This document shows positions 1-64,000 of a DNA stretch of 64,000 nucleotides, in pieces. A program made the translations under genes and the position numbers. The stretch is from TPA_inf: Saccharomyces (taxonomy: Eukaryota): NCBI GenBank assembly GCA_000146045.2, contig BK006943.2, positions 448,001 through 512,000 on the forward strand. The letters are read 5' to 3'. The notes beneath the pieces were generated by a model, which had not been told where the DNA came from, did not search any database, and saw only the letters and a list, made by a program, of their open reading frames with translations. The first letter of the stretch is position 1; every line of letters starts with the position of its first letter.

Positions 1-476
1 CTCTATGAAACGGCCCTTTTCGTGACTGCAAATGATACTAATTCCTGTATTTAAATATACTCATATTTAACGAACAATTATGATGAATGAAAAAACCTGA
101 TATAATAGACTTAACTAAGCGATCATAAAAAAATTCAAAAAGTTATTTTATAAAACAATTCAGATGTTAAACTAAAGAGTTAATGTAATATATATACAAT
201 GAACTGCGTCATAAATTCCCATAGTTCAGCTCATGGGACATTATCTACTTATAAAGACGTGGCTTGGCAGCATTTCATATATAAGGCTACTGAATGTAAA
301 TTTTTCTTCCATTGTCTTTCCCGTGTCCCGAGAACTCAATTCAAGCACTGTTCTTGGGCGTAATAAACCTTCCGGTACTACTAAAATCAGACAAAGGCAG
401 GAAGCCTCGATTTGACCTTTTAACGGGTAAAGCTCTAAAAGTTGCTCTCTGCTCCATATTCTCGTTTTCCGTCATT

Positions 477-758
477 TCAGTATCTTTTTCCCCTGCCTCC
501 CTTACCTAAAGCTTCCTCTTCGGCGGCTAGTAATTGGTCTCTTTCCTTTTTGGCTCTTAGCTTCTCTGTCTTTTTTTGTTCCATAATCAGCTTCTTCTGG
601 TTAGGGGTTCTCGCACCTTCTTCCCACCTCTGAGCTTCTTGAGCTTCTAGTTGTTGTTTCTCTAGTTGGTCCTTTTCGTAAGCTTGCCTACGTTTTCTTG
701 CTCTTCCTGCTGCCACTTTTTTGGCAGTTTCTGAGTATCTCTTGCCAGTATTATGCAT
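477..758 (-). CDS. LSO1: Small lysine/glutamate-rich protein, 93 aa. I start it at the Met that is residue 14 of the 106-aa ORF.
   Basis: The ORF at 477..797 is open and the 93-aa product matches my recollection of YJR005C-A. Aft1-type CACCC motifs lie upstream. It sits immediately upstream of POL31 on the opposite strand. Confidence 0.6.
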   Translation of the reverse strand: MHNTGKRYSETAKKVAAGRARKRRQAYEKDQLEKQQLEAQEAQRWEEGARTPNQKKLIMEQKKTEKLRAKKERDQLLAAEEEALGKGGRGKRY

Positions 759-896
759 GTTCGCTTCTTCACTATGTTTGGTGGTTTCTAATGACAACTA
801 TGCGGTTAGCAAACTTCCAAAAGGCGGTTAATAATACGACTACACATTATCCTATATATATATATATATGTACGCAAGTGCTTAGATTGGAAAAAA

Positions 897-903
897 GGGT
901 GCA
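897..903 (-). promoter_or_regulatory. Aft1 iron-regulon site TGCACCC on the minus strand.
   Basis: The plus strand reads gggtgca, whose reverse complement TGCACCC is the exact Aft1 core (PyPuCACCC). It lies about 140 bp upstream of the LSO1 ATG. Confidence 0.5.
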
Positions 904-960
904 ACATTCTCGATTGTTCTATTTCAGCCTGTTGATATCAATCTGTCGTTCAATGCTTTG

Positions 961-968
961 TGGGTGTG
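961..968 (-). promoter_or_regulatory. Second Aft1-like site, CACACCCA on the minus strand.
   Basis: The plus strand reads tgggtgtg, whose reverse complement CACACCCA fits YRCACCCR. Confidence 0.4.
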
Positions 969-1085
969 CTTTACCCACTCTTATACAGTAGTTAAGTGGC
1001 AAAAAGGGTGTCAAAGGGAAAGGAAAACCAGAGGAAAAGCAAAATAGCCGCCAATACTAACTCTAGATTTATATCATGTTATACG

Positions 1086-1109
1086 ATTAATCAGACGCGT
1101 CTGATTAAT
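1086..1109. promoter_or_regulatory. 24-bp perfect palindrome centred on an MluI/MCB element (ACGCGT).
   Basis: attaatcagACGCGTctgattaat is its own reverse complement. It lies about 100 bp upstream of the POL31 ATG. MCB elements (ACGCGT) are the MBF-bound G1/S elements of DNA-replication genes. Confidence 0.6.
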
Positions 1110-1201
1110 TTCAAAAGTTAAAATATAAACTATTTTTGAAATCCCATTGCAATAAGCGAACTATAGCTGAATCTTTCCTGCAAAAATGGAAGTGAAGGGC
1201 A

Positions 1202-2665
1202 ATGGACGCATTGTTAACAAAGTTCAACGAGGATAGAAGTCTCCAAGATGAAAACTTGTCCCAACCACGAACGAGAGTAAGAATTGTTGACGACAATCTT
1301 TACAACAAATCGAATCCATTCCAACTATGCTATAAAAAACGTGACTACGGTTCTCAGTACTACCACATTTATCAATACCGTCTAAAGACTTTCAGAGAAC
1401 GCGTCTTAAAAGAATGTGACAAGAGATGGGATGCGGGCTTTACCTTGAATGGCCAATTAGTTCTAAAAAAGGACAAAGTGTTAGATATTCAGGGAAACCA
1501 ACCATGTTGGTGCGTAGGATCCATATATTGCGAGATGAAATATAAACCAAACGTACTGGACGAAGTGATCAATGATACATATGGTGCACCAGATTTAACT
1601 AAAAGTTATACTGATAAAGAGGGTGGTTCTGATGAAATTATGCTCGAAGATGAAAGTGGGAGAGTGCTTCTAGTGGGAGATTTTATTCGGTCTACACCCT
1701 TCATCACGGGTGTTGTTGTAGGTATACTGGGTATGGAAGCTGAAGCCGGGACATTTCAAGTTTTAGACATATGCTACCCCACTCCTTTACCACAAAATCC
1801 TTTCCCTGCACCAATTGCTACCTGCCCCACCAGGGGAAAAATTGCTCTTGTTTCTGGGTTAAACCTCAATAATACATCACCTGATAGGCTATTGAGATTG
1901 GAGATTTTGAGAGAATTTTTGATGGGGAGAATCAATAACAAAATTGACGACATTTCTCTAATTGGTAGATTACTGATATGCGGCAACTCTGTTGACTTCG
2001 ACATTAAAAGCGTGAACAAAGACGAATTGATGATTTCTCTAACTGAGTTCAGTAAATTTCTACACAACATTTTGCCATCTATATCTGTTGATATTATGCC
2101 CGGAACCAATGATCCAAGTGACAAATCTCTACCGCAACAGCCTTTCCACAAATCATTGTTTGATAAGTCCCTAGAATCATACTTCAACGGTTCTAACAAA
2201 GAAATTTTGAATTTAGTGACCAACCCATATGAGTTTAGCTATAATGGCGTAGACGTTCTAGCCGTTTCAGGCAAAAATATCAATGATATTTGTAAATACG
2301 TAATACCATCAAATGATAACGGAGAAAGTGAAAACAAGGTCGAGGAGGGCGAGAGTAATGATTTCAAAGACGATATAGAGCATCGCCTGGACCTTATGGA
2401 ATGTACAATGAAATGGCAAAACATCGCGCCCACCGCACCTGATACCTTATGGTGTTATCCGTACACTGATAAGGATCCATTTGTATTGGATAAGTGGCCC
2501 CACGTTTACATTGTGGCAAACCAGCCATATTTTGGAACAAGAGTAGTGGAAATAGGTGGTAAGAACATAAAGATAATATCTGTCCCTGAATTCAGTTCTA
2601 CTGGGATGATAATATTACTGGATTTGGAAACGTTAGAAGCAGAGACGGTCAAGATTGACATTTAA
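1202..2665 (+). CDS. POL31: DNA polymerase delta small (B) subunit, 487 aa.
   Basis: Full-length ORF of 487 aa. The sequence and length match POL31/HYS2 (YJR006W). Confidence 0.9.
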   Translation: MDALLTKFNEDRSLQDENLSQPRTRVRIVDDNLYNKSNPFQLCYKKRDYGSQYYHIYQYRLKTFRERVLKECDKRWDAGFTLNGQLVLKKDKVLDIQGNQPCWCVGSIYCEMKYKPNVLDEVINDTYGAPDLTKSYTDKEGGSDEIMLEDESGRVLLVGDFIRSTPFITGVVVGILGMEAEAGTFQVLDICYPTPLPQNPFPAPIATCPTRGKIALVSGLNLNNTSPDRLLRLEILREFLMGRINNKIDDISLIGRLLICGNSVDFDIKSVNKDELMISLTEFSKFLHNILPSISVDIMPGTNDPSDKSLPQQPFHKSLFDKSLESYFNGSNKEILNLVTNPYEFSYNGVDVLAVSGKNINDICKYVIPSNDNGESENKVEEGESNDFKDDIEHRLDLMECTMKWQNIAPTAPDTLWCYPYTDKDPFVLDKWPHVYIVANQPYFGTRVVEIGGKNIKIISVPEFSSTGMIILLDLETLEAETVKIDI

Positions 2666-3019
2666 ATAAAACAAGGAATAATTTCCACATAGATATGCAA
2701 TTAAGTTTTATATGTAAAAGTGAGCATTCATCGTTCAGCTCAAAATACGTTTCTTGTCACAGCTGGTAGAAAAACTATGAGCGTTTTTTCTTACCCGCAG
2801 TCGGAGAAAAATTTTTTCTTCGAAGAGGCGAAAAAGAGAAGAAGAGAAAGCACAAATCTGATGAAATAGTAGTATAAAATCGCATTTACAAATTTTCAAC
2901 CATTGTTTATTTCCTAGGTCATTAAAGAGTAAAGTGCAATCTGTTTACTAATCAGTTTTTGTCTTCATATTTTTGTGTCTTTTCTGCTGCCTCACGCACC
3001 TTCTATAATACACCAAATA

Positions 3020-3934
3020 ATGTCCACTTCTCATTGCAGATTTTATGAAAACAAATACCCAGAAATTGACGATATCGTCATGGTTAACGTCCAGCAGATT
3101 GCTGAAATGGGTGCTTATGTTAAATTGTTAGAATATGACAACATTGAAGGTATGATTCTACTAAGTGAATTGTCCCGTAGACGTATTAGGTCAATCCAAA
3201 AATTAATTCGTGTTGGTAAAAATGATGTCGCCGTTGTTCTTCGTGTCGACAAAGAAAAAGGTTATATTGATTTGTCCAAACGTCGTGTTTCTTCTGAAGA
3301 TATCATTAAATGTGAAGAAAAATACCAAAAATCTAAGACTGTTCATTCCATTTTAAGATACTGTGCCGAAAAATTCCAAATCCCTTTGGAAGAACTATAT
3401 AAGACCATTGCTTGGCCATTAAGTCGAAAATTTGGTCACGCTTACGAAGCTTTCAAACTATCCATCATTGACGAAACTGTTTGGGAAGGTATTGAACCGC
3501 CATCAAAAGATGTTTTAGATGAATTAAAGAACTATATCTCCAAGAGATTAACACCACAAGCTGTAAAGATTAGAGCCGATGTTGAAGTGTCTTGTTTTAG
3601 TTACGAAGGTATCGATGCCATTAAAGACGCATTAAAATCAGCTGAAGACATGTCCACAGAACAAATGCAAGTTAAAGTTAAATTAGTCGCCGCCCCATTA
3701 TATGTTTTGACCACCCAAGCCTTGGATAAGCAAAAAGGTATTGAACAACTGGAAAGCGCTATTGAAAAAATTACAGAGGTTATTACAAAATACGGCGGTG
3801 TTTGCAACATTACCATGCCACCAAAGGCTGTCACTGCTACTGAAGACGCTGAGTTACAAGCTCTATTAGAAAGCAAAGAATTAGATAATAGATCTGACTC
3901 TGAAGACGATGAGGATGAGTCAGACGACGAGTAA
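3020..3934 (+). CDS. SUI2: Translation initiation factor eIF2 alpha subunit, 304 aa.
   Basis: The ORF at 2975..3934 is open from residue 1, but the true start is the Met at residue 16 (MSTSHCRFYENKYPEIDD…). The product has an S1 domain, the regulatory Ser51 context (LSELSRRRIRS) and an acidic C-terminus. Confidence 0.9.
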   Translation: MSTSHCRFYENKYPEIDDIVMVNVQQIAEMGAYVKLLEYDNIEGMILLSELSRRRIRSIQKLIRVGKNDVAVVLRVDKEKGYIDLSKRRVSSEDIIKCEEKYQKSKTVHSILRYCAEKFQIPLEELYKTIAWPLSRKFGHAYEAFKLSIIDETVWEGIEPPSKDVLDELKNYISKRLTPQAVKIRADVEVSCFSYEGIDAIKDALKSAEDMSTEQMQVKVKLVAAPLYVLTTQALDKQKGIEQLESAIEKITEVITKYGGVCNITMPPKAVTATEDAELQALLESKELDNRSDSEDDEDESDDE

Positions 3935-4429
3935 TCATTGCCGCGCCTAATTTTTCTAGGTGTTTTCAAGTGTCATACTGTTTTAGAAAATTTTGTATAG
4001 AACAAATACGTATATCCTGCCATATCATATTCTTTGCAATATACACCTTGTACATTTGGCTATTATAAATATTACAATCCATTTAATCATAATCAAAATT
4101 TAATTTCTGTTACCACGGGGTTGTCAGTGGAGCATGCCCTGCCGGTTCTCTATAATTTATCTTTTTCACATGAGATATTTTTACCTCAAAAGGTAGTGAT
4201 GCTGTAATAATATGAGGCTCCCCCCTTTCCTTCGGAATTGCATTTAAATCATTGGGGAACACTAAGACAAGACAAAGGGGCCGTCCACTCATGTGATTTT
4301 CAACAAAACAGATAACATGCGGATACACACTGATATATTTTCAAAGGAAAGTCTGACTGATACTTAAGTGAAGTGGTCCTAGTCGGTGGCTTAGGTGGAC
4401 TACAGTGCAAAGAATAGAATTTTTCAAAC

Positions 4430-5446
4430 ATGTCAATACGTCCAGCAACACATGCAGGCTCATGGTATTCCAATAGAGCCCAAGAATTATCTCAACAACT
4501 GCATACATACTTGATCAAAAGTACCCTTAAAGGCCCAATTCACAACGCCAGAATTATCATATGTCCTCATGCCGGTTACAGGTATTGTGGACCCACTATG
4601 GCCTACTCGTACGCATCGTTGGATTTGAACCGTAATGTTAAGAGAATATTTATCTTGGGGCCGTCGCATCACATCTATTTCAAAAACCAAATATTAGTTA
4701 GTGCATTCAGTGAGCTAGAGACGCCCTTGGGTAATCTGAAAGTGGATACAGACTTGTGTAAAACATTAATACAGAAGGAGTATCCTGAGAACGGAAAGAA
4801 GCTGTTTAAGCCAATGGATCATGACACTGATATGGCTGAACATTCCTTAGAGATGCAGCTCCCCATGTTGGTGGAAACTTTGAAATGGAGAGAAATTTCT
4901 TTAGATACGGTGAAGGTATTTCCTATGATGGTTTCTCATAACAGCGTTGATGTTGATCGTTGCATTGGTAATATCTTGTCGGAGTACATTAAGGATCCGA
5001 ACAATTTATTCATTGTAAGCAGTGATTTCTGTCATTGGGGCCGCAGATTCCAATATACTGGGTACGTCGGAAGCAAGGAAGAGTTGAATGATGCCATTCA
5101 AGAGGAAACAGAAGTGGAAATGTTAACTGCTAGGAGTAAACTTTCACATCATCAAGTTCCCATTTGGCAATCCATTGAAATAATGGACAGATATGCGATG
5201 AAAACGCTAAGTGATACTCCAAATGGTGAAAGGTACGATGCTTGGAAACAATACTTGGAAATCACCGGAAACACCATATGCGGCGAAAAGCCAATTAGTG
5301 TGATACTAAGTGCTTTATCGAAAATCCGTGATGCCGGTCCTTCAGGCATCAAATTTCAGTGGCCTAATTATTCACAGAGTTCTCATGTGACAAGTATTGA
5401 TGATAGTAGTGTCAGTTATGCTTCAGGTTATGTTACTATAGGATAA
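4430..5446 (+). CDS. MHO1: Memo-family protein, 338 aa.
   Basis: Complete ORF with Memo1-like motifs (ATHAGSWY, CPHAGY). Its position between SUI2 and TDH2 matches YJR008W. Confidence 0.8.
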   Translation: MSIRPATHAGSWYSNRAQELSQQLHTYLIKSTLKGPIHNARIIICPHAGYRYCGPTMAYSYASLDLNRNVKRIFILGPSHHIYFKNQILVSAFSELETPLGNLKVDTDLCKTLIQKEYPENGKKLFKPMDHDTDMAEHSLEMQLPMLVETLKWREISLDTVKVFPMMVSHNSVDVDRCIGNILSEYIKDPNNLFIVSSDFCHWGRRFQYTGYVGSKEELNDAIQEETEVEMLTARSKLSHHQVPIWQSIEIMDRYAMKTLSDTPNGERYDAWKQYLEITGNTICGEKPISVILSALSKIRDAGPSGIKFQWPNYSQSSHVTSIDDSSVSYASGYVTIG

Positions 5447-5682
5447 TGATCACGGCTAAAACGGTCGAATGTAAGCATATATCTTTCGATTGTATAATTG
5501 TTCCCAAATACTACAGCATCTCAAGGAAAAAAAAACAAAAACTTCCAAAAAAATCGAATCCCTGAGGAATCTTTAATACATTTTCAATCTATTTAAGTTT
5601 TATAAACGTGTATATGAGATGTCATGAGCATGAATTATTAATAATAAAAACTAAATCATTAAAGTAACTTAAGGAGTTAAAT

Positions 5683-6708
<1,026 letters not shown>

Positions 6709-6808
6709 TTAATTTGAAACTAAGTTCTTGGTTTTTTTAACATTTAAACAAACAATAATAAAATGAATAGACACACAAGAAAAAAACTATCTTGAATGAG
6801 TGCAACCT

Positions 6809-6816
6809 TTATATAT
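6809..6816 (-). promoter_or_regulatory. Candidate TATA box (TATATAAA on the minus strand) for TDH2.
   Basis: The plus strand reads tttatata about 130 bp upstream of the TDH2 ATG. Confidence 0.3.
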
Positions 6817-7861
6817 TCTTCCAAACCTACAAAAAAATTGCAGGTCTGCGATCACTGGGTACTATCAAAACACATATTAGCATACGTATGTGTTCGTACG
6901 TGCGGTCCGCAAGGTCTTTGTGACAGCCATGACATGATTGGATTGAATAGTTCACTTCAGCTGTCACCACCAGTTTTAGGCCCTAACACATCAGTCGAGT
7001 TCCACTAGGCTTTGTTAGCCGTAGCTGCGTTGCAACAACTGCGCAAAACGCGCGACTTCCTGTAAATGCCGCAGATCACGTGGTAAAGAAAAGAAACAAC
7101 AGGCCGACCCAGTTTCGTTGTTTCTTTTCATTATTTCTGGATGCTCTTCACAACGTATTTCATGACATACTTATTGAATTAGTGGAAGCCCAAAACATCA
7201 TTACCCTGGAAAACTTAATTGACGTAAATTAACTTCAGTTGTCTTATGTTTTTTGCATCCTTAACTTTAGCCGCGCAGGGATAATCATATATGTCGAAAG
7301 AGCAACTAAACAATACTTAAAAACGTGTTTGAACTTTTACGAAAGGGTAACGACAAATAATCATTCACTGGAAAAACCAATAAACCATAAGTAAATGAAA
7401 AACTGTTTCAACCGATGTTGGTACTTTCCATGTCTTAAAAGAGTACAATTTATAAATTAATGAAAACACAGAAGTATTTAGATCGGCTCAAATGTTTTTG
7501 GACATTAAAAGATCTTGAAACTGAGTAAGATGCTCAGAATACCCGTCAAGATAAGAGTATAATGTAGAGTAATATACCAAGTATTCAGCATATTCTCCTC
7601 TTCTTTTGTATAAATCACGGAAGGGATGATTTATAAGAAAAATGAATACTATTACACTTCATTTACCACCCTCTGATCTAGATTTTCCAACGATATGTAC
7701 GTAGTGGTATAAGGTGAGGGGGTCCACAGATATAACATCGTTTAATTTAGTACTAACAGAGACTTTTGTCACAACTACATATAAGTGTACAAATATAGTA
7801 CAGATATGACACACTTGTAGCGCCAACGCGCATCCTACGGATTGCTGACAGAAAAAAAGGT

Positions 7862-7867
7862 CACGTG
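7862..7867. promoter_or_regulatory. Cbf1 E-box CACGTG, distal site of the MET3 promoter.
   Basis: Exact CACGTG within tCACGTGacc. It is paired with a second CACGTG 17 bp downstream, the classic MET-gene promoter architecture. Confidence 0.7.
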
Positions 7868-7878
7868 ACCAGAAAAGT

Positions 7879-7884
7879 CACGTG
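7879..7884. promoter_or_regulatory. Cbf1 E-box CACGTG, proximal site.
   Basis: Exact CACGTG within gtCACGTGtaa, about 355 bp upstream of the MET3 ATG. Confidence 0.7.
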
Positions 7885-7985
7885 TAATTTTGTAACTCAC
7901 CGCATTCTAGCGGTCCCTGTCGTGCACACTGCACTCAACACCATAAACCTTAGCAACCTCCAAAGGAAATCACCGTATAACAAAG

Positions 7986-7994
7986 CCACAGTTT
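7986..7994 (-). promoter_or_regulatory. Met31/Met32 site (AAACTGTGG on the minus strand).
   Basis: The plus strand reads ccacagttt, whose reverse complement AAACTGTGG is the exact Met31/32 core. It lies about 245 bp upstream of the MET3 ATG. Confidence 0.6.
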
Positions 7995-8064
7995 TACAAC
8001 TTAGTCTCTTATGAAGTTACTTACCAATGAGAAATAGAGGCTCTTTCTCGAGAAATATGAATAT

Positions 8065-8066
<2 letters not shown>

Positions 8067-8104
<38 letters not shown>
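8067..8104. repeat. (AT)19 dinucleotide microsatellite.
   Basis: Perfect alternating AT run of 38 bp in the MET3 5' region. Confidence 0.95.
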
Positions 8105-8110
<6 letters not shown>

Positions 8111-8226
8111 TTGGTTCTTTTTTAGCTTGTGATCTCTAGCTTGGGTCTCTCTCTGTCGTAACAGTTGTGATATCGTTTCTTAACAATTGAAAAGGAACTA
8201 AGAAAGTATAATAATAACAAGAATAA

Positions 8227-9774
<1,548 letters not shown>

Positions 9775-9903
9775 TCGTCATAAAATGCTCCCATCTCAAA
9801 AGTAGGGCAAAATTCATGATCGACCGCGCAAAATAAATAGATTTGCAAATAAGTTTTGTATGTACATTTATTAATATATATAATATATCAAAAGAAAAAA
9901 ATC

Positions 9904-9924
9904 AAAAAAAAAAAAAAAAAAAAA
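9904..9924. repeat. Poly(dA) tract A21.
   Basis: Uninterrupted run of 21 A in the MET3 3' region. Confidence 0.95.
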
Positions 9925-10076
9925 TTGCACTCTTATTCAGTCATCAATTACAAAACCTAGAGATAGCGATGGTGCATATTCAATAAAAAACTCCTTATAC
10001 TGTCGAGAAAGCTTATTATTGGTACTTCTCGAAGATACTAAAAAAGGTTAATTTTTGGAGACGGAGGCAATAGCGA

Positions 10077-10361
10077 CTAGTCATACTGGTCGACATTAAT
10101 TTCAATTTTTGGCTGTGCCCACCTCAATTTTTGTTTATTATACCATGGGTAAGCTGGCAAAACACATATTAAAGTAATCACACAACTAATGCCATACGCA
10201 GTCAGTAAAACTTTCAGGGACTGTTGTGCAAATCCCAATATACACGCTACCAAAGCTCCGATCATGAGCGATAGCTGTTGAAATTTTTCTGTTTTCCGTT
10301 GGCTGGGAAAATCTATTGGAAAAACCAGTTTCCTTTGTACATCTTGTAATATCTCAGACAT
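10077..10361 (-). CDS. SPC1: Signal peptidase complex subunit, 94 aa, with two transmembrane segments.
   Basis: 94-aa ORF with two hydrophobic helices. The sequence and length match SPC1 (YJR010C-A). Confidence 0.8.
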   Translation of the reverse strand: MSEILQDVQRKLVFPIDFPSQRKTEKFQQLSLMIGALVACILGFAQQSLKVLLTAYGISCVITLICVLPAYPWYNKQKLRWAQPKIEINVDQYD

Positions 10362-10640
10362 TGAAGTTGACTATGACGTGACGTTGATCTTGTTTGAGTA
10401 TTGCTTGACCAATCCTGGAGTAACTTCGTTTAATCTGCCTCGTTTTTTTCTCTAAATAGTTTCTATTATCCCTCCTCCACGCGAGATGTATTTAAAATGT
10501 GAAAAGTGTACACATGGCGTTCATCTTACGTAGATGAGAGAAACGCTAAGAAGCCAACCAAACTAGTATAATCTATACATTTATAGATGTTTGTGTAGAA
10601 CCTTATTTTTATACTCTTGTATTATATTACATTACTTGCA

Positions 10641-11426
10641 TTAAACCGTCATTTCACCAATAATTTGGTCCTTTAGCCAATTAACATATCTGATGAATGG
10701 TTCACCCTTGCTAACATCAATAACACTATCGTTCGTAGCTTTTCTATATATATTAATCAGGCCCTTATCCTTAGAGAGCTCGTTAAATAGTTTACAATTC
10801 AAAAGATCTAACTGAAACTTCCAAATGGGTAACAATTCATTCTGTAACACATTAACTAAGATCTTCATCTGTAAATCGTTCATCTGTGACTGTTGTTTAC
10901 TCATAGGGATCTTGTTCAAAAATTTGTAGAGATTAACGAATCCTGATAAACAATTTTGCATTTGTAATATAAATTCATCTTTAAAATCGACATTTAATCT
11001 GTTTAATTCCTGGAAAATATACCTGTTCACTCCATAAATGGAGGTGACTAGAACCTTCTCGATCAAATGCCGGCATTTTCCAGGAGTTTCAAAGTGATCT
11101 AACTCACAACTATCCAATAATAAGCGGAATCCTGTCCTTAAATCGTAAATTAGTTCACAAATATCACTCTTTAGTGCAAGGAGTTCTTTTTTGTGTGAAA
11201 TAAATGTGCCAGAATGGTTTAATACTTCGTCTTCCTGCTTTTGAGCCAGATAATACAAGACATACATTAGATCCGTCATATAATGTGAAGTATTCAGAAT
11301 AAACGGCACTATTTGATTCAGCAGTATAACATTTTTCTTGTTGTTTTCGGATATTCCGTCATTGAGCAAAAGTTTGGTTTGTAAAGACGAAACTGTACTT
11401 TCATTAGATTCTCGTGTTTCACTCAT
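10641..11426 (-). CDS. Uncharacterised protein, 261 aa (YJR011C).
   Basis: Clean 261-aa ORF with normal amino-acid composition. The position matches YJR011C. Confidence 0.7.
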   Translation of the reverse strand: MSETRESNESTVSSLQTKLLLNDGISENNKKNVILLNQIVPFILNTSHYMTDLMYVLYYLAQKQEDEVLNHSGTFISHKKELLALKSDICELIYDLRTGFRLLLDSCELDHFETPGKCRHLIEKVLVTSIYGVNRYIFQELNRLNVDFKDEFILQMQNCLSGFVNLYKFLNKIPMSKQQSQMNDLQMKILVNVLQNELLPIWKFQLDLLNCKLFNELSKDKGLINIYRKATNDSVIDVSKGEPFIRYVNWLKDQIIGEMTV

Positions 11427-11794
11427 ACGCCTTTATATGCTATCACAGTTACCTTATTTGTCCTTTTTCTTGTAGAGCTATTCTCTATTCTGCTTTGACT
11501 TAACTAGCGTGAAATTAAAACCAACGCCGCTTATCTAATCACAATAAAAGATCAGACTGTGAAATTAATAAAAAGGAAAGGATAAAACGACAGATATCGC
11601 ACTAACTTTGTTAGAAACATTATGCAGACAAAAGAAGGAGATGCATGTGCCTTTGTATTCTTTTAAACGCAAAAAGGGCAGGTCTATGATTAAGTATGAA
11701 TGAGCGATATAAAATTTAAGTAGAAAAGGGAAGATAATAGTACTATATATAAATATATAAATGCATTTTTTTACATACCTGTTGGGTGAATAAT

Positions 11795-12418
11795 TTACCT
11801 AGCTGTTGGATTTGCTGTTACTGTATTATTGTCGTCATCATTGCCATCGCCTTTATTGTTATCATTGTTATTGTCATCATTATCGTTGTCACTGTCATTA
11901 ATCTGTAACTTAGACTGTATATCGTAACATTCAGACAGCCTTGTTAATGAGGTCATGCCTTCTAGGCTTTCTTGATCAATGTCCAGAGATATATTGGGTT
12001 TGTCTAATGATCCTTGATGAGATTGATGCTGCAGCTGACCTTCCCAAGGCCTAGGTCTTGGCCTCAATGAAGGAGTACTAGCTAAACCCTCATCCAGCGT
12101 AACATTGGGCACCTCCACAATATTAGGTATAGGCTTGTTATTCAGAATGTGATCCAGCAACTCTTCATAACTAAGTTCACCACCTGCTGCCATGCTTGAC
12201 TCGTTATGTTCGCAATCAATTTTCAAGAGGTAAACCGAAACATGTGGAGCTCTTTTACAGGCTCCGATAATAATAAAAGAAACTTTAATAGTTGGTAAGA
12301 ACTTGACAAAAAAAAACACAATATATATACATAAAAAAGTCAACAACTGACAAGCAAGGTAAAAGGTGATAAAGTTGAAAGATGACTGGCGAAGAATGGG
12401 GCTTGACTGTACTGTCAT
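11795..12418 (-). CDS. Uncharacterised acidic protein (YJR012C). The 207-aa call overlaps the GPI14 start, and an alternative start at Met77 (12190) would give 131 aa.
   Basis: The ORF is open for 207 codons. The C-terminal two-thirds is protein-like, with a D/N-rich tail. The N-terminal 76 codons are hydrophobic, of low complexity, and run through the GPI14 promoter and first 12 codons. Confidence 0.5.
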
Positions 12419-13593
12419 TCTTGGTAAGAGTCGGATTTTTTCTTTTTGGCATTTACCAGGACGCTAATTTCAAAGTGAGGTACACTGATATCGACTATTT
12501 TGTGTTTCATGATGCTGCTAAATATGTATACGAAGGCAAATCACCTTATGCAAGGGATACATATCGTTACACACCGCTACTAAGTTGGCTGCTAGTGCCT
12601 AATCATTATTTTGGATGGTTTCATTTGGGGAAGGTCATATTTGTTATTTTCGATTTGGTTACTGGGCTCATTATAATGAAGCTTTTGAACCAGGCCATCT
12701 CCAGAAAAAGAGCTTTAATATTGGAAAGCATTTGGCTATTGAATCCGATGGTTATCACCATCAGTACAAGGGGAAACGCTGAAAGCGTGCTTTGCTGTTT
12801 GATCATGTTCACGCTTTTTTTTCTACAAAAGAGTAGATACACCCTAGCTGGAATCTTATATGGTCTTTCTATCCATTTCAAAATATATCCAATCATATAT
12901 TGTATCCCAATAGCAATTTTTATATACTACAATAAAAGAAACCAGGGTCCACGAACACAACTTACATCGCTACTCAATATCGGTTTGAGTACTCTAACAA
13001 CTTTGCTTGGATGTGGTTGGGCAATGTACAAGATATACGGATACGAGTTTCTGGATCAGGCATACTTGTACCACTTATACAGAACGGATCACAGACACAA
13101 TTTTTCAGTGTGGAACATGCTATTGTATTTAGATTCTGCAAATAAGGAAAATGGTGAGTCCAATCTCTCAAGGTACGCATTTGTGCCTCAATTGCTGCTT
13201 GTTTTAGTAACTGGATGTCTTGAATGGTGGAATCCCACATTCGATAACCTATTGAGGGTTTTATTTGTGCAGACGTTCGCATTTGTGACATATAATAAAG
13301 TGTGCACATCGCAATATTTTGTTTGGTACCTGATCTTTCTACCATTTTACCTCTCAAGAACGCACATTGGTTGGAAGAAGGGGCTTTTAATGGCCACGCT
13401 TTGGGTAGGAACGCAGGGAATTTGGTTAAGCCAAGGTTACTATTTGGAATTCGAAGGCAAGAATGTATTCTATCCTGGACTATTTATTGCAAGCGTGTTA
13501 TTTTTCGTCACCAATGTGTGGCTACTGGGTCAATTTATTACTGATATTAAGATACCGACGCAACCCACAGTTTCCAACAAAAAGAACAACTGA
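12382..13593 (+). CDS. GPI14: GPI mannosyltransferase I (PIG-M family), 403 aa, multi-pass membrane protein.
   Basis: Full ORF. The sequence matches GPI14 (YJR013W). Confidence 0.85.
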
Positions 13594-13828
13594 CTGACGT
13601 GAACTTGCACCATGTACATCAATTCTATAAATCTACTCATATAATGAATGTGTAAATATGAAAAAAAAAATGCAAAAGCGCACCACCAAAAGAGAAAAAA
13701 GCTGAAAAAAAAAAGGAAAAAGATACTTGATGTGATGTGTGAGTGAAAAAATTATTAATTCCTACTGGATAAAATCACCCCAAGGAAACAGTTCAAGAGC
13801 TAAACTAAAGAAAAGCATATTGCATAAA

Positions 13829-14425
13829 ATGTTAAGAGAAGTCATCTATTGTGGAATTTGCTCCTACCCACCAGAGTACTGCGAGTTTTCAGGAAAATTA
13901 AAGCGTTGTAAAGTTTGGTTATCTGAAAACCACGCAGACCTTTATGCAAAGCTATACGGTACTGACGATAATACGCAAGAGGTGGAAGCCGTGACCAACA
14001 AACTGGCTGAATCCAGTATTGGCGAAGCTAGAGAGGAAAAGTTGGAAAAGGACTTGCTGAAAATTCAAAAAAAACAGGAAAACAGGGAACAAAGAGAATT
14101 AGCTAAGAAGCTGTCATCGAAAGTGATCATTAAAAGAGAAGCTAGGACCAAGAGAAAGTTTATCGTCGCTATCTCTGGGCTGGAAGTTTTCGACATCGAC
14201 ATGAAAAAGCTAGCCAAGACATTTGCGTCTAGGTTCGCCACAGGGTGCTCAGTCTCGAAAAATGCAGAGAAAAAAGAAGAAGTTGTCATTCAAGGTGACG
14301 TGATGGATGAAGTGGAAACTTACATACATTCCTTGCTGGAAGAAAAAGGCCTAAAGGACGTCAAAGTGGAAACCATCGATGCTAAGAAGAAGAAAAAGCC
14401 TGCTGCAGAAGGAGCTGCCAAGTAA
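13829..14425 (+). CDS. TMA22: DENR/DRP-like SUI1-domain translation factor, 198 aa.
   Basis: The ORF is open from 13739, but the true start is the Met at residue 31 (MLREVIYCGICSYPPEYCEF…). The product has a C-terminal SUI1 domain and matches TMA22 (YJR014W) at 198 aa. Confidence 0.8.
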   Translation: MLREVIYCGICSYPPEYCEFSGKLKRCKVWLSENHADLYAKLYGTDDNTQEVEAVTNKLAESSIGEAREEKLEKDLLKIQKKQENREQRELAKKLSSKVIIKREARTKRKFIVAISGLEVFDIDMKKLAKTFASRFATGCSVSKNAEKKEEVVIQGDVMDEVETYIHSLLEEKGLKDVKVETIDAKKKKKPAAEGAAK

Positions 14426-14720
14426 GCAATCCATAAATATGTAATAGCACCGTTCTGGGAGAAAAGGACTTTTTACTTGGTAACCAGGCGTGTAGGTTAG
14501 ATAGTCAAACCCTATATCGTTCTTGAGATCGTCGCTCATATATACTGTGCAGCCGGCCCTCGTGCGCCTGCGCCGTTCCTTCTCTGAAACCTTCGTAGTA
14601 GGACAATAAATATAGTCCCCATTGCCTATTCAAATTATTTGCAACCGAAAAACTGCAAAATTTGTTGTTGACCATAGGCGTACAAAACACAACTCAATCC
14701 AGCCGTAAGTAAGTATAGTT

Positions 14721-16253
14721 ATGACTTCATCTCTAGATGATATAGAACCAACAGCATATAATAATATGGAAGCGGACGAGGAATATTGCAGACGCAACGA
14801 TATACATGACCTTTCCAGCGTGGTCGGTGATGCTGTCTCACAAGGTGTGCCAGACATGGATGGTCAAACAACGGATTCTTCGAAGGACCCTGAGCCAAAT
14901 TCCGAGGATAAGAAAGCGTTTCCTCCTTCGAGTGGCTCATTTTTTTCTCCTAATCTACAGGGTCAAAGGAAGAAAGTTCTTTTAAAGTTTGTTTTCACAA
15001 ATTGCTTACTGGCCATAATTTGCTTTACAATGTTTGTGTTGTTCTGGGGGGCTCTTTACGACACCAGCAAGTATCTACACAAAGTTAAGCTTCTGGTTGT
15101 TATCCAGGAACCCCCTGTGGTAATTTTGGATAATAACAGTTCCATGGTAGTGCCCTCCATATCGTATGCTTTGCCTACTTTTATCAATAAAATACCATGT
15201 GATTGGGATATTTATAACAGTCCTACCTTCCAGGCCAAGTTCGACGTAAATACGCCACAGCAAGTCAATGACAAGGTTGTCGATTTGGTTTACGACGAAA
15301 AATACTGGTTTGCCATTAATATCAAGCCAAACGCCACGGAGACTCTATTTGAATCACTAATCAACGATACCGCACCACTATTCAATTCTACGCTGTTTAA
15401 TCAGGTGGTATATGAAACTGGTAGAGACCCGACAAACCTAAAATCAACGATTTTACCGGTTGCTCAGACCATTGAAGAGTACTACCATACATTCTACACA
15501 CTAAATTATCTGCCGCCGTTATTGACAAACATAACCCAGGTATATCGTTATGCACTAACTAACAATGCAAGGTATATCGCTGCAGCAGGTAAATATAACT
15601 ACGAATACTATGACCACAGACCATTCACAGACCGTATTCTACTGGCACCCACACAAATCGGTGTTGTTTACTGTTTACTGCTAACTTTTTTCCAATTTCT
15701 ATTGTACGGCCCATTACACGTAGAAATGGCAAAAGTGCTAAGACCAGCCAACGGTTTAATTTACCGTATCGCTATGTCATGGTTCACCTTTTTCTTTGCG
15801 TCTTTGTTCTTCTGCACAACAACCGCCATCTTTCAAGTCGATTTTACCAAGTCCTTTGGTAGAGGTGGCTTCGTCGTATATTGGATGTCTACGTGGCTCT
15901 TCATGCTTGCTGCGGGAGGAGCTAACGAAAATGCGGTTATGCTTGTTATTACGTTAGGACCCCAGTATCTCGGGTTCTGGATCCTATCATTTGTCATTCT
16001 CAATATTGCACCTTCTTTCTTCCCATTAGCGCTAAACAATAATGTTTATAGATATGGGTACATGATGCCCGTTCACAACGTCATCGATATCTACAGGGTT
16101 ATTTTTTTTGACGTGACAAGACGCAAGATGGGTCGGAATTATGGTATTTTAGTCGCACTCATTGCCTTGAATACGGCACTGTTACCATTTGTTGGCAAGT
16201 ATGCTAGTAGAAAACTAAAACAGAAGGCTTTAGTGGCAGCAAAGCAGAGTTAA
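14721..16253 (+). CDS. Uncharacterised multi-pass membrane protein, 510 aa (YJR015W).
   Basis: Full ORF with several hydrophobic segments in the C-terminal half. The position matches YJR015W. Confidence 0.75.
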   Translation: MTSSLDDIEPTAYNNMEADEEYCRRNDIHDLSSVVGDAVSQGVPDMDGQTTDSSKDPEPNSEDKKAFPPSSGSFFSPNLQGQRKKVLLKFVFTNCLLAIICFTMFVLFWGALYDTSKYLHKVKLLVVIQEPPVVILDNNSSMVVPSISYALPTFINKIPCDWDIYNSPTFQAKFDVNTPQQVNDKVVDLVYDEKYWFAINIKPNATETLFESLINDTAPLFNSTLFNQVVYETGRDPTNLKSTILPVAQTIEEYYHTFYTLNYLPPLLTNITQVYRYALTNNARYIAAAGKYNYEYYDHRPFTDRILLAPTQIGVVYCLLLTFFQFLLYGPLHVEMAKVLRPANGLIYRIAMSWFTFFFASLFFCTTTAIFQVDFTKSFGRGGFVVYWMSTWLFMLAAGGANENAVMLVITLGPQYLGFWILSFVILNIAPSFFPLALNNNVYRYGYMMPVHNVIDIYRVIFFDVTRRKMGRNYGILVALIALNTALLPFVGKYASRKLKQKALVAAKQS

Positions 16254-16450
16254 TTTCGTAGATTATAATTAAGGCGACTTTTCAAATAAAAAAATACTGA
16301 TCGTTGTTTTTTTTTAAATAAATGTTTATCCATTCAATGGACTATAATAAATATTTATATATATATATATATGAAAAGATTGCGAACAAAAAAGATGATG
16401 GAAAAGGAGAATCTCTATATATATATTCATCGATTGGGGCCTATAATGCA

Positions 16451-18208
16451 TCAAGCATCTAAAACACAACCGTTGGAAGCGTTGGAAACCAACTTAGCAT
16501 ACTTGGATAGAGTACCTCTTGTGTAACGAGGTGGAGGTGCAACCCAACTTTGTTTACGTTGAGCCATTTCCTTATCAGAGACTAATAGGTCAATCTTGTT
16601 ATTATCAGCATCAATGATAATCTCATCGCCGTCTCTGACCAACCCGATAGGACCACCTTCAGCGGCTTCGGGAACAATGTGGCCGATTAAGAACCCGTGA
16701 GAACCACCAGAGAATCTACCATCAGTCAACAATGCAACATCTTTACCCAAACCGTAACCCATCAGAGCAGAGGAAGGCTTTAGCATTTCAGGCATACCTG
16801 GTGCACCTCTTGGACCTTCATATCTGATAACAACAACGGTTTTTTCACCCTTCTTGATTTCACCTCTTTCCAAGGCTTCAATAAAGGCACCTTCCTCTTC
16901 GAACACACGTGCTCTACCCTTGAAGTAAGTACCTTCCTTACCGGTAATTTTACCCACAGCTCCACCTGGTGCCAATGAACCGTACAGAATTTGCAAGTGA
17001 CCGTTGGCCTTGATTGGGTGGGAGAGTGGCTTAATAATCTCTTGTCCTTCAGGTAGGCTTGGTGCTTTCTTTGCACGTTCTGCCAAAGTGTCACCGGTAA
17101 CAGTCATTGTGTTACCGTGCAACATGTTGTTTTCATATAGATACTTAATCACAGATTGGGTACCACCAACGTTAATCAAATCGGCCATGACGTATTTACC
17201 AGAAGGTTTGAAGTCACCGATCAATGGTGTAGTATCACTGATTCTTTGGAAATCATCTGGTGACAACTTGACACCCGCAGAGTGAGCAACAGCCACCAAA
17301 TGCAAAACAGCATTAGTGGACCCACCGGTTGCAACGACATAAGTAATGGCGTTTTCAAAAGCCTCTTTTGTGAGGATATCACGAGGTAAAATACCCAATT
17401 CCATTGTCTTCTTGATGTATTCACCAATGTTGTCACACTCAGCTAACTTCTCCTTGGAAACGGCTGGGAAGGAAGAGGAGTTTGGAATGGTCAAACCTAG
17501 CACTTCAGCGGCAGAAGCCATTGTGTTGGCAGTATACATACCACCACAAGAACCAGGACCTGGGCATGCATGTTCCACAACATCTTCTCTTTCTTCTTCA
17601 GTGAATTGCTTGGAAATATATTCACCGTAGGATTGGAACGCAGAGACGATATCGATGTTTTTAGAGATCTTCGAAGAACCACATGTTGGATGACCGGGCA
17701 AGATAGTACCACCATATACCATGATGGAAGGTCTGTTATGTCTACCCATGGCCATCATGACACCGGGCATGTTTTTGTCACATGATGGGATGGCGATGTT
17801 AGCATCGTAGTGTTGTGCCATCATGATGGTTTCAAAGGAGTCTGCAATGATTTCTCTACTTTGTAACGAGTATCTCATACCTTTAGTACCCATAGAGATA
17901 CCGTCTGAAACACCGATGGTGTTGAACTGCATAGCTTTCAAACCCGCTTTTTCAATGGATTGAGAACATCTGTTATTCAAGTCCAATAGATGCATGTTAC
18001 ATGGGTTACCGGACCACCAACAGGAACCAACCCCGACTTGAGGCTTCTTGAAATCTTCCTTCTTGAAACCGGTGGCATAAAGCATGGCCTGGGACGCACC
18101 TTGGCCCTTAGGTTCAGTGATGATATACGAGTACTTGTTGAGCTTCTTTGCAACGCATCTCGTTGTAGAGAATTGTCTAGATGTAGCAACTTTCGTTAAC
18201 AAGCCCAT
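16451..18208 (-). CDS. ILV3: Dihydroxy-acid dehydratase (ILV/ED family), 585 aa, mitochondrial.
   Basis: Full ORF with IlvD/EDD family motifs (CDKNMPG, SGGSHG). The product matches ILV3 (YJR016C). Confidence 0.95.
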
Positions 18209-18336
18209 CTCTACTTTTTTCTTGGCTGTTTACAAAAAAATACAAGAATCCGTTACTAAAGATTACAGGCGCTACAATGCATAATAAAACTTCAGTCTCT
18301 TCTTTTGTTACATTATATAATATACTACTATATTAC

Positions 18337-18343
18337 TGAGTCA
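18337..18343. promoter_or_regulatory. Gcn4 response element TGAGTCA.
   Basis: Exact TGA(G/C)TCA about 130 bp upstream of the ILV3 ATG. ILV genes are under general amino-acid control. Confidence 0.5.
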
Positions 18344-18520
18344 TCTGGAGAGGAAAAGAGAAAATTTTTTTTCAGGCCCGGTTCCGCTCGCAGCGAAGAA
18401 CAGCGCCATTTAACTATGTGACTAGTTAATTTTTTTTCTTTTCATGGGTTCAGCGAGGACGGAATGGATACAAGAGGGAATAAGAACATAAAAAGGTGAG
18501 GTGGAGAAGCAAATGCCAAC

Positions 18521-19033
18521 CTAACCTACCCGCTTGATCACATGAACACCGCTTCCTGATTCAACGATATCGCTTACCTCGCCGACCTTGAGCTGGAAGG
18601 CAGCGTCTTCAAAGCTAGGCTGCATCTCGCCTCTCCCGAACCAGCCGAGGTCGCCGCCTCGCTTGTATGAAGAGCAATCTGATCTCTCTTTAGCCAGGGC
18701 CTCGAAGGAGTTCGTCTTAGAGTCGTCATCCAACCTCGTGATTAAGGTTTTCAGTTCGTCCGTAGCGTCTTGCTTGGATATCGTAATGTTCTCGGATCTA
18801 TGCGATGCGGGTCTTCTTGAATCCTTGTGCTTGATGAGAATGTGCAGGCATCTTACACGCACTGGATGGTCTCTTAAGTGCTTGTGTAGCTGGTCCTTGT
18901 TGGTGCCCTCAGGCTCCTCCCATTGCGAGTGCTTCGTCTCTGGATTGAAAAAATACTCTCTTTTCTTGGACTTACTATACCTGACGGTCCACGGGGTTGG
19001 CAGCCCGGTCCTCGATGCTACGTCAGATGGCAT
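18521..19033 (-). CDS. ESS1: Parvulin-type peptidyl-prolyl isomerase (Pin1 homologue) with a WW domain, 170 aa.
   Basis: The ORF is open from 19093, but the true start is the Met at residue 21 (MPSDVASRTGLPTPWTVRYS…). A WW domain is followed by a PPIase domain, and the product matches ESS1 (YJR017C). Confidence 0.85.
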   Translation of the reverse strand: MPSDVASRTGLPTPWTVRYSKSKKREYFFNPETKHSQWEEPEGTNKDQLHKHLRDHPVRVRCLHILIKHKDSRRPASHRSENITISKQDATDELKTLITRLDDDSKTNSFEALAKERSDCSSYKRGGDLGWFGRGEMQPSFEDAAFQLKVGEVSDIVESGSGVHVIKRVG

Positions 19034-19231
19034 TGGTGCGTCGTTGTGGTGCCGTAGTCGGTTATGCGTGGGAATAAGTACCACAATGATCATTCAGGTC
19101 CTTTTTCTACTTAGATCGAAGGGAAAAAGGTATGATACCCGCTCGTGAAAGGTGATGTAATAATAAATAGGATATTATTATATAATATAAGAATATATAT
19201 GTATGTGTTTATACGTGGGAGGGAATTGTCC

Positions 19232-20281
19232 TCAGAACTTGGCTCGAATGTCTCGTTCTGACCCGTAGACAACGTAGCCCTCCTGAGAGACGCTTGCCAT
19301 GATGCGTCCCGACTGTGTGTCGAAATACTTGCCCTGTACGAGGTGCTTGTCCCAGTGGGACCTGGGATTCGAAATCTTAAGATAGATCCAATTGTTCACA
19401 TGAGGCAACTGGTGAAAGTAAATCGTGTGGTCGAGCGAGACACTGAAACTGTGGCAGTACAAAGGCAGGTTGTGGAAGTACGGGATCGTGAGTAGGAGGT
19501 AGGAATCGGACAGATACGCAAAGGCCACGTAGTTGTAGCGAGCGTCGTTCTCAGGAGTAATGCTCTTCGGGATCCTGTACGGATGATGCTTGTGTAAAGA
19601 AGACTCGTCGCCCGCGTGCTCCACGGTAGTGATGGGAGGTCTCACTTTGACGAAATAATCCAGCTCGTCGGTGTGTCTTGCCGAGTAGAACATGTCCTTG
19701 GGGAATTGGTACTCCATGACTCCGTATTGAAACGCATCCACATACTTGCTCATCGAGGTTGCGTCTTGGAACCTGTCGGACAATGAGGCATACCTGCTCA
19801 ATTTCTGTGGGTCCAGAACTTCTTTCTGGAAAAGCGAAGTGGCCTCTTCATAACGATGAGGGTCTGGCTGCTTACCTTGCAGGCCTGGAATCGTCTCCCA
19901 GTGCTGCAAGGAGTCGTGCTCCTTGGACCGTTGCACGGCAAATAAGATCATCGACGTAAATATCAACTTGTCGTGCTGATAAGCACTAACCTGCTTATGG
20001 ATGAAATTTCTACCGTTTCTCAGATTCTGCACATGGTACGTGATCTTGGTCCGCGGATCACCACCCTTGATGAAATACGAATGTAGCGATGTGGGGAAGA
20101 AGTTCAATGGCACAGTATGCAATGACGCCAGCAGCGATTGTGATACCAGCGTTCCACCAAAAGTGCCCTTAGACCCTACGGGCGCGGCAGGCAGATACTT
20201 TGTGACAAAACTGGTAGGCGAAAGAGGAACCAGTTCCAATATTTTCTCTAGGTTGGACATGGCCATTTTGGAAGCACTCAT
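19232..20281 (-). CDS. TES1: Peroxisomal acyl-CoA thioesterase, 349 aa, ending in the PTS1 tripeptide -AKF.
   Basis: Full ORF with a thioesterase II fold and C-terminal AKF. The product matches TES1 (YJR019C). Confidence 0.85.
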   Translation of the reverse strand: MSASKMAMSNLEKILELVPLSPTSFVTKYLPAAPVGSKGTFGGTLVSQSLLASLHTVPLNFFPTSLHSYFIKGGDPRTKITYHVQNLRNGRNFIHKQVSAYQHDKLIFTSMILFAVQRSKEHDSLQHWETIPGLQGKQPDPHRYEEATSLFQKEVLDPQKLSRYASLSDRFQDATSMSKYVDAFQYGVMEYQFPKDMFYSARHTDELDYFVKVRPPITTVEHAGDESSLHKHHPYRIPKSITPENDARYNYVAFAYLSDSYLLLTIPYFHNLPLYCHSFSVSLDHTIYFHQLPHVNNWIYLKISNPRSHWDKHLVQGKYFDTQSGRIMASVSQEGYVVYGSERDIRAKF

Positions 20282-20387
20282 TTTTATGCAATCTTGTCTT
20301 ATCTTGTCTTGCTCATGGTGGATACTGAATTGAAACCCTTTTCTGGTTTATATCCAACTGGCGTGGTTTTTCATTGTAGGATGAGGC

Positions 20388-20410
20388 TCGGTGTTTATGC
20401 CGTCTCTTCC
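20388..20410. promoter_or_regulatory. Oleate response element (CGGN3TNAN9-12CCG) upstream of TES1.
   Basis: CGGtgtTtAtgccgtctcttCCG fits the Pip2-Oaf1 ORE consensus with an 11-nt spacer. It lies about 110 bp upstream of the TES1 ATG. Confidence 0.55.
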
Positions 20411-20554
20411 GAGGATGCAATCAAAGGCTCTCTCCTTTGTTGGGGTAGTAGCAAGTCCAATAAGCAACGCTTGTTTGTTGATTGGGCCGATTTACATAGC
20501 CTATACACTGCTGTTACATATGCCTGTGTAGAATGAAAAAGCAGGACGCCCGTT

Positions 20555-21183
20555 TCACAGCTCAGATTCCAGAGTGTCGGGTCTTAGTTCCTCCCAGGGA
20601 ATAATGGTCCTGGCCGCACGCTTCAGCCGATGGCTAGCGTCATCATTGTCTTCGCTATTGTGGTTTTGGCTGGTGGATAGGGTTGGGGAGCTGGATCTTC
20701 TGCGTTTCATGGACCTTGTGACCATCATTCTTGGTGGCGGCACGGACTTCTTACGCTGCTTATCGTGGGCTTCGTCCATATCGTGCAGGAGTGTGGTGCC
20801 ATTCAGAGACACATCCGGGCGATCGTAGGCGTGATCTGCCTTTTCTCGAAACGCCATCTCTAGAGCAGTCTGGCGGGTTTGTAGACTGTGCATGTCTTTG
20901 GATAGAGACAGGAGCACTTTATGCACGTCCTCCAGTTGGCTGCCGACGTTGAAGAGCATCTCCTGGGTGCACCTCATCGACTTTTCCGTCTCATGCTGCT
21001 TGTTAGTTACGTGTCGCGTTATCTTGGAATTATACCTGCTTATTTCTTCGACTAATACCTGCCTGTAGCTGGAATCCGACTTTGTCTTCTTCTCGTCGCC
21101 TTTCGATAACATTGCTGTTGACACTTTGTCCAGTTGGTTTTCAATCTGGGAAGCCAAATCCTTTATTAAGGTTTTCACGTTTC
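20555..21183 (-). CDS. REC107: Meiotic recombination protein Mer2/Rec107, exon 2. Its first codon is split across the intron.
   Basis: Splicing at 21264/21183 joins the two ORFs into the 314-aa Mer2 protein (…DAATNG|NVKTLIKD…). Confidence 0.85.
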
Positions 21184-21263
21184 CTATACTACAGTTGTTA
21201 GTAAATGTGTTTTGGAAGAAAATGAATAAAAAACTTGAGGGTATGCACTGTGTTGGTACGAAC
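21184..21263 (-). other. REC107: 80-nt intron of REC107/MER2 with a non-canonical 5' splice site, a TACTAAC branch point and a Mer1 enhancer.
   Basis: On the minus strand the intron runs from the 5' splice site GTTCGT at its start (plus 21263..21258) through TTTACTAACAACTGTAGTATAG to the 3' AG. The Mer1 enhancer ATACCCTC lies at 21237..21244. Removing it restores the reading frame. Confidence 0.85.
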
Positions 21264-21579
21264 CGTTCGTAGCAGCATCTTGTTCCAGTAGCTGGTTAAA
21301 CTTGTTTAGCGATTTACATAATGTCTTAGAATTTTCATTTAAAACTTTAATTAGCTTGTCAGAGTTTTCCCTCAGCTCCATACTCTCCAATTCCAGTTTA
21401 CCTGCCCATTCCAGTATCTGCTTGTCCGATTCCTCTAAAGCGCCTGCATTCGCTACTTTCCCACTGTGGGAGAATATAGATCTGAACGGTGATGATGTTT
21501 CTGTAATCATCAACGAGTGTTCAGAATTAGCCTCTGAAACATCTGTAGATATCTCGTCTGTTCTACCTCTAGCGACCAT
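21264..21579 (-). CDS. REC107: REC107/MER2 exon 1 (105 codons plus 1 nt).
   Basis: The ORF starts [14 protein letters not shown]… and ends at the GTTCGT donor. Confidence 0.85.
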
Positions 21580-21783
21580 TTTACTAAATGTTTCTACACG
21601 TCTGCAGTATCCTTGTTTTGCTTGTTTTCCTTCTTTCTGTTCTTGTTGATTTTCCCTTTAAGTCCTGAAAATACTATCATGGCGTAAAGGGAAAAAAAAA
21701 AACTAATCTTACGTGGTTCTTATAAGATGGACCAGCAAGCTGCATACAGTACACCATACAAGAAGAACACACTATCGTGCACC

Positions 21784-22113
21784 ATGTCAGCCACCTTGAA
21801 AGACTACTTAAATAAAAGAGTTGTTATAATCAAAGTTGACGGCGAATGCCTCATAGCAAGCCTAAACGGCTTCGACAAAAATACTAATCTATTCATAACC
21901 AATGTTTTCAACCGCATAAGCAAGGAATTCATCTGCAAGGCACAGTTACTTCGAGGCAGCGAGATTGCTCTTGTTGGCCTCATAGATGCAGAAAATGATG
22001 ACAGTCTAGCTCCTATAGACGAAAAGAAGGTCCCAATGCTAAAGGACACCAAGAATAAAATCGAAAATGAGCATGTAATATGGGAAAAAGTGTACGAATC
22101 AAAGACAAAATAA
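21784..22113 (+). CDS. LSM8: U6 snRNA-associated Sm-like protein, 109 aa.
   Basis: The ORF is open from 21727, but the true start is the Met at residue 20 (MSATLKDYLNKRVVIIKVDGE…). The product has an Sm fold and matches LSM8 (YJR022W). Confidence 0.8.
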   Translation: MSATLKDYLNKRVVIIKVDGECLIASLNGFDKNTNLFITNVFNRISKEFICKAQLLRGSEIALVGLIDAENDDSLAPIDEKKVPMLKDTKNKIENEHVIWEKVYESKTK

Positions 22114-22122
22114 TATAGTTGC

Positions 22123-22126
22123 AATA

Positions 22127-22180
<54 letters not shown>
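22123..22180. repeat. (TAA)n trinucleotide microsatellite, about 17 pure units.
   Basis: aataatag followed by (taa)16-17, immediately 3' of the LSM8 stop. On the minus strand it is translated as the poly-Leu run of a spurious ORF. Confidence 0.95.
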
Positions 22181-22181
<1 letters not shown>

Positions 22182-22229
22182 CATGTATAGAAGTATATAA
22201 ATCATACAATAAATTTAAGCATTAACCCG

Positions 22230-22964
22230 TCACGGACTGGCCATCTTCAGATGCTTCTTCTCTTCGCCAATGCCACAGTCGGGAGGAATCCCCATTTGGT
22301 ACATCTTTATGGCCAGCTCCATCAAATAATCGATGGCTTCGTTGAAAATTTTGGCCTTATCGATTGTCGGACCCCAAACAAAAATGCCATGTCTCCTCAC
22401 AATTACGGCGCATGTGTCTGGATAATCTTTAAAAGTCTTGTGCAAGTCATCGATCAACTCGTCCTCATGCGCCATGTTTTCAATGATGGGAATCTTCAGC
22501 GTATCAAAAAACGATAGCGCCATGGGTTTCTTGGTCACAGGGTCCACCTTTCCGCTTGGAATTGCTTTGATTTGTTCGATGTTAGCAATCCTGAACTCAT
22601 CGCCAAATAGCAAGGAGCATATCACAGCATTTTGGGAGTGTGTATGTATTATAGCACCTGCATTTTTCTTTTGGTAGCACGCTAAGAACAATGGAGTACA
22701 TGCGCTTGGCTTGTAAAGCTTGGGAGAGCGCAAATACTCTAATGTCTGAGCGTCCATGACAAACAAATCCTCAGGTATCATCTTCTCCTTCTGCACCCCA
22801 GATGGGGCGAGATAATAATAATTCGTGTTAGGATCTTTTATTGAAATCCCACCTCCAGTTCCGGTGCACCAATTATTATGAAAAAACTGCTTGCATAGCG
22901 TGCAAATGAGATTTGCTGGATGGCACGGATCATCTGAATGTATCAGAACATCTTGTGAAGACAT
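22230..22964 (-). CDS. MDE1: Methylthioribulose-1-phosphate dehydratase (class II aldolase/adducin family) of the methionine salvage pathway, 244 aa.
   Basis: Full ORF with a class II aldolase fold. The product matches MDE1 (YJR024C). Confidence 0.85.
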
Positions 22965-23137
22965 AGTCGTTCACTGGCTCCCCTTGTTAGTTCAGTGCTT
23001 AAAAACGTTACATATCTTGATGAACAGCTAGCTGCTTTGATCAAGAGAAAAAAAAAAAAAATTGGCACCGCATCTTAGTGCCGCAATCTTACGTAACAAG
23101 AGAGCTATAAAAGTACAACTAACAACTCTTCTAATAC

Positions 23138-23671
23138 TTAATTAGATTGAGGGCGTGCGTAGTTTAACGTCTTGCAATGGAAACATGTCCTCTTTTCGAC
23201 ATCATTTTCAAAATCTAAAATGGCTTCTTTCACTTGGGTACCTAAGTCTAACATTTGCAGTTCACTCTCGTGGACCACTTGGCGACAATGAGAACAGTAC
23301 CACCTTATCTTATCGTTTTCTCCCCCAGGCCTATCTTGTTCCACAACAATACCCACAGTATCAGCAAACCGAACAGGACTGTGAGGAACATTTCCTGGCA
23401 ATAAATATGAATCGCCTTCATTGATGATGATATCAATGAACTTTGGTTCAGCGTCTGTCTCATCCACAACCTTTAAAAGCATAGATCCTTTTTTTTGATA
23501 GAACCATTCGGGAGTTGGATTGATGTGATAACCGGTTCTTTCATTAGGCCCACCGACAATCATCACAGTGAATCCCCCTTTATGTAAGCAATAATTATTC
23601 ACCGGTGGTTTCAAAAGGCCTTCGTTCTCCTTCAACCATTTGTCGATATTAATTGGTGTAGTATTAAACAT
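23138..23671 (-). CDS. BNA1: 3-hydroxyanthranilate 3,4-dioxygenase (cupin) of NAD biosynthesis, 177 aa.
   Basis: Full ORF with a cupin fold. The product matches BNA1 (YJR025C). Confidence 0.9.
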
Positions 23672-24158
23672 TTTTTTCGATTTTTTTGGTAAATGTATGC
23701 TATTTCAGTTACTTGTAGACTGTCGTGAAAAGAATAAAGAAAGAATCTTTTACGTCCGTTTTTTTACTTTGCCGAATATGTTTCAGTGACTCACAATTTA
23801 TCCTGACGCCGTCACAAAGGCAGCCATTCCATTGCAATAACGACACTCTGAATATTCACGAACGTTCACCAGACATTTGGAGGCAGCGTTCTAAATGCCG
23901 ATACCCGTTCAGGAGTACAGGTGTCAGTGACAGAAAAATAATGGCACCGTTGACGTCGAAAATACATCCGCGCAAATTTTGACAGGCTATTTTGGCAGCG
24001 CAATCAAAGAATAAACTTGGTATAGTAAGGAAGCCAGTTACTGTACGCATGAATTACGGTAGCTTTTTTTATTTTATTTATTTTTTTTTTTTTTGGACAA
24101 ATAGAAAAATTTTTATTATTATGTAAGATTATTGAAGTAAAAATACAATTGGACGAAT

Positions 24159-24462
24159 CTAGTTAGATTGCCAAGATGTGTTAAAAGGCAAGATTAACTT
24201 ATGAACATGATCTACAACGTCCTGGTTTTTAAATTCGAGTAAATACGCCTCCTTTTTATCTGTGAATGACAGTCCTGTTCTCCCAAGTCTTTTTACATCA
24301 TGGAGACGGGAGTTATACTCTCTCGGGTACAAGGTTCCTTCAGCATCAGAACAGATCACAAACTTTATCGCAACAACAATTCCTTTATATTCCTGGGAAA
24401 ATATGTCGGTATAGCCTACTCGAGACGGCTTCCAAACATCAGCTTTCGTTTTAACATGTTGC
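24159..24462 (-). pseudogene. Orphaned 3' fragment (about 101 codons plus a stop) of YJR030C, severed from the gene by the Ty1 array.
   Basis: If the Ty array is removed and one GTTGC copy kept, the YJR030C frame (…SVKVRQ) continues as HVKTKADVWKPSRVGYTDIF…WQSN* with no frameshift. The 111-aa ORF at 24159..24494 is this fragment plus 4 LTR-encoded codons. Confidence 0.6.
24458..24462. repeat. Left copy of the 5-bp target-site duplication GTTGC.
   Basis: GTTGC immediately precedes the LTR at 24463. An identical GTTGC follows the LTR at 35972. Confidence 0.8.
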
Positions 24463-24800
24463 TGTTGGAATAAAAATCCACTATCGTCTATCAACTAATA
24501 GTTATATTATCAATATATTATCATATACGGTGTTAAGATGATGACATAAGTTATGAGAAGCTGTCATCGAAGTTAGAGGAAGCTGAAACGCAAGGATTGA
24601 TAATGTAATAGGATCAATGAATATAAACATATAAAACGGAATGAGGAATAATCGTAATATTAGTATGTAGAAATATAGATTCCATTTTGAGGATTCCTAT
24701 ATCCTCGAGGAGAACTTCTAGTATATTCTGTATACCTAATATTATAGCCTTTATCAACAATGGAATCCCAACAATTATCTCAACATTCACATATTTCTCA
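24463..24800 (+). repeat. Ty1 LTR (delta), 338 bp, type 'A' (TGTTGGAATAAAAATCCACTATCGTC…).
   Basis: It carries the TGTTGG and TCTCA termini and contains the TYA ATG at 24760. It appears identical by eye to the LTR at 35635..35972. Confidence 0.9.
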
Positions 24801-26082
24801 TGGTAGCGCCTGTGCTTCGGTTACTTCTAAGGAAGTCCACACAAATCAAGATCCGTTAGACGTTTCAGCTTCCAAAACAGAAGAATGTGAGAAGGCTTCC
24901 ACTAAGGCTAACTCTCAACAGACAACAACACCTGCTTCATCAGCTGTTCCAGAGAACCCCCATCATGCCTCTCCTCAACCTGCTTCAGTACCACCTCCAC
25001 AGAATGGGCCGTACCCACAGCAGTGCATGATGACCCAAAACCAAGCCAATCCATCTGGTTGGTCATTTTACGGACACCCATCTATGATTCCGTATACACC
25101 TTATCAAATGTCGCCTATGTACTTTCCACCTGGGCCACAATCACAGTTTCCGCAGTATCCATCATCAGTTGGAACGCCTCTGAGCACTCCATCACCTGAG
25201 TCAGGTAATACATTTACTGATTCATCCTCAGCGGACTCTGATATGACATCCACTAAAAAATATGTCAGACCACCACCAATGTTAACCTCACCTAATGACT
25301 TTCCAAATTGGGTTAAAACATACATCAAATTTTTACAAAACTCGAATCTCGGTGGTATTATTCCGACAGTAAACGGAAAACCCGTACGTCAGATCACTGA
25401 TGATGAACTCACCTTCTTGTATAACACTTTTCAAATATTTGCTCCCTCTCAATTCCTACCTACCTGGGTCAAAGACATCCTATCCGTTGATTATACGGAT
25501 ATCATGAAAATTCTTTCCAAAAGTATTGAAAAAATGCAATCTGATACCCAAGAGGCAAACGACATTGTGACCCTGGCAAATTTGCAATATAATGGCAGTA
25601 CACCTGCAGATGCATTTGAAACAAAAGTCACAAACATTATCGACAGACTGAACAATAATGGCATTCATATCAATAACAAGGTCGCATGCCAATTAATTAT
25701 GAGAGGTCTATCTGGCGAATATAAATTTTTACGCTACACACGTCATCGACATCTAAATATGACAGTCGCTGAACTGTTCTTAGATATCCATGCTATTTAT
25801 GAAGAACAACAGGGATCGAGAAACAGCAAACCTAATTACAGGAGAAATCTGAGTGATGAGAAGAATGATTCTCGCAGCTATACGAATACAACCAAACCCA
25901 AAGTTATAGCTCGGAATCCTCAAAAAACAAATAATTCGAAATCGAAAACAGCCAGGGCTCACAATGTATCCACATCTAATAACTCTCCCAGCACGGACAA
26001 CGATTCCATCAGTAAATCAACTACTGAACCGATTCAATTGAACAATAAGCACGACCTTCACCTTAGGCCAGGAACTTACTGA
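24760..26082 (+). CDS. TYA1: Ty1 Gag (TYA), 440 aa.
   Basis: [22 protein letters not shown]… canonical Ty1 Gag. The ATG lies inside the 5' LTR. Confidence 0.95.
26062..26068 (+). other. Ty1 +1 programmed ribosomal frameshift heptamer CUU-AGG-C.
   Basis: Exact CTTAGGC. CTT and AGG are Gag codons 435 and 436, and GGC at 26066..26068 is in frame with the TYB ORF. Confidence 0.9.
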
Positions 26083-29000
26083 ATCTACGGTAAATCACAC
26101 TAATCATTCTGATGATGAACTCCCTGGACACCTCCTTCTCGATTCAGGAGCATCACGAACCCTTATAAGATCTGCTCATCACATACACTCAGCATCATCT
26201 AATCCTGACATAAACGTAGTTGATGCTCAAAAAAGAAATATACCAATTAACGCTATTGGTGACCTACAATTTCACTTCCAGGACAACACCAAAACATCAA
26301 TAAAGGTATTGCACACTCCTAACATAGCCTATGACTTACTCAGTTTGAATGAATTGGCTGCAGTAGATATCACAGCATGCTTTACCAAAAACGTCTTAGA
26401 ACGATCTGACGGCACTGTACTTGCACCTATCGTACAATATGGAGACTTTTACTGGGTATCTAAAAGGTACTTGCTTCCATCAAATATCTCCGTACCCACC
26501 ATCAATAATGTCCATACAAGTGAAAGTACACGCAAATATCCTTATCCTTTCATTCATCGAATGCTTGCGCATGCCAATGCACAGACAATTCGATACTCAC
26601 TTAAAAATAACACCATCACGTATTTTAACGAATCAGATGTCGACTGGTCTAGTGCTATTGACTATCAATGTCCTGATTGTTTAATCGGCAAAAGCACCAA
26701 ACACAGACATATCAAAGGTTCACGACTAAAATACCAAAATTCATACGAACCCTTTCAATACCTACATACTGACATATTTGGTCCAGTTCACAACCTACCA
26801 AAAAGTGCACCATCCTATTTCATCTCATTTACTGATGAGACAACAAAATTCCGTTGGGTTTATCCATTACACGACCGTCGCGAGGACTCTATCCTCGATG
26901 TTTTTACTACGATACTAGCTTTTATTAAGAACCAGTTTCAGGCCAGTGTCTTGGTTATACAAATGGACCGTGGTTCTGAGTATACTAACAGAACTCTCCA
27001 TAAATTCCTTGAAAAAAATGGTATAACTCCATGCTATACAACCACAGCGGATTCCCGAGCACATGGAGTCGCTGAACGGCTCAACCGTACCTTATTAGAT
27101 GACTGCCGTACTCAACTGCAATGTAGTGGTTTACCGAACCATTTATGGTTCTCTGCAATCGAATTTTCTACTATTGTGAGAAATTCACTAGCTTCACCTA
27201 AAAGCAAAAAATCTGCAAGACAACATGCTGGCTTGGCAGGACTTGATATCAGTACTTTGTTACCTTTCGGTCAACCTGTTATCGTCAATGATCACAACCC
27301 TAACTCCAAAATACATCCTCGTGGCATCCCAGGTTACGCTCTACATCCGTCTCGAAACTCTTATGGATATATCATCTATCTTCCATCCTTAAAGAAGACA
27401 GTAGATACAACTAACTATGTTATTCTTCAGGGCAAGGAATCCAGATTAGATCAATTCAATTACGACGCACTCACTTTCGATGAAGACTTAAACCGTTTAA
27501 CTGCTTCATATCAATCGTTCATTGCGTCAAATGAGATCCAAGAATCCAATGATCTTAACATAGAATCTGACCATGACTTCCAATCTGACATTGAACTACA
27601 TCCTGAGCAACCGAGAAATGTCCTTTCAAAAGCTGTGAGTCCAACCGATTCCACACCTCCGTCAACTCATACTGAAGATTCGAAACGTGTTTCTAAAACC
27701 AATATTCGCGCACCCAGAGAAGTTGACCCCAACATATCTGAATCTAATATTCTTCCATCAAAGAAGAGATCTAGCACCCCCCAAATTTCCAATATCGAGA
27801 GTACCGGTTCGGGTGGTATGCATAAATTAAATGTTCCTTTACTTGCTCCCATGTCCCAATCTAACACACATGAGTCGTCGCACGCCAGTAAATCTAAAGA
27901 TTTCAGACACTCAGACTCGTACAGTGAAAATGAGACTAATCATACAAACGTACCAATATCCAGTACGGGTGGTACCAACAACAAAACTGTTCCGCAGATA
28001 AGTGACCAAGAGACTGAGAAAAGGATTATACACCGTTCACCTTCAATCGATGCTTCTCCACCGGAAAATAATTCATCGCACAATATTGTTCCTATCAAAA
28101 CGCCAACTACTGTTTCTGAACAGAATACCGAGGAATCTATCATCGCTGATCTCCCACTCCCTGATCTACCTCCAGAATCTCCTACCGAATTCCCTGACCC
28201 ATTTAAAGAACTCCCACCGATAAATTCTCATCAAACTAATTCCAGTTTGGGTGGTATTGGTGACTCTAATGCCTATACTACTATCAACAGTAAGAAAAGA
28301 TCATTAGAAGATAATGAAACTGAAATTAAGGTATCACGAGACACATGGAATACTAAGAATATGCGTAGTTTAGAACCTCCGAGATCGAAGAAACGAATTC
28401 ACCTGATTGCAGCTGTAAAAGCAGTAAAATCAATCAAACCAATACGGACAACCTTACGATACGATGAGGCAATCACCTATAATAAAGATATTAAAGAAAA
28501 AGAAAAATATATCGAGGCATACCACAAAGAAGTCAATCAACTGTTGAAGATGAAAACTTGGGACACTGACGAATATTATGACAGAAAAGAAATAGACCCT
28601 AAAAGAGTAATAAACTCAATGTTTATCTTCAACAAGAAACGTGACGGTACTCATAAAGCTAGATTTGTTGCAAGAGGTGACATTCAGCATCCTGATACGT
28701 ACGATACAGGTATGCAATCCAACACTGTACATCATTATGCGTTGATGACATCCCTGTCACTTGCATTAGACAATAACTACTATATTACACAATTAGACAT
28801 ATCTTCGGCATATTTGTATGCAGACATCAAAGAAGAATTATACATAAGACCTCCACCACATTTAGGAATGAATGATAAGTTGATACGTTTGAAGAAATCA
28901 CATTATGGATTGAAACAAAGTGGAGCGAACTGGTACGAAACTATCAAATCATACCTGATAAAACAGTGTGGTATGGAAGAAGTTCGTGGATGGTCATGCG

Positions 29001-30028
29001 TATTTAAGAATAGTCAAGTAACAATTTGCTTATTCGTTGATGATATGATATTGTTCAGCAAAGACTTAAATGCAAATAAGAAAATCATAACAACACTCAA
29101 GAAACAATACGATACAAAGATAATAAATCTGGGTGAAAGTGATAACGAAATTCAGTACGACATACTTGGCTTAGAAATCAAATATCAAAGAGGTAAATAC
29201 ATGAAATTAGGTATGGAAAACTCATTAACTGAGAAAATACCCAAATTAAACGTACCTTTGAATCCAAAAGGAAGAAAACTTAGCGCTCCAGGTCAACCAG
29301 GTCTTTATATAGACCAGGATGAACTAGAAATAGATGAAGATGAATACAAAGAGAAGGTACATGAAATGCAAAAGTTGATTGGTCTAGCTTCATATGTTGG
29401 ATATAAATTTAGATTTGACTTACTATACTACATCAACACACTTGCTCAACATATACTATTCCCCTCTAGGCAAGTTTTAGACATGACATATGAGTTAATA
29501 CAATTCATGTGGGACACTAGAGATAAACAACTGATATGGCACAAAAACAAACCTACCGAGCCAGATAATAAACTAGTCGCAATAAGCGATGCTTCATATG
29601 GTAACCAACCATATTACAAGTCACAAATTGGTAACATTTTCCTACTCAACGGAAAAGTGATTGGAGGAAAGTCGACAAAGGCTTCATTAACATGTACTTC
29701 AACTACGGAAGCAGAAATACACGCGATAAGTGAATCTGTCCCATTATTAAATAATCTAAGTTACCTGATACAAGAACTTAACAAGAAACCAATTATTAAA
29801 GGCTTACTTACTGATAGTAGATCAACGATCAGTATAATTAAGTCTACAAATGAAGAGAAATTTAGAAACAGATTTTTTGGCACAAAGGCAATGAGACTTA
29901 GAGATGAAGTATCAGGTAATAATTTATACGTATACTACATCGAGACCAAGAAGAACATTGCTGATGTGATGACAAAACCTCTTCCGATAAAAACATTTAA
30001 ACTATTAACTAACAAATGGATTCATTAG
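26066..30028 (+). CDS. TYB1: Ty1 Pol (TYB) reading frame encoding protease, integrase and reverse transcriptase/RNase H. It is expressed as Gag-Pol join(24760..26064,26066..30028), 1755 aa.
   Basis: The frame is open from the frameshift site to 30028. Integrase HHCC and DD35E motifs and the RT YVDDM motif (FVDDMILFS) are present. Confidence 0.9.
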
Positions 30029-30050
30029 ATCTATTACATTATGGGTGGTA

Positions 30051-30382
30051 TGTTGGAATAGAAATCAACTATCATCTACTAACTAGTATTTACATTACTA
30101 GTATATTATCATATACGGTGTTAGAAGATGACGCAAATGATGAGAAATAGTCATCTAAATTAGTGGAAGCTGAAACGCAAGGATTGATAATGTAATAGGA
30201 TCAATGAATATAAACATATAAAATGATGATAATAATATTTATAGAATTGTGTAGAATTGCAGATTCCCTTTTATGGATTCCTAAATCCTTGAGGAGAACT
30301 TCTAGTATATTCTGTATACCTAATATTATAGCCTTTATCAACAATGGAATCCCAACAATTATCTCAACATTCACATATTTCT
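30051..30382 (+). repeat. Shared central Ty1 LTR, 332 bp, type 'B' (TGTTGGAATAGAAATCAACTATCATCTACTAAC…).
   Basis: Its U3 region differs from the two outer LTRs at many positions. The R/U5 end is identical. Confidence 0.9.
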
Positions 30383-31666
30383 CATGGTAGCGCCTGTGCT
30401 TCGGTTACTTCTAAGGAAGTCCACACAAATCAAGATCCGTTAGACGTTTCAGCTTCCAAAACAGAAGAATGTGAGAAGGCTTCCACTAAGGCTAACTCTC
30501 AACAGACAACAACACCTGCTTCATCAGCTGTTCCAGAGAACCCCCATCATGCCTCTCCTCAAACTGCTCAGTCACATTCACCACAGAATGGGCCGTACCC
30601 ACAGCAGTGCATGATGACCCAAAACCAAGCCAATCCATCTGGTTGGTCATTTTACGGACACCCATCTATGATTCCGTATACACCTTATCAAATGTCGCCT
30701 ATGTACTTTCCACCTGGGCCACAATCACAGTTTCCGCAGTATCCATCATCAGTTGGAACGCCTCTGAGCACTCCATCACCTGAGTCAGGTAATACATTTA
30801 CTGATTCATCCTCAGCGGACTCTGATATGACATCCACTAAAAAATATGTCAGACCACCACCAATGTTAACCTCACCTAATGACTTTCCAAATTGGGTTAA
30901 AACATACATCAAATTTTTACAAAACTCGAATCTCGGTGGTATTATTCCGACAGTAAACGGAAAACCCGTACGTCAGATCACTGATGATGAACTCACCTTC
31001 TTGTATAACACTTTTCAAATATTTGCTCCCTCTCAATTCCTACCTACCTGGGTCAAAGACATCCTATCCGTTGATTATACGGATATCATGAAAATTCTTT
31101 CCAAAAGTATTGAAAAAATGCAATCTGATACCCAAGAGGCAAACGACATTGTGACCCTGGCAAATTTGCAATATAATGGCAGTACACCTGCAGATGCATT
31201 TGAAACAAAAGTCACAAACATTATCGACAGACTGAACAATAATGGCATTCATATCAATAACAAGGTCGCATGCCAATTAATTATGAGAGGTCTATCTGGC
31301 GAATATAAATTTTTACGCTACACACGTCATCGACATCTAAATATGACAGTCGCTGAACTGTTCTTAGATATCCATGCTATTTATGAAGAACAACAGGGAT
31401 CGAGAAACAGTAAACCTAATTACAGGAGAAATCCGAGTGATGAGAAGAATGATTCTCGCAGCTATACGAATACAACCAAACCCAAAGTTATAGCTCGGAA
31501 TCCTCAAAAAACAAATAATTCGAAATCGAAAACAGCCAGGGCTCACAATGTATCCACATCTAATAACTCTCCCAGCACGGACAACGATTCCATCAGTAAA
31601 TCAACTACTGAACCGATTCAATTGAACAATAAGCACGACCTTCATCTTAGGCCAGAAACTTACTGA
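30344..31666 (+). CDS. TYA1: Ty1 Gag (TYA), copy 2, 440 aa.
   Basis: Differs from copy 1 at a few residues, for example …[14 protein letters not shown]… versus …[14 protein letters not shown]…. Confidence 0.95.
31646..31652 (+). other. Ty1 +1 frameshift heptamer CUU-AGG-C, copy 2.
   Basis: Exact CTTAGGC in the Gag frame. Confidence 0.9.
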
Positions 31667-34600
31667 ATCTACAGTAAATCATACTAATCATTCTGATGAT
31701 GAACTCCCTGGACACCTCCTTCTCGATTCAGGAGCATCACGAACCCTTATAAGATCTGCTCATCACATACACTCAGCATCATCTAATCCTGACATAAACG
31801 TAGTTGATGCTCAAAAAAGAAATATACCAATTAACGCTATTGGTGACCTACAATTTCACTTCCAGGACAACACCAAAACATCAATAAAGGTATTGCACAC
31901 TCCTAACATAGCCTATGACTTACTCAGTTTGAATGAATTGGCTGCAGTAGATATCACAGCATGCTTTACCAAAAACGTCTTAGAACGGTCTGACGGCACT
32001 GTACTTGCACCTATCGTAAAATATGGAGACTTTTACTGGGTATCTAAAAAGTACTTGCTTCCATCAAATATCTCCGTACCCACCATCAATAATGTCCATA
32101 CAAGTGAAAGTACACGCAAATATCCTTATCCTTTCATTCATCGAATGCTTGCGCATGCCAATGCACAGACAATTCGATACTCACTTAAAAATAACACCAT
32201 CACGTATTTTAACGAATCAGATGTCGACTGGTCTAGTGCTATTGACTATCAATGTCCTGATTGTTTAATCGGCAAAAGCACCAAACACAGACATATCAAA
32301 GGTTCACGACTAAAATACCAAAATTCATACGAACCCTTTCAATACCTACATACTGACATATTTGGTCCAGTTCACAACCTACCAAAAAGTGCACCATCCT
32401 ATTTCATCTCATTTACTGATGAGACAACAAAATTCCGTTGGGTTTATCCATTACACGACCGTCGCGAGGACTCTATCCTCGATGTTTTTACTACGATACT
32501 AGCTTTTATTAAGAACCAGTTTCAGGCCAGTGTCTTGGTTATACAAATGGACCGTGGTTCTGAGTATACTAACAGAACTCTCCATAAATTCCTTGAAAAA
32601 AATGGTATAACTCCATGCTATACAACCACAGCGGATTCCCGAGCACATGGAGTCGCTGAACGGCTCAACCGTACCTTATTAGATGACTGCCGTACTCAAC
32701 TGCAATGTAGTGGTTTACCGAACCATTTATGGTTCTCTGCAATCGAATTTTCTACTATTGTGAGAAATTCACTAGCTTCACCTAAAAGCAAAAAATCTGC
32801 AAGACAACATGCTGGCTTGGCAGGACTTGATATCAGTACTTTGTTACCTTTCGGTCAACCTGTTATCGTCAATGATCACAACCCTAACTCCAAAATACAT
32901 CCTCGTGGCATCCCAGGCTACGCTCTACATCCGTCTCGAAACTCTTATGGATATATCATCTATCTTCCATCCTTAAAGAAGACAGTAGATACAACTAACT
33001 ATGTTATTCTTCAGGGCAAGGAATCCAGATTAGATCAATTCAATTACGACGCACTCACTTTCGATGAAGACTTAAACCGTTTAACTGCTTCATATCAATC
33101 GTTCATTGCGTCAAATGAGATCCAACAATCCGATGATCTTAACATAGAATCTGACCATGACTTCCAATCTGACATCGAACTACATCCTGAGCAACCGAGA
33201 AATGTCCTTTCAAAAGCTGTGAGTCCAACCGATTCCACACCTCCGTCAACTCATACTGAAGATTCGAAACGTGTTTCTAAAACCAATATTCGCGCACCCA
33301 GAGAAGTTGACCCCAACATATCTGAATCTAATATTCTTCCATCAAAGAAGAGATCTAGCACCCCCCAAATTTCCAATATCGAGAGTACCGGTTCGGGTGG
33401 TATGCATAAATTAAATGTTCCTTTACTTGCTCCCATGTCCCAATCTAACACACATGAGTCGTCGCACGCCAGTAAATCTAAAGATTTCAGACACTCAGAC
33501 TCGTACAGTGAAAATGAGACTAATCATACAAACGTACCAATATCCAGTACGGGTGGTACCAACAACAAAACTGTTCCGCAGATAAGTGACCAAGAGACTG
33601 AGAAAAGGATTATACACCGTTCACCTTCAATCGATGCTTCTCCACCGGAAAATAATTCATCGCACAATATTGTTCCTATCAAAACGCCAACTACTGTTTC
33701 TGAACAGAATACCGAGGAATCTATCATCGCTGATCTCCCACTCCCTGATCTACCTCCAGAATCTCCTACCGAATTCCCTGACCCATTTAAAGAACTCCCA
33801 CCGATCAATTCTCGTCAAACTAATTCCAGTTTGGGTGGTATTGGTGACTCTAATGCCTATACTACTATCAACAGTAAGAAAAGATCATTAGAAGATAATG
33901 AAACTGAAATTAAGGTATCACGAGACACATGGAATACTAAGAATATGCGTAGTTTAGAACCTCCGAGATCGAAGAAACGAATTCACCTGATTGCAGCTGT
34001 AAAAGCAGTAAAATCAATCAAACCAATACGGACAACCTTACGATACGATGAGGCAATCACCTATAATAAAGATATTAAAGAAAAAGAAAAATATATCGAG
34101 GCATACCACAAAGAAGTCAATCAACTGTTGAAGATGAAAACTTGGGACACTGACGAATATTATGACAGAAAAGAAATAGACCCTAAAAGAGTAATAAACT
34201 CAATGTTTATCTTCAACAAGAAACGTGACGGTACTCATAAAGCTAGATTTGTTGCAAGAGGTGATATTCAGCATCCTGACACTTACGACTCAGGCATGCA
34301 ATCCAATACCGTACATCACTATGCATTAATGACATCCCTGTCACTTGCATTAGACAATAACTACTATATTACACAATTAGACATATCTTCGGCATATTTG
34401 TATGCAGACATCAAAGAAGAATTATACATAAGACCTCCACCACATTTAGGAATGAATGATAAGTTGATACGTTTGAAGAAATCACTTTATGGATTGAAAC
34501 AAAGTGGAGCGAACTGGTACGAAACTATCAAATCATACCTGATACAACAATGTGGTATGGAAGAAGTTCGTGGATGGTCATGCGTATTTAAAAACAGTCA

Positions 34601-35612
34601 AGTGACAATTTGTTTATTCGTAGATGATATGGTATTGTTTAGCAAAAATCTAAATTCAAACAAAAGAATTATAGAGAAGCTTAAGATGCAATACGACACC
34701 AAGATTATAAATCTAGGCGAAAGTGATGAGGAAATTCAATATGACATTCTTGGCTTGGAAATCAAATACCAAAGAGGTAAATACATGAAATTGGGTATGG
34801 AAAACTCATTAACTGAAAAAATACCCAAACTAAACGTACCTTTAAACCCAAAAGGAAGGAAACTTAGTGCTCCAGGTCAACCAGGTCTATATATAGACCA
34901 GCAAGAACTAGAGCTAGAAGAAGATGATTACAAAATGAAGGTACATGAAATGCAAAAGCTGATAGGTCTAGCATCATATGTTGGATATAAATTTAGATTT
35001 GACCTATTATACTACATCAACACACTTGCACAACATATACTATTTCCGTCCAAGCAAGTGTTAGATATGACATATGAATTGATACAGTTCATATGGAATA
35101 CGAGAGATAAGCAATTAATATGGCACAAAAGCAAACCTGTTAAGCCAACAAATAAATTAGTTGTTATAAGCGATGCCTCGTATGGCAACCAACCGTATTA
35201 TAAATCACAAATTGGCAACATATATTTACTTAATGGAAAGGTAATTGGAGGAAAGTCCACCAAGGCTTCATTAACATGTACTTCAACTACGGAAGCAGAA
35301 ATACACGCGATAAGTGAATCTGTCCCATTATTAAATAATCTAAGTTACCTGATACAAGAACTTGACAAGAAACCAATTACCAAAGGATTACTAACCGACA
35401 GTAAATCTACAATCAGTATAATTATATCCAATAATGAAGAGAAATTTAGGAACAGATTTTTTGGTACTAAAGCAATGAGATTGAGAGATGAAGTATCAGG
35501 AAATCATCTGCACGTATGCTATATCGAAACCAAAAAGAATATTGCAGACGTAATGACCAAACCTCTTCCGATAAAAACATTCAAACTATTAACAAACAAA
35601 TGGATTCATTAG
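31650..35612 (+). CDS. TYB1: Ty1 Pol (TYB) reading frame, copy 2. Gag-Pol is join(30344..31648,31650..35612).
   Basis: Intact frame. Its amino-acid differences from copy 1 are clustered in the RT/RNase H C-terminal third. Confidence 0.9.
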
Positions 35613-35634
35613 ATCTATTACATTATGGGTGGTA

Positions 35635-35972
35635 TGTTGGAATAAAAATCCACTATCGTCTATCAACTAATAGTTATATTATCAATATATTATCATATAC
35701 GGTGTTAAGATGATGACATAAGTTATGAGAAGCTGTCATCGAAGTTAGAGGAAGCTGAAACGCAAGGATTGATAATGTAATAGGATCAATGAATATAAAC
35801 ATATAAAACGGAATGAGGAATAATCGTAATATTAGTATGTAGAAATATAGATTCCATTTTGAGGATTCCTATATCCTCGAGGAGAACTTCTAGTATATTC
35901 TGTATACCTAATATTATAGCCTTTATCAACAATGGAATCCCAACAATTATCTCAACATTCACATATTTCTCA
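35635..35972 (+). repeat. Ty1 LTR, 338 bp, type 'A', the 3' LTR of copy 2.
   Basis: It is preceded by the polypurine tract TGGGTGGTA and followed by the target-site duplication GTTGC at 35973..35977. Confidence 0.9.
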
Positions 35973-38196
35973 GTTGCCTTACTTTAACAGAAGATAACAG
36001 AAGTGAAGAACTTATATATTCTGATGAGTCTTTCATATTAGCCAATTCTGAATTTTCAGTAGATGATCTAGTAACATTACGACTGAAGCATGAAGACGAA
36101 GATACCGTTGATAAAGTTCCTGTGGTGGTTGAGGGTGAAAGGGATGATGTCTGGCTACTTTGTAACTGATATTGTAACACATTCACCAACTTAGCAGCTT
36201 GCGCACAGCGTATAGACAGCGTGAGATCGTGGAGTGTTCCAAATACACTAGCTTTGAAATCAGAGGAAGGAATCCGAAGTTGAACATCTTGTGCCGTTGA
36301 TCTATTGTACTTCCAGGTGGGTTCCAATTTCACAACCAATTTACACTTCTCCTTTTCGAAGTCTTTATATACAATTAGTAAGGTCTCGTTGTCTCCGGAT
36401 AAAATTAAAGACAAACACAGCATGTCCTTACTCAAAGGCACCCATGACTTGCCGTTCCAAAGGGAAACTTTTACCGAATCGTTTTCGAAATATACTGCTC
36501 CTCCAGATGTGTTTATGCTTAACGGAAACGATACATACGTTTCATCAACGTTATCGTCATGGGGGGTTGCTGATACCGGGGTAACTGATTGTTGATTGCC
36601 TGGCAAACTAAACAATGATCTTGAATGATTTTTGGGAATATCGATAGTTAGATTCTTTTTGTTTTTTGAGAAGATGCTTAGTAAAGATGAAGATTTACGC
36701 CGATAAAGCGTTGGCTTATAGAAATCGATATCTGGATCGAATAAATCTTTATCTCGTTTATCCTTTCCATCTTCAGAAATTATACTCTCAGAATCGTCAA
36801 TTTCAGACGCAACACTCTCTATTAGTTCGGGAGAGACACTCTCCAGGCTGAAAGTTTGAGAAGCTGTTCTAATGTTTTTTAAGGTAGGTGTGTCCATATA
36901 TTTAGGCGAGAGAGGTACTTGAATGCTCTTATCCAATTCAATTAGCTTTTCACAACTTAGGGATTCAATATCTTTCAGAGAGGTGTCAAGATCTGAATCT
37001 TCGCTAACTGTTGCCCTCTCACTCATGATTGACAGTGACTCCTCGTCAGGGTATTCATTAGAGGTCTCTATTAAGGAAGACAGACTTCCCGGCAAAGGAA
37101 TTGATCTATGCAGTGTGCGACCATTGTGTATTGTATCTGATATCTTTACAGAGCTAATAGGCATATCGTCATTTCTTTTAGGAGAAGTATAATCAGGGTT
37201 GTTACTCCTAACATAAACCTGTTGAGAAATTTTACTTCCAGATCGCTTGTATTCTTTTGTAGCTGTTGAGTCGAAAAGCTTTCTAATAACATGTTTCCAA
37301 TACTCTTGCCATTGAATAGGATCTTTGCAAGTTAACCTCAATACAATGCTATTATTTATCGGTACCTTTAGTTTTGCTCCACTATCATCAAGTCTGATGA
37401 GATCAAGATCGCCGGACCTAAATGGTCGAAATAGCAGCGACCTCCCGACATTCATTAAGTCATGGTTTCCTAACGCAAGGGATTGGAACAAGTTATCAAT
37501 GGTTTGTAATGTGTATGGCATTTTTTCAGAAAGAACCTCAAATATAGCTATCTCCCCATTATCTAATTCAAGGATTTCAACTAGTTTATTATTGATCGCC
37601 AACTTCTTTACATCTAGTCTGTAATATGCTCTATTTATAACCTTATTGGAATCGATTGGCGGAAGATTAATCAGGGAAACTTCGCCTGATATAACGTCAC
37701 GAACGCTTCCGTATTTCAGTGAGTTACAGCTTATAAAGTCATAGCAACTTTTAAATTTGTATACAAACGCACTGATTAGGGAGCCTAGTCGTACTTCATT
37801 TGTGACATAGAAAATGTCCCTCAACTTATAATAAACCTTGAATAGTAATACCGCAAAAAGCTTTTGTGAATCCATCCTAAAGTATGACATGTTCGCATCG
37901 AGAAGCAAATGCATACATCCAAATAAAAGATTATGATACAAATCGAGTATTTGCGCATCTTTGAATAAACTCTTGTAAGAATTCACTATGGATTGTGTTA
38001 GAGACATGTCATCATGATTTGCAGCATGCTTTCTCAAAATGCATCTCAAGTAACCGCTAATTTTTCTCATTTCATGACCAACTTTAACCATTGGGTCCAA
38101 GCTCGAACCATGGTACCTGCTATGGGACTCACAGACAACGAGTAATCGTTTTAACAGAGTCTCGAAGCTCGCTTCTTCCTTGTTAAATAATTCCAT
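35959..38196 (-). CDS. YJR030C, an uncharacterised 745-aa protein. Its last 4 codons and stop are supplied by Ty1 LTR sequence.
   Basis: The ORF is open 35959..38208. I prefer the Met at residue 5 (MELFNKEE…), giving 745 aa. Codons from the last C of the GCAAC target-site duplication copy onward (…LRNM*) lie inside the LTR at 35635..35972. Confidence 0.75.
35973..35977. repeat. Right copy of the 5-bp target-site duplication GTTGC.
   Basis: It matches 24458..24462. Confidence 0.8.
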
Positions 38197-38403
38197 CCCG
38201 TCTCCCACACAATACTAATTTGCTTGCTCGTTCGTAATTAGAGGAACTTTTACTTGGTTCATGATGAATTTTAATTGAACTGAGGGTAAAAGAGTAATCT
38301 CGATAAGGGTACATTTTTATTTTTCCCATTAAGTGAAATTTCCTTCAAATTATTCTCGAAGCTTTCATGCCATTGGTGACACGAAAAAAAAATCTTGTTG
38401 TAT

Positions 38404-38435
38404 TTTATCTAACGCGTCGCGACGCGTTAGATAAA
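38404..38435. promoter_or_regulatory. 32-bp perfect palindrome containing two inverted MluI/MCB motifs (ACGCGTCGCGACGCGT).
   Basis: tttatctaACGCGTcgcgACGCGTtagataaa is its own reverse complement. It lies about 210 bp upstream of the YJR030C ATG and about 150 bp 3' of the GEA1 stop. Confidence 0.6.
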
Positions 38436-38585
38436 TATAACAGTAAATGATGGTATAAATGCCACCGTCGATATTTAAATGAGATTGCTTATATATCGCA
38501 TTATTACCTGCGAAAATCTAATTTACGACTCCTTGAAAAAATTCCATCATACTAAGTTTCTTGGTATAGTTACATTATCGTTGGT

Positions 38586-41500
38586 CTACTCCTTCTCGAT
38601 TTCCCTCTTAGAAATAATCAACTCTTGCAACTGCCTTTCCACCGTAGGATCATCTACATACTTGTTAAATACGTTAAGCACTCTCAAAAAAGTTTCGTTA
38701 CTTGTTACGCCTTCCACAAGTTGACCCAAGAAGATTTTAGAAAGAACGGATAAAATGCTAGTAATTCGTTTCATCTTGACATCTTGGATTTCATCCAACT
38801 CAAAAATCGGTAATAATCCTGTCTCTAGTAGGTTATCCACCGCAACTTTTTCCGTACGTAGTTGACTTGCTCGAGATAACAGAATGTTCTCTAATGCTTG
38901 CAATGCTTGCATACCTAGTTCGTCACAGGGATTGAGGCATTGATGGGCGAGACCTTGAATAGCAGCTATAATCTCATTCTTGTTGAGTGCTGAATTACTC
39001 CTCCCAACAGTCGAAAGTAGGTCTGCAGTTATATTAATGGAACGACTAGAAAGATCAATAATAGAACGGTATGGATTGGATTCAGGTGCTTCACACCCAT
39101 CCTCGACTGAATTTTCATAATTTTGTTCCCATTTTGTGCCAACGGCACCTGCACATGACATTTCATCAAGCAGACTTAATATGTTCATAAAGTTCCCATC
39201 ATCTACAAAGATATCACCATTTTGAATGTATTTTTCCAAAAATGTGTAGACGGCAAATTGGCGGTCTTTGGCTGATATTAATATCCTTAAAAAATTCCAA
39301 AATTTTACATTTTTGAGAGCCCGCTCATTGTATTTTACGTCATTGAGATGTGTAAACAGATCATTTATTACTTGCTTCCCCCATTCACTTTCATAATATT
39401 TAGTATTGAAGATTTCATTTTTTACCAAAAAGTCGTGTTCTATTAAATCACTTAAAATGTCCCGTGGATTATCAAATCTCGAAACCAAAAACATTTTATA
39501 CGAGGCAAGTCTTGCAATAGCCTCCTTGGAAAGGCCATCTAAATTCGAAATATTAATCATATGATCAGCAATTAGTGCTCCAAATTCTTGTCCATAAGAA
39601 GCCTCTGATATTAATATAATGGATATTTCCAACAAAAAGAGAAGTTCTTGTTCGAAATAGGGCGAATTTTCACTCGTTTTTTCAATCACAAGTGAAGAGA
39701 GAAGAGTTTCAATCATCTTAGGACTGACGAGTTGATTGTTCTCAAAGACTGAACTGAGAGGATGGCTAGCCTTAACGCACTCAAATGCTTTAATGGAAAA
39801 ATCGATGTCTTCTTCCGAAGGTTCTTCATCGCCTTTCAAGTAAGAGGCGAAAGTAGACAGAAGGCTTCTGCTCATCTTTGCCTTGCGGATCGATATATCT
39901 GGATCTGGCAATGGTAGTTCAGGAAGTTTCAAGAGTGAATGAAAGTTTGTAAAAAATGGTAAATTAGGTTCCATCAATAAATTCTCGAATAATTTCAAAA
40001 TGAGTTGCACAATCTGGTTCCATAGTCTGGTAGAAACAATGCTAGGATCACTTATTTCTTTAATGATTTGAAAGTACAATACGGTACATAACTGAGCCTT
40101 AAAGTTTTGTCCAAGTCTTATACTCTGGTTACTAACGGATATCTTCGACCCAGTGTCTTCGACGAATATCTCGACCAAAGGAATACTGTCAACATCTAGC
40201 TCCACCGCTTTTGCGCTACTTTGTGCCAATGTTGTCATTTCTCCCAGATGAAGTACAGTATCATTATATGACTGGTCAAAAGAAAAGTAATAGTTGATAA
40301 ATGTACACTTACTAATGGCGTCCAAGATACGTAATGATATTTGATCACTGGAAGCAACTGTGAATATTTTGAATAAAGTCTTCAGGATAATATCTCTAAC
40401 ATTTGAGAAAATTGCTTTCTCATACTGAAGTATGTCTATTTGCGCTAACTTAGAAATAGGGTTTGTGAAATCTCTTTGCATCTCTGTCATCACAGATGTT
40501 GAGGATATTAAGTTATTCCAGGCATCTTCAAACCACCTTTCATTTCCATGATGTTCTTCAGGCATTACTATTTCCTTAACTTTGATGGACGTGTAAATTT
40601 TATGCAAATACCAACGAGGAAAATCTTTTCCATTGTAGCATCCTCGTAAATTGTTAGAGTAGTCATCAAAAGTCATATGGTCTTTAACCTGCGGGTTATG
40701 TGAATCGGTATTTAACATGATTATCGAATAACTTAACACAAACACAGAGTCTGCATCAGGCTGTACATGAATGATGTCATCTTCTGTCATTGACTCTGAG
40801 CCATTTTTTCCTGCTTTTTTATCCTCTAACTCCACTTTATCATTGCTTTGATCAGCAGAATATTTTGATGAAAATGCTTCAACGATTCTTTCAATCTGTT
40901 GAGATTCCCCTGGTAATCTGAATTTCGTCAGCAAAATTCTGATCGCTTCATCAACCCTTAACCCTTTAAAATCGAATAGATCTATAAATTCTTTTAACAA
41001 TGAAGTTTTTTTCGGATCACAAAGTAATAGACCGATGGTTTTCTTATTTAAACGTCCGTTATTGAGAAACAAAAATGAAGCAATGTCTCTATTAGAATCC
41101 GAATCAATGAATCCTTTTTCAATTAACATTTGAATGCCTTTCTTTGCCTTTTCATTAAATGTTTCAACGCATAATATGAATTCAGTCTTTCTGTCTCTCT
41201 GTTTCAAAATATCAATTTCTTTCTGATTTTTTACGAATTCTGCCCTATCAAATCTCTGCAGATCATTGTATATATTTTCAATAAGCGAAAGTACACCTTC
41301 TAGGCAAATTGGAGGAATGTTGTTAGAGGTATTAACGGCCGCCGCTGGTAAAGAAAATTTAGTTAGCTCTTTTATAAAGTCAATCGAAAGATCCGACCTA
41401 TCCAAATTACAATCGAAATTTACAAAAAGTTGCAAAAAGAAAGCGGGAGAGTGAATCCACAGTATTGAAAGTTGTTCAATAATTAATTCCCTGATTGCAG

Positions 41501-42812
41501 GTGGTTTTTGCTTACTAACGTCACCACTGATTGTGGTATCCTCTAGAATTTCGAATATTCTCCTTAAAGTCAGTTCAATCTGCATAGGCAAATAATCACC
41601 CAATATCACAACCAAACTCGTGAATAATTGTAAAGTTGCTTGCAAAAGAGAATACTGGGTAGAACTTTGTATAATGAATAAAACACTTTTAAATATTGGA
41701 TCAGAAATTAAGCTGAATAACCGGGGATATAGAGGAAATTTGTCACCGGATATTTCAATGGCTGCATTGATTAACTGTAGAGATAATTTCATGGCCGAAG
41801 TTGTGTGCTTCATTCTATTCTCTGGCATAACCAGTGATAACAATAATCCAAGATAATCCTTTATAACTGTTATTCCGTAATTTGGCTCGACATTTTCGGC
41901 TTTCTCAGCCGTTTCCTCATCATTTTCCTGTTCCCTTATGACCTGTTGGACTGGCTTCTCATTTTTATTATCGTCTGCAACAGCACTGTCATCATCAGTG
42001 CTACTCAAATCGTTATCAGAGGTAGTCGTACCTATAATGTCATCCTTCAAATTATTGTCGGTGTAACTTTCATCATTGATATATTTTTCTGTTTTTGTAG
42101 GTGGATCTAGTAACTTCAACTTTGTAAATAGTTTAACGGTTATCCCTGCAATTGTAACTTCAGCCGTTTTCCTCAAAACCTCGCTTCTCTGCGTATTACA
42201 TGCCAAGGAAAGTGTCGTTTGTAAAACATCGTAGATTATAGTATCGGAGAGATAGTCTCCAAAGGAAGAGGTTATAATATCGCGTAGTAATGTTACAACT
42301 TTTAATAAAACAGAGTCGTCCGAAATTTGCTTTGAAGCTTCAAATCTACAATGTGTAAGCGCAACAACGGTTTCCCTAACGGCAATTTGAATATCATTAA
42401 ATGTTTTGTTTATGATTTTTAGTGTAAAAACTTTCTGCAACGAGTCCAGAGCCAGAGAAGTAGTATAACCCGATACTGAACTAGCGCTGACTATTTCTAA
42501 AAATGGTTTCAAAAGTTCCAAGGCGTTTAATGAATCTAAACCCTTCAAGTCGTTAATTTTTAGCCGCAGCTGTACTAAACCAGATATCAGAGGATCATGA
42601 TAGCTAGAAGTAGGCAAATTGTGGAAGCTGTCAACAAACGAATCACTTTGACTCAAGAATATATCACTACCTCCGCCCAGCAACGCGGCCACACTTGTTT
42701 GTGATTTATCTCTGGACTGCTTGTTCATGGCAGAACAAAGATTGATGCACTCTTTGACAATCATCGTAGCTGGGTTCACGGCCAAAACAGTTTCCATTGG
42801 CACGTCGTGCAT
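38586..42812 (-). CDS. GEA1: ARF guanine-nucleotide exchange factor (Sec7 domain, GBF1 family), 1408 aa.
   Basis: Full ORF with a Sec7 domain. Its size and position match GEA1 (YJR031C). Confidence 0.85.
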   Translation of the reverse strand: MHDVPMETVLAVNPATMIVKECINLCSAMNKQSRDKSQTSVAALLGGGSDIFLSQSDSFVDSFHNLPTSSYHDPLISGLVQLRLKINDLKGLDSLNALELLKPFLEIVSASSVSGYTTSLALDSLQKVFTLKIINKTFNDIQIAVRETVVALTHCRFEASKQISDDSVLLKVVTLLRDIITSSFGDYLSDTIIYDVLQTTLSLACNTQRSEVLRKTAEVTIAGITVKLFTKLKLLDPPTKTEKYINDESYTDNNLKDDIIGTTTSDNDLSSTDDDSAVADDNKNEKPVQQVIREQENDEETAEKAENVEPNYGITVIKDYLGLLLSLVMPENRMKHTTSAMKLSLQLINAAIEISGDKFPLYPRLFSLISDPIFKSVLFIIQSSTQYSLLQATLQLFTSLVVILGDYLPMQIELTLRRIFEILEDTTISGDVSKQKPPAIRELIIEQLSILWIHSPAFFLQLFVNFDCNLDRSDLSIDFIKELTKFSLPAAAVNTSNNIPPICLEGVLSLIENIYNDLQRFDRAEFVKNQKEIDILKQRDRKTEFILCVETFNEKAKKGIQMLIEKGFIDSDSNRDIASFLFLNNGRLNKKTIGLLLCDPKKTSLLKEFIDLFDFKGLRVDEAIRILLTKFRLPGESQQIERIVEAFSSKYSADQSNDKVELEDKKAGKNGSESMTEDDIIHVQPDADSVFVLSYSIIMLNTDSHNPQVKDHMTFDDYSNNLRGCYNGKDFPRWYLHKIYTSIKVKEIVMPEEHHGNERWFEDAWNNLISSTSVMTEMQRDFTNPISKLAQIDILQYEKAIFSNVRDIILKTLFKIFTVASSDQISLRILDAISKCTFINYYFSFDQSYNDTVLHLGEMTTLAQSSAKAVELDVDSIPLVEIFVEDTGSKISVSNQSIRLGQNFKAQLCTVLYFQIIKEISDPSIVSTRLWNQIVQLILKLFENLLMEPNLPFFTNFHSLLKLPELPLPDPDISIRKAKMSRSLLSTFASYLKGDEEPSEEDIDFSIKAFECVKASHPLSSVFENNQLVSPKMIETLLSSLVIEKTSENSPYFEQELLFLLEISIILISEASYGQEFGALIADHMINISNLDGLSKEAIARLASYKMFLVSRFDNPRDILSDLIEHDFLVKNEIFNTKYYESEWGKQVINDLFTHLNDVKYNERALKNVKFWNFLRILISAKDRQFAVYTFLEKYIQNGDIFVDDGNFMNILSLLDEMSCAGAVGTKWEQNYENSVEDGCEAPESNPYRSIIDLSSRSINITADLLSTVGRSNSALNKNEIIAAIQGLAHQCLNPCDELGMQALQALENILLSRASQLRTEKVAVDNLLETGLLPIFELDEIQDVKMKRITSILSVLSKIFLGQLVEGVTSNETFLRVLNVFNKYVDDPTVERQLQELIISKREIEKE

Positions 42813-43080
42813 TTTGTATATGAAGCCGTATTAGTTAAACCTGGGCGCTTCTTACCAAAGTTGCGAATTAACTTAACTAAGATGGTTCAATTCTCTGTGT
42901 AAAGTATCCATATTAAAAGGTCTTAGTTCCAACATGTAAACAAAGAGATCTATATATTGTTTTTTTTCCAATGCGCTGAGTGATGAAGTGATTAGAAAAT
43001 CATAAAAATGAGAAACTGCAAAGAAAAAAAAAGTCGTTATTCTGAAAGGTGTTCGGCAGCAACAACCTACATCCAACGCG

Positions 43081-44262
43081 ATGATTCAAGATCCCCTTGT
43101 ATATTTAGACATCTCCATTGATAAAAAACCAATTGGTCGTATTGTCTGCAAACTTTTTCGTGAGAAGGCTCCTAAAACAACAGAGAATTTTTATAAGTTA
43201 TGCGCTGGTGATGTTAAGAGTCCTTTGAAGGATCAACAGTACCTGAGCTATAAGGGAAATGGTTTTCATAGAGTCGTTAAGAATTTTATGATCCAGGCAG
43301 GTGACATTGTCTTTGGGACACAAAAGGATTCCTCTTCATCGTCTGTTGGAAAAGGTGGATGTTCAATTTACGCTGATAAAGAGGAAGTGAAAACCGATGA
43401 TGAATCTTTCTGTTACGGGAATTTTGAAGACGAAAACTTGGGAGAGTTTGTAGAACCCTTTACCTTAGGTATGGCCAATTTAGGTTCTCCAAATACGAAC
43501 AATTCCCAGTTTTTCATAACTACATACGCCGCACCTCATTTGAACGGCAAGCATTCTATTTTTGGGCAGGTGGTTCATGGAAAATCAGTGGTTCGCACTA
43601 TAGAAAACTGCAGGGTAGATTCTGATGGAGTCCCTGAATCAGACGTTAGAATCAGCGACTGTGGAGTGTGGGAAAAAACTATGGGTGTCCCGCTTTACAA
43701 CGCTTCTAATGACCAAATTGGCGGTGACGTATACGAAGAATATCCAGACGATGATACACATTTCGGTGACGATGATTTTGGTAAGGCTCTTGAGGCTGCT
43801 AATATAATCAAAGAATCTGGGACGCTCTTATTTAAGAAAAAGGATTACTCTAATGCCTTTTTCAAATACAGAAAATCTTTAAATTATATCAATGAATACA
43901 TGCCTGAACCCGACGTAGACAAAGAAAGAAACATCCAATTTATTAACCTAAAGATGAAAATTTACCTAAATTTATCTTTGGTGCTCTTTAATCTGGAAAG
44001 ATACGATGATGCTATCATGTATGCTACGTATTTATTGGAGATGGATAACGTTCCTAACAGAGATCAAGCAAAGGCTTATTATAGAAGAGGTAACAGTTAC
44101 TTAAAAAAAAAGAGACTAGACGAAGCTTTACAAGATTATATTTTTTGTAAAGAGAAAAATCCCGATGACGAAGTTATAGAACAAAGAATAGAATATGTCA
44201 ATAGGCTCATAGAAGAGAATAAGGAAAAGACAAGAAAGAATATATCAAAGTTTTTCTCCTAA
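43081..44262 (+). CDS. CPR7: Cyclophilin-40-type peptidyl-prolyl isomerase with C-terminal TPR repeats, 393 aa.
   Basis: An N-terminal cyclophilin domain (HRVVKNFMIQAGD) is followed by TPR repeats. The product matches CPR7 (YJR032W). Confidence 0.85.
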   Translation: MIQDPLVYLDISIDKKPIGRIVCKLFREKAPKTTENFYKLCAGDVKSPLKDQQYLSYKGNGFHRVVKNFMIQAGDIVFGTQKDSSSSSVGKGGCSIYADKEEVKTDDESFCYGNFEDENLGEFVEPFTLGMANLGSPNTNNSQFFITTYAAPHLNGKHSIFGQVVHGKSVVRTIENCRVDSDGVPESDVRISDCGVWEKTMGVPLYNASNDQIGGDVYEEYPDDDTHFGDDDFGKALEAANIIKESGTLLFKKKDYSNAFFKYRKSLNYINEYMPEPDVDKERNIQFINLKMKIYLNLSLVLFNLERYDDAIMYATYLLEMDNVPNRDQAKAYYRRGNSYLKKKRLDEALQDYIFCKEKNPDDEVIEQRIEYVNRLIEENKEKTRKNISKFFS

Positions 44263-44377
44263 TTAGTTACTTGTAAGGCTGAAATTTGAGATTAAATAAC
44301 CCAATATGAAAACACTACATTAATAAGATGTAATTATTTTTATTTATAAATCCATTTATTTGATAAAAAATATGATA

Positions 44378-47300
44378 TCATACAAAGTCATCTAGTAAGT
44401 TCTTGGTAATAGCAGATTTTTTTGGCTTCTGTGGCTTTTGTGATGAAAGATCATCTAATATGTCCTTAGAGAGTTTATCTTTCCTATTTTCTGAGTTGTC
44501 TGTTTCACCCACAGAGTCGTTTGGCGCTTTTGGAGTTAAATTCTCTTTATGCTGAGAATATGAAGGAGAGACGAACTCATCCAGTATACTTCTAGGTGCA
44601 GAAGAAGAACTTTGAGCGAGGGAATTTGAAGAAGTGCTATTTGGTGGTGGTTGCAAGAAGTCGTCTAATAAGCTATTTGGTAACTTTGGATTAGGTGACT
44701 CTATATCTGAAGCACTTGGCGAGCCAAACTTATCAAAAAGACTGGGCCTCATCCTAGCAGTAGAAATTGGTTCAGACGCCATGGCGCCAATAGCAGAATA
44801 TGCTCTATCCTTGGTGGGGCTCTTTAATAGCTTCTGAACTGGTATGGAATTTCTTTCGATGAACTTCCAATTCTTCACAAGTGAAACCGCCAGGTAATTG
44901 CAACCCATTCGGCAAAGAATATCAGTAACTCTTAAGATCAGAGTACACTCGATTTTTGCTTCAACATTTAGAGATCCAATGAAATACTTCAAGTTTCTGT
45001 TTCTCAGGTGATTGTATAGATAGAGCAAAGCAGGGTCTTCAACAAGGAATGATCTGTTAACACAGACTTCCTTATCAACAATGCTTGAGTTGTTTTCTAA
45101 ATCAATCGGAGCAGTCAGCAAAGCTTTAATAGCCACTTCCTGCTTTCTCAATTTCCAGTAAATGAAACTTGCTTTCCATCTATCATTCTCCTTTATTGTT
45201 TCAGGTAGCATTTGCGCTGTCAATAGCTCTCCCAACACGGGTCCATTATCACCTTCATAAACACGACATACACCGATTGCCAAATCCATATCATGCACTT
45301 GCTTGCAAAGAACGTTGACACAATCTTTTAGAGAGTCAGTTAAGAGAAAGAAAACTGCTGCATCCATATATCTATGCTTACTTAGCAGAACAAAAGCATT
45401 TTTGAGTGCTGCCGTTCTCCACCTCGGTACAGTGAAATCATTACTGATAAATCTAACCATCTTTTGCTGCTCAGGATGACCAATAGCCATCTTCCACAAG
45501 CTCAATAGTATCTGTTTTTTCTTCAACGCAAGATAAAAAATAGCACAACGGCTTGGATCCCTCTTATCATCTTTGGAAAATTCATATTTTGCAATATCCT
45601 CGAATTTCTTCACCAAGTCCTGCTCCTTAATCCAATAGGCTATTCTATATTCTCGAGCGCGATTCCATGAGGTTATGTGGCGGTCAATAGAAGATAATAA
45701 TATTTCTTTATTGTCTGAGTGCAATGCCCAAGACACATCCCTCATCAATATGCTTTTTTGAATATTTTTATGTGATAAAAATAACTTCACGCCCAACAAG
45801 AACCTAACACCGTTGTAATCTACTATATTCTCATTTTTGGTGACTTCATCCACTGCTTCAATGACTGTGATAAGCGTGATCTGCTGGTGGCGGGTTAGAT
45901 AAGGCAAAGTTGTTTTCGTTAGTTGCTCAGTAAGTGCTAGAGACACTGTCTTATTGAAACAGGGGTATGGATCAGGGAAAGATTCGACCGGATAGTCTCT
46001 ATCTTTAGCAATAAAGTACTTTAATGGATCCATTCCTAGATTGGAATCCAAATTAGATACATCTTGCGATTCAAAGTCTAATTTTCTTAACGCTAAAAAC
46101 AATCTTAATAACAGCTCCTTGACAAGTTGTAACTTATTCGCATAAATGGCTTGAATCAAAAATTGTGGATGATAAACTGGAAGTGGACCATTTAAAACAC
46201 TACTTAAATGGAGAATATCATTTGATAAAATTTTTCTTGAACCAATTGATTGGTACGTAAATGGATCAGTCAAATCCAGAGATTTATCCTTGATGTAAAA
46301 TTGATTTCCGGAAGCAACAACAAACGTGCCATTTTTCATCCATACGGAGTCACCTATATTATGAGCTGTATGTGCTGTGATATCAATTTTTTCAATAGGT
46401 AGGTAACTAGGTGTGTTGTTCGTGTAATCATACCTTAATTGAGTATAAAGTAAAGCGTATCCTGTAAATCCGATAGAGACAATGCTTTGGCCATATTCCG
46501 TGCTTGTCCAATCTATATCCTCGATAGGATTATGAAATGTTTCTTCGTATTCAAGAACTCCCCTGTTCAGGTCCCATAGTGACATTACTTTACCAGTAGA
46601 ATTAACAATACATAACTTACCTGTAGATGATCCTCTAATACATGTACAATTCATTATTCCGGTGTTAATTTCACATGCCTTGATCCATTGGACATGCCTA
46701 TCATTATAATTAACGATGGCTTTATACGTTCTGGTAAGACCTTTTTTAGTAATCAAAGAAATCAAAGGCCTGTTACTCACAAAAGTTTGATGTACAGGGT
46801 CAATAATGGAGATCTTGTATATGTCGTCACCATCGATATCTAATGAATCAGACTTTACTTCAAAAATACCACGTGTTAAAGAGACTTCAAAAGCTTTGAT
46901 TGAACCATCAGAGAATATTAACGCGGTGAAATGACGCTCATGACTATGCTTTGGCTCAGGTGTATTTAACATAACTATTGGATGGATTTTTTTCTCCTCT
47001 TTCAGTCTCGTTTCCACACGTAAATATGATTGCTTCTGTTCACTGTCCTCCTTACGATTCGTTGGACATTCCCAGGCTTGTAAAGCCCCATTTTCGAGAA
47101 GACAGATGACCTGTTTACCCAACTCATGTACAACTGCAAATTTTATGGGAGATTCTGTTTGTATTGTATTTTGTAACCGCAGTGAAACCCCATGGTTTAA
47201 CTTTTGTGGGTACCAAACGCCATTTTCTGAGAATCTCGAAGTGGTTAATAAAGCTTCGCCGTCGCTGCTTCTTACCAACTTCTGCACAGATTTGTTATGT

Positions 47301-48451
47301 CCCGTAAATTTGTGCTCTAAAGCGGCACTCAGATCTTCGGTTTTATTGTTTATAAGCTGCAGAATGTCGATTAGTAAATGTCTGATTACACCTTGTAAAT
47401 CGTGGACGAGAAAAGAAAGTTTGCCCTTCACATTGTCATAGGGTTGTATTTCGGGGAGGTACAAATATCTTGTATCGTTTAGCATAGTTGCTTTCTTGAC
47501 TTTTTTATGGGAAATGGTCTTTTTAGTCATTGGTTTTGGAGGATCTTGGGAAAGATTATTCAAAGCCAAAACTTCCATTTCCCCAGTCATTGAACCCAGA
47601 ATAACAATGTCTGAGTCAGATATATCAAAGATTTCCGAGTCTTTCACACTGAGAGTTTGCCTAATGATCCAATTGTCTATTATCACGCAGAACTTCTGCG
47701 TGGGGGAAAGAGGCACTTCACCCCATATTTGCACAGTATGGTTTTTCTCCATTTCAAAACAAGACCATATTCTCAGAACTTTATCTTCACACAGCGTATA
47801 AAGAGCATGAGAGGCAGTGTTGTTTTTACTCACCTGGTCTGGCTCTTTTTTCCACCGCATTGCAGTTATAGGTTTCGGATGAGGCAACATAGTAAGGTTA
47901 AAGATGGCTTGTTCTCCGACTATTGAAACACGCTTCCATAGTTTAGCATTACAGTCGTACTTCCCAATACTGACTATCAGCTGCGAATCTTGTGATATAA
48001 TCACATTATAAACAGGTTTAGGCTGTTTTTGGTTCCACTGCAAAATAGGTTGATACACACCAAAATTATCCTTAATTTTCCAAAAAGAAAGAAAATCAGA
48101 TCCAATGGCTAACTCATTATCAGAAGACCATCTTAGGCAGTTTACTGGCGTGTCATCATGGAACAACTGGCAACATTGGGTCCACTTGGGATTCTGCATA
48201 ATTTGATGAATGGGCTTGTAGATGAGCACCCTATTGTGGAAGGAAAGGGCAATGAATCCATTCTGGCTGTTAATATCGACCGCAGTACAGTCTGATTGTG
48301 TATATATGGTCTGTAACCTAGTGAATTTGTTGGTAAGTATGATTAAATTATTCCCTGAACAATATGCAAAGATGGTATGATTTTGCCATGTTGCTTGACA
48401 AGCTGTCTGAGGGGTAGCATTGGGGCGTCCTGGAAGAAAGTTCAATGACAT
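44378..48451 (-). CDS. RAV1: RAVE complex subunit (regulator of V-ATPase assembly), 1357 aa.
   Basis: Full ORF. Its size and position match RAV1 (YJR033C). Confidence 0.8.
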   Translation of the reverse strand: MSLNFLPGRPNATPQTACQATWQNHTIFAYCSGNNLIILTNKFTRLQTIYTQSDCTAVDINSQNGFIALSFHNRVLIYKPIHQIMQNPKWTQCCQLFHDDTPVNCLRWSSDNELAIGSDFLSFWKIKDNFGVYQPILQWNQKQPKPVYNVIISQDSQLIVSIGKYDCNAKLWKRVSIVGEQAIFNLTMLPHPKPITAMRWKKEPDQVSKNNTASHALYTLCEDKVLRIWSCFEMEKNHTVQIWGEVPLSPTQKFCVIIDNWIIRQTLSVKDSEIFDISDSDIVILGSMTGEMEVLALNNLSQDPPKPMTKKTISHKKVKKATMLNDTRYLYLPEIQPYDNVKGKLSFLVHDLQGVIRHLLIDILQLINNKTEDLSAALEHKFTGHNKSVQKLVRSSDGEALLTTSRFSENGVWYPQKLNHGVSLRLQNTIQTESPIKFAVVHELGKQVICLLENGALQAWECPTNRKEDSEQKQSYLRVETRLKEEKKIHPIVMLNTPEPKHSHERHFTALIFSDGSIKAFEVSLTRGIFEVKSDSLDIDGDDIYKISIIDPVHQTFVSNRPLISLITKKGLTRTYKAIVNYNDRHVQWIKACEINTGIMNCTCIRGSSTGKLCIVNSTGKVMSLWDLNRGVLEYEETFHNPIEDIDWTSTEYGQSIVSIGFTGYALLYTQLRYDYTNNTPSYLPIEKIDITAHTAHNIGDSVWMKNGTFVVASGNQFYIKDKSLDLTDPFTYQSIGSRKILSNDILHLSSVLNGPLPVYHPQFLIQAIYANKLQLVKELLLRLFLALRKLDFESQDVSNLDSNLGMDPLKYFIAKDRDYPVESFPDPYPCFNKTVSLALTEQLTKTTLPYLTRHQQITLITVIEAVDEVTKNENIVDYNGVRFLLGVKLFLSHKNIQKSILMRDVSWALHSDNKEILLSSIDRHITSWNRAREYRIAYWIKEQDLVKKFEDIAKYEFSKDDKRDPSRCAIFYLALKKKQILLSLWKMAIGHPEQQKMVRFISNDFTVPRWRTAALKNAFVLLSKHRYMDAAVFFLLTDSLKDCVNVLCKQVHDMDLAIGVCRVYEGDNGPVLGELLTAQMLPETIKENDRWKASFIYWKLRKQEVAIKALLTAPIDLENNSSIVDKEVCVNRSFLVEDPALLYLYNHLRNRNLKYFIGSLNVEAKIECTLILRVTDILCRMGCNYLAVSLVKNWKFIERNSIPVQKLLKSPTKDRAYSAIGAMASEPISTARMRPSLFDKFGSPSASDIESPNPKLPNSLLDDFLQPPPNSTSSNSLAQSSSSAPRSILDEFVSPSYSQHKENLTPKAPNDSVGETDNSENRKDKLSKDILDDLSSQKPQKPKKSAITKNLLDDFV

Positions 48452-48682
48452 GAGAACTACCTTTGCGTGTGCACGTTTGTTTACTTTCTCAATTGTTTGC
48501 GGTGTTCTTAGATCCCTTTAATTATTAAAAAAACTGAAGTGCTTGAAACAATAACATAACGAGGTTTCGCTATGCGGGCAGCTTTAAAGAAAGAGGGATA
48601 GTATATTAAAAGGCTGCCATAACAATTAATCGGAACAGAATAGACACAAATAAATTTGCAGTGCGTTTGTAGATATCAAAGA

Positions 48683-49009
48683 ATGGTAGCTAGTTGTAAA
48701 GATCAGAAGAAGGCTGTCGCTATATGTTTGCAGAGATCGCCCTGTGTCATGATAGAGAGACATAACCCTCAAGAATGTCTTGACAATCCAGAGCTGAATA
48801 AGGATCTGCCCGAACTTTGTATTGCTCAGATGAAAGCATTTTTGGATTGTAAGCGAGGAATCGTCGACATGACTAAGCGGTTCACAGGTAACGCACCTCT
48901 GTCGACTGGCAAGTACGATCAACAGTACGAAAACTTGTGCAAAGGAAAGTTTGATCCGAGGGAGGAGATGGAAAAGCTAAAACTTCTGAACAGCCAGCAG
49001 AAGGACTGA
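48683..49009 (+). CDS. PET191: Mitochondrial intermembrane-space cytochrome c oxidase assembly factor (twin-Cx9C-like), 108 aa.
   Basis: The ORF is open from 48656, but the true start is the Met at residue 10 (MVASCKDQKK…). Cys pairs with 9-10 residue spacing are present, and the product matches PET191 (YJR034W). Confidence 0.75.
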   Translation: MVASCKDQKKAVAICLQRSPCVMIERHNPQECLDNPELNKDLPELCIAQMKAFLDCKRGIVDMTKRFTGNAPLSTGKYDQQYENLCKGKFDPREEMEKLKLLNSQQKD

Positions 49010-49303
49010 TTATTTATGAAAATTGGCCTGTAAATATATACATAAATAAATATATGCGTCAAGCTCTTTTATTCGGTTTGTCCAGTAATCCTCTTACAAT
49101 ATATATATATATATATACGCATGTAGCGTATTCAAGAACATTACATTTAAAAAATAGAGGGTAGAACAATAAAAATGCACTTAACAAGTTCCGTAAGTAG
49201 AAATTATAATCAGTCTAAGTACAAATTTATACCTTAGCTTCATTTCAGTTAAGGGCGATGCAATAAAAGTGGAAGAAAAAAAAAGAAGGGAAGAGGTTTG
49301 ATA

Positions 49304-49326
49304 ATATATATATATATATATATATA
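49304..49326. repeat. (AT)n microsatellite, about 11 units.
   Basis: Alternating AT run just upstream of the RAD26 ATG. Confidence 0.9.
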
Positions 49327-49354
49327 ACATTGCTCAGAGAAACATACATCAGTG

Positions 49355-52300
49355 ATGGAAGATAAAGAGCAGCAAGACAATGCGAAACTTGAAAACAATG
49401 AGTCACTAAAAGATCTGGGAGTTAACGTGCTTTCCCAAAGCAGTTTGGAGGAAAAAATAGCTAATGATGTAACTAACTTTAGCAACCTACAATCGCTGCA
49501 GCAAGAAGAGACTCGTCTAGAACGGAGTAAGACCGCTCTGCAACGTTATGTCAATAAGAAGAATCATCTCACAAGGAAGTTGAACAATACCACTAGGATA
49601 TCTGTTAAGCAGAATCTCCGAGACCAGATCAAGAACTTACAATCAGACGATATTGAACGAGTTCTGAAGGACATAGACGATATCCAATCAAGGATTAAAG
49701 AGTTGAAAGAGCAGGTAGATCAAGGTGCTGAAAATAAAGGTTCCAAAGAGGGGCTGCAGAGACCCGGTGAAACTGAGAAGGAGTTTTTAATCAGGACTGG
49801 TAAGATCACTGCATTTGGACACAAGGCTGGTTTCAGCTTGGACACTGCAAACAGAGAGTATGCCAAGAATGACGAACAAAAAGATGAGGATTTTGAAATG
49901 GCAACAGAACAAATGGTAGAAAATTTAACGGATGAGGATGACAATCTCAGCGATCAAGACTATCAAATGAGTGGTAAAGAGAGTGAAGATGACGAAGAAG
50001 AAGAAAATGACGATAAAATTCTCAAAGAACTGGAAGACCTGCGGTTCAGAGGCCAACCTGGTGAGGCGAAGGATGATGGGGACGAGTTGTATTATCAAGA
50101 AAGGTTAAAAAAATGGGTGAAACAACGTTCTTGCGGTAGTCAAAGGTCATCGGACTTGCCAGAATGGCGAAGACCTCATCCGAATATTCCCGACGCAAAA
50201 CTTAATAGCCAGTTCAAAATACCCGGTGAAATATACTCGCTGTTATTTAATTACCAAAAGACGTGCGTTCAGTGGCTCTATGAGCTTTACCAGCAGAACT
50301 GTGGCGGTATTATTGGTGACGAAATGGGTCTGGGAAAAACGATTCAAGTTATCGCATTTATCGCAGCGTTGCATCATTCAGGTCTATTAACAGGCCCTGT
50401 ATTAATTGTCTGTCCTGCAACTGTGATGAAGCAATGGTGTAATGAGTTCCAGCATTGGTGGCCTCCATTGAGGACGGTCATATTGCACTCAATGGGTTCA
50501 GGAATGGCTTCTGACCAAAAATTTAAGATGGATGAAAACGATCTAGAGAACTTGATAATGAATTCAAAGCCAAGTGATTTTTCTTACGAGGATTGGAAGA
50601 ACTCAACAAGGACAAAGAAGGCATTGGAATCAAGCTATCATTTAGATAAGTTGATAGATAAAGTCGTTACTGATGGGCACATTTTAATTACCACGTACGT
50701 TGGGTTAAGAATACATTCAGATAAGCTACTAAAAGTTAAATGGCAGTATGCTGTTTTAGATGAGGGACATAAGATTAGAAACCCAGATTCGGAGATTTCA
50801 TTGACTTGCAAAAAACTGAAGACACATAATAGGATCATTCTTTCAGGAACACCGATACAGAATAATTTAACCGAGCTTTGGTCGCTTTTTGATTTCATTT
50901 TCCCTGGTAAATTAGGAACTCTACCTGTGTTTCAACAACAGTTTGTCATACCTATAAATATTGGTGGTTATGCAAACGCAACAAACATACAAGTTCAGAC
51001 CGGCTACAAATGTGCTGTTGCATTGCGTGACTTGATTTCACCGTACCTGTTACGTCGTGTGAAAGCTGATGTTGCAAAAGATCTGCCACAAAAGAAAGAA
51101 ATGGTTCTCTTTTGTAAGCTTACGAAATATCAAAGAAGCAAATATTTGGAGTTTCTGCATTCTTCAGATTTAAACCAAATACAAAACGGTAAGAGAAATG
51201 TTCTATTTGGTATCGACATTCTAAGGAAAATATGTAATCACCCCGATTTACTTGACAGAGATACAAAGAGACATAATCCAGATTACGGTGATCCTAAAAG
51301 ATCCGGAAAAATGCAGGTTGTCAAGCAATTATTATTACTGTGGCATAAGCAGGGCTATAAAGCCCTACTCTTCACTCAATCGAGACAAATGCTCGATATT
51401 CTAGAGGAGTTTATATCAACGAAAGATCCCGATTTATCACATTTGAACTACCTACGAATGGATGGGACAACTAATATCAAAGGGAGACAGTCGTTAGTTG
51501 ACCGGTTTAACAATGAATCTTTCGATGTATTCTTACTAACCACAAGAGTTGGGGGGCTAGGTGTTAATTTAACCGGTGCTAATAGAATTATCATTTTTGA
51601 TCCAGACTGGAACCCATCTACTGACATGCAAGCTCGAGAAAGGGCATGGAGGATTGGGCAGAAAAGAGAGGTATCAATATATAGGTTGATGGTAGGAGGT
51701 TCAATAGAGGAGAAGATTTATCATAGACAAATATTCAAACAATTCTTAACCAACAGGATTTTGACTGATCCTAAGCAGAAACGATTTTTCAAAATTCACG
51801 AACTCCATGATCTGTTTTCACTGGGGGGTGAAAACGGTTATTCTACAGAAGAATTGAACGAAGAAGTTCAAAAACATACCGAAAATTTAAAAAATTCCAA
51901 ATCAGAGGAAAGTGACGATTTTGAACAACTGGTCAACCTATCTGGCGTATCTAAACTAGAAAGCTTTTATAACGGTAAGGAAAAAAAAGAGAATAGTAAA
52001 ACAGAGGATGATAGATTAATCGAAGGGTTGCTAGGAGGAGAGAGCAATTTAGAAACCGTTATGAGTCATGATTCGGTTGTCAATTCGCACGCGGGCAGTT
52101 CTTCTTCGAATATAATTACAAAAGAGGCTTCCAGAGTAGCGATTGAGGCGGTTAATGCGCTAAGGAAATCGAGAAAAAAGATCACTAAGCAATATGAAAT
52201 TGGGACACCTACTTGGACAGGTAGGTTTGGTAAAGCAGGTAAAATTAGAAAGAGAGATCCGTTGAAAAATAAATTAACTGGATCAGCTGCCATTTTAGGC

Positions 52301-52612
52301 AATATTACAAAATCACAAAAAGAGGCATCCAAGGAAGCTCGCCAAGAAAATTACGACGATGGTATAACCTTCGCAAGATCCAAGGAAATCAATTCCAATA
52401 CCAAAACGCTAGAAAATATTCGGGCATATTTACAGAAACAGAATAACTTTTTCTCATCTAGTGTTAGCATACTTAACAGCATTGGCGTCAGTCTTTCTGA
52501 TAAAGAAGACGTTATTAAGGTTAGAGCATTATTAAAAACCATAGCACAGTTTGATAAAGAGCGTAAAGGGTGGGTGCTTGATGAAGAATTTAGGAATAAC
52601 AATGCTTCATGA
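49355..52612 (+). CDS. RAD26: SNF2-family DNA-dependent ATPase (CSB homologue) of transcription-coupled repair, 1085 aa.
   Basis: The ORF begins with MM at 49352, and I take the second Met to give the 1085-aa length. SNF2 helicase motifs (DEMGLGKT, DEGHKIRN) are present. Confidence 0.85.
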   Translation: MEDKEQQDNAKLENNESLKDLGVNVLSQSSLEEKIANDVTNFSNLQSLQQEETRLERSKTALQRYVNKKNHLTRKLNNTTRISVKQNLRDQIKNLQSDDIERVLKDIDDIQSRIKELKEQVDQGAENKGSKEGLQRPGETEKEFLIRTGKITAFGHKAGFSLDTANREYAKNDEQKDEDFEMATEQMVENLTDEDDNLSDQDYQMSGKESEDDEEEENDDKILKELEDLRFRGQPGEAKDDGDELYYQERLKKWVKQRSCGSQRSSDLPEWRRPHPNIPDAKLNSQFKIPGEIYSLLFNYQKTCVQWLYELYQQNCGGIIGDEMGLGKTIQVIAFIAALHHSGLLTGPVLIVCPATVMKQWCNEFQHWWPPLRTVILHSMGSGMASDQKFKMDENDLENLIMNSKPSDFSYEDWKNSTRTKKALESSYHLDKLIDKVVTDGHILITTYVGLRIHSDKLLKVKWQYAVLDEGHKIRNPDSEISLTCKKLKTHNRIILSGTPIQNNLTELWSLFDFIFPGKLGTLPVFQQQFVIPINIGGYANATNIQVQTGYKCAVALRDLISPYLLRRVKADVAKDLPQKKEMVLFCKLTKYQRSKYLEFLHSSDLNQIQNGKRNVLFGIDILRKICNHPDLLDRDTKRHNPDYGDPKRSGKMQVVKQLLLLWHKQGYKALLFTQSRQMLDILEEFISTKDPDLSHLNYLRMDGTTNIKGRQSLVDRFNNESFDVFLLTTRVGGLGVNLTGANRIIIFDPDWNPSTDMQARERAWRIGQKREVSIYRLMVGGSIEEKIYHRQIFKQFLTNRILTDPKQKRFFKIHELHDLFSLGGENGYSTEELNEEVQKHTENLKNSKSEESDDFEQLVNLSGVSKLESFYNGKEKKENSKTEDDRLIEGLLGGESNLETVMSHDSVVNSHAGSSSSNIITKEASRVAIEAVNALRKSRKKITKQYEIGTPTWTGRFGKAGKIRKRDPLKNKLTGSAAILGNITKSQKEASKEARQENYDDGITFARSKEINSNTKTLENIRAYLQKQNNFFSSSVSILNSIGVSLSDKEDVIKVRALLKTIAQFDKERKGWVLDEEFRNNNAS

Positions 52613-52712
52613 AAACTTAGAATGGACAGAGTACCCTTGACGTAACTTTACCCATAGAAATATCTATAAAAAATATGTATGTGTTATGTGTATATGTATA
52701 TTCTGAAGACTC

Positions 52713-55391
52713 TTAGCGGAACCCGTAACCTTCAGATTCATTAATTGCCCAAAGTAATTTCAGTTCTAGTTTTTTTTTCGAGGAATAATTCCATAAACAT
52801 ATTTCATTAAAACATGTATGAGCCAATGGCAAATCATCACTATCATGCGACCCTAGCAAGCTAATTTTGAATGGGATAGTAGAGATACCCGTTGCAGGTA
52901 TACGATCAGATGCCGTTACGAATTGTAATAATTTCTTCTGCAATGGATAGTCCCAACTTTCAATAATTTCCCAAAACCAGCAAACCGCTCTGGAATCATC
53001 GGAGAAGCCACCTACATACTTTGTCACGGATCTTAACGATTTGAAATCAAATTTAGTTTGTTCCTCATCACCACACACTAATCTCTCCAGCTCTTCAGAA
53101 TTAAATAATTTTATAGAATTGCATTCTGCGAAGACCCTTTTAAAACCTGAAACAAATTTATTGTATTGTGGCTCAATGGACTTTTCCAGATAAAATTCTA
53201 CCCATTTCATGACAAACTCATGCTTGTTACTTTGGGTTATTGGCACATTTCTGCCATTTTCACATAATTCTACCGTTACATACTCTTTGCTCGATTTACT
53301 GTCATTTAAAATCCAGTTGTTATTTCGATACGTAGTCTCAAATGTTAAAGAAAAGACGTCTTCGAAATTATCCTCTGTGTAATTGAGCATTTTTATTAAG
53401 TTCCTACTTGTCTCCGGAAACAATTCCGAGTAATCTTCAAAACTCAGAGGCTCTGAGCATAGTTTTTTATAAAGCGCCTTTGGAAATTGTAAATCTAATA
53501 TGGTACTGTTGAAAATCGCCAACCCCATGACAACTCCAAACAAGTAATATAATTCCAGTTGTGAGTTTTTTCCTTTTGATTTGTCAAAATTTGGAGGGTC
53601 AATGGCAAACCATGAACGTGAGCTTTCTTTTATGTAAATAAATAAGCCATTCATCGGATTAAACAGCGATTTTGTTAATAAGAAAAACCATTCTTTTCTC
53701 AACCCTCCCGCATCAATTCCAGGTTCATTAACAAACTCTATTCTCAGCGATTTTAATAAATCGCCTTGATGTTCCTTGATACATCTCAATGAATCATGAG
53801 AAATAACGTCACGCCGTACTTTGATTTTGAAATAAACGTCTACGGATTTGCCTTTATCCAGTGAAATTAAAAAAGCCTGTTCAGCTTCATGTTCCATGAT
53901 TCTGCGAATTTCATACTCCATAATAGAGATTTTGATGCCGAGTGACAATATAAATGGATACTTACAGAATGAAAAACATTTTTTTGTCGTCGAATTTCCC
54001 CACTCTTCAATCAGTTGATTCATTTTTGTCTTTTGAGCTACTCCTCTCCAATGATCGAAATCTTGTTTATAATCTATGAAGTCTAGCGTTATATTGTAAA
54101 AGCTTTGAATTGACAACGCTCCACGGCCATTTCTTCTAGTATTGGCTACATAATAGATGAACGTCAATTTTGCTGCAGAGTGAATATGCCAGTCTTCCTC
54201 ATATTGAAAAAATTTAAATTTCATCTTATTATTGACGGGATGCGTGAAACCACTTCCCTGTTTATCATTTGATTGTGCACTTATTGGTCTAGTACTCAGG
54301 AATTCATGGCCAGTAGTGTGATGCCGACGAAGACGAGATCGCATCTCATCTTCAGGCTTCACGTTATTTTTTGCGGTTCTATTTGATAATTCGTTCGACA
54401 GTAATCTGGAAAATTGGAAATTGATGTATAAATTTAAAATCTCTACCTGGTATGAAAAATTATCCGTAGGCGTTCGCCGTAATGATTGAATCAATTGTTG
54501 AGATGTTTTTGTTGATAGGTTAGACAAGTAGCCAATACATCGTTTGGCCAACTCATAAGACACCGCCCTTATTTGTTGGGTCTCAAACACATTTTTGCTC
54601 TTCCGATCTCTAATAAGGCAGGTTCGTATTGTAGGTATATTTAATATAATCAGCAACCAACGATACTGTAATATTTGCAAATTTTCCCCTTTATTGATTG
54701 TTATTCTCTTCAGTAGATCGTTACAGCAACACAGCATACTATAATACGGTTTCCTTGTAGGAAGATTTGATAATATACTGTAAAATCTTTGTAAAACTTC
54801 ATAATTCAGCATCTTTATATTCTTTCCACCATCATGTACCAAGAACGACCTGTTTAAAATGCTAACATCATGAAATCTGTCCAGTAAATACGTTATTACC
54901 GGTTGGAAAATCAACCCCTTTCTTTCTTTATCCAGAATCCCAGTCTTCTTAAGCCGCTGCAAATCATCATGGCACCGCCTTACTACCATCTGCAAACCCT
55001 CTAATGTGCACGAAATATGCGTACTAGATTCCAAATTACTGTTAATTTCCGGCTCCTTTACAATAACTGTTACTTGGCATGCGCTGCATCGAAATTTCGT
55101 TATGGAGGCTGGAAACCGTAGTGGGACACCACAACATAGGCAATTAAGTGAAATTAGACAGGATTTATCTTCTTCCCCTGACACGGATGCCGAAGAGTTC
55201 CGCTTATTGCTTTTGCTATTTGAGCAACTTCCGTCCTTTACACTAGCGGCTAAGGACCGTTCCGACGTGCGCCTTCCTGATTTGGGTAACCTGTTCTTAG
55301 TATGGGCTACAGAATGTGATAGCAACTCCTTCGACACAGATCCATCTCTACCGTCTTTTTTTGCATTAAGCTTATCAAATAAAGAAACCAT
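52713..55391 (-). CDS. HUL4: HECT-domain E3 ubiquitin ligase, 892 aa.
   Basis: A C-terminal HECT domain is present with the catalytic Cys near the end (…[14 protein letters not shown]…). The product matches HUL4 (YJR036C). Confidence 0.85.
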
Positions 55392-55935
55392 TTCCTATTT
55401 TACTTTACCTATCAGCCGCAGTATTCGAGAGATATACCTGGTAAATTTCACCAATGCCCTTAAAAATATGTACTTTTCTGCTTAAAGTCGAGAAATGCAT
55501 GCAAAAACTTGCCCCTATCTAGCAATCCTTCGAATATATTTATCTATCTACCTGTTCCACATGGGCGGTTATACCTGACTCTTCAAAAAATCCTGTAACC
55601 TCCATTTTTTTCCTTTATTTGGGGCAATCACAAAAAAAGGGTCCCAGAAAGATATGACCCTACTCCCTTTTTGCCTTATTTAAAAGTGCTAGGAGATACA
55701 AGGTTAAAGCTAGACCTCGGTTAACGATGGGTCTTGACACGTAGGCGTTGCTCTCCTCTCCATAATCATAGTAAGTTGAGACAATCGTATACCTCCAAAG
55801 GAAGCACTTGTTGGCTTGACAAGAGACTCATGATAGACAGGAACGAGAGTCAGGGTAATTGGATAGTGGAAAGATGAAAGCAAGAGAAACGATGCAAAGA
55901 GGAGGCTGCCCAGGGCTTGGCGTATCCAATTTCTC

Positions 55936-58900
55936 ATGCCAGCAGGGAGGATTCGTATAGCGATGACTGACAACATTATAGTAAGTGAGGTTGATGGTCC
56001 CCCGGATGTAGTTAAATGTTTTATTAGGGAAGAAGATGGACTCGAAGGACAGAGCCGAGAATTGGTGGTCATAGGACTAGAATATATAGATGTGTTTGAA
56101 GGGGTAGAACAAGATGAAGCGCGCAAGAAGTTAAGACTTAGGACTGTCGGATATACAATGGCAGCCTTTTATTTCAAAGATCATACTGCACCTAACCGAA
56201 GATTTTATATTCTGTTGAAAGCCACGGGACGGTTGGACTTCGTCAACCTTGATTACAAAATAGTGAAATCTCTGGAAACAGGAATTGATCAGGTAAGATC
56301 AGAGCCAAAGTTCATGTTCCAAGATCCACTACGAACAGCTCTGGTTTTTAATTTGTCATGCACTGAAATTTACGAGATTTCTACTGAGGACATTTTTTGT
56401 TTGGAAGAAACAGACGTTAAGCTGAGTTATGTGACATCCTCACCGATAGTATCCATAGATGCGTGTATCAATTTCAATGATTTCTTAGATAAGGATGTCT
56501 TTACGTTGTCGATTCTCACACGTGCACACAATGAGGTTGCATATAAGTTGGAAGCATGCGTGTGTGTATTCGAGTCTAAACCAGCCAAAGGAACGAAGTG
56601 GCAAAGAACTACCAATTTAACATTTGTGGAGGAAGCAACGGTCTCACAAGTACTTCTCAAATCGGTCACCAATATTGGTCATTTTGTTTTTACGCCATGG
56701 AAAACTTATTTTATTAAACATGCATTGTCATCGAAACAGACCATTGATGGTAAAACGGTAGACAAAATATACCAAGGGCCTGGTGCCTTTGGGTCTGATA
56801 ACATGGAAAGAATCGAACTTTTGCAGCCTATTTTAGCGGATACCACATTAAATCATTTAACATTTACATTTATGACGAGTACTGCAATTCTAATAACATG
56901 CAGAATGAATGCAATCCTTAGCAGTTTTGAAGACGATACGTATATCTGGGAAAAGGCCTTGTTTGAGAGGCTTCCCATCAATGGTGGTTCCTCACATGAT
57001 CACTACCTTGCAGCGTTTTTCAATGAGAAGTGTTGGATACTGGTATCCCCAAAGGGCCATCTTACAGTATATTCAGTCAGAAATGAAGGGCATAGTAATT
57101 TTGTTCATCTTGGTTCTTTTCTTTGCAAATCAACCTTATATTCCGATTTGATAGGGAACTACACCAAGTCACATTTATCTTGTGGATCATTACACTGTGG
57201 GCAGGGATACTTGTGCTTGAAATTTCGATCGTGTGGGGACATTTTCGCGTCCACTTGCATGAAGCTACTTTTCAAAAGTAAAGACAGTGTTCCTCGACAA
57301 GTTTACTCTACAAGAAAAGGTATCTATTGGGCAGATGTGAATAATAATGTTTACAGAGATAGTGAGCGAATAGACTTTGAAATAAATGGCAGTTTCATTG
57401 CTACTAAAGATGGAACTCTATTGAAAGATAACACTATCGTTACTTTGGTCCCAATTCAAAGAGATAATGAGTGTAATTACGCATACGTCACAAAACAAGG
57501 TTATCTGAGGTGGAGTTTTTCAAAGGTTTATTACCGGATTCAAAACACGGGAGTTGATTTGACTATAGATAATTGCTTTTTATCTGCTATATCTAGCAAG
57601 GGCTCTTTTTTGACTGTACTTGTTCTGAATGATGAAATAACGGTATTTGATCATTGCAACCGTTTGAAAAGCCAGAAAGTAGTTTTCCATAGACTTTCTG
57701 ACTTAGCGTCCATTTTCCTATATGAATACGAAAGCACGGTCTACATTTTCATGTCTGACACCGAAGGAAACCTTTGCGTTATGAAATTGGCAACTTTTGA
57801 GATCGTAGAAGAGGTTAAAATTTGCAAGAAGAAGTTACAGTTCTGTGAAGTCCCTAACTCAGATTATTTTTTTATATATACAGCCGATACTATAATTTTT
57901 TTCAAGCCAAGTAAAATAAAAGGTAGATTTAAAATCCAAGAAGTATATGCACCATGTCCTATAAGCTGTTTGATACCTGGAGAAAAAGATGGCTCAGTTG
58001 TTATGGTTACTTCTCAAGGTCAATTTTACGACGTACTTGTTCCTGGTGATGCCGGAAGGGCTACTCTTTGTTCTAAGTTTGAAAAAGTTTTAAAAACATG
58101 TCTCAAATTTATAACTTTGGAATCTTCATCAAGATATGTGATTGTAGCGGCCCTGCCAGTAGCAAATCCATTGCAGGACAAGTATTCCGAAATTTATGTG
58201 TATGATATTAAACAGTTCAAAAACATTTCCGCATTCAATTTTTCTAACCTCAACAATGATATCGAGAGTATAAAATATGAAAACGCTATGATATCAGATA
58301 TTATTGCCGTACCCATGCTCAAAAGAACCGAAACATTAGGAAAAAGAAAGACTTCTGAGCTGTATAAGGAAGTGATTTTCAATTCATGTATCTTGGTGTC
58401 TCTAAATTTAGACTCAATAGACGGTATTGATAGTAAAAATATGAATAACCTATTATTGTTTTCATTTGATGAGGAATCGGGTTTTATTGAATTTGTTTTT
58501 GGGATTAACACGGGGTTCTCAATCAGTGGGTTACATAACTATTACAATGGATGTGTTTTGGTTTATGGGGAGTTTGTGCAAGCTTATCAACTGAACTATT
58601 CAGTTCATGATAACAAGTTCAGTATTGAACAGGTTTCAAATAGGTTGAATATTTCTGGTATTACAATAACATCATCTATATTTTTTGATAAAAGGAAGGC
58701 AAAGATGGCTAGGAAGCAGCAAAATATAGGTACATGGGTTTATTTGGAAGAAATGATTTTACTTGATGTACGGAAAGGTGTGATGAGGTTCAATGTCATC
58801 CATACAACAGACGGTAACATAGAAAAGGTTCAATTGCAGGTACAGCCTCTGAATTTATTTGAGAGGGACCTCATCAATAGCATTACCGACACCGGGAAAA

Positions 58901-59301
58901 TGTTTACCGGTGCAGCCGCTATAACTTTCAAGAATATTAGGTATCTACTAATTTCGTACGGTGATCAAAAGCTCACGTTATTTAGTTTAAAACTTGATGG
59001 TGAGGAAGAAATAGACGAAAGAGTGTACCATGTTGCTGAGCAAGTTACAACCATCAACTCTGTAAGAACTACTGATTCCAGAATGAGCACGTTTTTAGGC
59101 GAATCTACATTTATGCCCTTATTCTTAGTAAGTACCTTGTCTAACGGTTGTTATGTGATCGGAATCCTGCATGAAGAGTCAGATATCTCATTACATATCT
59201 TATCAGAAAAGAAAGCTGTCTTCGCAAAGCGGTCGGTTCAAAAGTTCCTGGGCTTCCTCGATCCTCAAATGGATGATCACACTGTAATATCTGAAATTTA
59301 G
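55936..59301 (+). CDS. Uncharacterised 1121-aa protein (YJR039W).
   Basis: Long clean ORF. Its position and length match YJR039W. Confidence 0.75.
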
Positions 59302-59540
59302 TGTCTACGTTATGATATATACACTTACAAATTTACTTTCCTTTTTTAGTATAGTTTTCAAGTAAAATTCTTGAAGCGGTGTTGTTTTTGTTTGTTCTTC
59401 GTTTAGCAAAAGTCATTGTTAAATACACGCTATAATATGGCCATGACCGTAGGACCGAATGCTGTCCGAAAAATGATACTTATCACACATTTCAAATAAG
59501 ATCGGTTTTGTAGTTCAAAGATTTCTTAAGAGCCTTTTAC

Positions 59541-59558
59541 GTGTTTCTTAAGAAACAC
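59541..59558. promoter_or_regulatory. 18-bp perfect palindrome GTGTTTCTTAAGAAACAC in the GEF1 upstream region. Its function is unknown.
   Basis: The sequence is its own reverse complement. TTTCTTAAGA is repeated directly 20 bp upstream, and the palindrome lies about 190 bp upstream of the GEF1 ATG. Confidence 0.3.
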
Positions 59559-59745
59559 TTCACATTGGCTATCATTATTAGTAAATAGATTTATATGATT
59601 TTCACTTATTAAGGACAGAAATGTCGCGATTTCGAACCCATAAAAAAAGGAAAAGCACCGCCTGTTCTCCAGTCTTCATAAAAGCACACCGTATAGAAAG
59701 GGCGGTGAATGTTGATCTTGCATACTATAAAATTATTTGACACTA

Positions 59746-62085
59746 ATGCCAACAACTTATGTGCCAATAAATCAACCAATTGGGGATGGTGAAGATGTCA
59801 TTGACACCAATCGATTCACCAATATTCCAGAAACGCAAAATTTTGACCAATTTGTTACAATTGATAAGATTGCTGAGGAAAATAGACCACTGTCTGTAGA
59901 CTCGGACAGGGAGTTCCTTAATTCAAAATATCGACATTACCGAGAGGTTATATGGGACCGTGCAAAAACATTTATCACATTAAGCTCTACGGCCATAGTT
60001 ATTGGATGTATTGCTGGTTTCCTACAAGTCTTCACGGAAACTCTGGTTAACTGGAAAACAGGTCATTGTCAGAGGAACTGGCTACTTAATAAATCCTTCT
60101 GTTGTAACGGCGTGGTTAATGAGGTTACCTCTACAAGCAATTTACTACTGAAAAGACAAGAGTTTGAATGCGAGGCACAAGGGCTTTGGATTGCCTGGAA
60201 GGGACATGTGTCCCCTTTTATAATTTTCATGCTTTTGTCAGTCTTATTTGCTCTAATTAGTACACTGTTAGTCAAATATGTTGCTCCTATGGCTACTGGT
60301 TCAGGAATCTCAGAGATTAAGGTATGGGTATCAGGTTTTGAATACAATAAGGAATTTTTGGGTTTCTTAACATTAGTCATTAAAAGTGTTGCCCTTCCTT
60401 TGGCTATTTCTTCGGGATTAAGCGTAGGTAAAGAAGGGCCCTCAGTTCATTATGCAACCTGTTGTGGGTACTTACTCACAAAATGGCTACTAAGAGATAC
60501 TTTGACGTATTCATCGCAATATGAGTATATCACAGCAGCTAGTGGAGCAGGTGTTGCGGTTGCTTTTGGTGCTCCTATTGGTGGTGTCCTTTTTGGTTTG
60601 GAAGAGATTGCTTCTGCGAATAGGTTTAACTCCTCTACCTTATGGAAATCCTATTATGTCGCCCTAGTCGCAATAACTACTTTGAAGTACATTGATCCAT
60701 TTAGGAATGGCAGAGTTATTTTATTCAATGTAACATATGATAGAGACTGGAAGGTACAAGAGATTCCGATCTTTATAGCCTTAGGAATCTTTGGTGGTTT
60801 ATATGGAAAATATATTAGTAAGTGGAACATCAACTTTATTCACTTTCGCAAAATGTACCTGTCCTCATGGCCAGTTCAAGAAGTGCTTTTTTTGGCGACG
60901 CTTACTGCTTTGATTTCTTACTTCAATGAGTTCTTGAAATTAGACATGACAGAAAGTATGGGTATATTGTTTCATGAATGTGTCAAGAACGATAACACCT
61001 CAACTTTTAGTCATAGGTTATGTCAGTTGGATGAAAATACGCACGCTTTTGAGTTCTTAAAAATTTTTACTTCCCTATGCTTTGCCACTGTTATCAGGGC
61101 CTTGTTGGTGGTGGTATCATATGGCGCCAGAGTTCCTGCCGGAATCTTTGTTCCTTCAATGGCGGTTGGGGCCACATTTGGACGGGCAGTAAGTCTACTG
61201 GTAGAGAGATTTATAAGTGGCCCTTCTGTTATTACTCCTGGTGCCTACGCCTTCCTGGGAGCAGCCGCTACCTTGAGCGGGATAACTAACTTGACTTTAA
61301 CTGTGGTGGTAATAATGTTCGAGCTAACAGGCGCCTTCATGTATATCATACCCCTTATGATTGTAGTGGCAATAACAAGGATAATTTTAAGCACGTCTGG
61401 TATTTCTGGCGGTATTGCTGATCAAATGATCATGGTTAATGGATTCCCATATTTGGAAGACGAGCAAGACGAGGAAGAGGAGGAAACCTTAGAAAAATAC
61501 ACTGCAGAGCAGCTCATGTCCTCCAAATTAATTACTATTAATGAAACCATTTACCTTTCCGAGCTTGAATCTTTGTTGTACGACTCAGCGTCTGAATATT
61601 CTGTGCATGGTTTTCCAATAACTAAGGATGAGGATAAGTTTGAGAAGGAAAAAAGATGTATTGGCTATGTTTTAAAAAGGCACTTAGCCAGTAAAATCAT
61701 GATGCAAAGCGTAAATAGCACCAAAGCTCAAACGACACTGGTATACTTCAATAAGTCTAACGAAGAGTTGGGACATCGTGAAAACTGCATCGGATTTAAG
61801 GATATTATGAATGAATCTCCAATCTCGGTGAAGAAGGCGGTGCCAGTAACATTGTTATTCCGTATGTTTAAAGAGCTAGGTTGTAAGACTATCATCGTAG
61901 AGGAAAGTGGAATTTTAAAGGGGTTGGTCACTGCTAAAGATATTTTGAGGTTCAAAAGAATTAAGTATCGAGAAGTTCACGGTGCGAAATTTACATATAA
62001 TGAAGCACTTGATAGAAGATGTTGGTCAGTTATCCATTTCATAATCAAAAGGTTTACCACTAATCGAAATGGTAACGTTATATGA
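59746..62085 (+). CDS. GEF1: CLC-family voltage-gated chloride channel/transporter with C-terminal CBS domains, 779 aa.
   Basis: The ORF is open from 59737, but the true start is the Met at residue 4 (MPTTYVPINQ…). CLC motifs GSGIPE-like (GSGISE) and GKEGP are present. The product matches GEF1 (YJR040W). Confidence 0.85.
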   Translation: MPTTYVPINQPIGDGEDVIDTNRFTNIPETQNFDQFVTIDKIAEENRPLSVDSDREFLNSKYRHYREVIWDRAKTFITLSSTAIVIGCIAGFLQVFTETLVNWKTGHCQRNWLLNKSFCCNGVVNEVTSTSNLLLKRQEFECEAQGLWIAWKGHVSPFIIFMLLSVLFALISTLLVKYVAPMATGSGISEIKVWVSGFEYNKEFLGFLTLVIKSVALPLAISSGLSVGKEGPSVHYATCCGYLLTKWLLRDTLTYSSQYEYITAASGAGVAVAFGAPIGGVLFGLEEIASANRFNSSTLWKSYYVALVAITTLKYIDPFRNGRVILFNVTYDRDWKVQEIPIFIALGIFGGLYGKYISKWNINFIHFRKMYLSSWPVQEVLFLATLTALISYFNEFLKLDMTESMGILFHECVKNDNTSTFSHRLCQLDENTHAFEFLKIFTSLCFATVIRALLVVVSYGARVPAGIFVPSMAVGATFGRAVSLLVERFISGPSVITPGAYAFLGAAATLSGITNLTLTVVVIMFELTGAFMYIIPLMIVVAITRIILSTSGISGGIADQMIMVNGFPYLEDEQDEEEEETLEKYTAEQLMSSKLITINETIYLSELESLLYDSASEYSVHGFPITKDEDKFEKEKRCIGYVLKRHLASKIMMQSVNSTKAQTTLVYFNKSNEELGHRENCIGFKDIMNESPISVKKAVPVTLLFRMFKELGCKTIIVEESGILKGLVTAKDILRFKRIKYREVHGAKFTYNEALDRRCWSVIHFIIKRFTTNRNGNVI

Positions 62086-62238
62086 TTAGACATTTATGTA
62101 ATTTTTAAGGCGCTAGTATAGATTATTCAAAATTATATGATACAGACTTTTATCAATTTTTACTTGTTTAAGCTCCGTCACCCTGTTATTAAACGTGAGC
62201 AGAGAAATGCCTTTTGAAAACACACTAAAACACATAAG

Positions 62239-64000
62239 TTAATCTTCGCGCCATTTACCAACCTTTTTGTATTGGAGGTAAAGTGCTTTGAAATATTGTT
62301 TCCCAGGTGTGTCAAGGAAAGCGTTCAATTGATTCAACTCGTTCTGAGATAATATATCAAAAATCGCATGAATACCGGGCTGCAGACTCTTTTTTATGTT
62401 TAAACTGAACTGCGTCGTAATAGACAACTGTATATATTTCGTTAGAACCACAAGTACATTTTTTCTGATGGACTGCTTTATCAAACTTATCTTTGAGCTT
62501 AAGTTATTTTTCTGCCCATTTTGAGCGTTTGATACATTATAAGGCTCGCAGTAGTTCGTTATTAGTCTGGCTACGGCGTCTGCTGAATTTGCACACAATG
62601 TACCATCATGAATTGCTATTATTTCTAGTATCTGGCAAAGAACGGAGTTAAACAAATGGTGACGATTGGAAAATTTAAACCTGTGAACTAATAGCATATG
62701 ATCTATCACTTCGATGATGTTAATAAAGCCTTCATTGATTTCATCCGTTGACTCATGGTTTACTATAAAAGCGAGAGTTTTTAAACAGAAAGGAAGCAGC
62801 ATTTCAATACAGTATTGGCTGAATAGCCATGGTTTCGATACTAAGAACTCCTTGATAGCATTGAACAGTAGCAAGTATGACTTGTAGCCAAATTTTTCTA
62901 TATCACAATAGGTGTAGGCTTCAAGTAAAGCTATCACAAATAGGTGATGACCAAGGTTATTGTCTCTTGCAATCCTTTTTGACATTATGATAAAAACTCT
63001 CACAAATTTTTCAGCACAAGGTTGGCTAATGGTGGAAAACGATTTAGCACTGTTCCAGAGCAGGCGGTTAAACGCATCAGGACCTTGTTTAAGACTTTCT
63101 TCCAAGCAGAACCCCAAGGCAGAATCGCACTTATCTGTATGCTCAATATTTAAGTACTCTGCAAAAATATACTCCAACTTGTTTTCTGTAAGGAGTGAAT
63201 GAACCAAAAACATTTCCTGTTCTTCTGGCGCATGGTACACTTTTTTAGAATGATATCGAAGCATAATTTTGGAAAATATATCCAGAATTCTCGATTTATG
63301 CTTAGAAATATCGCCTTGTCCGGTCGTTATAATCTTGTACAATGTAGACATTGATATTCTGAAAAGGGGAATTGTTTCAGATTCAAAATTTTCAGAGTAG
63401 TTTTCCAAAATTTTAACAGCATAGCTAATTGCCATACCTTGTATATCTCTATGCTTGTTATCTGGTTTCAAAAATTTTGCGATAGTAAACCCGGCGATAA
63501 TTAGTTTGCTATCACCATTGGACAATGACATTGACTGTTTAACGATATCGTAACCAGATTCTAAGAACTTCTCACTCACAGGCTCCTTTGCCTGTGACAG
63601 ATGATTAGTCCAAACTTTTTCGAAAATAGATATTTTGTCTTCTATTTCCTTTTTTTCATCACCTGTCTCTGAAATGGCCATTTCGGGGCTCATTATTGTT
63701 TTCTCACATAATTCGTAGAAATTTGTTTCAATGTTGCTCTTGAAGGTCGGGCTTGACAATAAATGAAGGAGGCATTCTCTAGTAGCGGAATCAAGGCAAA
63801 ATGATTCGCATGTTAGATTGTTAATGAGAGCCACTCTAACGTTTTTGTTGATGCATTGGATAGGAATTTGAATCAAAGCTTCTAGAGCGAAGGTTTGATG
63901 GTATGATGAAGCAAGCTTGTTTATTAAAGCGTACGTGATATTTGTCTCCTCAAAAATGTCATCATTTTTTAATAACGAAGATAAATTTGTCGAGTTCAAT
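62239..64000 (-). CDS. URB2: C-terminal part of a nucleolar ribosome-biogenesis protein. The gene continues beyond the window end.
   Basis: The minus-strand frame is open to the window edge (586 aa visible). Its position after GEF1 matches URB2 (YJR041C). The N-terminus is not in the window. Confidence 0.6.

Follow-up and report, generated by a model that had tools for sequence, protein, structure and literature searches.

We regard it as highly probable that the 11.5-kb head-to-tail pair of Ty1 elements on chromosome X of S. cerevisiae S288C, annotated as the tandem YJRWTy1-1/YJRWTy1-2, is a heterodimer of two intact Ty1 genomes that was born at the cDNA stage. The pair lies in a 64-kb window, the whole stretch of DNA that was analysed, and both its elements and its flanks were named by exact protein look-ups, which returned BNA1, Rbh2p, and the Gag and Gag-Pol proteins of Ty1-JR1 and Ty1-JR2 of S288C. 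The Gag-Pol of the left element matched UniProt P47098 (Ty1-JR1) exactly, and that of the right element matched P47100 (Ty1-JR2). The SGD/GenBank entries YJRWTy1-1 and YJRWTy1-2 (YJR026W-YJR029W) represent the very locus studied here, with no structural difference. The two elements appear in the literature as “two tandem Ty1s”, and the tandem has been amplified and Southern-mapped experimentally (PMC3102749); YJRWTy1-2 is retrotransposition-competent and has served as a marked donor element (PMC3522557).

The two outer LTRs, here called A, are located on the forward strand at 24463..24800 (5' LTR of YJRWTy1-1, or JR1) and 35635..35972 (3' LTR of YJRWTy1-2, or JR2). Each consists of a canonical Ty1 U3 (positions 1-244) followed by R-U5, and the two are identical base for base over 338 bp, as the preliminary description had proposed. 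LTR A is also identical to the TY1-LTR reference of Carr et al. and to the 5' LTR of S288C chrVII_i8+. The central LTR, called B, closes JR1 as its 3' LTR and at once serves JR2 as 5' LTR and promoter. It had been placed at 30051..30382 with a length of 332 bp, which was wrong, since the terminal ...TTTCTCA reaches 30384; the LTR occupies 30051..30384 of the forward strand (334 bp). Its description as a different delta variant in U3 was borne out by 45 substitutions and 4 indel columns relative to the outer LTRs, all of them confined to LTR positions 11-244, while positions 245-338 were identical. Pairwise alignment thus placed the central LTR further from the outer LTRs than these are from each other. 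All three LTRs have the TGTTGG...TCTCA ends and the length (~334-338 bp) of Ty1, a copia-type LTR retrotransposon of the Pseudoviridae, with a 5-bp target-site duplication outside. The start-to-start spacings were 5588 and 5584 bp, with one 334-bp LTR between the internal regions, as in Ty1 multimeric arrays.

The whole unit is bracketed by a single 5-bp duplication, GTTGC, which was read directly at 24458..24462 and 35973..35977 on the forward strand, in agreement with the earlier reading. The site is empty and uninterrupted in two independent assemblies (L008 and L009), with the sequence ...TTTTAACATGTTGCCTTACTTTAAC... and one GTTGC, and because other strains carry this empty site the duplication is genuine rather than a chance match. 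GTTGC was found only at the outer borders; the central LTR is abutted by the PPT on the left and by the PBS on the right, and no internal duplication was present. The insertion point is inside the coding 3' end of RBH2 (YJR030C, 35959..38196, reverse strand), at one integrase-made target site. The Ty insertion cut RBH2 short to 745 aa in S288C, with the last four residues (LRNM) and the stop codon supplied by the junction of the duplication and the LTR. In-silico removal of the Ty unit restored an 840-aa ORF with its end at 24159, and 840 aa are also encoded by other strains. ARAGORN detected no tRNA gene in the whole 64-kb window. Ty1 typically integrates within ~1 kb upstream of a Pol III-transcribed gene; since this targeting is a preference, not an obligatory or defining feature, the assignment to Ty1 stands without such a neighbour.

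Both elements are complete. The internal region of JR1 spans 24801..30050 on the forward strand (5250 bp), with the PBS at 24801-24810, TYA at 24760-26082, the +1 frameshift heptamer CTTAGGC at 26062, TYB extending to 30028 and the PPT at 30043-30050. That of JR2 spans 30385..35634 on the same strand (5250 bp), with TYA at 30344-31666, CTTAGGC at 31646 and TYB extending to 35612. The open frames and intact heptamers reported before were found in both copies, with TYA of 440 aa and Gag-Pol of 1755 aa and no internal stop. The PBS TGGTAGCGCC follows both 5' LTRs directly, as in Ty1, and orthologous calls gave Pfam matches to TYA, rve and RVT_2.

The internal regions differ by 178 substitutions over 5250 bp, and the differences are in blocks rather than uniform. 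About 140 of the 178 lie in the last 1.37 kb (from ~28681), 10 lie in one 18-bp gag patch, and ~25 are scattered. The proteins, described earlier as nearly identical except in the RT/RNase H third, differ at 12 amino acid positions within residues 1-1300 and at 33 within residues 1300-1755. The gag patch (24979..24996 in JR1 and 30563-30580 in JR2, forward strand) encodes PASVPP in JR1 and TAQSHS in JR2, a change resembling a compensated +1/-1 frameshift. The form seen in JR1 is the more common, and that of JR2 also occurs in Ty1-A and in one copy on chrXVI. A second patch, in JR1 pol at 28681..28744 (forward strand), contains 11 substitutions in 64 bp with one amino acid change; it matches neither the Ty1 nor the Ty2 reference and, among the sampled copies, was shared only by the element at the YPRCTy1-2 site of CEN.PK.

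The nature of the second genome was indicated by comparison with Ty2. Set against the Ty2 reference LTR, LTR B deviates at 4 sites in positions 1-240 and at 15 in positions 260-331, and it is identical to the 5' LTR of S288C chrXII_u21+ and to the 3' LTR of the CEN.PK ortholog of YDRWTy1-5. Judged from its sequence, LTR B is the hybrid LTR that is standard for Ty1/2 elements, with a Ty2-type U3 joined to a Ty1-type R-U5. In 100-bp windows compared with the Ty1 and Ty2 references of Carr et al., the 3' pol of JR1 switches back and forth between stretches 94-100% identical to Ty2 and stretches 95-97% identical to Ty1. These 100-bp identities and the LTR breakpoint delimit a mosaic Ty2-derived tract at 29002..30290 (forward strand), from RT/RNase H into the U3 of the central LTR, in which Ty2-like segments (29002-29200, 29302-29700 and 29802-30290) are separated by Ty1-like islands (29202-29300 and 29702-29800). 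In 29002-29200, 29302-29700 and 29802-30050, JR1 was 94-100% identical to Ty2 and JR2 78-88%; the 3' 1.55 kb of JR2 was ~100% identical to the Ty1 reference. JR1 has a Ty1-type gag, whose product is identical to the UniProt entry for Ty1-JR1 Gag. These comparisons identify the left element as a Ty1/2 hybrid whose mosaic 3' pol is Ty2-derived, and the right element as a canonical Ty1.

In S288C, 18 of 32 elements are such hybrids, in which a segment of TyB and the 240-bp U3 come from Ty2 (PMC4022208; PMC3511429). The Ty2-derived 3' segment of TYB and the ~240-bp Ty2 U3 of the hybrids described by Jordan & McDonald (1998/1999), Carr et al. (2012) and Bleykasten-Grosshans et al. (2013) are shared by JR1 and the central LTR. 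Free hybrids, such as those at the YDRWTy1-5 and YPRCTy1-2 sites of CEN.PK, have the hybrid LTR at both ends, whereas the 5' LTR of JR1 is the canonical A because JR1 sits in the dimer. In its present form, JR1 is therefore something other than a hybrid copy that simply transposed.

Two distinct parental genomes, a single target-site duplication and an empty ancestral site were observed directly. The preliminary description had argued that an A-B-A order of LTRs excludes unequal exchange within one element and requires a second, distinct Ty1 genome. This argument held, since the single site made by integrase holds two different Ty1 genomes joined together, and the second genome proved to be a Ty1/2 hybrid. 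Downstream of JR1 lies the U3 of B and downstream of JR2 that of A, in both cases the cognate U3; the only non-cognate piece of the dimer is the U3 of the leftmost LTR. The pairing of each unit with its cognate U3 suggests that the dimer was formed via a cDNA intermediate. Experimental proof of such an intermediate is intron loss from marked elements, and natural elements carry no marker. We infer that a hybrid Ty1 genome recombined with a canonical A-LTR Ty1 genome at the cDNA stage, and the route may have been one of two. A hybrid cDNA, as a one-LTR circle or a linear molecule, could have crossed over with a canonical element already at the site, or the dimer could have been made before integration and inserted in a single integrase event.

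Recombination of the incoming cDNA with a resident A-LTR element by a single homologous crossover in the internal region has, in our estimate, slightly less than an even chance. Under this route JR1 would consist of the resident 5' part and the incoming 3' part, and JR2 of the incoming 5' part and the resident 3' part. Such recombination between cDNA and genomic Ty1 has documented precedents. The reciprocal mosaic that the preliminary description predicted from it was found to be suggestive, since copies resembling both predicted parents exist, but each of them has another explanation. The predicted incoming parent is matched by XVIb, the element at the YPRCTy1-2 site of CEN.PK, in which the right-element 5' haplotype is joined to the left-element pol patch and Ty2-like 3' end. 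XVIb has B LTRs, the JR2 gag patch and the JR2 alleles at nt 1388-2872, with 2 substitutions in 2.5 kb, and from nt 3080 it carries the JR1 alleles, including the patch at 4219-4282 and 138 of 139 markers of the 3' block. The other S288C copies with a JR2-like Gag (Ty1-A and the chrXVI copy, probably YPRCTy1-2) likewise have LTRs with a Ty2-like U3. With ~30 private substitutions, however, XVIb is not the donor itself. The predicted resident is matched by a single A...A element at the same duplication in the S288C-related assembly L005 (GCA_947370305.1), which carries JR1 alleles up to nt 3130 and JR2 alleles from nt 3760. A pop-out of the dimer, or its collapse during assembly, would produce exactly the same monomer, and the L005 haplotype is identical to S288C from ~5 kb to the left of the site through at least 12 kb to its right. 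Furthermore, the switch intervals of the two putative parents, 2872-3080 in XVIb and 3130-3760 in L005, do not overlap. Among the seven other Ty1 copies compared at the DNA level, all from a long-read CEN.PK assembly with indel noise, the JR1 alleles at nt 1388-2004 were found only in hybrid-LTR copies and in none of the four A-type copies, which also speaks against a canonical resident as the source of the JR1 5' part. The JR1 Gag is identical in two other S288C copies, on chrXII and chrXIII. These are probably chrXII_u21+ and chrXIII_u26+, since no other 5' LTR of the QHSH-U5 type is listed for either chromosome; their LTRs have a Ty2-like U3 and are of B-type and C-type, respectively. Given this Gag identity and the hybrid-only alleles, JR1 may be a hybrid genome that is intact. 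Because Ty1 copies are reticulate mosaics, the linkage of markers is a weak guide to the route.

Insertion by integrase of a preformed 11.5-kb heterodimeric cDNA, with one 5-bp duplication, also predicts the A-B-A order and was absent from the preliminary description; we consider its chance to lie from a little to somewhat below even. The heterodimer might have arisen by cDNA-cDNA recombination, with a linear canonical cDNA recombining with a hybrid circle outside the chromosome, or during reverse transcription of co-packaged hybrid and canonical RNAs. In the latter case the minus strand would first reach the 5' terminus of the canonical RNA and then make a second transfer, to the R at the 3' end of the hybrid RNA, and plus-strand strong-stop transfer would then put the U3 of A on the left end, giving U3(2)-int1-U3(1)-int2-U3(2), that is, A-B-A. 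The dimer has exactly this structure, U3a followed by R-U5-JR1-U3b-R and U5-JR2-U3a-R-U5, with both genomes complete from R to R and all A/B differences stopping at the U3/R boundary (LTR position 244). The 5' markers and Gag type of JR1 accompany hybrid LTRs elsewhere, and other S288C elements, possibly the two RNA donors, begin with LTRs identical to A or to B. Heterogeneous Ty1 multimers that transpose are documented, reportedly by Weinstock in 1990 and Bryk in 2001, and it is accepted that Ty1/2 hybrids stem from heterozygous VLPs (PMC4022208). The double-transfer step is, for Ty1, itself a deduction, and two linear cDNAs simply joined LTR to LTR would have B...A rather than A...A outer LTRs. 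Single-event integration also requires that XVIb be a secondary recombinant and the L005 monomer a secondary deletion.

A chromosomal origin, in which unequal sister-chromatid exchange of one canonical element produced A-R-A-R-A and a hybrid Ty1 template, either an ectopic copy or cDNA, later converted the left unit and the central U3, is improbable. Its attraction is that the densest divergence forms one contiguous tract, from ~28681 through the U3 of the central LTR to ~30290, and that cDNA-mediated and ectopic Ty conversion are known. It requires two independent rare events, and ~35 further differences lie 5' of the tract, including an 8-marker block at nt 1388-2004 whose alleles are common to other genomic copies and are not private mutations. 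The converted tract would need to be at least 4.4 kb long with ends exactly at the U3/R borders. Wrong doubling of a single Ty1 in the reference, for which the monomer in one related assembly might speak, is hardly credible, as the units differ at 178 internal sites and the LTRs differ too. It was refuted by the same dimer in independent long-read assemblies and by the published Southern mapping (PMC3102749). The comparison of strains that had been proposed earlier found the locus empty in L008 and L009, single in L005, and tandem in CEN.PK113-7D and GCA_010356925.1, both with 0 substitutions in the dimer; 5-6 further similar places are candidates.

Passages in PMC4378997, PMC5371812 and PMC7524711 cite earlier documentation of multimeric Ty1 arrays and of recombination between cDNA and genomic Ty1. 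According to those passages, the arrays of Weinstock et al. (1990), Bryk et al. (2001) and Sharon et al. (1994) consist, like JR1/JR2, of head-to-tail units with a single LTR between them; the units can be heterogeneous, and the arrays have one bounding duplication or are recombined into a resident element. The arrays in these accounts arose under induced or mutant conditions (pGTy1, sgs1, rrm3, integrase-defective), whereas the JR1/JR2 dimer is spontaneous and fixed in the laboratory-strain lineage. Adjacent Ty tandems are a routine annotation case in S288C-background strains. The chrIV Ty2-Ty1 pair near 999 kb and YMLWTy1-1A/B likewise have adjacent Tys with shared or abutting LTRs, but their partners and sites differ from those of YJRWTy1-1/-2, and they were compared by arrangement. 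Ty1 tandem arrays, Ty1/2 hybrids and the locus itself have already been published and are ordinary for the field; in the literature searched, no paper was found that describes how this dimer originated or that its LTRs follow an A-B-A pattern. The preliminary description contained neither the identification of the pair as the annotated YJRWTy1-1/-2 nor that of LTR B as the well-known Ty1/2 hybrid LTR.

From established LTR biology, a canonical U3 is predicted to drive transcription of JR1, and a Ty2-type U3 that of JR2. The RNA of JR1 would then breed B-JR1-B copies, and the RNA of JR2 would breed A-JR2-A copies.

The 11.5-kb unit is the annotated tandem of YJRWTy1-1 (Ty1-JR1, here JR1; internal region 24801..30050) and YJRWTy1-2 (Ty1-JR2, here JR2; internal region 30385..35634) on chromosome X, and is already known. 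This identity follows from exact matches: sequence look-up returned the flanking ORFs as S288C BNA1/YJR025C (23138..23671, minus strand) and RBH2/YJR030C (35959..38196, minus strand), the two TYA products as Transposon Ty1-JR1 Gag and Transposon Ty1-JR2 Gag, and the two frameshifted Gag-Pol proteins, of 1755 aa each, as UniProt P47098 and P47100. The pair has been called "two tandem Ty1s" (PMC3102749), YJRWTy1-2 serves as a his3AI-marked donor (PMC3522557), and an internal LTR common to tandem Ty elements is a routine annotation case (PMC7055915). The locus, part of the annotation since the chromosome X sequence, is of little significance beyond housekeeping, and what it is made of, Ty1/2 hybrids and tandem Ty arrays, belongs to textbook Ty biology.

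The three LTRs start at 24463, 30051 and 35635. The outer LTRs (type A; 24463..24800 and 35635..35972), which the preliminary description took to look identical, were identical over all 338 bp. The central LTR (type B; 30051..30384) is 334 bp long and not, as described, 332 bp with an end at 30382; this was the sole error, and the observation was otherwise confirmed. Its clear difference in U3 amounted to 45 substitutions and 4 indel columns relative to the outer LTRs, all at LTR positions 11-244, with positions 245-338 identical. One target-site duplication, GTTGC, brackets the whole unit as had been proposed, and two short-read assemblies (L008 and L009) had the site empty, with just one GTTGC, so the duplication is a real integrase footprint and not a 1-in-1024 coincidence. 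TYA and TYB are open and CTTAGGC is intact in both elements, again as reported. Between the internal regions (5250 bp each) there were 178 substitutions, about 140 of them in the last 1.37 kb and 10 in an 18-bp gag patch, the remainder being sparse; the copies are near-identical outside the RT/RNase H third, and their divergence lies in blocks rather than being uniform. The gag patch, PASVPP in JR1 (24979..24996) and TAQSHS in JR2 (30563..30580), resembles a +1 frameshift compensated by a -1 shift, with a few substitutions besides, and the TAQSHS form was also found in S288C Ty1-A (YARCTy1-1) and one chrXVI copy.

Carr et al. 2012 (supplement File S1) supplied the reference sequences for Ty1 and Ty2. 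The outer LTR was identical to this Ty1 LTR. Between the central LTR and the Ty2 LTR there were only 4 differences within positions 1-240 but 15 within 260-331, where the central LTR equals Ty1. The final 1.55 kb of JR2 was ~100% Ty1, and the final 1.05 kb of JR1 was a mosaic, Ty2-like (94-100%) at 29002-29200, at 29302-29700 and from 29802 into U3, with two Ty1-like islands inside it. JR1 and the central LTR have the published Ty1/2 hybrid architecture. The LTR types and the comparison of 3' pol therefore give the dimer as A-(Ty1/2 hybrid)-B-(canonical Ty1)-A, in which the U3 behind each internal region is the cognate one, the far-left U3 alone being non-cognate. No named Ty2 protein was among the few 90%-cluster representatives that the JR1 TYB C-terminus and TYA retrieved in homologue searches.

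A pol patch of JR1 at 28681..28744 contained 11 substitutions in 64 bp with one amino-acid change only. It matched neither reference, was common in our sample only to the element at the YPRCTy1-2 site, and looks like a short tract of a third, diverged Ty1 lineage. The Ty1 reference of Carr et al. 2012 differed from JR2 at about 3 positions in the 3' 1.55 kb and had the JR2 gag patch. With its LTR identical to A as well, this "canonical" reference is therefore essentially JR2-like. The LTR and 3' end of the common Ty1 reference, as in RepeatMasker-style annotation, are essentially those of JR2. Ty1-H3 is JR2-like too.

CEN.PK113-7D and GCA_010356925.1 both carried the same dimer, without a single substitution in the stretches read (9.2 kb from the left, 10 kb from the right); 5-6 further similar places were reported, the identity of the dimer resting on those two assemblies. 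An assembly artefact is ruled out by the dimer in independent assemblies and by published mapping. In GCA_033956085.1 (L003, CP135956.1), a 34-bp loxPsym site, ATAACTTCGTATAATGTACATTATACGAAGTTAT, was observed between two GTTGC copies, and the flanks carried hundreds of designed substitutions; this assembly is the synthetic chromosome X, whose design left out the Ty dimer. In GCA_947370305.1 (L005/L018, CANCNK010000010.1) the site held just one element, 5.9 kb long and with A LTRs, inside the same target-site duplication; its flanks were identical to S288C from ~5 kb left through 12 kb right of it. Alleles of this monomer were JR1-type through element position 3130 and JR2-type from 3760. It represents a true pop-out from the dimer, the ancestral monomer or a collapse in assembly. 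The insertion also affects the neighboring gene. In S288C the RBH2 ORF has 745 aa and draws its final four residues (LRNM) and stop codon from the junction of the target-site duplication and LTR; with the Ty removed in silico, the ORF has 840 aa and ends at 24159, and 840 aa were also found in other strains, L008 and L009 among them. The reference RBH2/YJR030C gene model is thus a Ty-truncated allele. ARAGORN found no tRNA genes anywhere in the 64-kb window, and with a Pol II coding region as its site and any Pol III gene far away, the insertion is an atypical case of Ty1 target choice.

For the origin of the dimer, other Ty1 copies were compared using four S288C Gag-Pol proteins, seven CEN.PK113-7D elements (DNA) and the alignment of S288C 5' LTRs from Carr et al. 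2012; a Ty1-OR Gag look-up for other S288C copies returned only short metagenome consensus contigs. At least three classes of U3 can be told apart among the S288C Ty1 5' LTRs (Carr et al. 2012, supplement 7): a canonical one, a fully Ty2-like one that takes in B and a variant resembling Ty2, and a half-hybrid one that resembles Ty2 as far as about position 165 and Ty1 beyond it (e.g. chrI_u1-, chrV_i5-, chrXIII_u26+). The U5 variants encoding Gag residues 8-11 (QHSH, QHSP, NYPH) assort semi-independently of U3 class.

The A-B-A pattern with a hybrid JR1 and a canonical JR2 excludes simple unequal exchange and requires a second Ty1 genome, as the preliminary description had argued; even with a long conversion added to it, unequal exchange is a very improbable origin. 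That integrase placed one element within an LTR of the other is ruled out since no internal target-site duplication exists, and plain LTR-LTR joining of two linear cDNAs is ruled out since it would yield B...A outer LTRs. The preliminary description favored recombination of a distinct Ty1 cDNA, here that of the hybrid, into a resident element, here with A LTRs, to give a reciprocal mosaic, which is plausible though a little short of probable. Both configurations it predicts were found. The B-LTR element at the YPRCTy1-2 site in CEN.PK carries JR2-type alleles in the gag patch and at nt 1388-2872 and JR1 alleles from 3080 on, including the otherwise JR1-unique patch 4219-4282 and 138 of the 139 markers of the 3' block, as expected of the incoming element. 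The same Gag, JR2-like, occurs in Ty1-A and one chrXVI copy, and their assigned 5' LTRs, of YARCTy1-1 (chrI_u1-) and of chrXVI_u34- (taken to be YPRCTy1-2), have Ty2-like U3. The L005 monomer shows the configuration predicted for the resident, but it is no decisive proof of an ancestral monomer, since any pop-out of the dimer or assembly collapse would give the same structure. Moreover, the YPRCTy1-2-site element has ~30 private substitutions, and the switch intervals in the two elements (2872-3080 and 3130-3760) do not overlap. JR1 alleles at nt 1388-2004 were confined, among the sampled elements, to hybrid-LTR copies (0 of 4 A-type copies). The JR1 Gag recurs unchanged on chrXII and chrXIII, in copies that we infer to be chrXII_u21+ and chrXIII_u26+, the only 5' LTRs with QHSH U5 listed there; the former is B-type and identical to the central LTR, and the latter is half-hybrid. 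An LTR identical to A heads YGRWTy1-1. With these points against it, the proposal is only partly supported: matching configurations exist, but the data fit a dimer of two intact genomes equally well.

Two intact genomes are what would be predicted if the dimer had formed before integration and was then inserted in one step, an origin that we rate just as likely as the resident-plus-cDNA route, at nearly even chances. Hybrid and canonical RNAs would be co-packaged, a second minus-strand R-to-R transfer would occur between them, and plus-strand strong-stop transfer would place a copy of the right-hand U3 at the left end; the product, U3(2)-int1-U3(1)-int2-U3(2), would be A-B-A bounded by one target-site duplication. 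The product would be no different if a linear canonical cDNA recombined extrachromosomally with a hybrid circle and then integrated. Transposing heterogeneous Ty1 multimers and cDNA recombination with resident Ty1 are documented in the passages of PMC5911963, PMC4378997, PMC5371812 and PMC7524711 that cite Weinstock 1990, Bryk 2001 and Sharon 1994. The narrower proposal, that the dimer is the fossil of a single aberrant reverse transcription in a heterozygous virus-like particle, with two R-to-R transfers and one integration of the 11.5-kb product, is rather unlikely.

By standard LTR biology, the promoters would be swapped in the dimer, with canonical JR2 under a Ty2-type U3 and hybrid JR1 under a canonical U3. 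The JR1 transcript would start in canonical U3 and end in the hybrid LTR, giving B-JR1-B progeny, and the JR2 transcript would start in Ty2-type U3 and end in A, giving A-JR2-A progeny. The swap matters where YJRWTy1-2 is assumed to represent canonical Ty1 in expression or mobility; the locus is used experimentally for the YJRWTy1-2-his3AI donor and as a hotspot of Ty-mediated rearrangements. If the dimer did arise from a single reverse transcription, the reference genome would keep a natural, uninduced record of which two Ty1 RNAs were co-packaged, and copies like chrXII_u21+ and YGRWTy1-1 would be the candidate donors.

Follow-up and report, generated by a model that had tools for sequence, protein, structure and literature searches.

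A tandem Ty1 array in the 3′ part of RBH2 (YJR030C) and the severed end of the gene beside BNA1

Among the closest described parallels to the locus analyzed here is the HAP1-Ty1 allele of Saccharomyces cerevisiae S288C, in which a Ty1 element occupies the 3′ part of the coding sequence (Gaisne et al. 1999, cited in PMC12157680 and PMC3511429). A second case is the pair YBR012C/YBR013C, which a 2025 preprint, "Core gene set of the species Saccharomyces cerevisiae" (PMC12157680), proposes to be one gene split by Ty1 in S288C. YJR030C is absent from the main text of the same preprint.

The present locus is itself familiar from work on transposons. The tandem elements YJRWTy1-1 and YJRWTy1-2 have been described as a rearrangement hotspot "next to" YJR030C (PMC3291544), and the YJRWTy1 locus has served as a marked Ty1 locus, with MET15 placed "between YJRWTy1-2 and YJR030C" (PMC3522557). 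The protein Yjr030cp and its paralogue received their name, "Ran binding domain homologs" (Rbh1/Rbh2), from an analysis of the reference proteome (Fidler et al. 2016, PMC5091641). At the level of phenotype, allelic variation at YJR030C affects residual fructose, making it a validated residual-sugar QTL gene, and its deletion in wine and sake strains causes a strong growth-rate defect (Salinas et al. 2012, PMC3504119); that study mentions neither a Ty insertion nor a length difference at YJR030C. In the searchable literature we found no statement that YJR030C is truncated by a Ty element, and an earlier mention is possible in Kim et al. 1998 (Genome Res.) or in the supplement of PMC12157680. 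The kind of event, the YJRWTy1 locus, and 840-aa alleles in the databases are all already known; what appears to be unstated, in that no paper was found to say it, is the Ty truncation of YJR030C.

The Ty1 array and the interrupted gene

The window, by which we mean the whole stretch of 64 kb that was analyzed, holds a tandem Ty1 dimer at positions 24463-35972, in which two elements have a middle LTR in common and one target-site duplication serves the entire array, as determined by reading of the sequence and a scripted check. All three LTRs are ∼335 bp long, lie in the same (direct) orientation, have TG...CA termini, and start with TGTTGG and end with TCTCA, as is characteristic of Ty1. The left LTR (24463-24800, plus strand, 338 bp) opens with TGTTGGAATA at 24463, the right LTR (35635-35972, plus strand) closes with ...TCTCA at 35972, and the two are identical at 338/338 positions; the middle LTR (30051-30384, plus strand) is a divergent variant with 87.3% identity to the outer copies. 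The 5-bp duplication GTTGC, another Ty1 feature, stands at both ends of the array, on the left at 24458-24462 and on the right at 35973-35977, with unique DNA resuming at 35978, and it is present in a single copy in the four empty-site alleles described below (contigs L003-L006).

Element 1 (24463-30384, plus strand) carries a TYA ORF at 24760-26082 and a TYB-frame ORF at 26309-30028, and element 2 (30051-35972, plus strand) has the corresponding ORFs at 30344-31666 and 31893-35612. The two internal regions are 5250 bp each and 96.7% identical to one another, and both encode a 440-aa TYA (Gag) protein (Pfam TYA, E ∼1e-233; 1e-233 in element 1) together with a 1239-codon TYB (PR-IN-RT-RH) frame that has integrase and copia-type reverse-transcriptase domains (Pfam rve, SH3_retrovirus, and RVT_2). 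The chromosome annotation and the 440-aa TYA make Ty1, and not Ty2, the probable identity of the array.

The insertion point lies between codons 741 and 742 of RBH2, which is read from the minus strand. As a preliminary description of this DNA had claimed, the YJR030C frame enters the right LTR and stops there: the present ORF (35959-38196, minus strand) comprises 741 native residues, the tail LRNM, and a stop codon at 35959-35961, giving 745 aa from the first ATG, and it matches Rbh2p of S. cerevisiae S288C exactly. The protein ends in ...VRQ-LRNM*, where the codon of Gln741 falls, again as had been read, within the right GTTGC, and where the last 14 nt of the LTR, on the minus strand, provide most of the tail and the stop. 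That the tail is LTR-encoded holds for R, N, M, and the stop, which are entirely antisense LTR, and not for the Leu codon, which is made up of one base of the target-site duplication (35973) and two LTR bases. The published position of MET15 is between YJRWTy1-2 and YJR030C (PMC3522557), yet the ORF reaches 14 nt into the LTR.

The remainder of the gene is found on the far side of the array. When 24463-35977 is removed in silico, leaving one GTTGC and joining 24462 to 35978, the frame stays open across the empty site, as had been proposed, and yields an 840-aa ORF. Past Q741 it continues for 99 more residues, HVKTKADVWKP...NTSWQSN (HVKTKADVWKPSRVGYTDIF...LILPFNTSWQSN), to a stop at 24159-24161. 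The orphaned 3′ end of RBH2/YJR030C (24159-24462, minus strand) comprises the last base of the Arg740 codon, Gln741, residues 742-840, and this native stop; we identify it by frame continuity, identity to Ty-free alleles, conservation in alignments, and structure. The wider interval of 24159-24494 given in the preliminary description does hold the remnant, and is itself a mechanical ORF with a TTG start that takes in 32 nt of the left LTR. On balance, 99 native residues are lost and four foreign ones gained, a net change of −95 (840 to 745); the claim of a longer pre-insertion C-terminus is confirmed, at a full length of 840 aa and not the ∼850 expected. The chance of an equally long stop-free run is ∼5-6e-4 at this composition, in keeping with the earlier argument that a random open frame would be improbable, and the homology evidence below makes chance irrelevant. 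An in-frame ATG is absent from the remnant 24159-24462 and from its LTR extension.

Past the native stop, the 3′ flank of RBH2, which is at the same time the upstream region of BNA1 (23672-24158, minus strand), now lies 11.5 kb from the body of the gene. BNA1 itself (3-hydroxyanthranilate dioxygenase; 23138-23671, minus strand; Pfam 3-HAO, E 1.6e-75) is the downstream neighbor. The 487 bp that separate the RBH2 stop from the BNA1 start in the reconstructed window recur in S. paradoxus (contig L001) and in Ty-free S. cerevisiae loci, and the order GEA1-RBH2-BNA1, which the array interrupts in the window, is kept in S. paradoxus contigs L001 and L002 and in S. cerevisiae contigs L004 and L005. 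The coding end of RBH2 formerly continued at the place that the 5′ LTR of the array now occupies, ∼790 bp upstream of the start codon of BNA1 (window 23672-24462).

Ty-free alleles and the age of the insertion

By exact-sequence look-up, the 840-aa reconstruction is present without a change in a public protein collection, and many other named S. cerevisiae strains carry 840-aa alleles. At the DNA level, the filled site is represented by the 45-mer TTCACTTCTGTTATCTTCTGTTAAAGTAAGGCAACTGAGAAATAT and the empty site by the 60-mer TTCACTTCTGTTATCTTCTGTTAAAGTAAGGCAACATGTTAAAACGAAAGCTGATGTTTG. The latter junction, with its one GTTGC, occurs exactly in 4/4 Ty-free S. cerevisiae contigs (L003-L006), and the comparison with Ty-free strains bears out the longer gene in both protein and DNA. 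One of the four, L003 (Logan SRR9099583, 4740 bp), agrees with the array-deleted window at 100.000% of 3986 bp, and the other three are 99.45-99.52% identical to it. L003 has the pre-insertion haplotype of the reference lineage, and it could serve to date the insertion within the S288C pedigree.

The 745-aa allele, for its part, was seen in entries named S288C, and in EIW09552.1 (presumably CEN.PK113-7D), as well as in two other assemblies and numerous sequencing runs, and every contig with this allele has the same gene-to-LTR junction. Within the entries that these database look-ups covered, the Ty1-filled allele was observed in lab-type assemblies only. The earlier suspicion that the 745-aa product is a Ty-truncated allele with four foreign C-terminal residues is upheld by the 840 aa encoded in Ty-free alleles.

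Three observations bear on the age of the event. The outer LTRs do not differ at any position, a Ty-free haplotype matches the window at every position of 3986 bp, and no private substitution is found in the orphaned fragment. Because of these identities, the Ty1 insertion in RBH2 must be very young, and this youth is the reason why the severed 3′ remnant is still readable and letter-perfect. No selective explanation is needed for the intactness of the fragment.

The array seems to have had a history of its own. When the left and right elements are compared, the first ∼3.7 kb are nearly identical, and the last ∼1.5 kb (28551-30050 versus 34135-35634) are ∼13% different. Given the divergent middle LTR and end of the left element, together with a single target duplication for the whole array, we infer that the dimer could be accounted for by one integration and then homologous recombination with another Ty1-type sequence that differed from the first, possibly a Ty1/Ty2 hybrid.

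Pol III genes are the normal targets of Ty1. We therefore looked for a tRNA or other structured RNA gene that might have given a Pol III reason for the choice of target, and found none in the 64-kb window with ARAGORN and Rfam scans. Since no such gene was detected there, the array sits in an ORF far from Pol III genes, the distance to any that could have been detected being >24 kb, and such a target is atypical of Ty1. RBH2 adds another clean, very young case of Ty1 in an ORF distant from tRNA genes.

Conservation and predicted fold of the severed segment

A search with the 840-aa reconstruction retrieved Rbh2p of S. paradoxus (840 aa; 85% identity, 100% coverage) as well as orthologues from S. 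mikatae (836 aa), S. uvarum (839 aa), S. eubayanus (839 aa), and S. kudriavzevii (881 aa, the extra length being N-terminal only). Across these five Saccharomyces species, the orthologues of 836-881 aa cover 99-100% of the reconstruction and are co-linear with it to its last residues, which answers the check on sensu stricto species that the preliminary description had asked for, and no protein compared, whether Ty-free allele or orthologue, ends where the 745-aa product does. More distant homologues in the Saccharomycetaceae (841-885 aa) show 29-34% identity at 97-99% coverage. A 90%-identity cluster with S. cerevisiae Rbh2p also has sequences of Gea1p, the product of the neighboring gene (1408 aa), and it is represented by a 1408-aa entry that groups with Gea1p; this looks like a database clustering artefact, and it probably explains why no S. 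cerevisiae protein appeared in the first homology search.

The same comparisons place the reconstruction in the Rbh2/UPF0508/Pfam PF26660 (PH_41) family, with 97-100% of its length aligned to proteins of 836-885 aa at E values of 0 to 1e-73, each of which has a precomputed PF26660 match. In the orthologue alignment, eleven columns of the severed part are invariant: H742, W750, G756, I760, G800, R801, G803, L814, E816, F817, and L829. A profile of the last ∼118 residues, run against 1.84 billion representative proteins, found 38 cluster representatives, and in nearly all full-length matches (∼800-890 aa) no more than a few residues lie between the end of the domain and the C-terminus; the severed segment is likewise the extreme C-terminus in ∼30 more distant family representatives. 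As these matches end at or near the C-terminus, the second PH-like domain, described below, is the canonical end of the Rbh2 family. This family feature is present in the reconstruction and absent from the 745-aa product of the window, whose RBH2 is a truncated member of the family and not a non-member.

The constraint on the segment can also be gauged from substitution rates. Comparison of the reconstructed S. cerevisiae gene with that of S. paradoxus gives a dN/dS of 0.085 for codons 742-840, against 0.172 for codons 1-741; the severed segment is under strong purifying selection and is the more constrained part of the gene.

A local Pfam scan of the reconstruction and of the 99-aa fragment returned no significant family, the Pfam copy scanned being one from which PF26660 is absent, and for this reason the identity of the domain was taken from structure prediction. 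AlphaFold2 models residues 548-840 as two beta-sandwich-plus-helix domains with a disordered, Ser-rich linker between them. The second domain alone (residues 723-840) is predicted, from a shallow alignment of 10 sequences only, with a pLDDT of 87.6 and a pTM of 0.80 as a seven-stranded sandwich with a C-terminal helix, like solved RanBD and EVH1 structures of the PH-like fold. The Ty junction, Q741|H742, interrupts the first strand of this domain; all that the 745-aa product retains of the domain is ∼13 residues from a single strand, and it is the orphaned 24159-24462 that encodes predicted strands 2-7 and the C-terminal helix.

Foldseek comparison of the second domain with the PDB retrieved the Ran-binding domains of RanBP3, RanBP2, and RanBP1 and the EVH1 domains of Dcp1, Ena, and Homer (E 1e-4 to 1e-3, TM 0.60-0.68). 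The severed segment plus the 13 retained residues is thus confidently predicted to be a PH-like domain of the RanBD/EVH1 type, and the matches agree, at the level of modeled structure, with the Rbh name (PMC5091641). Both C-terminal domains of the reconstruction resemble the Ran-binding-domain/EVH1 branch in their seven-stranded sandwich with a C-terminal helix and in having RanBD/EVH1 domains as best structural matches. They differ from RanBDs in sequence, with an identity of 10-20% only, and the ligands typical of the two domain classes, Ran-GTP (RanBD) and proline-rich peptides (EVH1), are no more than candidates for the RBH2 domain. A PDB sequence search with a profile of the C-terminal domain gave chance-level matches only (E ∼0.8) and no solved RanBD. 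A recent internal duplication as the source of the two PH-like domains was considered and dropped, since hhalign found no sequence similarity between domain 1 and domain 2 (probability 0.2%).

The two-domain model, which spans residues 548-840 (window 24159-24462 and 35978-36555, minus strand), has a further match, at low TM and over ∼295 columns, in the DH-PH-PH modules of FARP1 and FARP2. A RhoGEF-like helical N-terminus has been described in Rbh1/2 (Fidler et al. 2016, PMC5091641), and full-length Rbh2 may be a degenerate GEF-like multi-PH protein. The S288C protein in that study was one without the second domain.

Proposed consequences and comparison with known insertions

In the course of events that the sequence shows, a single Ty1 integrated at codon 741/742 of RBH2 in a lineage of lab-type S. 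cerevisiae, leaving the GTTGC duplication as its mark, and the array later turned into a tandem dimer with three LTRs. As it stands, the gene is read antisense into the right LTR, gains L-R-N-M, and stops, which gives the 745-aa "reference" protein, while its final 99 codons are left, along with the native 3′ flank, 11.5 kb away beside BNA1. In the truncated protein the second PH-like domain would be unable to fold, and the truncated mRNA would have to use a 3′-end signal inside or beyond the LTR, not the native one. In a scan for textbook elements, which says nothing firm on the mRNA end, the minus strand of the right LTR had only weak yeast polyadenylation elements (AATATA at 35899, 35691, and 35680; TACATA at 35841) and neither TATATA nor AATAAA. 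The orphaned fragment is probably not translated, since it has no in-frame ATG.

We regard it as close to certain that Ty1 integration truncates RBH2 at codon 741/742 and that the 745-aa reference is a truncated allele of an 840-aa protein. The converse, namely that the in-register open frame is coincidental, or that the 745-aa end is the ancestral one and a fusion later produced the 840-aa form, could draw only on the prior of chance open frames (∼5e-4 at this length). It is refuted by the orthologues and their alignment, the 840-aa alleles, and the empty-site contigs: co-linearity to the last residue extends over orthologues from five Saccharomyces species and from more distant genera, the last four residues of the 745-aa form come from LTR sequence, and a target-site duplication flanks the array, all of which leaves this reading with a practically negligible probability. 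Another question is whether the orphaned fragment might be expressed alone, for instance as the mechanical 111-codon, TTG-start ORF at 24159-24494, if the left LTR drove antisense or read-out transcription; the product would be a partial PH-like peptide. Such an ORF does exist, and Ty1 antisense transcripts running through the 5′ LTR have been described. The lack of an in-frame ATG in the fragment and its LTR extension, a peptide that would come without strand 1 of the domain, and an intactness that the youth of the insertion fully explains nevertheless make this expression very improbable.

As for function, the loss of a domain and the purifying selection on it lead us to infer that the truncated rbh2 allele is probably hypomorphic or altered. 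It is also conceivable that the truncation, while real, is functionally neutral, the C-terminal domain being dispensable and the 745-aa protein doing all that the 840-aa protein does; a strain with the truncated allele is viable and healthy, and the truncation touches neither the first RanBD-like domain nor any of the N-terminal part. What speaks against neutrality is that no other part of the gene is as constrained between S. cerevisiae and S. paradoxus as the lost segment (dN/dS 0.085), that this segment is kept at the C-terminus in essentially all family members found, and that wine and sake strains, in which the distribution of alleles in the databases leads one to presume a full-length gene, show a strong growth-rate defect upon its deletion (PMC3504119). 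We consider neutrality possible, and on the whole doubtful. Tentatively, and with a little less than even confidence, we entertain a broader account of an altered rbh2: the S288C-type allele, deprived of its second domain and its native 3′ end, would be a hypomorph or change-of-function allele, the scarcity of RBH2 phenotypes and functional annotation from S288C-derived deletion, tagging, and interaction collections would partly be an artefact of the reference strain, the deletion defect in wine and sake strains would reflect a role of the full-length protein, and the lost domain would have been missed by surveys of the reference proteome.

Work on RBH2 has been confined almost entirely to S288C derivatives. 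With the reference allele truncated, the null or weak phenotypes, localization, and interaction data recorded for it would describe a protein minus a conserved domain and plus four LTR-encoded residues. Likewise, reagents built on the reference stop codon, such as deletion cassettes and C-terminal tags, would have their downstream homology wholly in LTR sequence. Indeed, the 45 nt past the present YJR030C stop (35914-35958, minus strand) are pure LTR with an exact copy at 24742-24786, 11.2 kb away, and with similar LTR sequence expected elsewhere in the genome, the downstream homology of cassettes designed on the reference ORF would not be unique. For QTL work that contrasts natural alleles with the reference, the Ty insertion is the major variant to consider.

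The Ty1 truncation of YJR030C is a correction to the reading of one reference gene. The kind of event is well known: it is an ordinary mutation that matters to users of this strain for the gene, and it brings nothing conceptually new. The resemblance to HAP1-Ty1 is close, in that a Ty1 of the S288C lineage lies in the 3′ part of a coding sequence and the altered C-terminus became the "reference", while other strains and species are intact. RBH2 differs from HAP1 in having a tandem dimer, in losing a complete predicted domain, and in that its defect is deduced where that of HAP1 is documented. With YBR012C/YBR013C (PMC12157680) it has in common that a strain-specific Ty1 inside a gene gave rise to an artefact of the reference annotation that was recognized by comparing strains. 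In that pair both halves are annotated as ORFs, whereas the RBH2 remnant is without a start codon.

Follow-up and report, generated by a model that had tools for sequence, protein, structure and literature searches.

The window analysed here, a continuous stretch of DNA of 64,000 nucleotides, was examined for the genes and features that surround a short palindromic sequence in one of its promoter regions. A minus-strand ORF of 745 codons plus stop (35959–38196, with its ATG at 38196) was shown to encode a protein that is 85% identical to S. paradoxus Rbh2p and that contains the Pfam domain PH_41, and this identity led to its assignment as YJR030C/RBH2. The homologue search performed with this ORF did not include S. 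cerevisiae Rbh2p or its paralogue Rbh1p (YJL181W) among its matches. Upstream of RBH2, and likewise on the minus strand, is an ORF encoding a 1408-amino-acid Sec7-domain protein (38586–42812), which we take to be GEA1. Its transcription runs in the direction of the palindrome, and the RBH2 promoter overlaps with the 3′-end region of this gene within an intergenic region of 389 bp. The gene order Sec7 gene, RBH2, 3-HAO, aldolase II, LSM and Mer2 was found to be common to S. paradoxus, S. mikatae, S. uvarum, S. kudriavzevii and S. eubayanus. The description of YJR030C as uncharacterised, made in a first-pass annotation of this DNA, is partly outdated, as the gene has since been named RBH2, has received a PH-like, Ran-binding-domain-like fold assignment (PMC5091641) and represents a validated residual-sugar QTL gene (PMC3504119).

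The RBH2 ORF in the window represents an allele truncated by Ty1, the ancestral gene having comprised 840 codons. Homology to the 840-amino-acid orthologues ends at residue 741, which corresponds exactly to the end of a Ty1 LTR (35972), and the final codons of the ORF (LRNM and the stop codon) are derived from this LTR. The missing ~100 codons are located at positions 24165–24464, beyond a tandem Ty1-Ty1 array (24463–35972) that encompasses three LTRs and is associated with a 5-bp target duplication (GTTGC), indicative of an ordinary insertion. In Ty-free strains, the RBH2 ORF is intact, with 840 codons. S288C-derived strains carry the Ty1-truncated reference allele, which is of relevance to studies of this gene.

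Within the intergenic region, positions 38404–38435 (TTTATCTAACGCGTCGCGACGCGTTAGATAAA) were confirmed to form a perfect palindrome of 32 bp, consisting of two 16-nt arms with 100% complementarity and without a spacer. This candidate upstream activating element of RBH2/YJR030C spans positions −208 to −239 relative to the RBH2 ATG (38196, minus strand) and is located 151 bp 3′ of the stop codon of the Sec7-family ORF (38586–38588). Its presumed rarity was borne out by a scan of all perfect palindromes, in which it was the sole non-(AT)n palindrome with arms of at least 13 nt across the 64-kb window. Base composition predicts 3.5×10⁻⁵ palindromes of this kind per window, or 0.0066 for a genome of 12.1 Mb, and first-order Markov simulations of the window (n=200) generated a maximum arm length of 12.

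The palindrome contains two ACGCGT MluI cell-cycle boxes, designated here as MCB 1 (38412–38417), which is the closer of the two to the RBH2 ATG, and MCB 2 (38422–38427). The boxes are separated by 10 bp from centre to centre and are located at −221 and −231 relative to the ATG, with a self-complementary centre, TCGCGA (38417–38422), which provides a third CGCG core. Four ACGCGT hexamers were observed in the window compared with 4.2 expected, and it is the arrangement of the hexamers that stands out, their number being ordinary. The first-pass annotation had described the two boxes as inverted; both are indeed present, but 'inverted' is meaningless for a self-complementary hexamer. Since ACGCGT is its own reverse complement, orientation is defined only for the flanked form ACGCGTTA, which is generated at MCB 2 by its outward flank and which points outward for each box.

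To place these boxes in an evolutionary context, the orthologous intergenic regions of S. cerevisiae, S. paradoxus, S. mikatae, S. kudriavzevii, S. uvarum and S. eubayanus were aligned. An exact-match look-up with SUI2 retrieved S. cerevisiae strains only, and no other species. The ACGCG core of MCB 2 was present in all six species, as ACGCGT in five and as ACGCGA in S. eubayanus, and at least one ACGCG core was located between −219 and −239 from the ATG in 6/6 species. The other box, i.e. MCB 1 in the gene-sense alignment, was retained in four of the six species, being intact in S. cerevisiae, S. paradoxus and S. eubayanus and represented by TCGCGT in S. uvarum, and its counterpart has decayed to CACGT in S. 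mikatae and to AACGC in S. kudriavzevii. An extra ACGCGA was observed ~14–26 bp downstream of the aligned boxes in S. kudriavzevii (~26 bp) and S. uvarum. This pattern resembles an ordinary turnover of sites, with the need for MCBs remaining constant. Judged by the alignment, two boxes in exactly this arrangement are not strictly required, because S. mikatae possesses a single ACGCG core and S. kudriavzevii has lost the second box but carries an ACGCGA ~26 bp away. Beyond the genus, MCB-like sites were observed upstream of distant homologues, with two ACGCGT motifs in V. polyspora and a single TCGCGT in Maudiozyma.

Conservation was not restricted to the boxes. An SCB-like motif, CACGAAA (38380–38386, plus strand; TTTCGTG in RBH2 sense), followed by an A-tract, is located 18 bp promoter-proximal to the palindrome and was invariant in the six species. 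A block of ~29 bp (38350–38378, minus strand; CACCAATGGCATGAAAGCTTCGAGAATAA on the sense strand) was nearly invariant in the same set. Furthermore, a TATATA motif (38490–38495, minus strand) located ~95 nt after the GEA1 stop codon was present in 6/6 species, and may represent an 'efficiency element' of the GEA1 3′ end. One MCB core and the SCB are thus shared by all six species and the symmetry by four, having been lost in S. mikatae and S. kudriavzevii.

Regulation of YJR030C by MBF (Mbp1-Swi6) is established knowledge rather than a novel finding. Ferrezuelo et al. 2010 (PMC2911115), whose combined score for YJR030C is 9.1 for MBF and −2.79 for SBF, list the gene as MBF target number 33 in their Additional file 3, in an entry with a cell-cycle peak of 17, the value that is also given for POL3, CLB5 and RAD53. 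Transcription factor binding is recorded in that entry for Iyer 2001, Simon 2001, Lee 2002 and Harbison 2004, four ChIP-chip studies whose resolution is at the level of the promoter and not of the base. The same table counts two ACGCG motifs within 200 bp of the YJR030C TSS, as it does near the TSS in most of the first 33 MBF entries, and it indicates that five computational studies had earlier classed YJR030C as an MBF target. According to the tabulated wild-type arrays, Cln3 induction of YJR030C corresponds to log2 values of 0.82 at 20 min and 0.52 at 40 min. This induction is listed as absent in swi6Δ, mbp1Δ swi4Δ and cln3Δ strains, and as delayed or reduced in the single mutants (0.13, 0.46 and 0.42 in swi4Δ; 0.25 and 0.41 in mbp1Δ). 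Furthermore, an independent ensemble clustering study (PMC3627109) assigned YJR030C to a 19-gene core cluster together with CDC45, POL2, POL3, RNR1, RAD27, RFA2, MSH2, SMC1 and SMC3, and an 'MBP-1 binding site' had already been mentioned for YJR030C in an older annotation paper. A literature search for RBH2, by that name, together with Mbp1 did not return any report, and mutagenesis of the two RBH2 boxes was not found in the literature searched.

The published record is therefore in agreement with the strong MBF site and the G1/S expression that had been predicted from the sequence: YJR030C is a published MBF target with two ACGCG motifs near its TSS, it peaks with replication genes and shows Swi6-dependent Cln3 induction, and the anticipated Mbp1/Swi6 ChIP signal is found at promoter level in the four ChIP-chip studies. 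We infer from the motifs, their position and their conservation that MBF binding may be attributed to these particular bases, and the palindrome is very probably the MBF upstream activating sequence (UAS) of RBH2. In the mechanism proposed here, the two ACGCGT boxes, one helical turn apart and with a third CGCG core between them, would be bound by MBF, which would in turn switch on RBH2 in late G1/S, binding and expression having been demonstrated by the published ChIP and expression data. SBF (Swi4-Swi6) would provide additional input, probably via the conserved CACGAAA 18 bp away or via the MCBs, and the conserved SCB is a plausible basis for the Swi4-dependent induction that is left in mbp1Δ.

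The evolution of the symmetry was explored within S. cerevisiae using 12 haplotypes, a small sample that was chosen via an exact match to the CPR7 protein of the window and that is biased towards related haplotypes. The palindrome was intact in 12/12 haplotypes, yet it occurs as two alleles, TTTATCTA...TAGATAAA and TTTCTCTA...TAGAGAAA, each of which is a perfect palindrome. The former was found in the window and in nine other loci, and TTTCTCTAACGCGTCGCGACGCGTTAGAGAAA was found in the loci L012 and L013. The alleles differ at positions 38407 and 38432, which are mirror partners (positions 4 and 29 of the palindrome) and which carry complementary changes, with A and T, respectively, in the window allele, and C and G in L012, L013 and S. 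paradoxus. An intermediate allele, altered in one arm, was not observed among the 12 haplotypes. The A...T allele is considered to be derived, since S. paradoxus, S. uvarum and S. eubayanus all exhibit C...G at the mirrored pair, and this derived allele forms a GATAA motif on each arm. With the divergence measured as 0.52%, any mirrored pair of complementary substitutions would arise with a probability of ~1.4×10⁻⁴.

L013 is a strain locus, and L012 is a metagenome contig, representing the sole locus obtained from a metagenome scan with a conserved 23-mer, and is 99.3–99.5% identical to the window. On the basis of this identity and of the S. cerevisiae-type flanks of the contig, the possibility that the C...G allele had introgressed from S. 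paradoxus was ruled out. In another strain (L017), a 1-nt deletion in the flank extends the palindrome to 36 bp, a tentative observation as it concerns a homopolymer length change in one assembly.

Comparable changes were observed between species. S. paradoxus was shown to possess the same perfect palindrome with one mirrored change, and in three arm pairs both partners have been replaced among the species (A-T/T-A, C-G/T-A and C-G/A-T), compared with zero to one two-sided changes in control pairings that were slid by 1–3 columns. Similarly, 85% of cells were paired in the real pairing versus 38–62% in the slid controls. The centre of the element also varies: S. mikatae and S. kudriavzevii share the spacer TCGCAT, and the self-complementary TCGCGA closes the palindrome in S. 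cerevisiae and S. paradoxus. In S. uvarum (TTTTACGCG-TCACAT-CGCGTAAAA) versus S. eubayanus (TTTTACGCG-ATGTGA-CGCGTAAAA), identical arm cores enclose 6-nt spacers that are exact reverse complements of each other. The S. eubayanus arms measure 16 nt (CGTTTTCTTTTACGCG / CGCGTAAAAGAAAACG), and in their extension relative to S. uvarum one side has gained TT by insertion and the other carries a T-to-A change. Apparent intermediates were encountered between species, i.e. T-G at one pair in S. kudriavzevii and T-T at another in S. mikatae, suggesting that some of the changes may have been stepwise. A Logan contig from a relative of S. uvarum and S. eubayanus (L011) stops a few bases before the palindrome and was left out of this comparison.

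Mirrored changes, multi-nucleotide homogenisation of arms and spacer inversion are recognised signatures of template switching. In this scenario, the GC-rich self-complementary core would allow the nascent strand to fold back during DNA synthesis, upon which one arm would be templated by the other (quasi-palindrome template switching), and repeated switching would re-equalise the arms, close the spacer and, at times, invert it. The predicted DNA hairpin has a free energy of −14.1 kcal/mol for the A allele (z-score −5.3) and −15.2 kcal/mol for the C allele (z-score −6.0). Perfect dyad symmetry outside the ACGCGT cores appears not to be needed for MBF, and is best explained as a mutational by-product. 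We therefore favour, at a probability of roughly 80%, a joint explanation in which the palindrome acts as a cell-cycle UAS of RBH2 and owes its symmetry to template switching as a by-product. As to what maintains the palindrome, template switching, rather than selection on symmetry, is the probable agent, although selection for complementarity and a template-switch bias are inseparable by sequence alone.

Several other explanations for the symmetry were weighed against this reading. A mere chance arrangement of two functional MCBs would be in keeping with the chance-level number of ACGCGT hexamers in the window, but can practically be dismissed: with two ACGCGT motifs already in place at a distance of 4 nt, base frequencies give a probability of ~10⁻⁶ for a self-complementary spacer combined with eight complementary flank pairs, and mirrored changes preserve the symmetry in other strains and species. 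Alternatively, the extended dyad symmetry may itself be selected through a two-fold symmetric complex, formed either by an MBF dimer over both boxes or by a pair of GATA factors on TTATC...GATAA in the derived allele. The 10-bp distance, which puts both boxes on the same helix face, would suit such a complex, as would the retention of symmetry in four of the six species, the GATAA motif on both arms of the derived S. cerevisiae allele and the two ACGCG motifs near the TSS of most MBF targets in the first 33 table entries (PMC2911115). Protein readout, however, predicts fixed flank bases, whereas the flanks were shown to covary while complementarity is kept, the spacers of S. uvarum and S. eubayanus, which are inverted relative to each other, differ at 6/6 bases, and S. 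mikatae and S. kudriavzevii have lost the symmetry, so that selection of this kind is considered unlikely. The two GATAA motifs are, moreover, oriented head-to-head, which is not an arrangement known from Dal80-type sites.

The covariation could also reflect RNA structure, if a hairpin in GEA1 3′-end or read-through transcripts were to act on termination or stability. The palindrome lies 151 nt past the GEA1 stop codon on the transcribed strand, just beyond the conserved TATATA, its predicted RNA stem is perfect over 14–16 bp, two apparent intermediates represent G-T pairs, which are tolerated by RNA, and yeast poly(A) sites are enriched for short inverted repeats nearby (PMC6420913). The inverted repeats at poly(A) sites are, however, rich in ApT/TpA or in A/T tracts (PMC6420913), unlike the RBH2 palindrome. 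An Rfam scan of positions 38100–38700 (E≤1) did not identify any family that reached the threshold, yielding only generic miRNA-like sub-threshold hits, and neither S. mikatae nor S. kudriavzevii has kept the pairing, despite the conservation of GEA1. Rnt1 substrates carry an AGNN tetraloop, whereas the loop in question is CGCG, and a role as RNA hairpin is consequently regarded as very unlikely. Finally, the first-pass annotation had suggested that the palindrome could extrude as a cruciform or hairpin and act as a fragile or recombination-prone site. In its fuller form, this proposal includes replication hairpins and a possible tie to the nearby Ty insertion. The perfect symmetry, the lack of a spacer and the stable hairpin predicted for the element speak for it, and the template-switch explanation also implies some hairpin formation, but the element is just 32 bp long with a GC-rich centre (CGCGTCGCGACGCG), and 12/12 S. 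cerevisiae haplotypes as well as S. paradoxus have kept it without deletions or rearrangements. The palindromes known to cause breaks in yeast are considerably longer. In addition, no perfect short-spacer inverted repeat of S. cerevisiae has the dimensions that render it susceptible to extrusion (Strawbridge et al., PMC2908449), and the fragile-site proposal, which is held to be highly improbable, was not sustained. With regard to the Ty insertion, the distance given was correct (LTR end at 35972, 2,432 bp away), but a link to the palindrome was not found, the Ty pair 2.4 kb off being flanked by a normal 5-bp target duplication (GTTGC) within the RBH2 ORF. A tRNA scan of the 18–42 kb region did not reveal a tRNA (Pol III) gene that would account for the position of the Ty elements.

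Palindromic MCBs were also observed elsewhere. The only other promoter MCB in the window (1095–1100), located 102–107 bp upstream of POL31, sits in the middle of a perfect 24-bp palindrome (ATTAATCAGACGCGTCTGATTAAT). Of this element, S. mikatae and S. uvarum have conserved the ACGCG core and the right arm, but with a left arm that is non-complementary, such that among the three species compared the left arm is a perfect complement in S. cerevisiae only; a single asymmetric SNP was present in one S. cerevisiae strain. The V. polyspora RBH homologue is associated with a 46-bp near-perfect palindrome (22/23 pairs) with ACGCGT at either end, which probably arose independently, as its sequence is unrelated to that of the Saccharomyces palindrome. 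The RBH2, POL31 and V. polyspora palindromes together raise the unproven idea that the RBH2 palindrome is a recurrent template-switch hotspot, and that such fold-back at MCB cores generally creates, duplicates and repairs paired MBF sites. We regard this generalisation as possible but rather doubtful. If true, template switching would represent a mutational route to 'two-box' G1/S promoters, and some paired transcription factor sites would seem to owe their duplication and persistence to template switching during replication and not to selection on each base, with consequences for the interpretation of covariation and 'conserved symmetry' in promoters.

As a regulatory element, the RBH2 palindrome does not offer anything new, and its value lies in providing a small, naturally occurring case in which a known mutational process operates on a functional transcription factor site. 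A single locus displays three patterns, i.e. two perfect-palindrome alleles in one species, mirrored changes between species and inversion of a spacer. The evolution of the symmetry is the part that was absent from the literature searched, and most likely represents a new example of a known process. The 16-mer core ACGCGTCGCGACGCGT was not found in a yeast context in the literature searched, which returned only an unrelated mouse paper, and a search for extended palindromy as a feature of MCB promoters did not yield anything relevant.

Compared with known systems, the RBH2 promoter resembles MBF-regulated G1/S promoters such as those of CDC45, CDC21, RFA2, POL32 and RAD53, which likewise carry ACGCGT or ACGCG motifs, typically two, within ~200 bp of the TSS. 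According to published data, these promoters and that of YJR030C share binding by Mbp1-Swi6, a peak in late G1/S and an induction that depends on Cln3 and Swi6. RBH2 differs from the other MCB promoters in that its two boxes, together with 8 bp on each flank, constitute a single perfect 32-bp palindrome, an arrangement that neither defines MCB promoters nor is known to have been described for them. Recombinogenic long palindromes, for which PMC7999016 describes inverted Alu repeats in yeast and human PATRRs, are also perfect inverted repeats capable of forming hairpins or cruciforms. As described there, however, these repeats are much longer and typically AT-rich, whereas the RBH2 palindrome measures 32 bp, has a GC-rich centre and does not exhibit any sign of instability.

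A closer parallel is found in the quasi-palindrome hotspots of E. coli and of yeast reporters, in which imperfect inverted-repeat arms are corrected via intra- or inter-strand template switching (PMC3820800, PMC7202029), and where, as at RBH2, the changes extend or restore the complementarity of the arms. The reporter assays concern measured mutation events, whereas the process at RBH2 is deduced from natural variation only. At the genome scale, Strawbridge et al. (PMC2908449) reported an excess of perfect inverted repeats in the yeast genome, for which the expected number of copy length >15 is below one, and proposed processes that drive inverted repeats towards perfection. Furthermore, Rozenfeld et al. 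2026 (PMC13100816) described 107 loci of S. cerevisiae at which template switching has homogenised and expanded promoter inverted repeats. Their screen applied a threshold of at least three changes relative to S288C, which the RBH2 locus would not reach because it involves only two changes and because S288C is already perfect. Similar to GRE2, ERT1 and the YKL007W/YKL008C intergenic region in that study, RBH2 carries a promoter inverted repeat over transcription factor sites close to the TSS, and it shares with those loci the occurrence of alternative perfect inverted-repeat variants at identical coordinates, homogenised arms and inverted spacers. Unlike those loci, the signatures at RBH2, which are known here from sequence comparison only, recur between species besides being found within a single one.

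The perfect 32-bp palindrome in the RBH2/YJR030C promoter (38404-38435), which carries two MluI cell-cycle boxes (MCB; ACGCGT), exists within S. cerevisiae as two perfectly symmetrical alleles that differ at positions 38407 and 38432. The derived A...T allele, present in the window, gains a GATAA motif on both arms (38405-38409 and 38430-38434) where the ancestral allele (C...G) reads GAGAA, and the resulting pair is arranged head-to-head (TTATC ... GATAA), with 20 bp between the motifs. The 6-nt spacers that separate the MCB-containing arms in the sister species S. uvarum (TCACAT; locus L005, 2767-2794) and S. eubayanus (ATGTGA; locus L008, 2753-2790) were shown to be an exact inversion of each other. 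A short-read Logan contig from a relative of these two species (L011) stops at its position 1, a few bases from the expected palindrome start, and the inverted repeat may have broken the assembly there.

Stronger conservation than that of the RBH2 palindrome was observed for a 29-bp block (38350-38378; sense strand CACCAATGGCATGAAAGCTTCGAGAATAA), which is near-invariant in six Saccharomyces species. The block includes TTCGAGAA, the sequence of which resembles two heat-shock-element units.

The RBH2/YJR030C gene of the window is a Ty1-truncated allele. Its ORF (35959-38196, minus strand) represents the upstream portion of a split gene, the ancestral 840 codons of which were broken after residue 741 by a tandem Ty1-Ty1 array (24463-35972; target duplication GTTGC) with three LTRs (24463-24800, 30051-30384 and 35635-35972). 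The final four codons and the stop codon of the ORF are supplied by the LTR, while the severed remainder of approximately 100 codons is located on the far side of the array (24165-24464, minus strand). Ty-free strains, represented by a metagenome contig (L012) and most of ten strain loci (L013-L022), retain the full 840-aa ORF. In one S. cerevisiae assembly (GCA_030035895.1; L021, 836-1615), the RBH2 gene call spans only 259 aa; this suggests that the reading frame of that strain is shifted or ends early, which, if true, would constitute a second way to lose full-length Rbh2p.

A second perfect palindrome centred on an MCB (24 bp; ATTAATCAG ACGCGT CTGATTAAT) was identified at 1086-1109 (-116 to -93 relative to the POL31 start codon at 1202); a window is expected to contain approximately 0.007 palindromes of that length by chance. 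It is unbroken in nine of ten other S. cerevisiae strains, the exception (L023) harbouring one asymmetric SNP within it. As the only conserved parts of this palindrome in the S. mikatae and S. uvarum POL31 promoters are its ACGCG core and right arm, perfect symmetry is confined to S. cerevisiae among the three species compared. Taken formally, no 'palindrome' of the window is longer than an (AT)19 microsatellite (8067-8104), with shorter (AT)n or (TA)n runs at 853-869, 16356-16372, 49099-49117 and 49304-49326.

Beyond Saccharomyces, the Vanderwaltozyma polyspora RBH-homologue locus (L010) contains a 46-bp near-perfect palindrome (GACGCGTAAACCTTAAACTATAA|TTATAATTTAAGGTTTACGCGTC; 22 of 23 pairs) at approximately 2591-2639, corresponding to -410 to -362 from the ATG, and this palindrome carries an ACGCGT at each of its outer ends. 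Since its sequence is unrelated to that of the Saccharomyces palindrome, the two palindromic MCB pairs, both lying upstream of RBH-family genes, are probably independent of each other.
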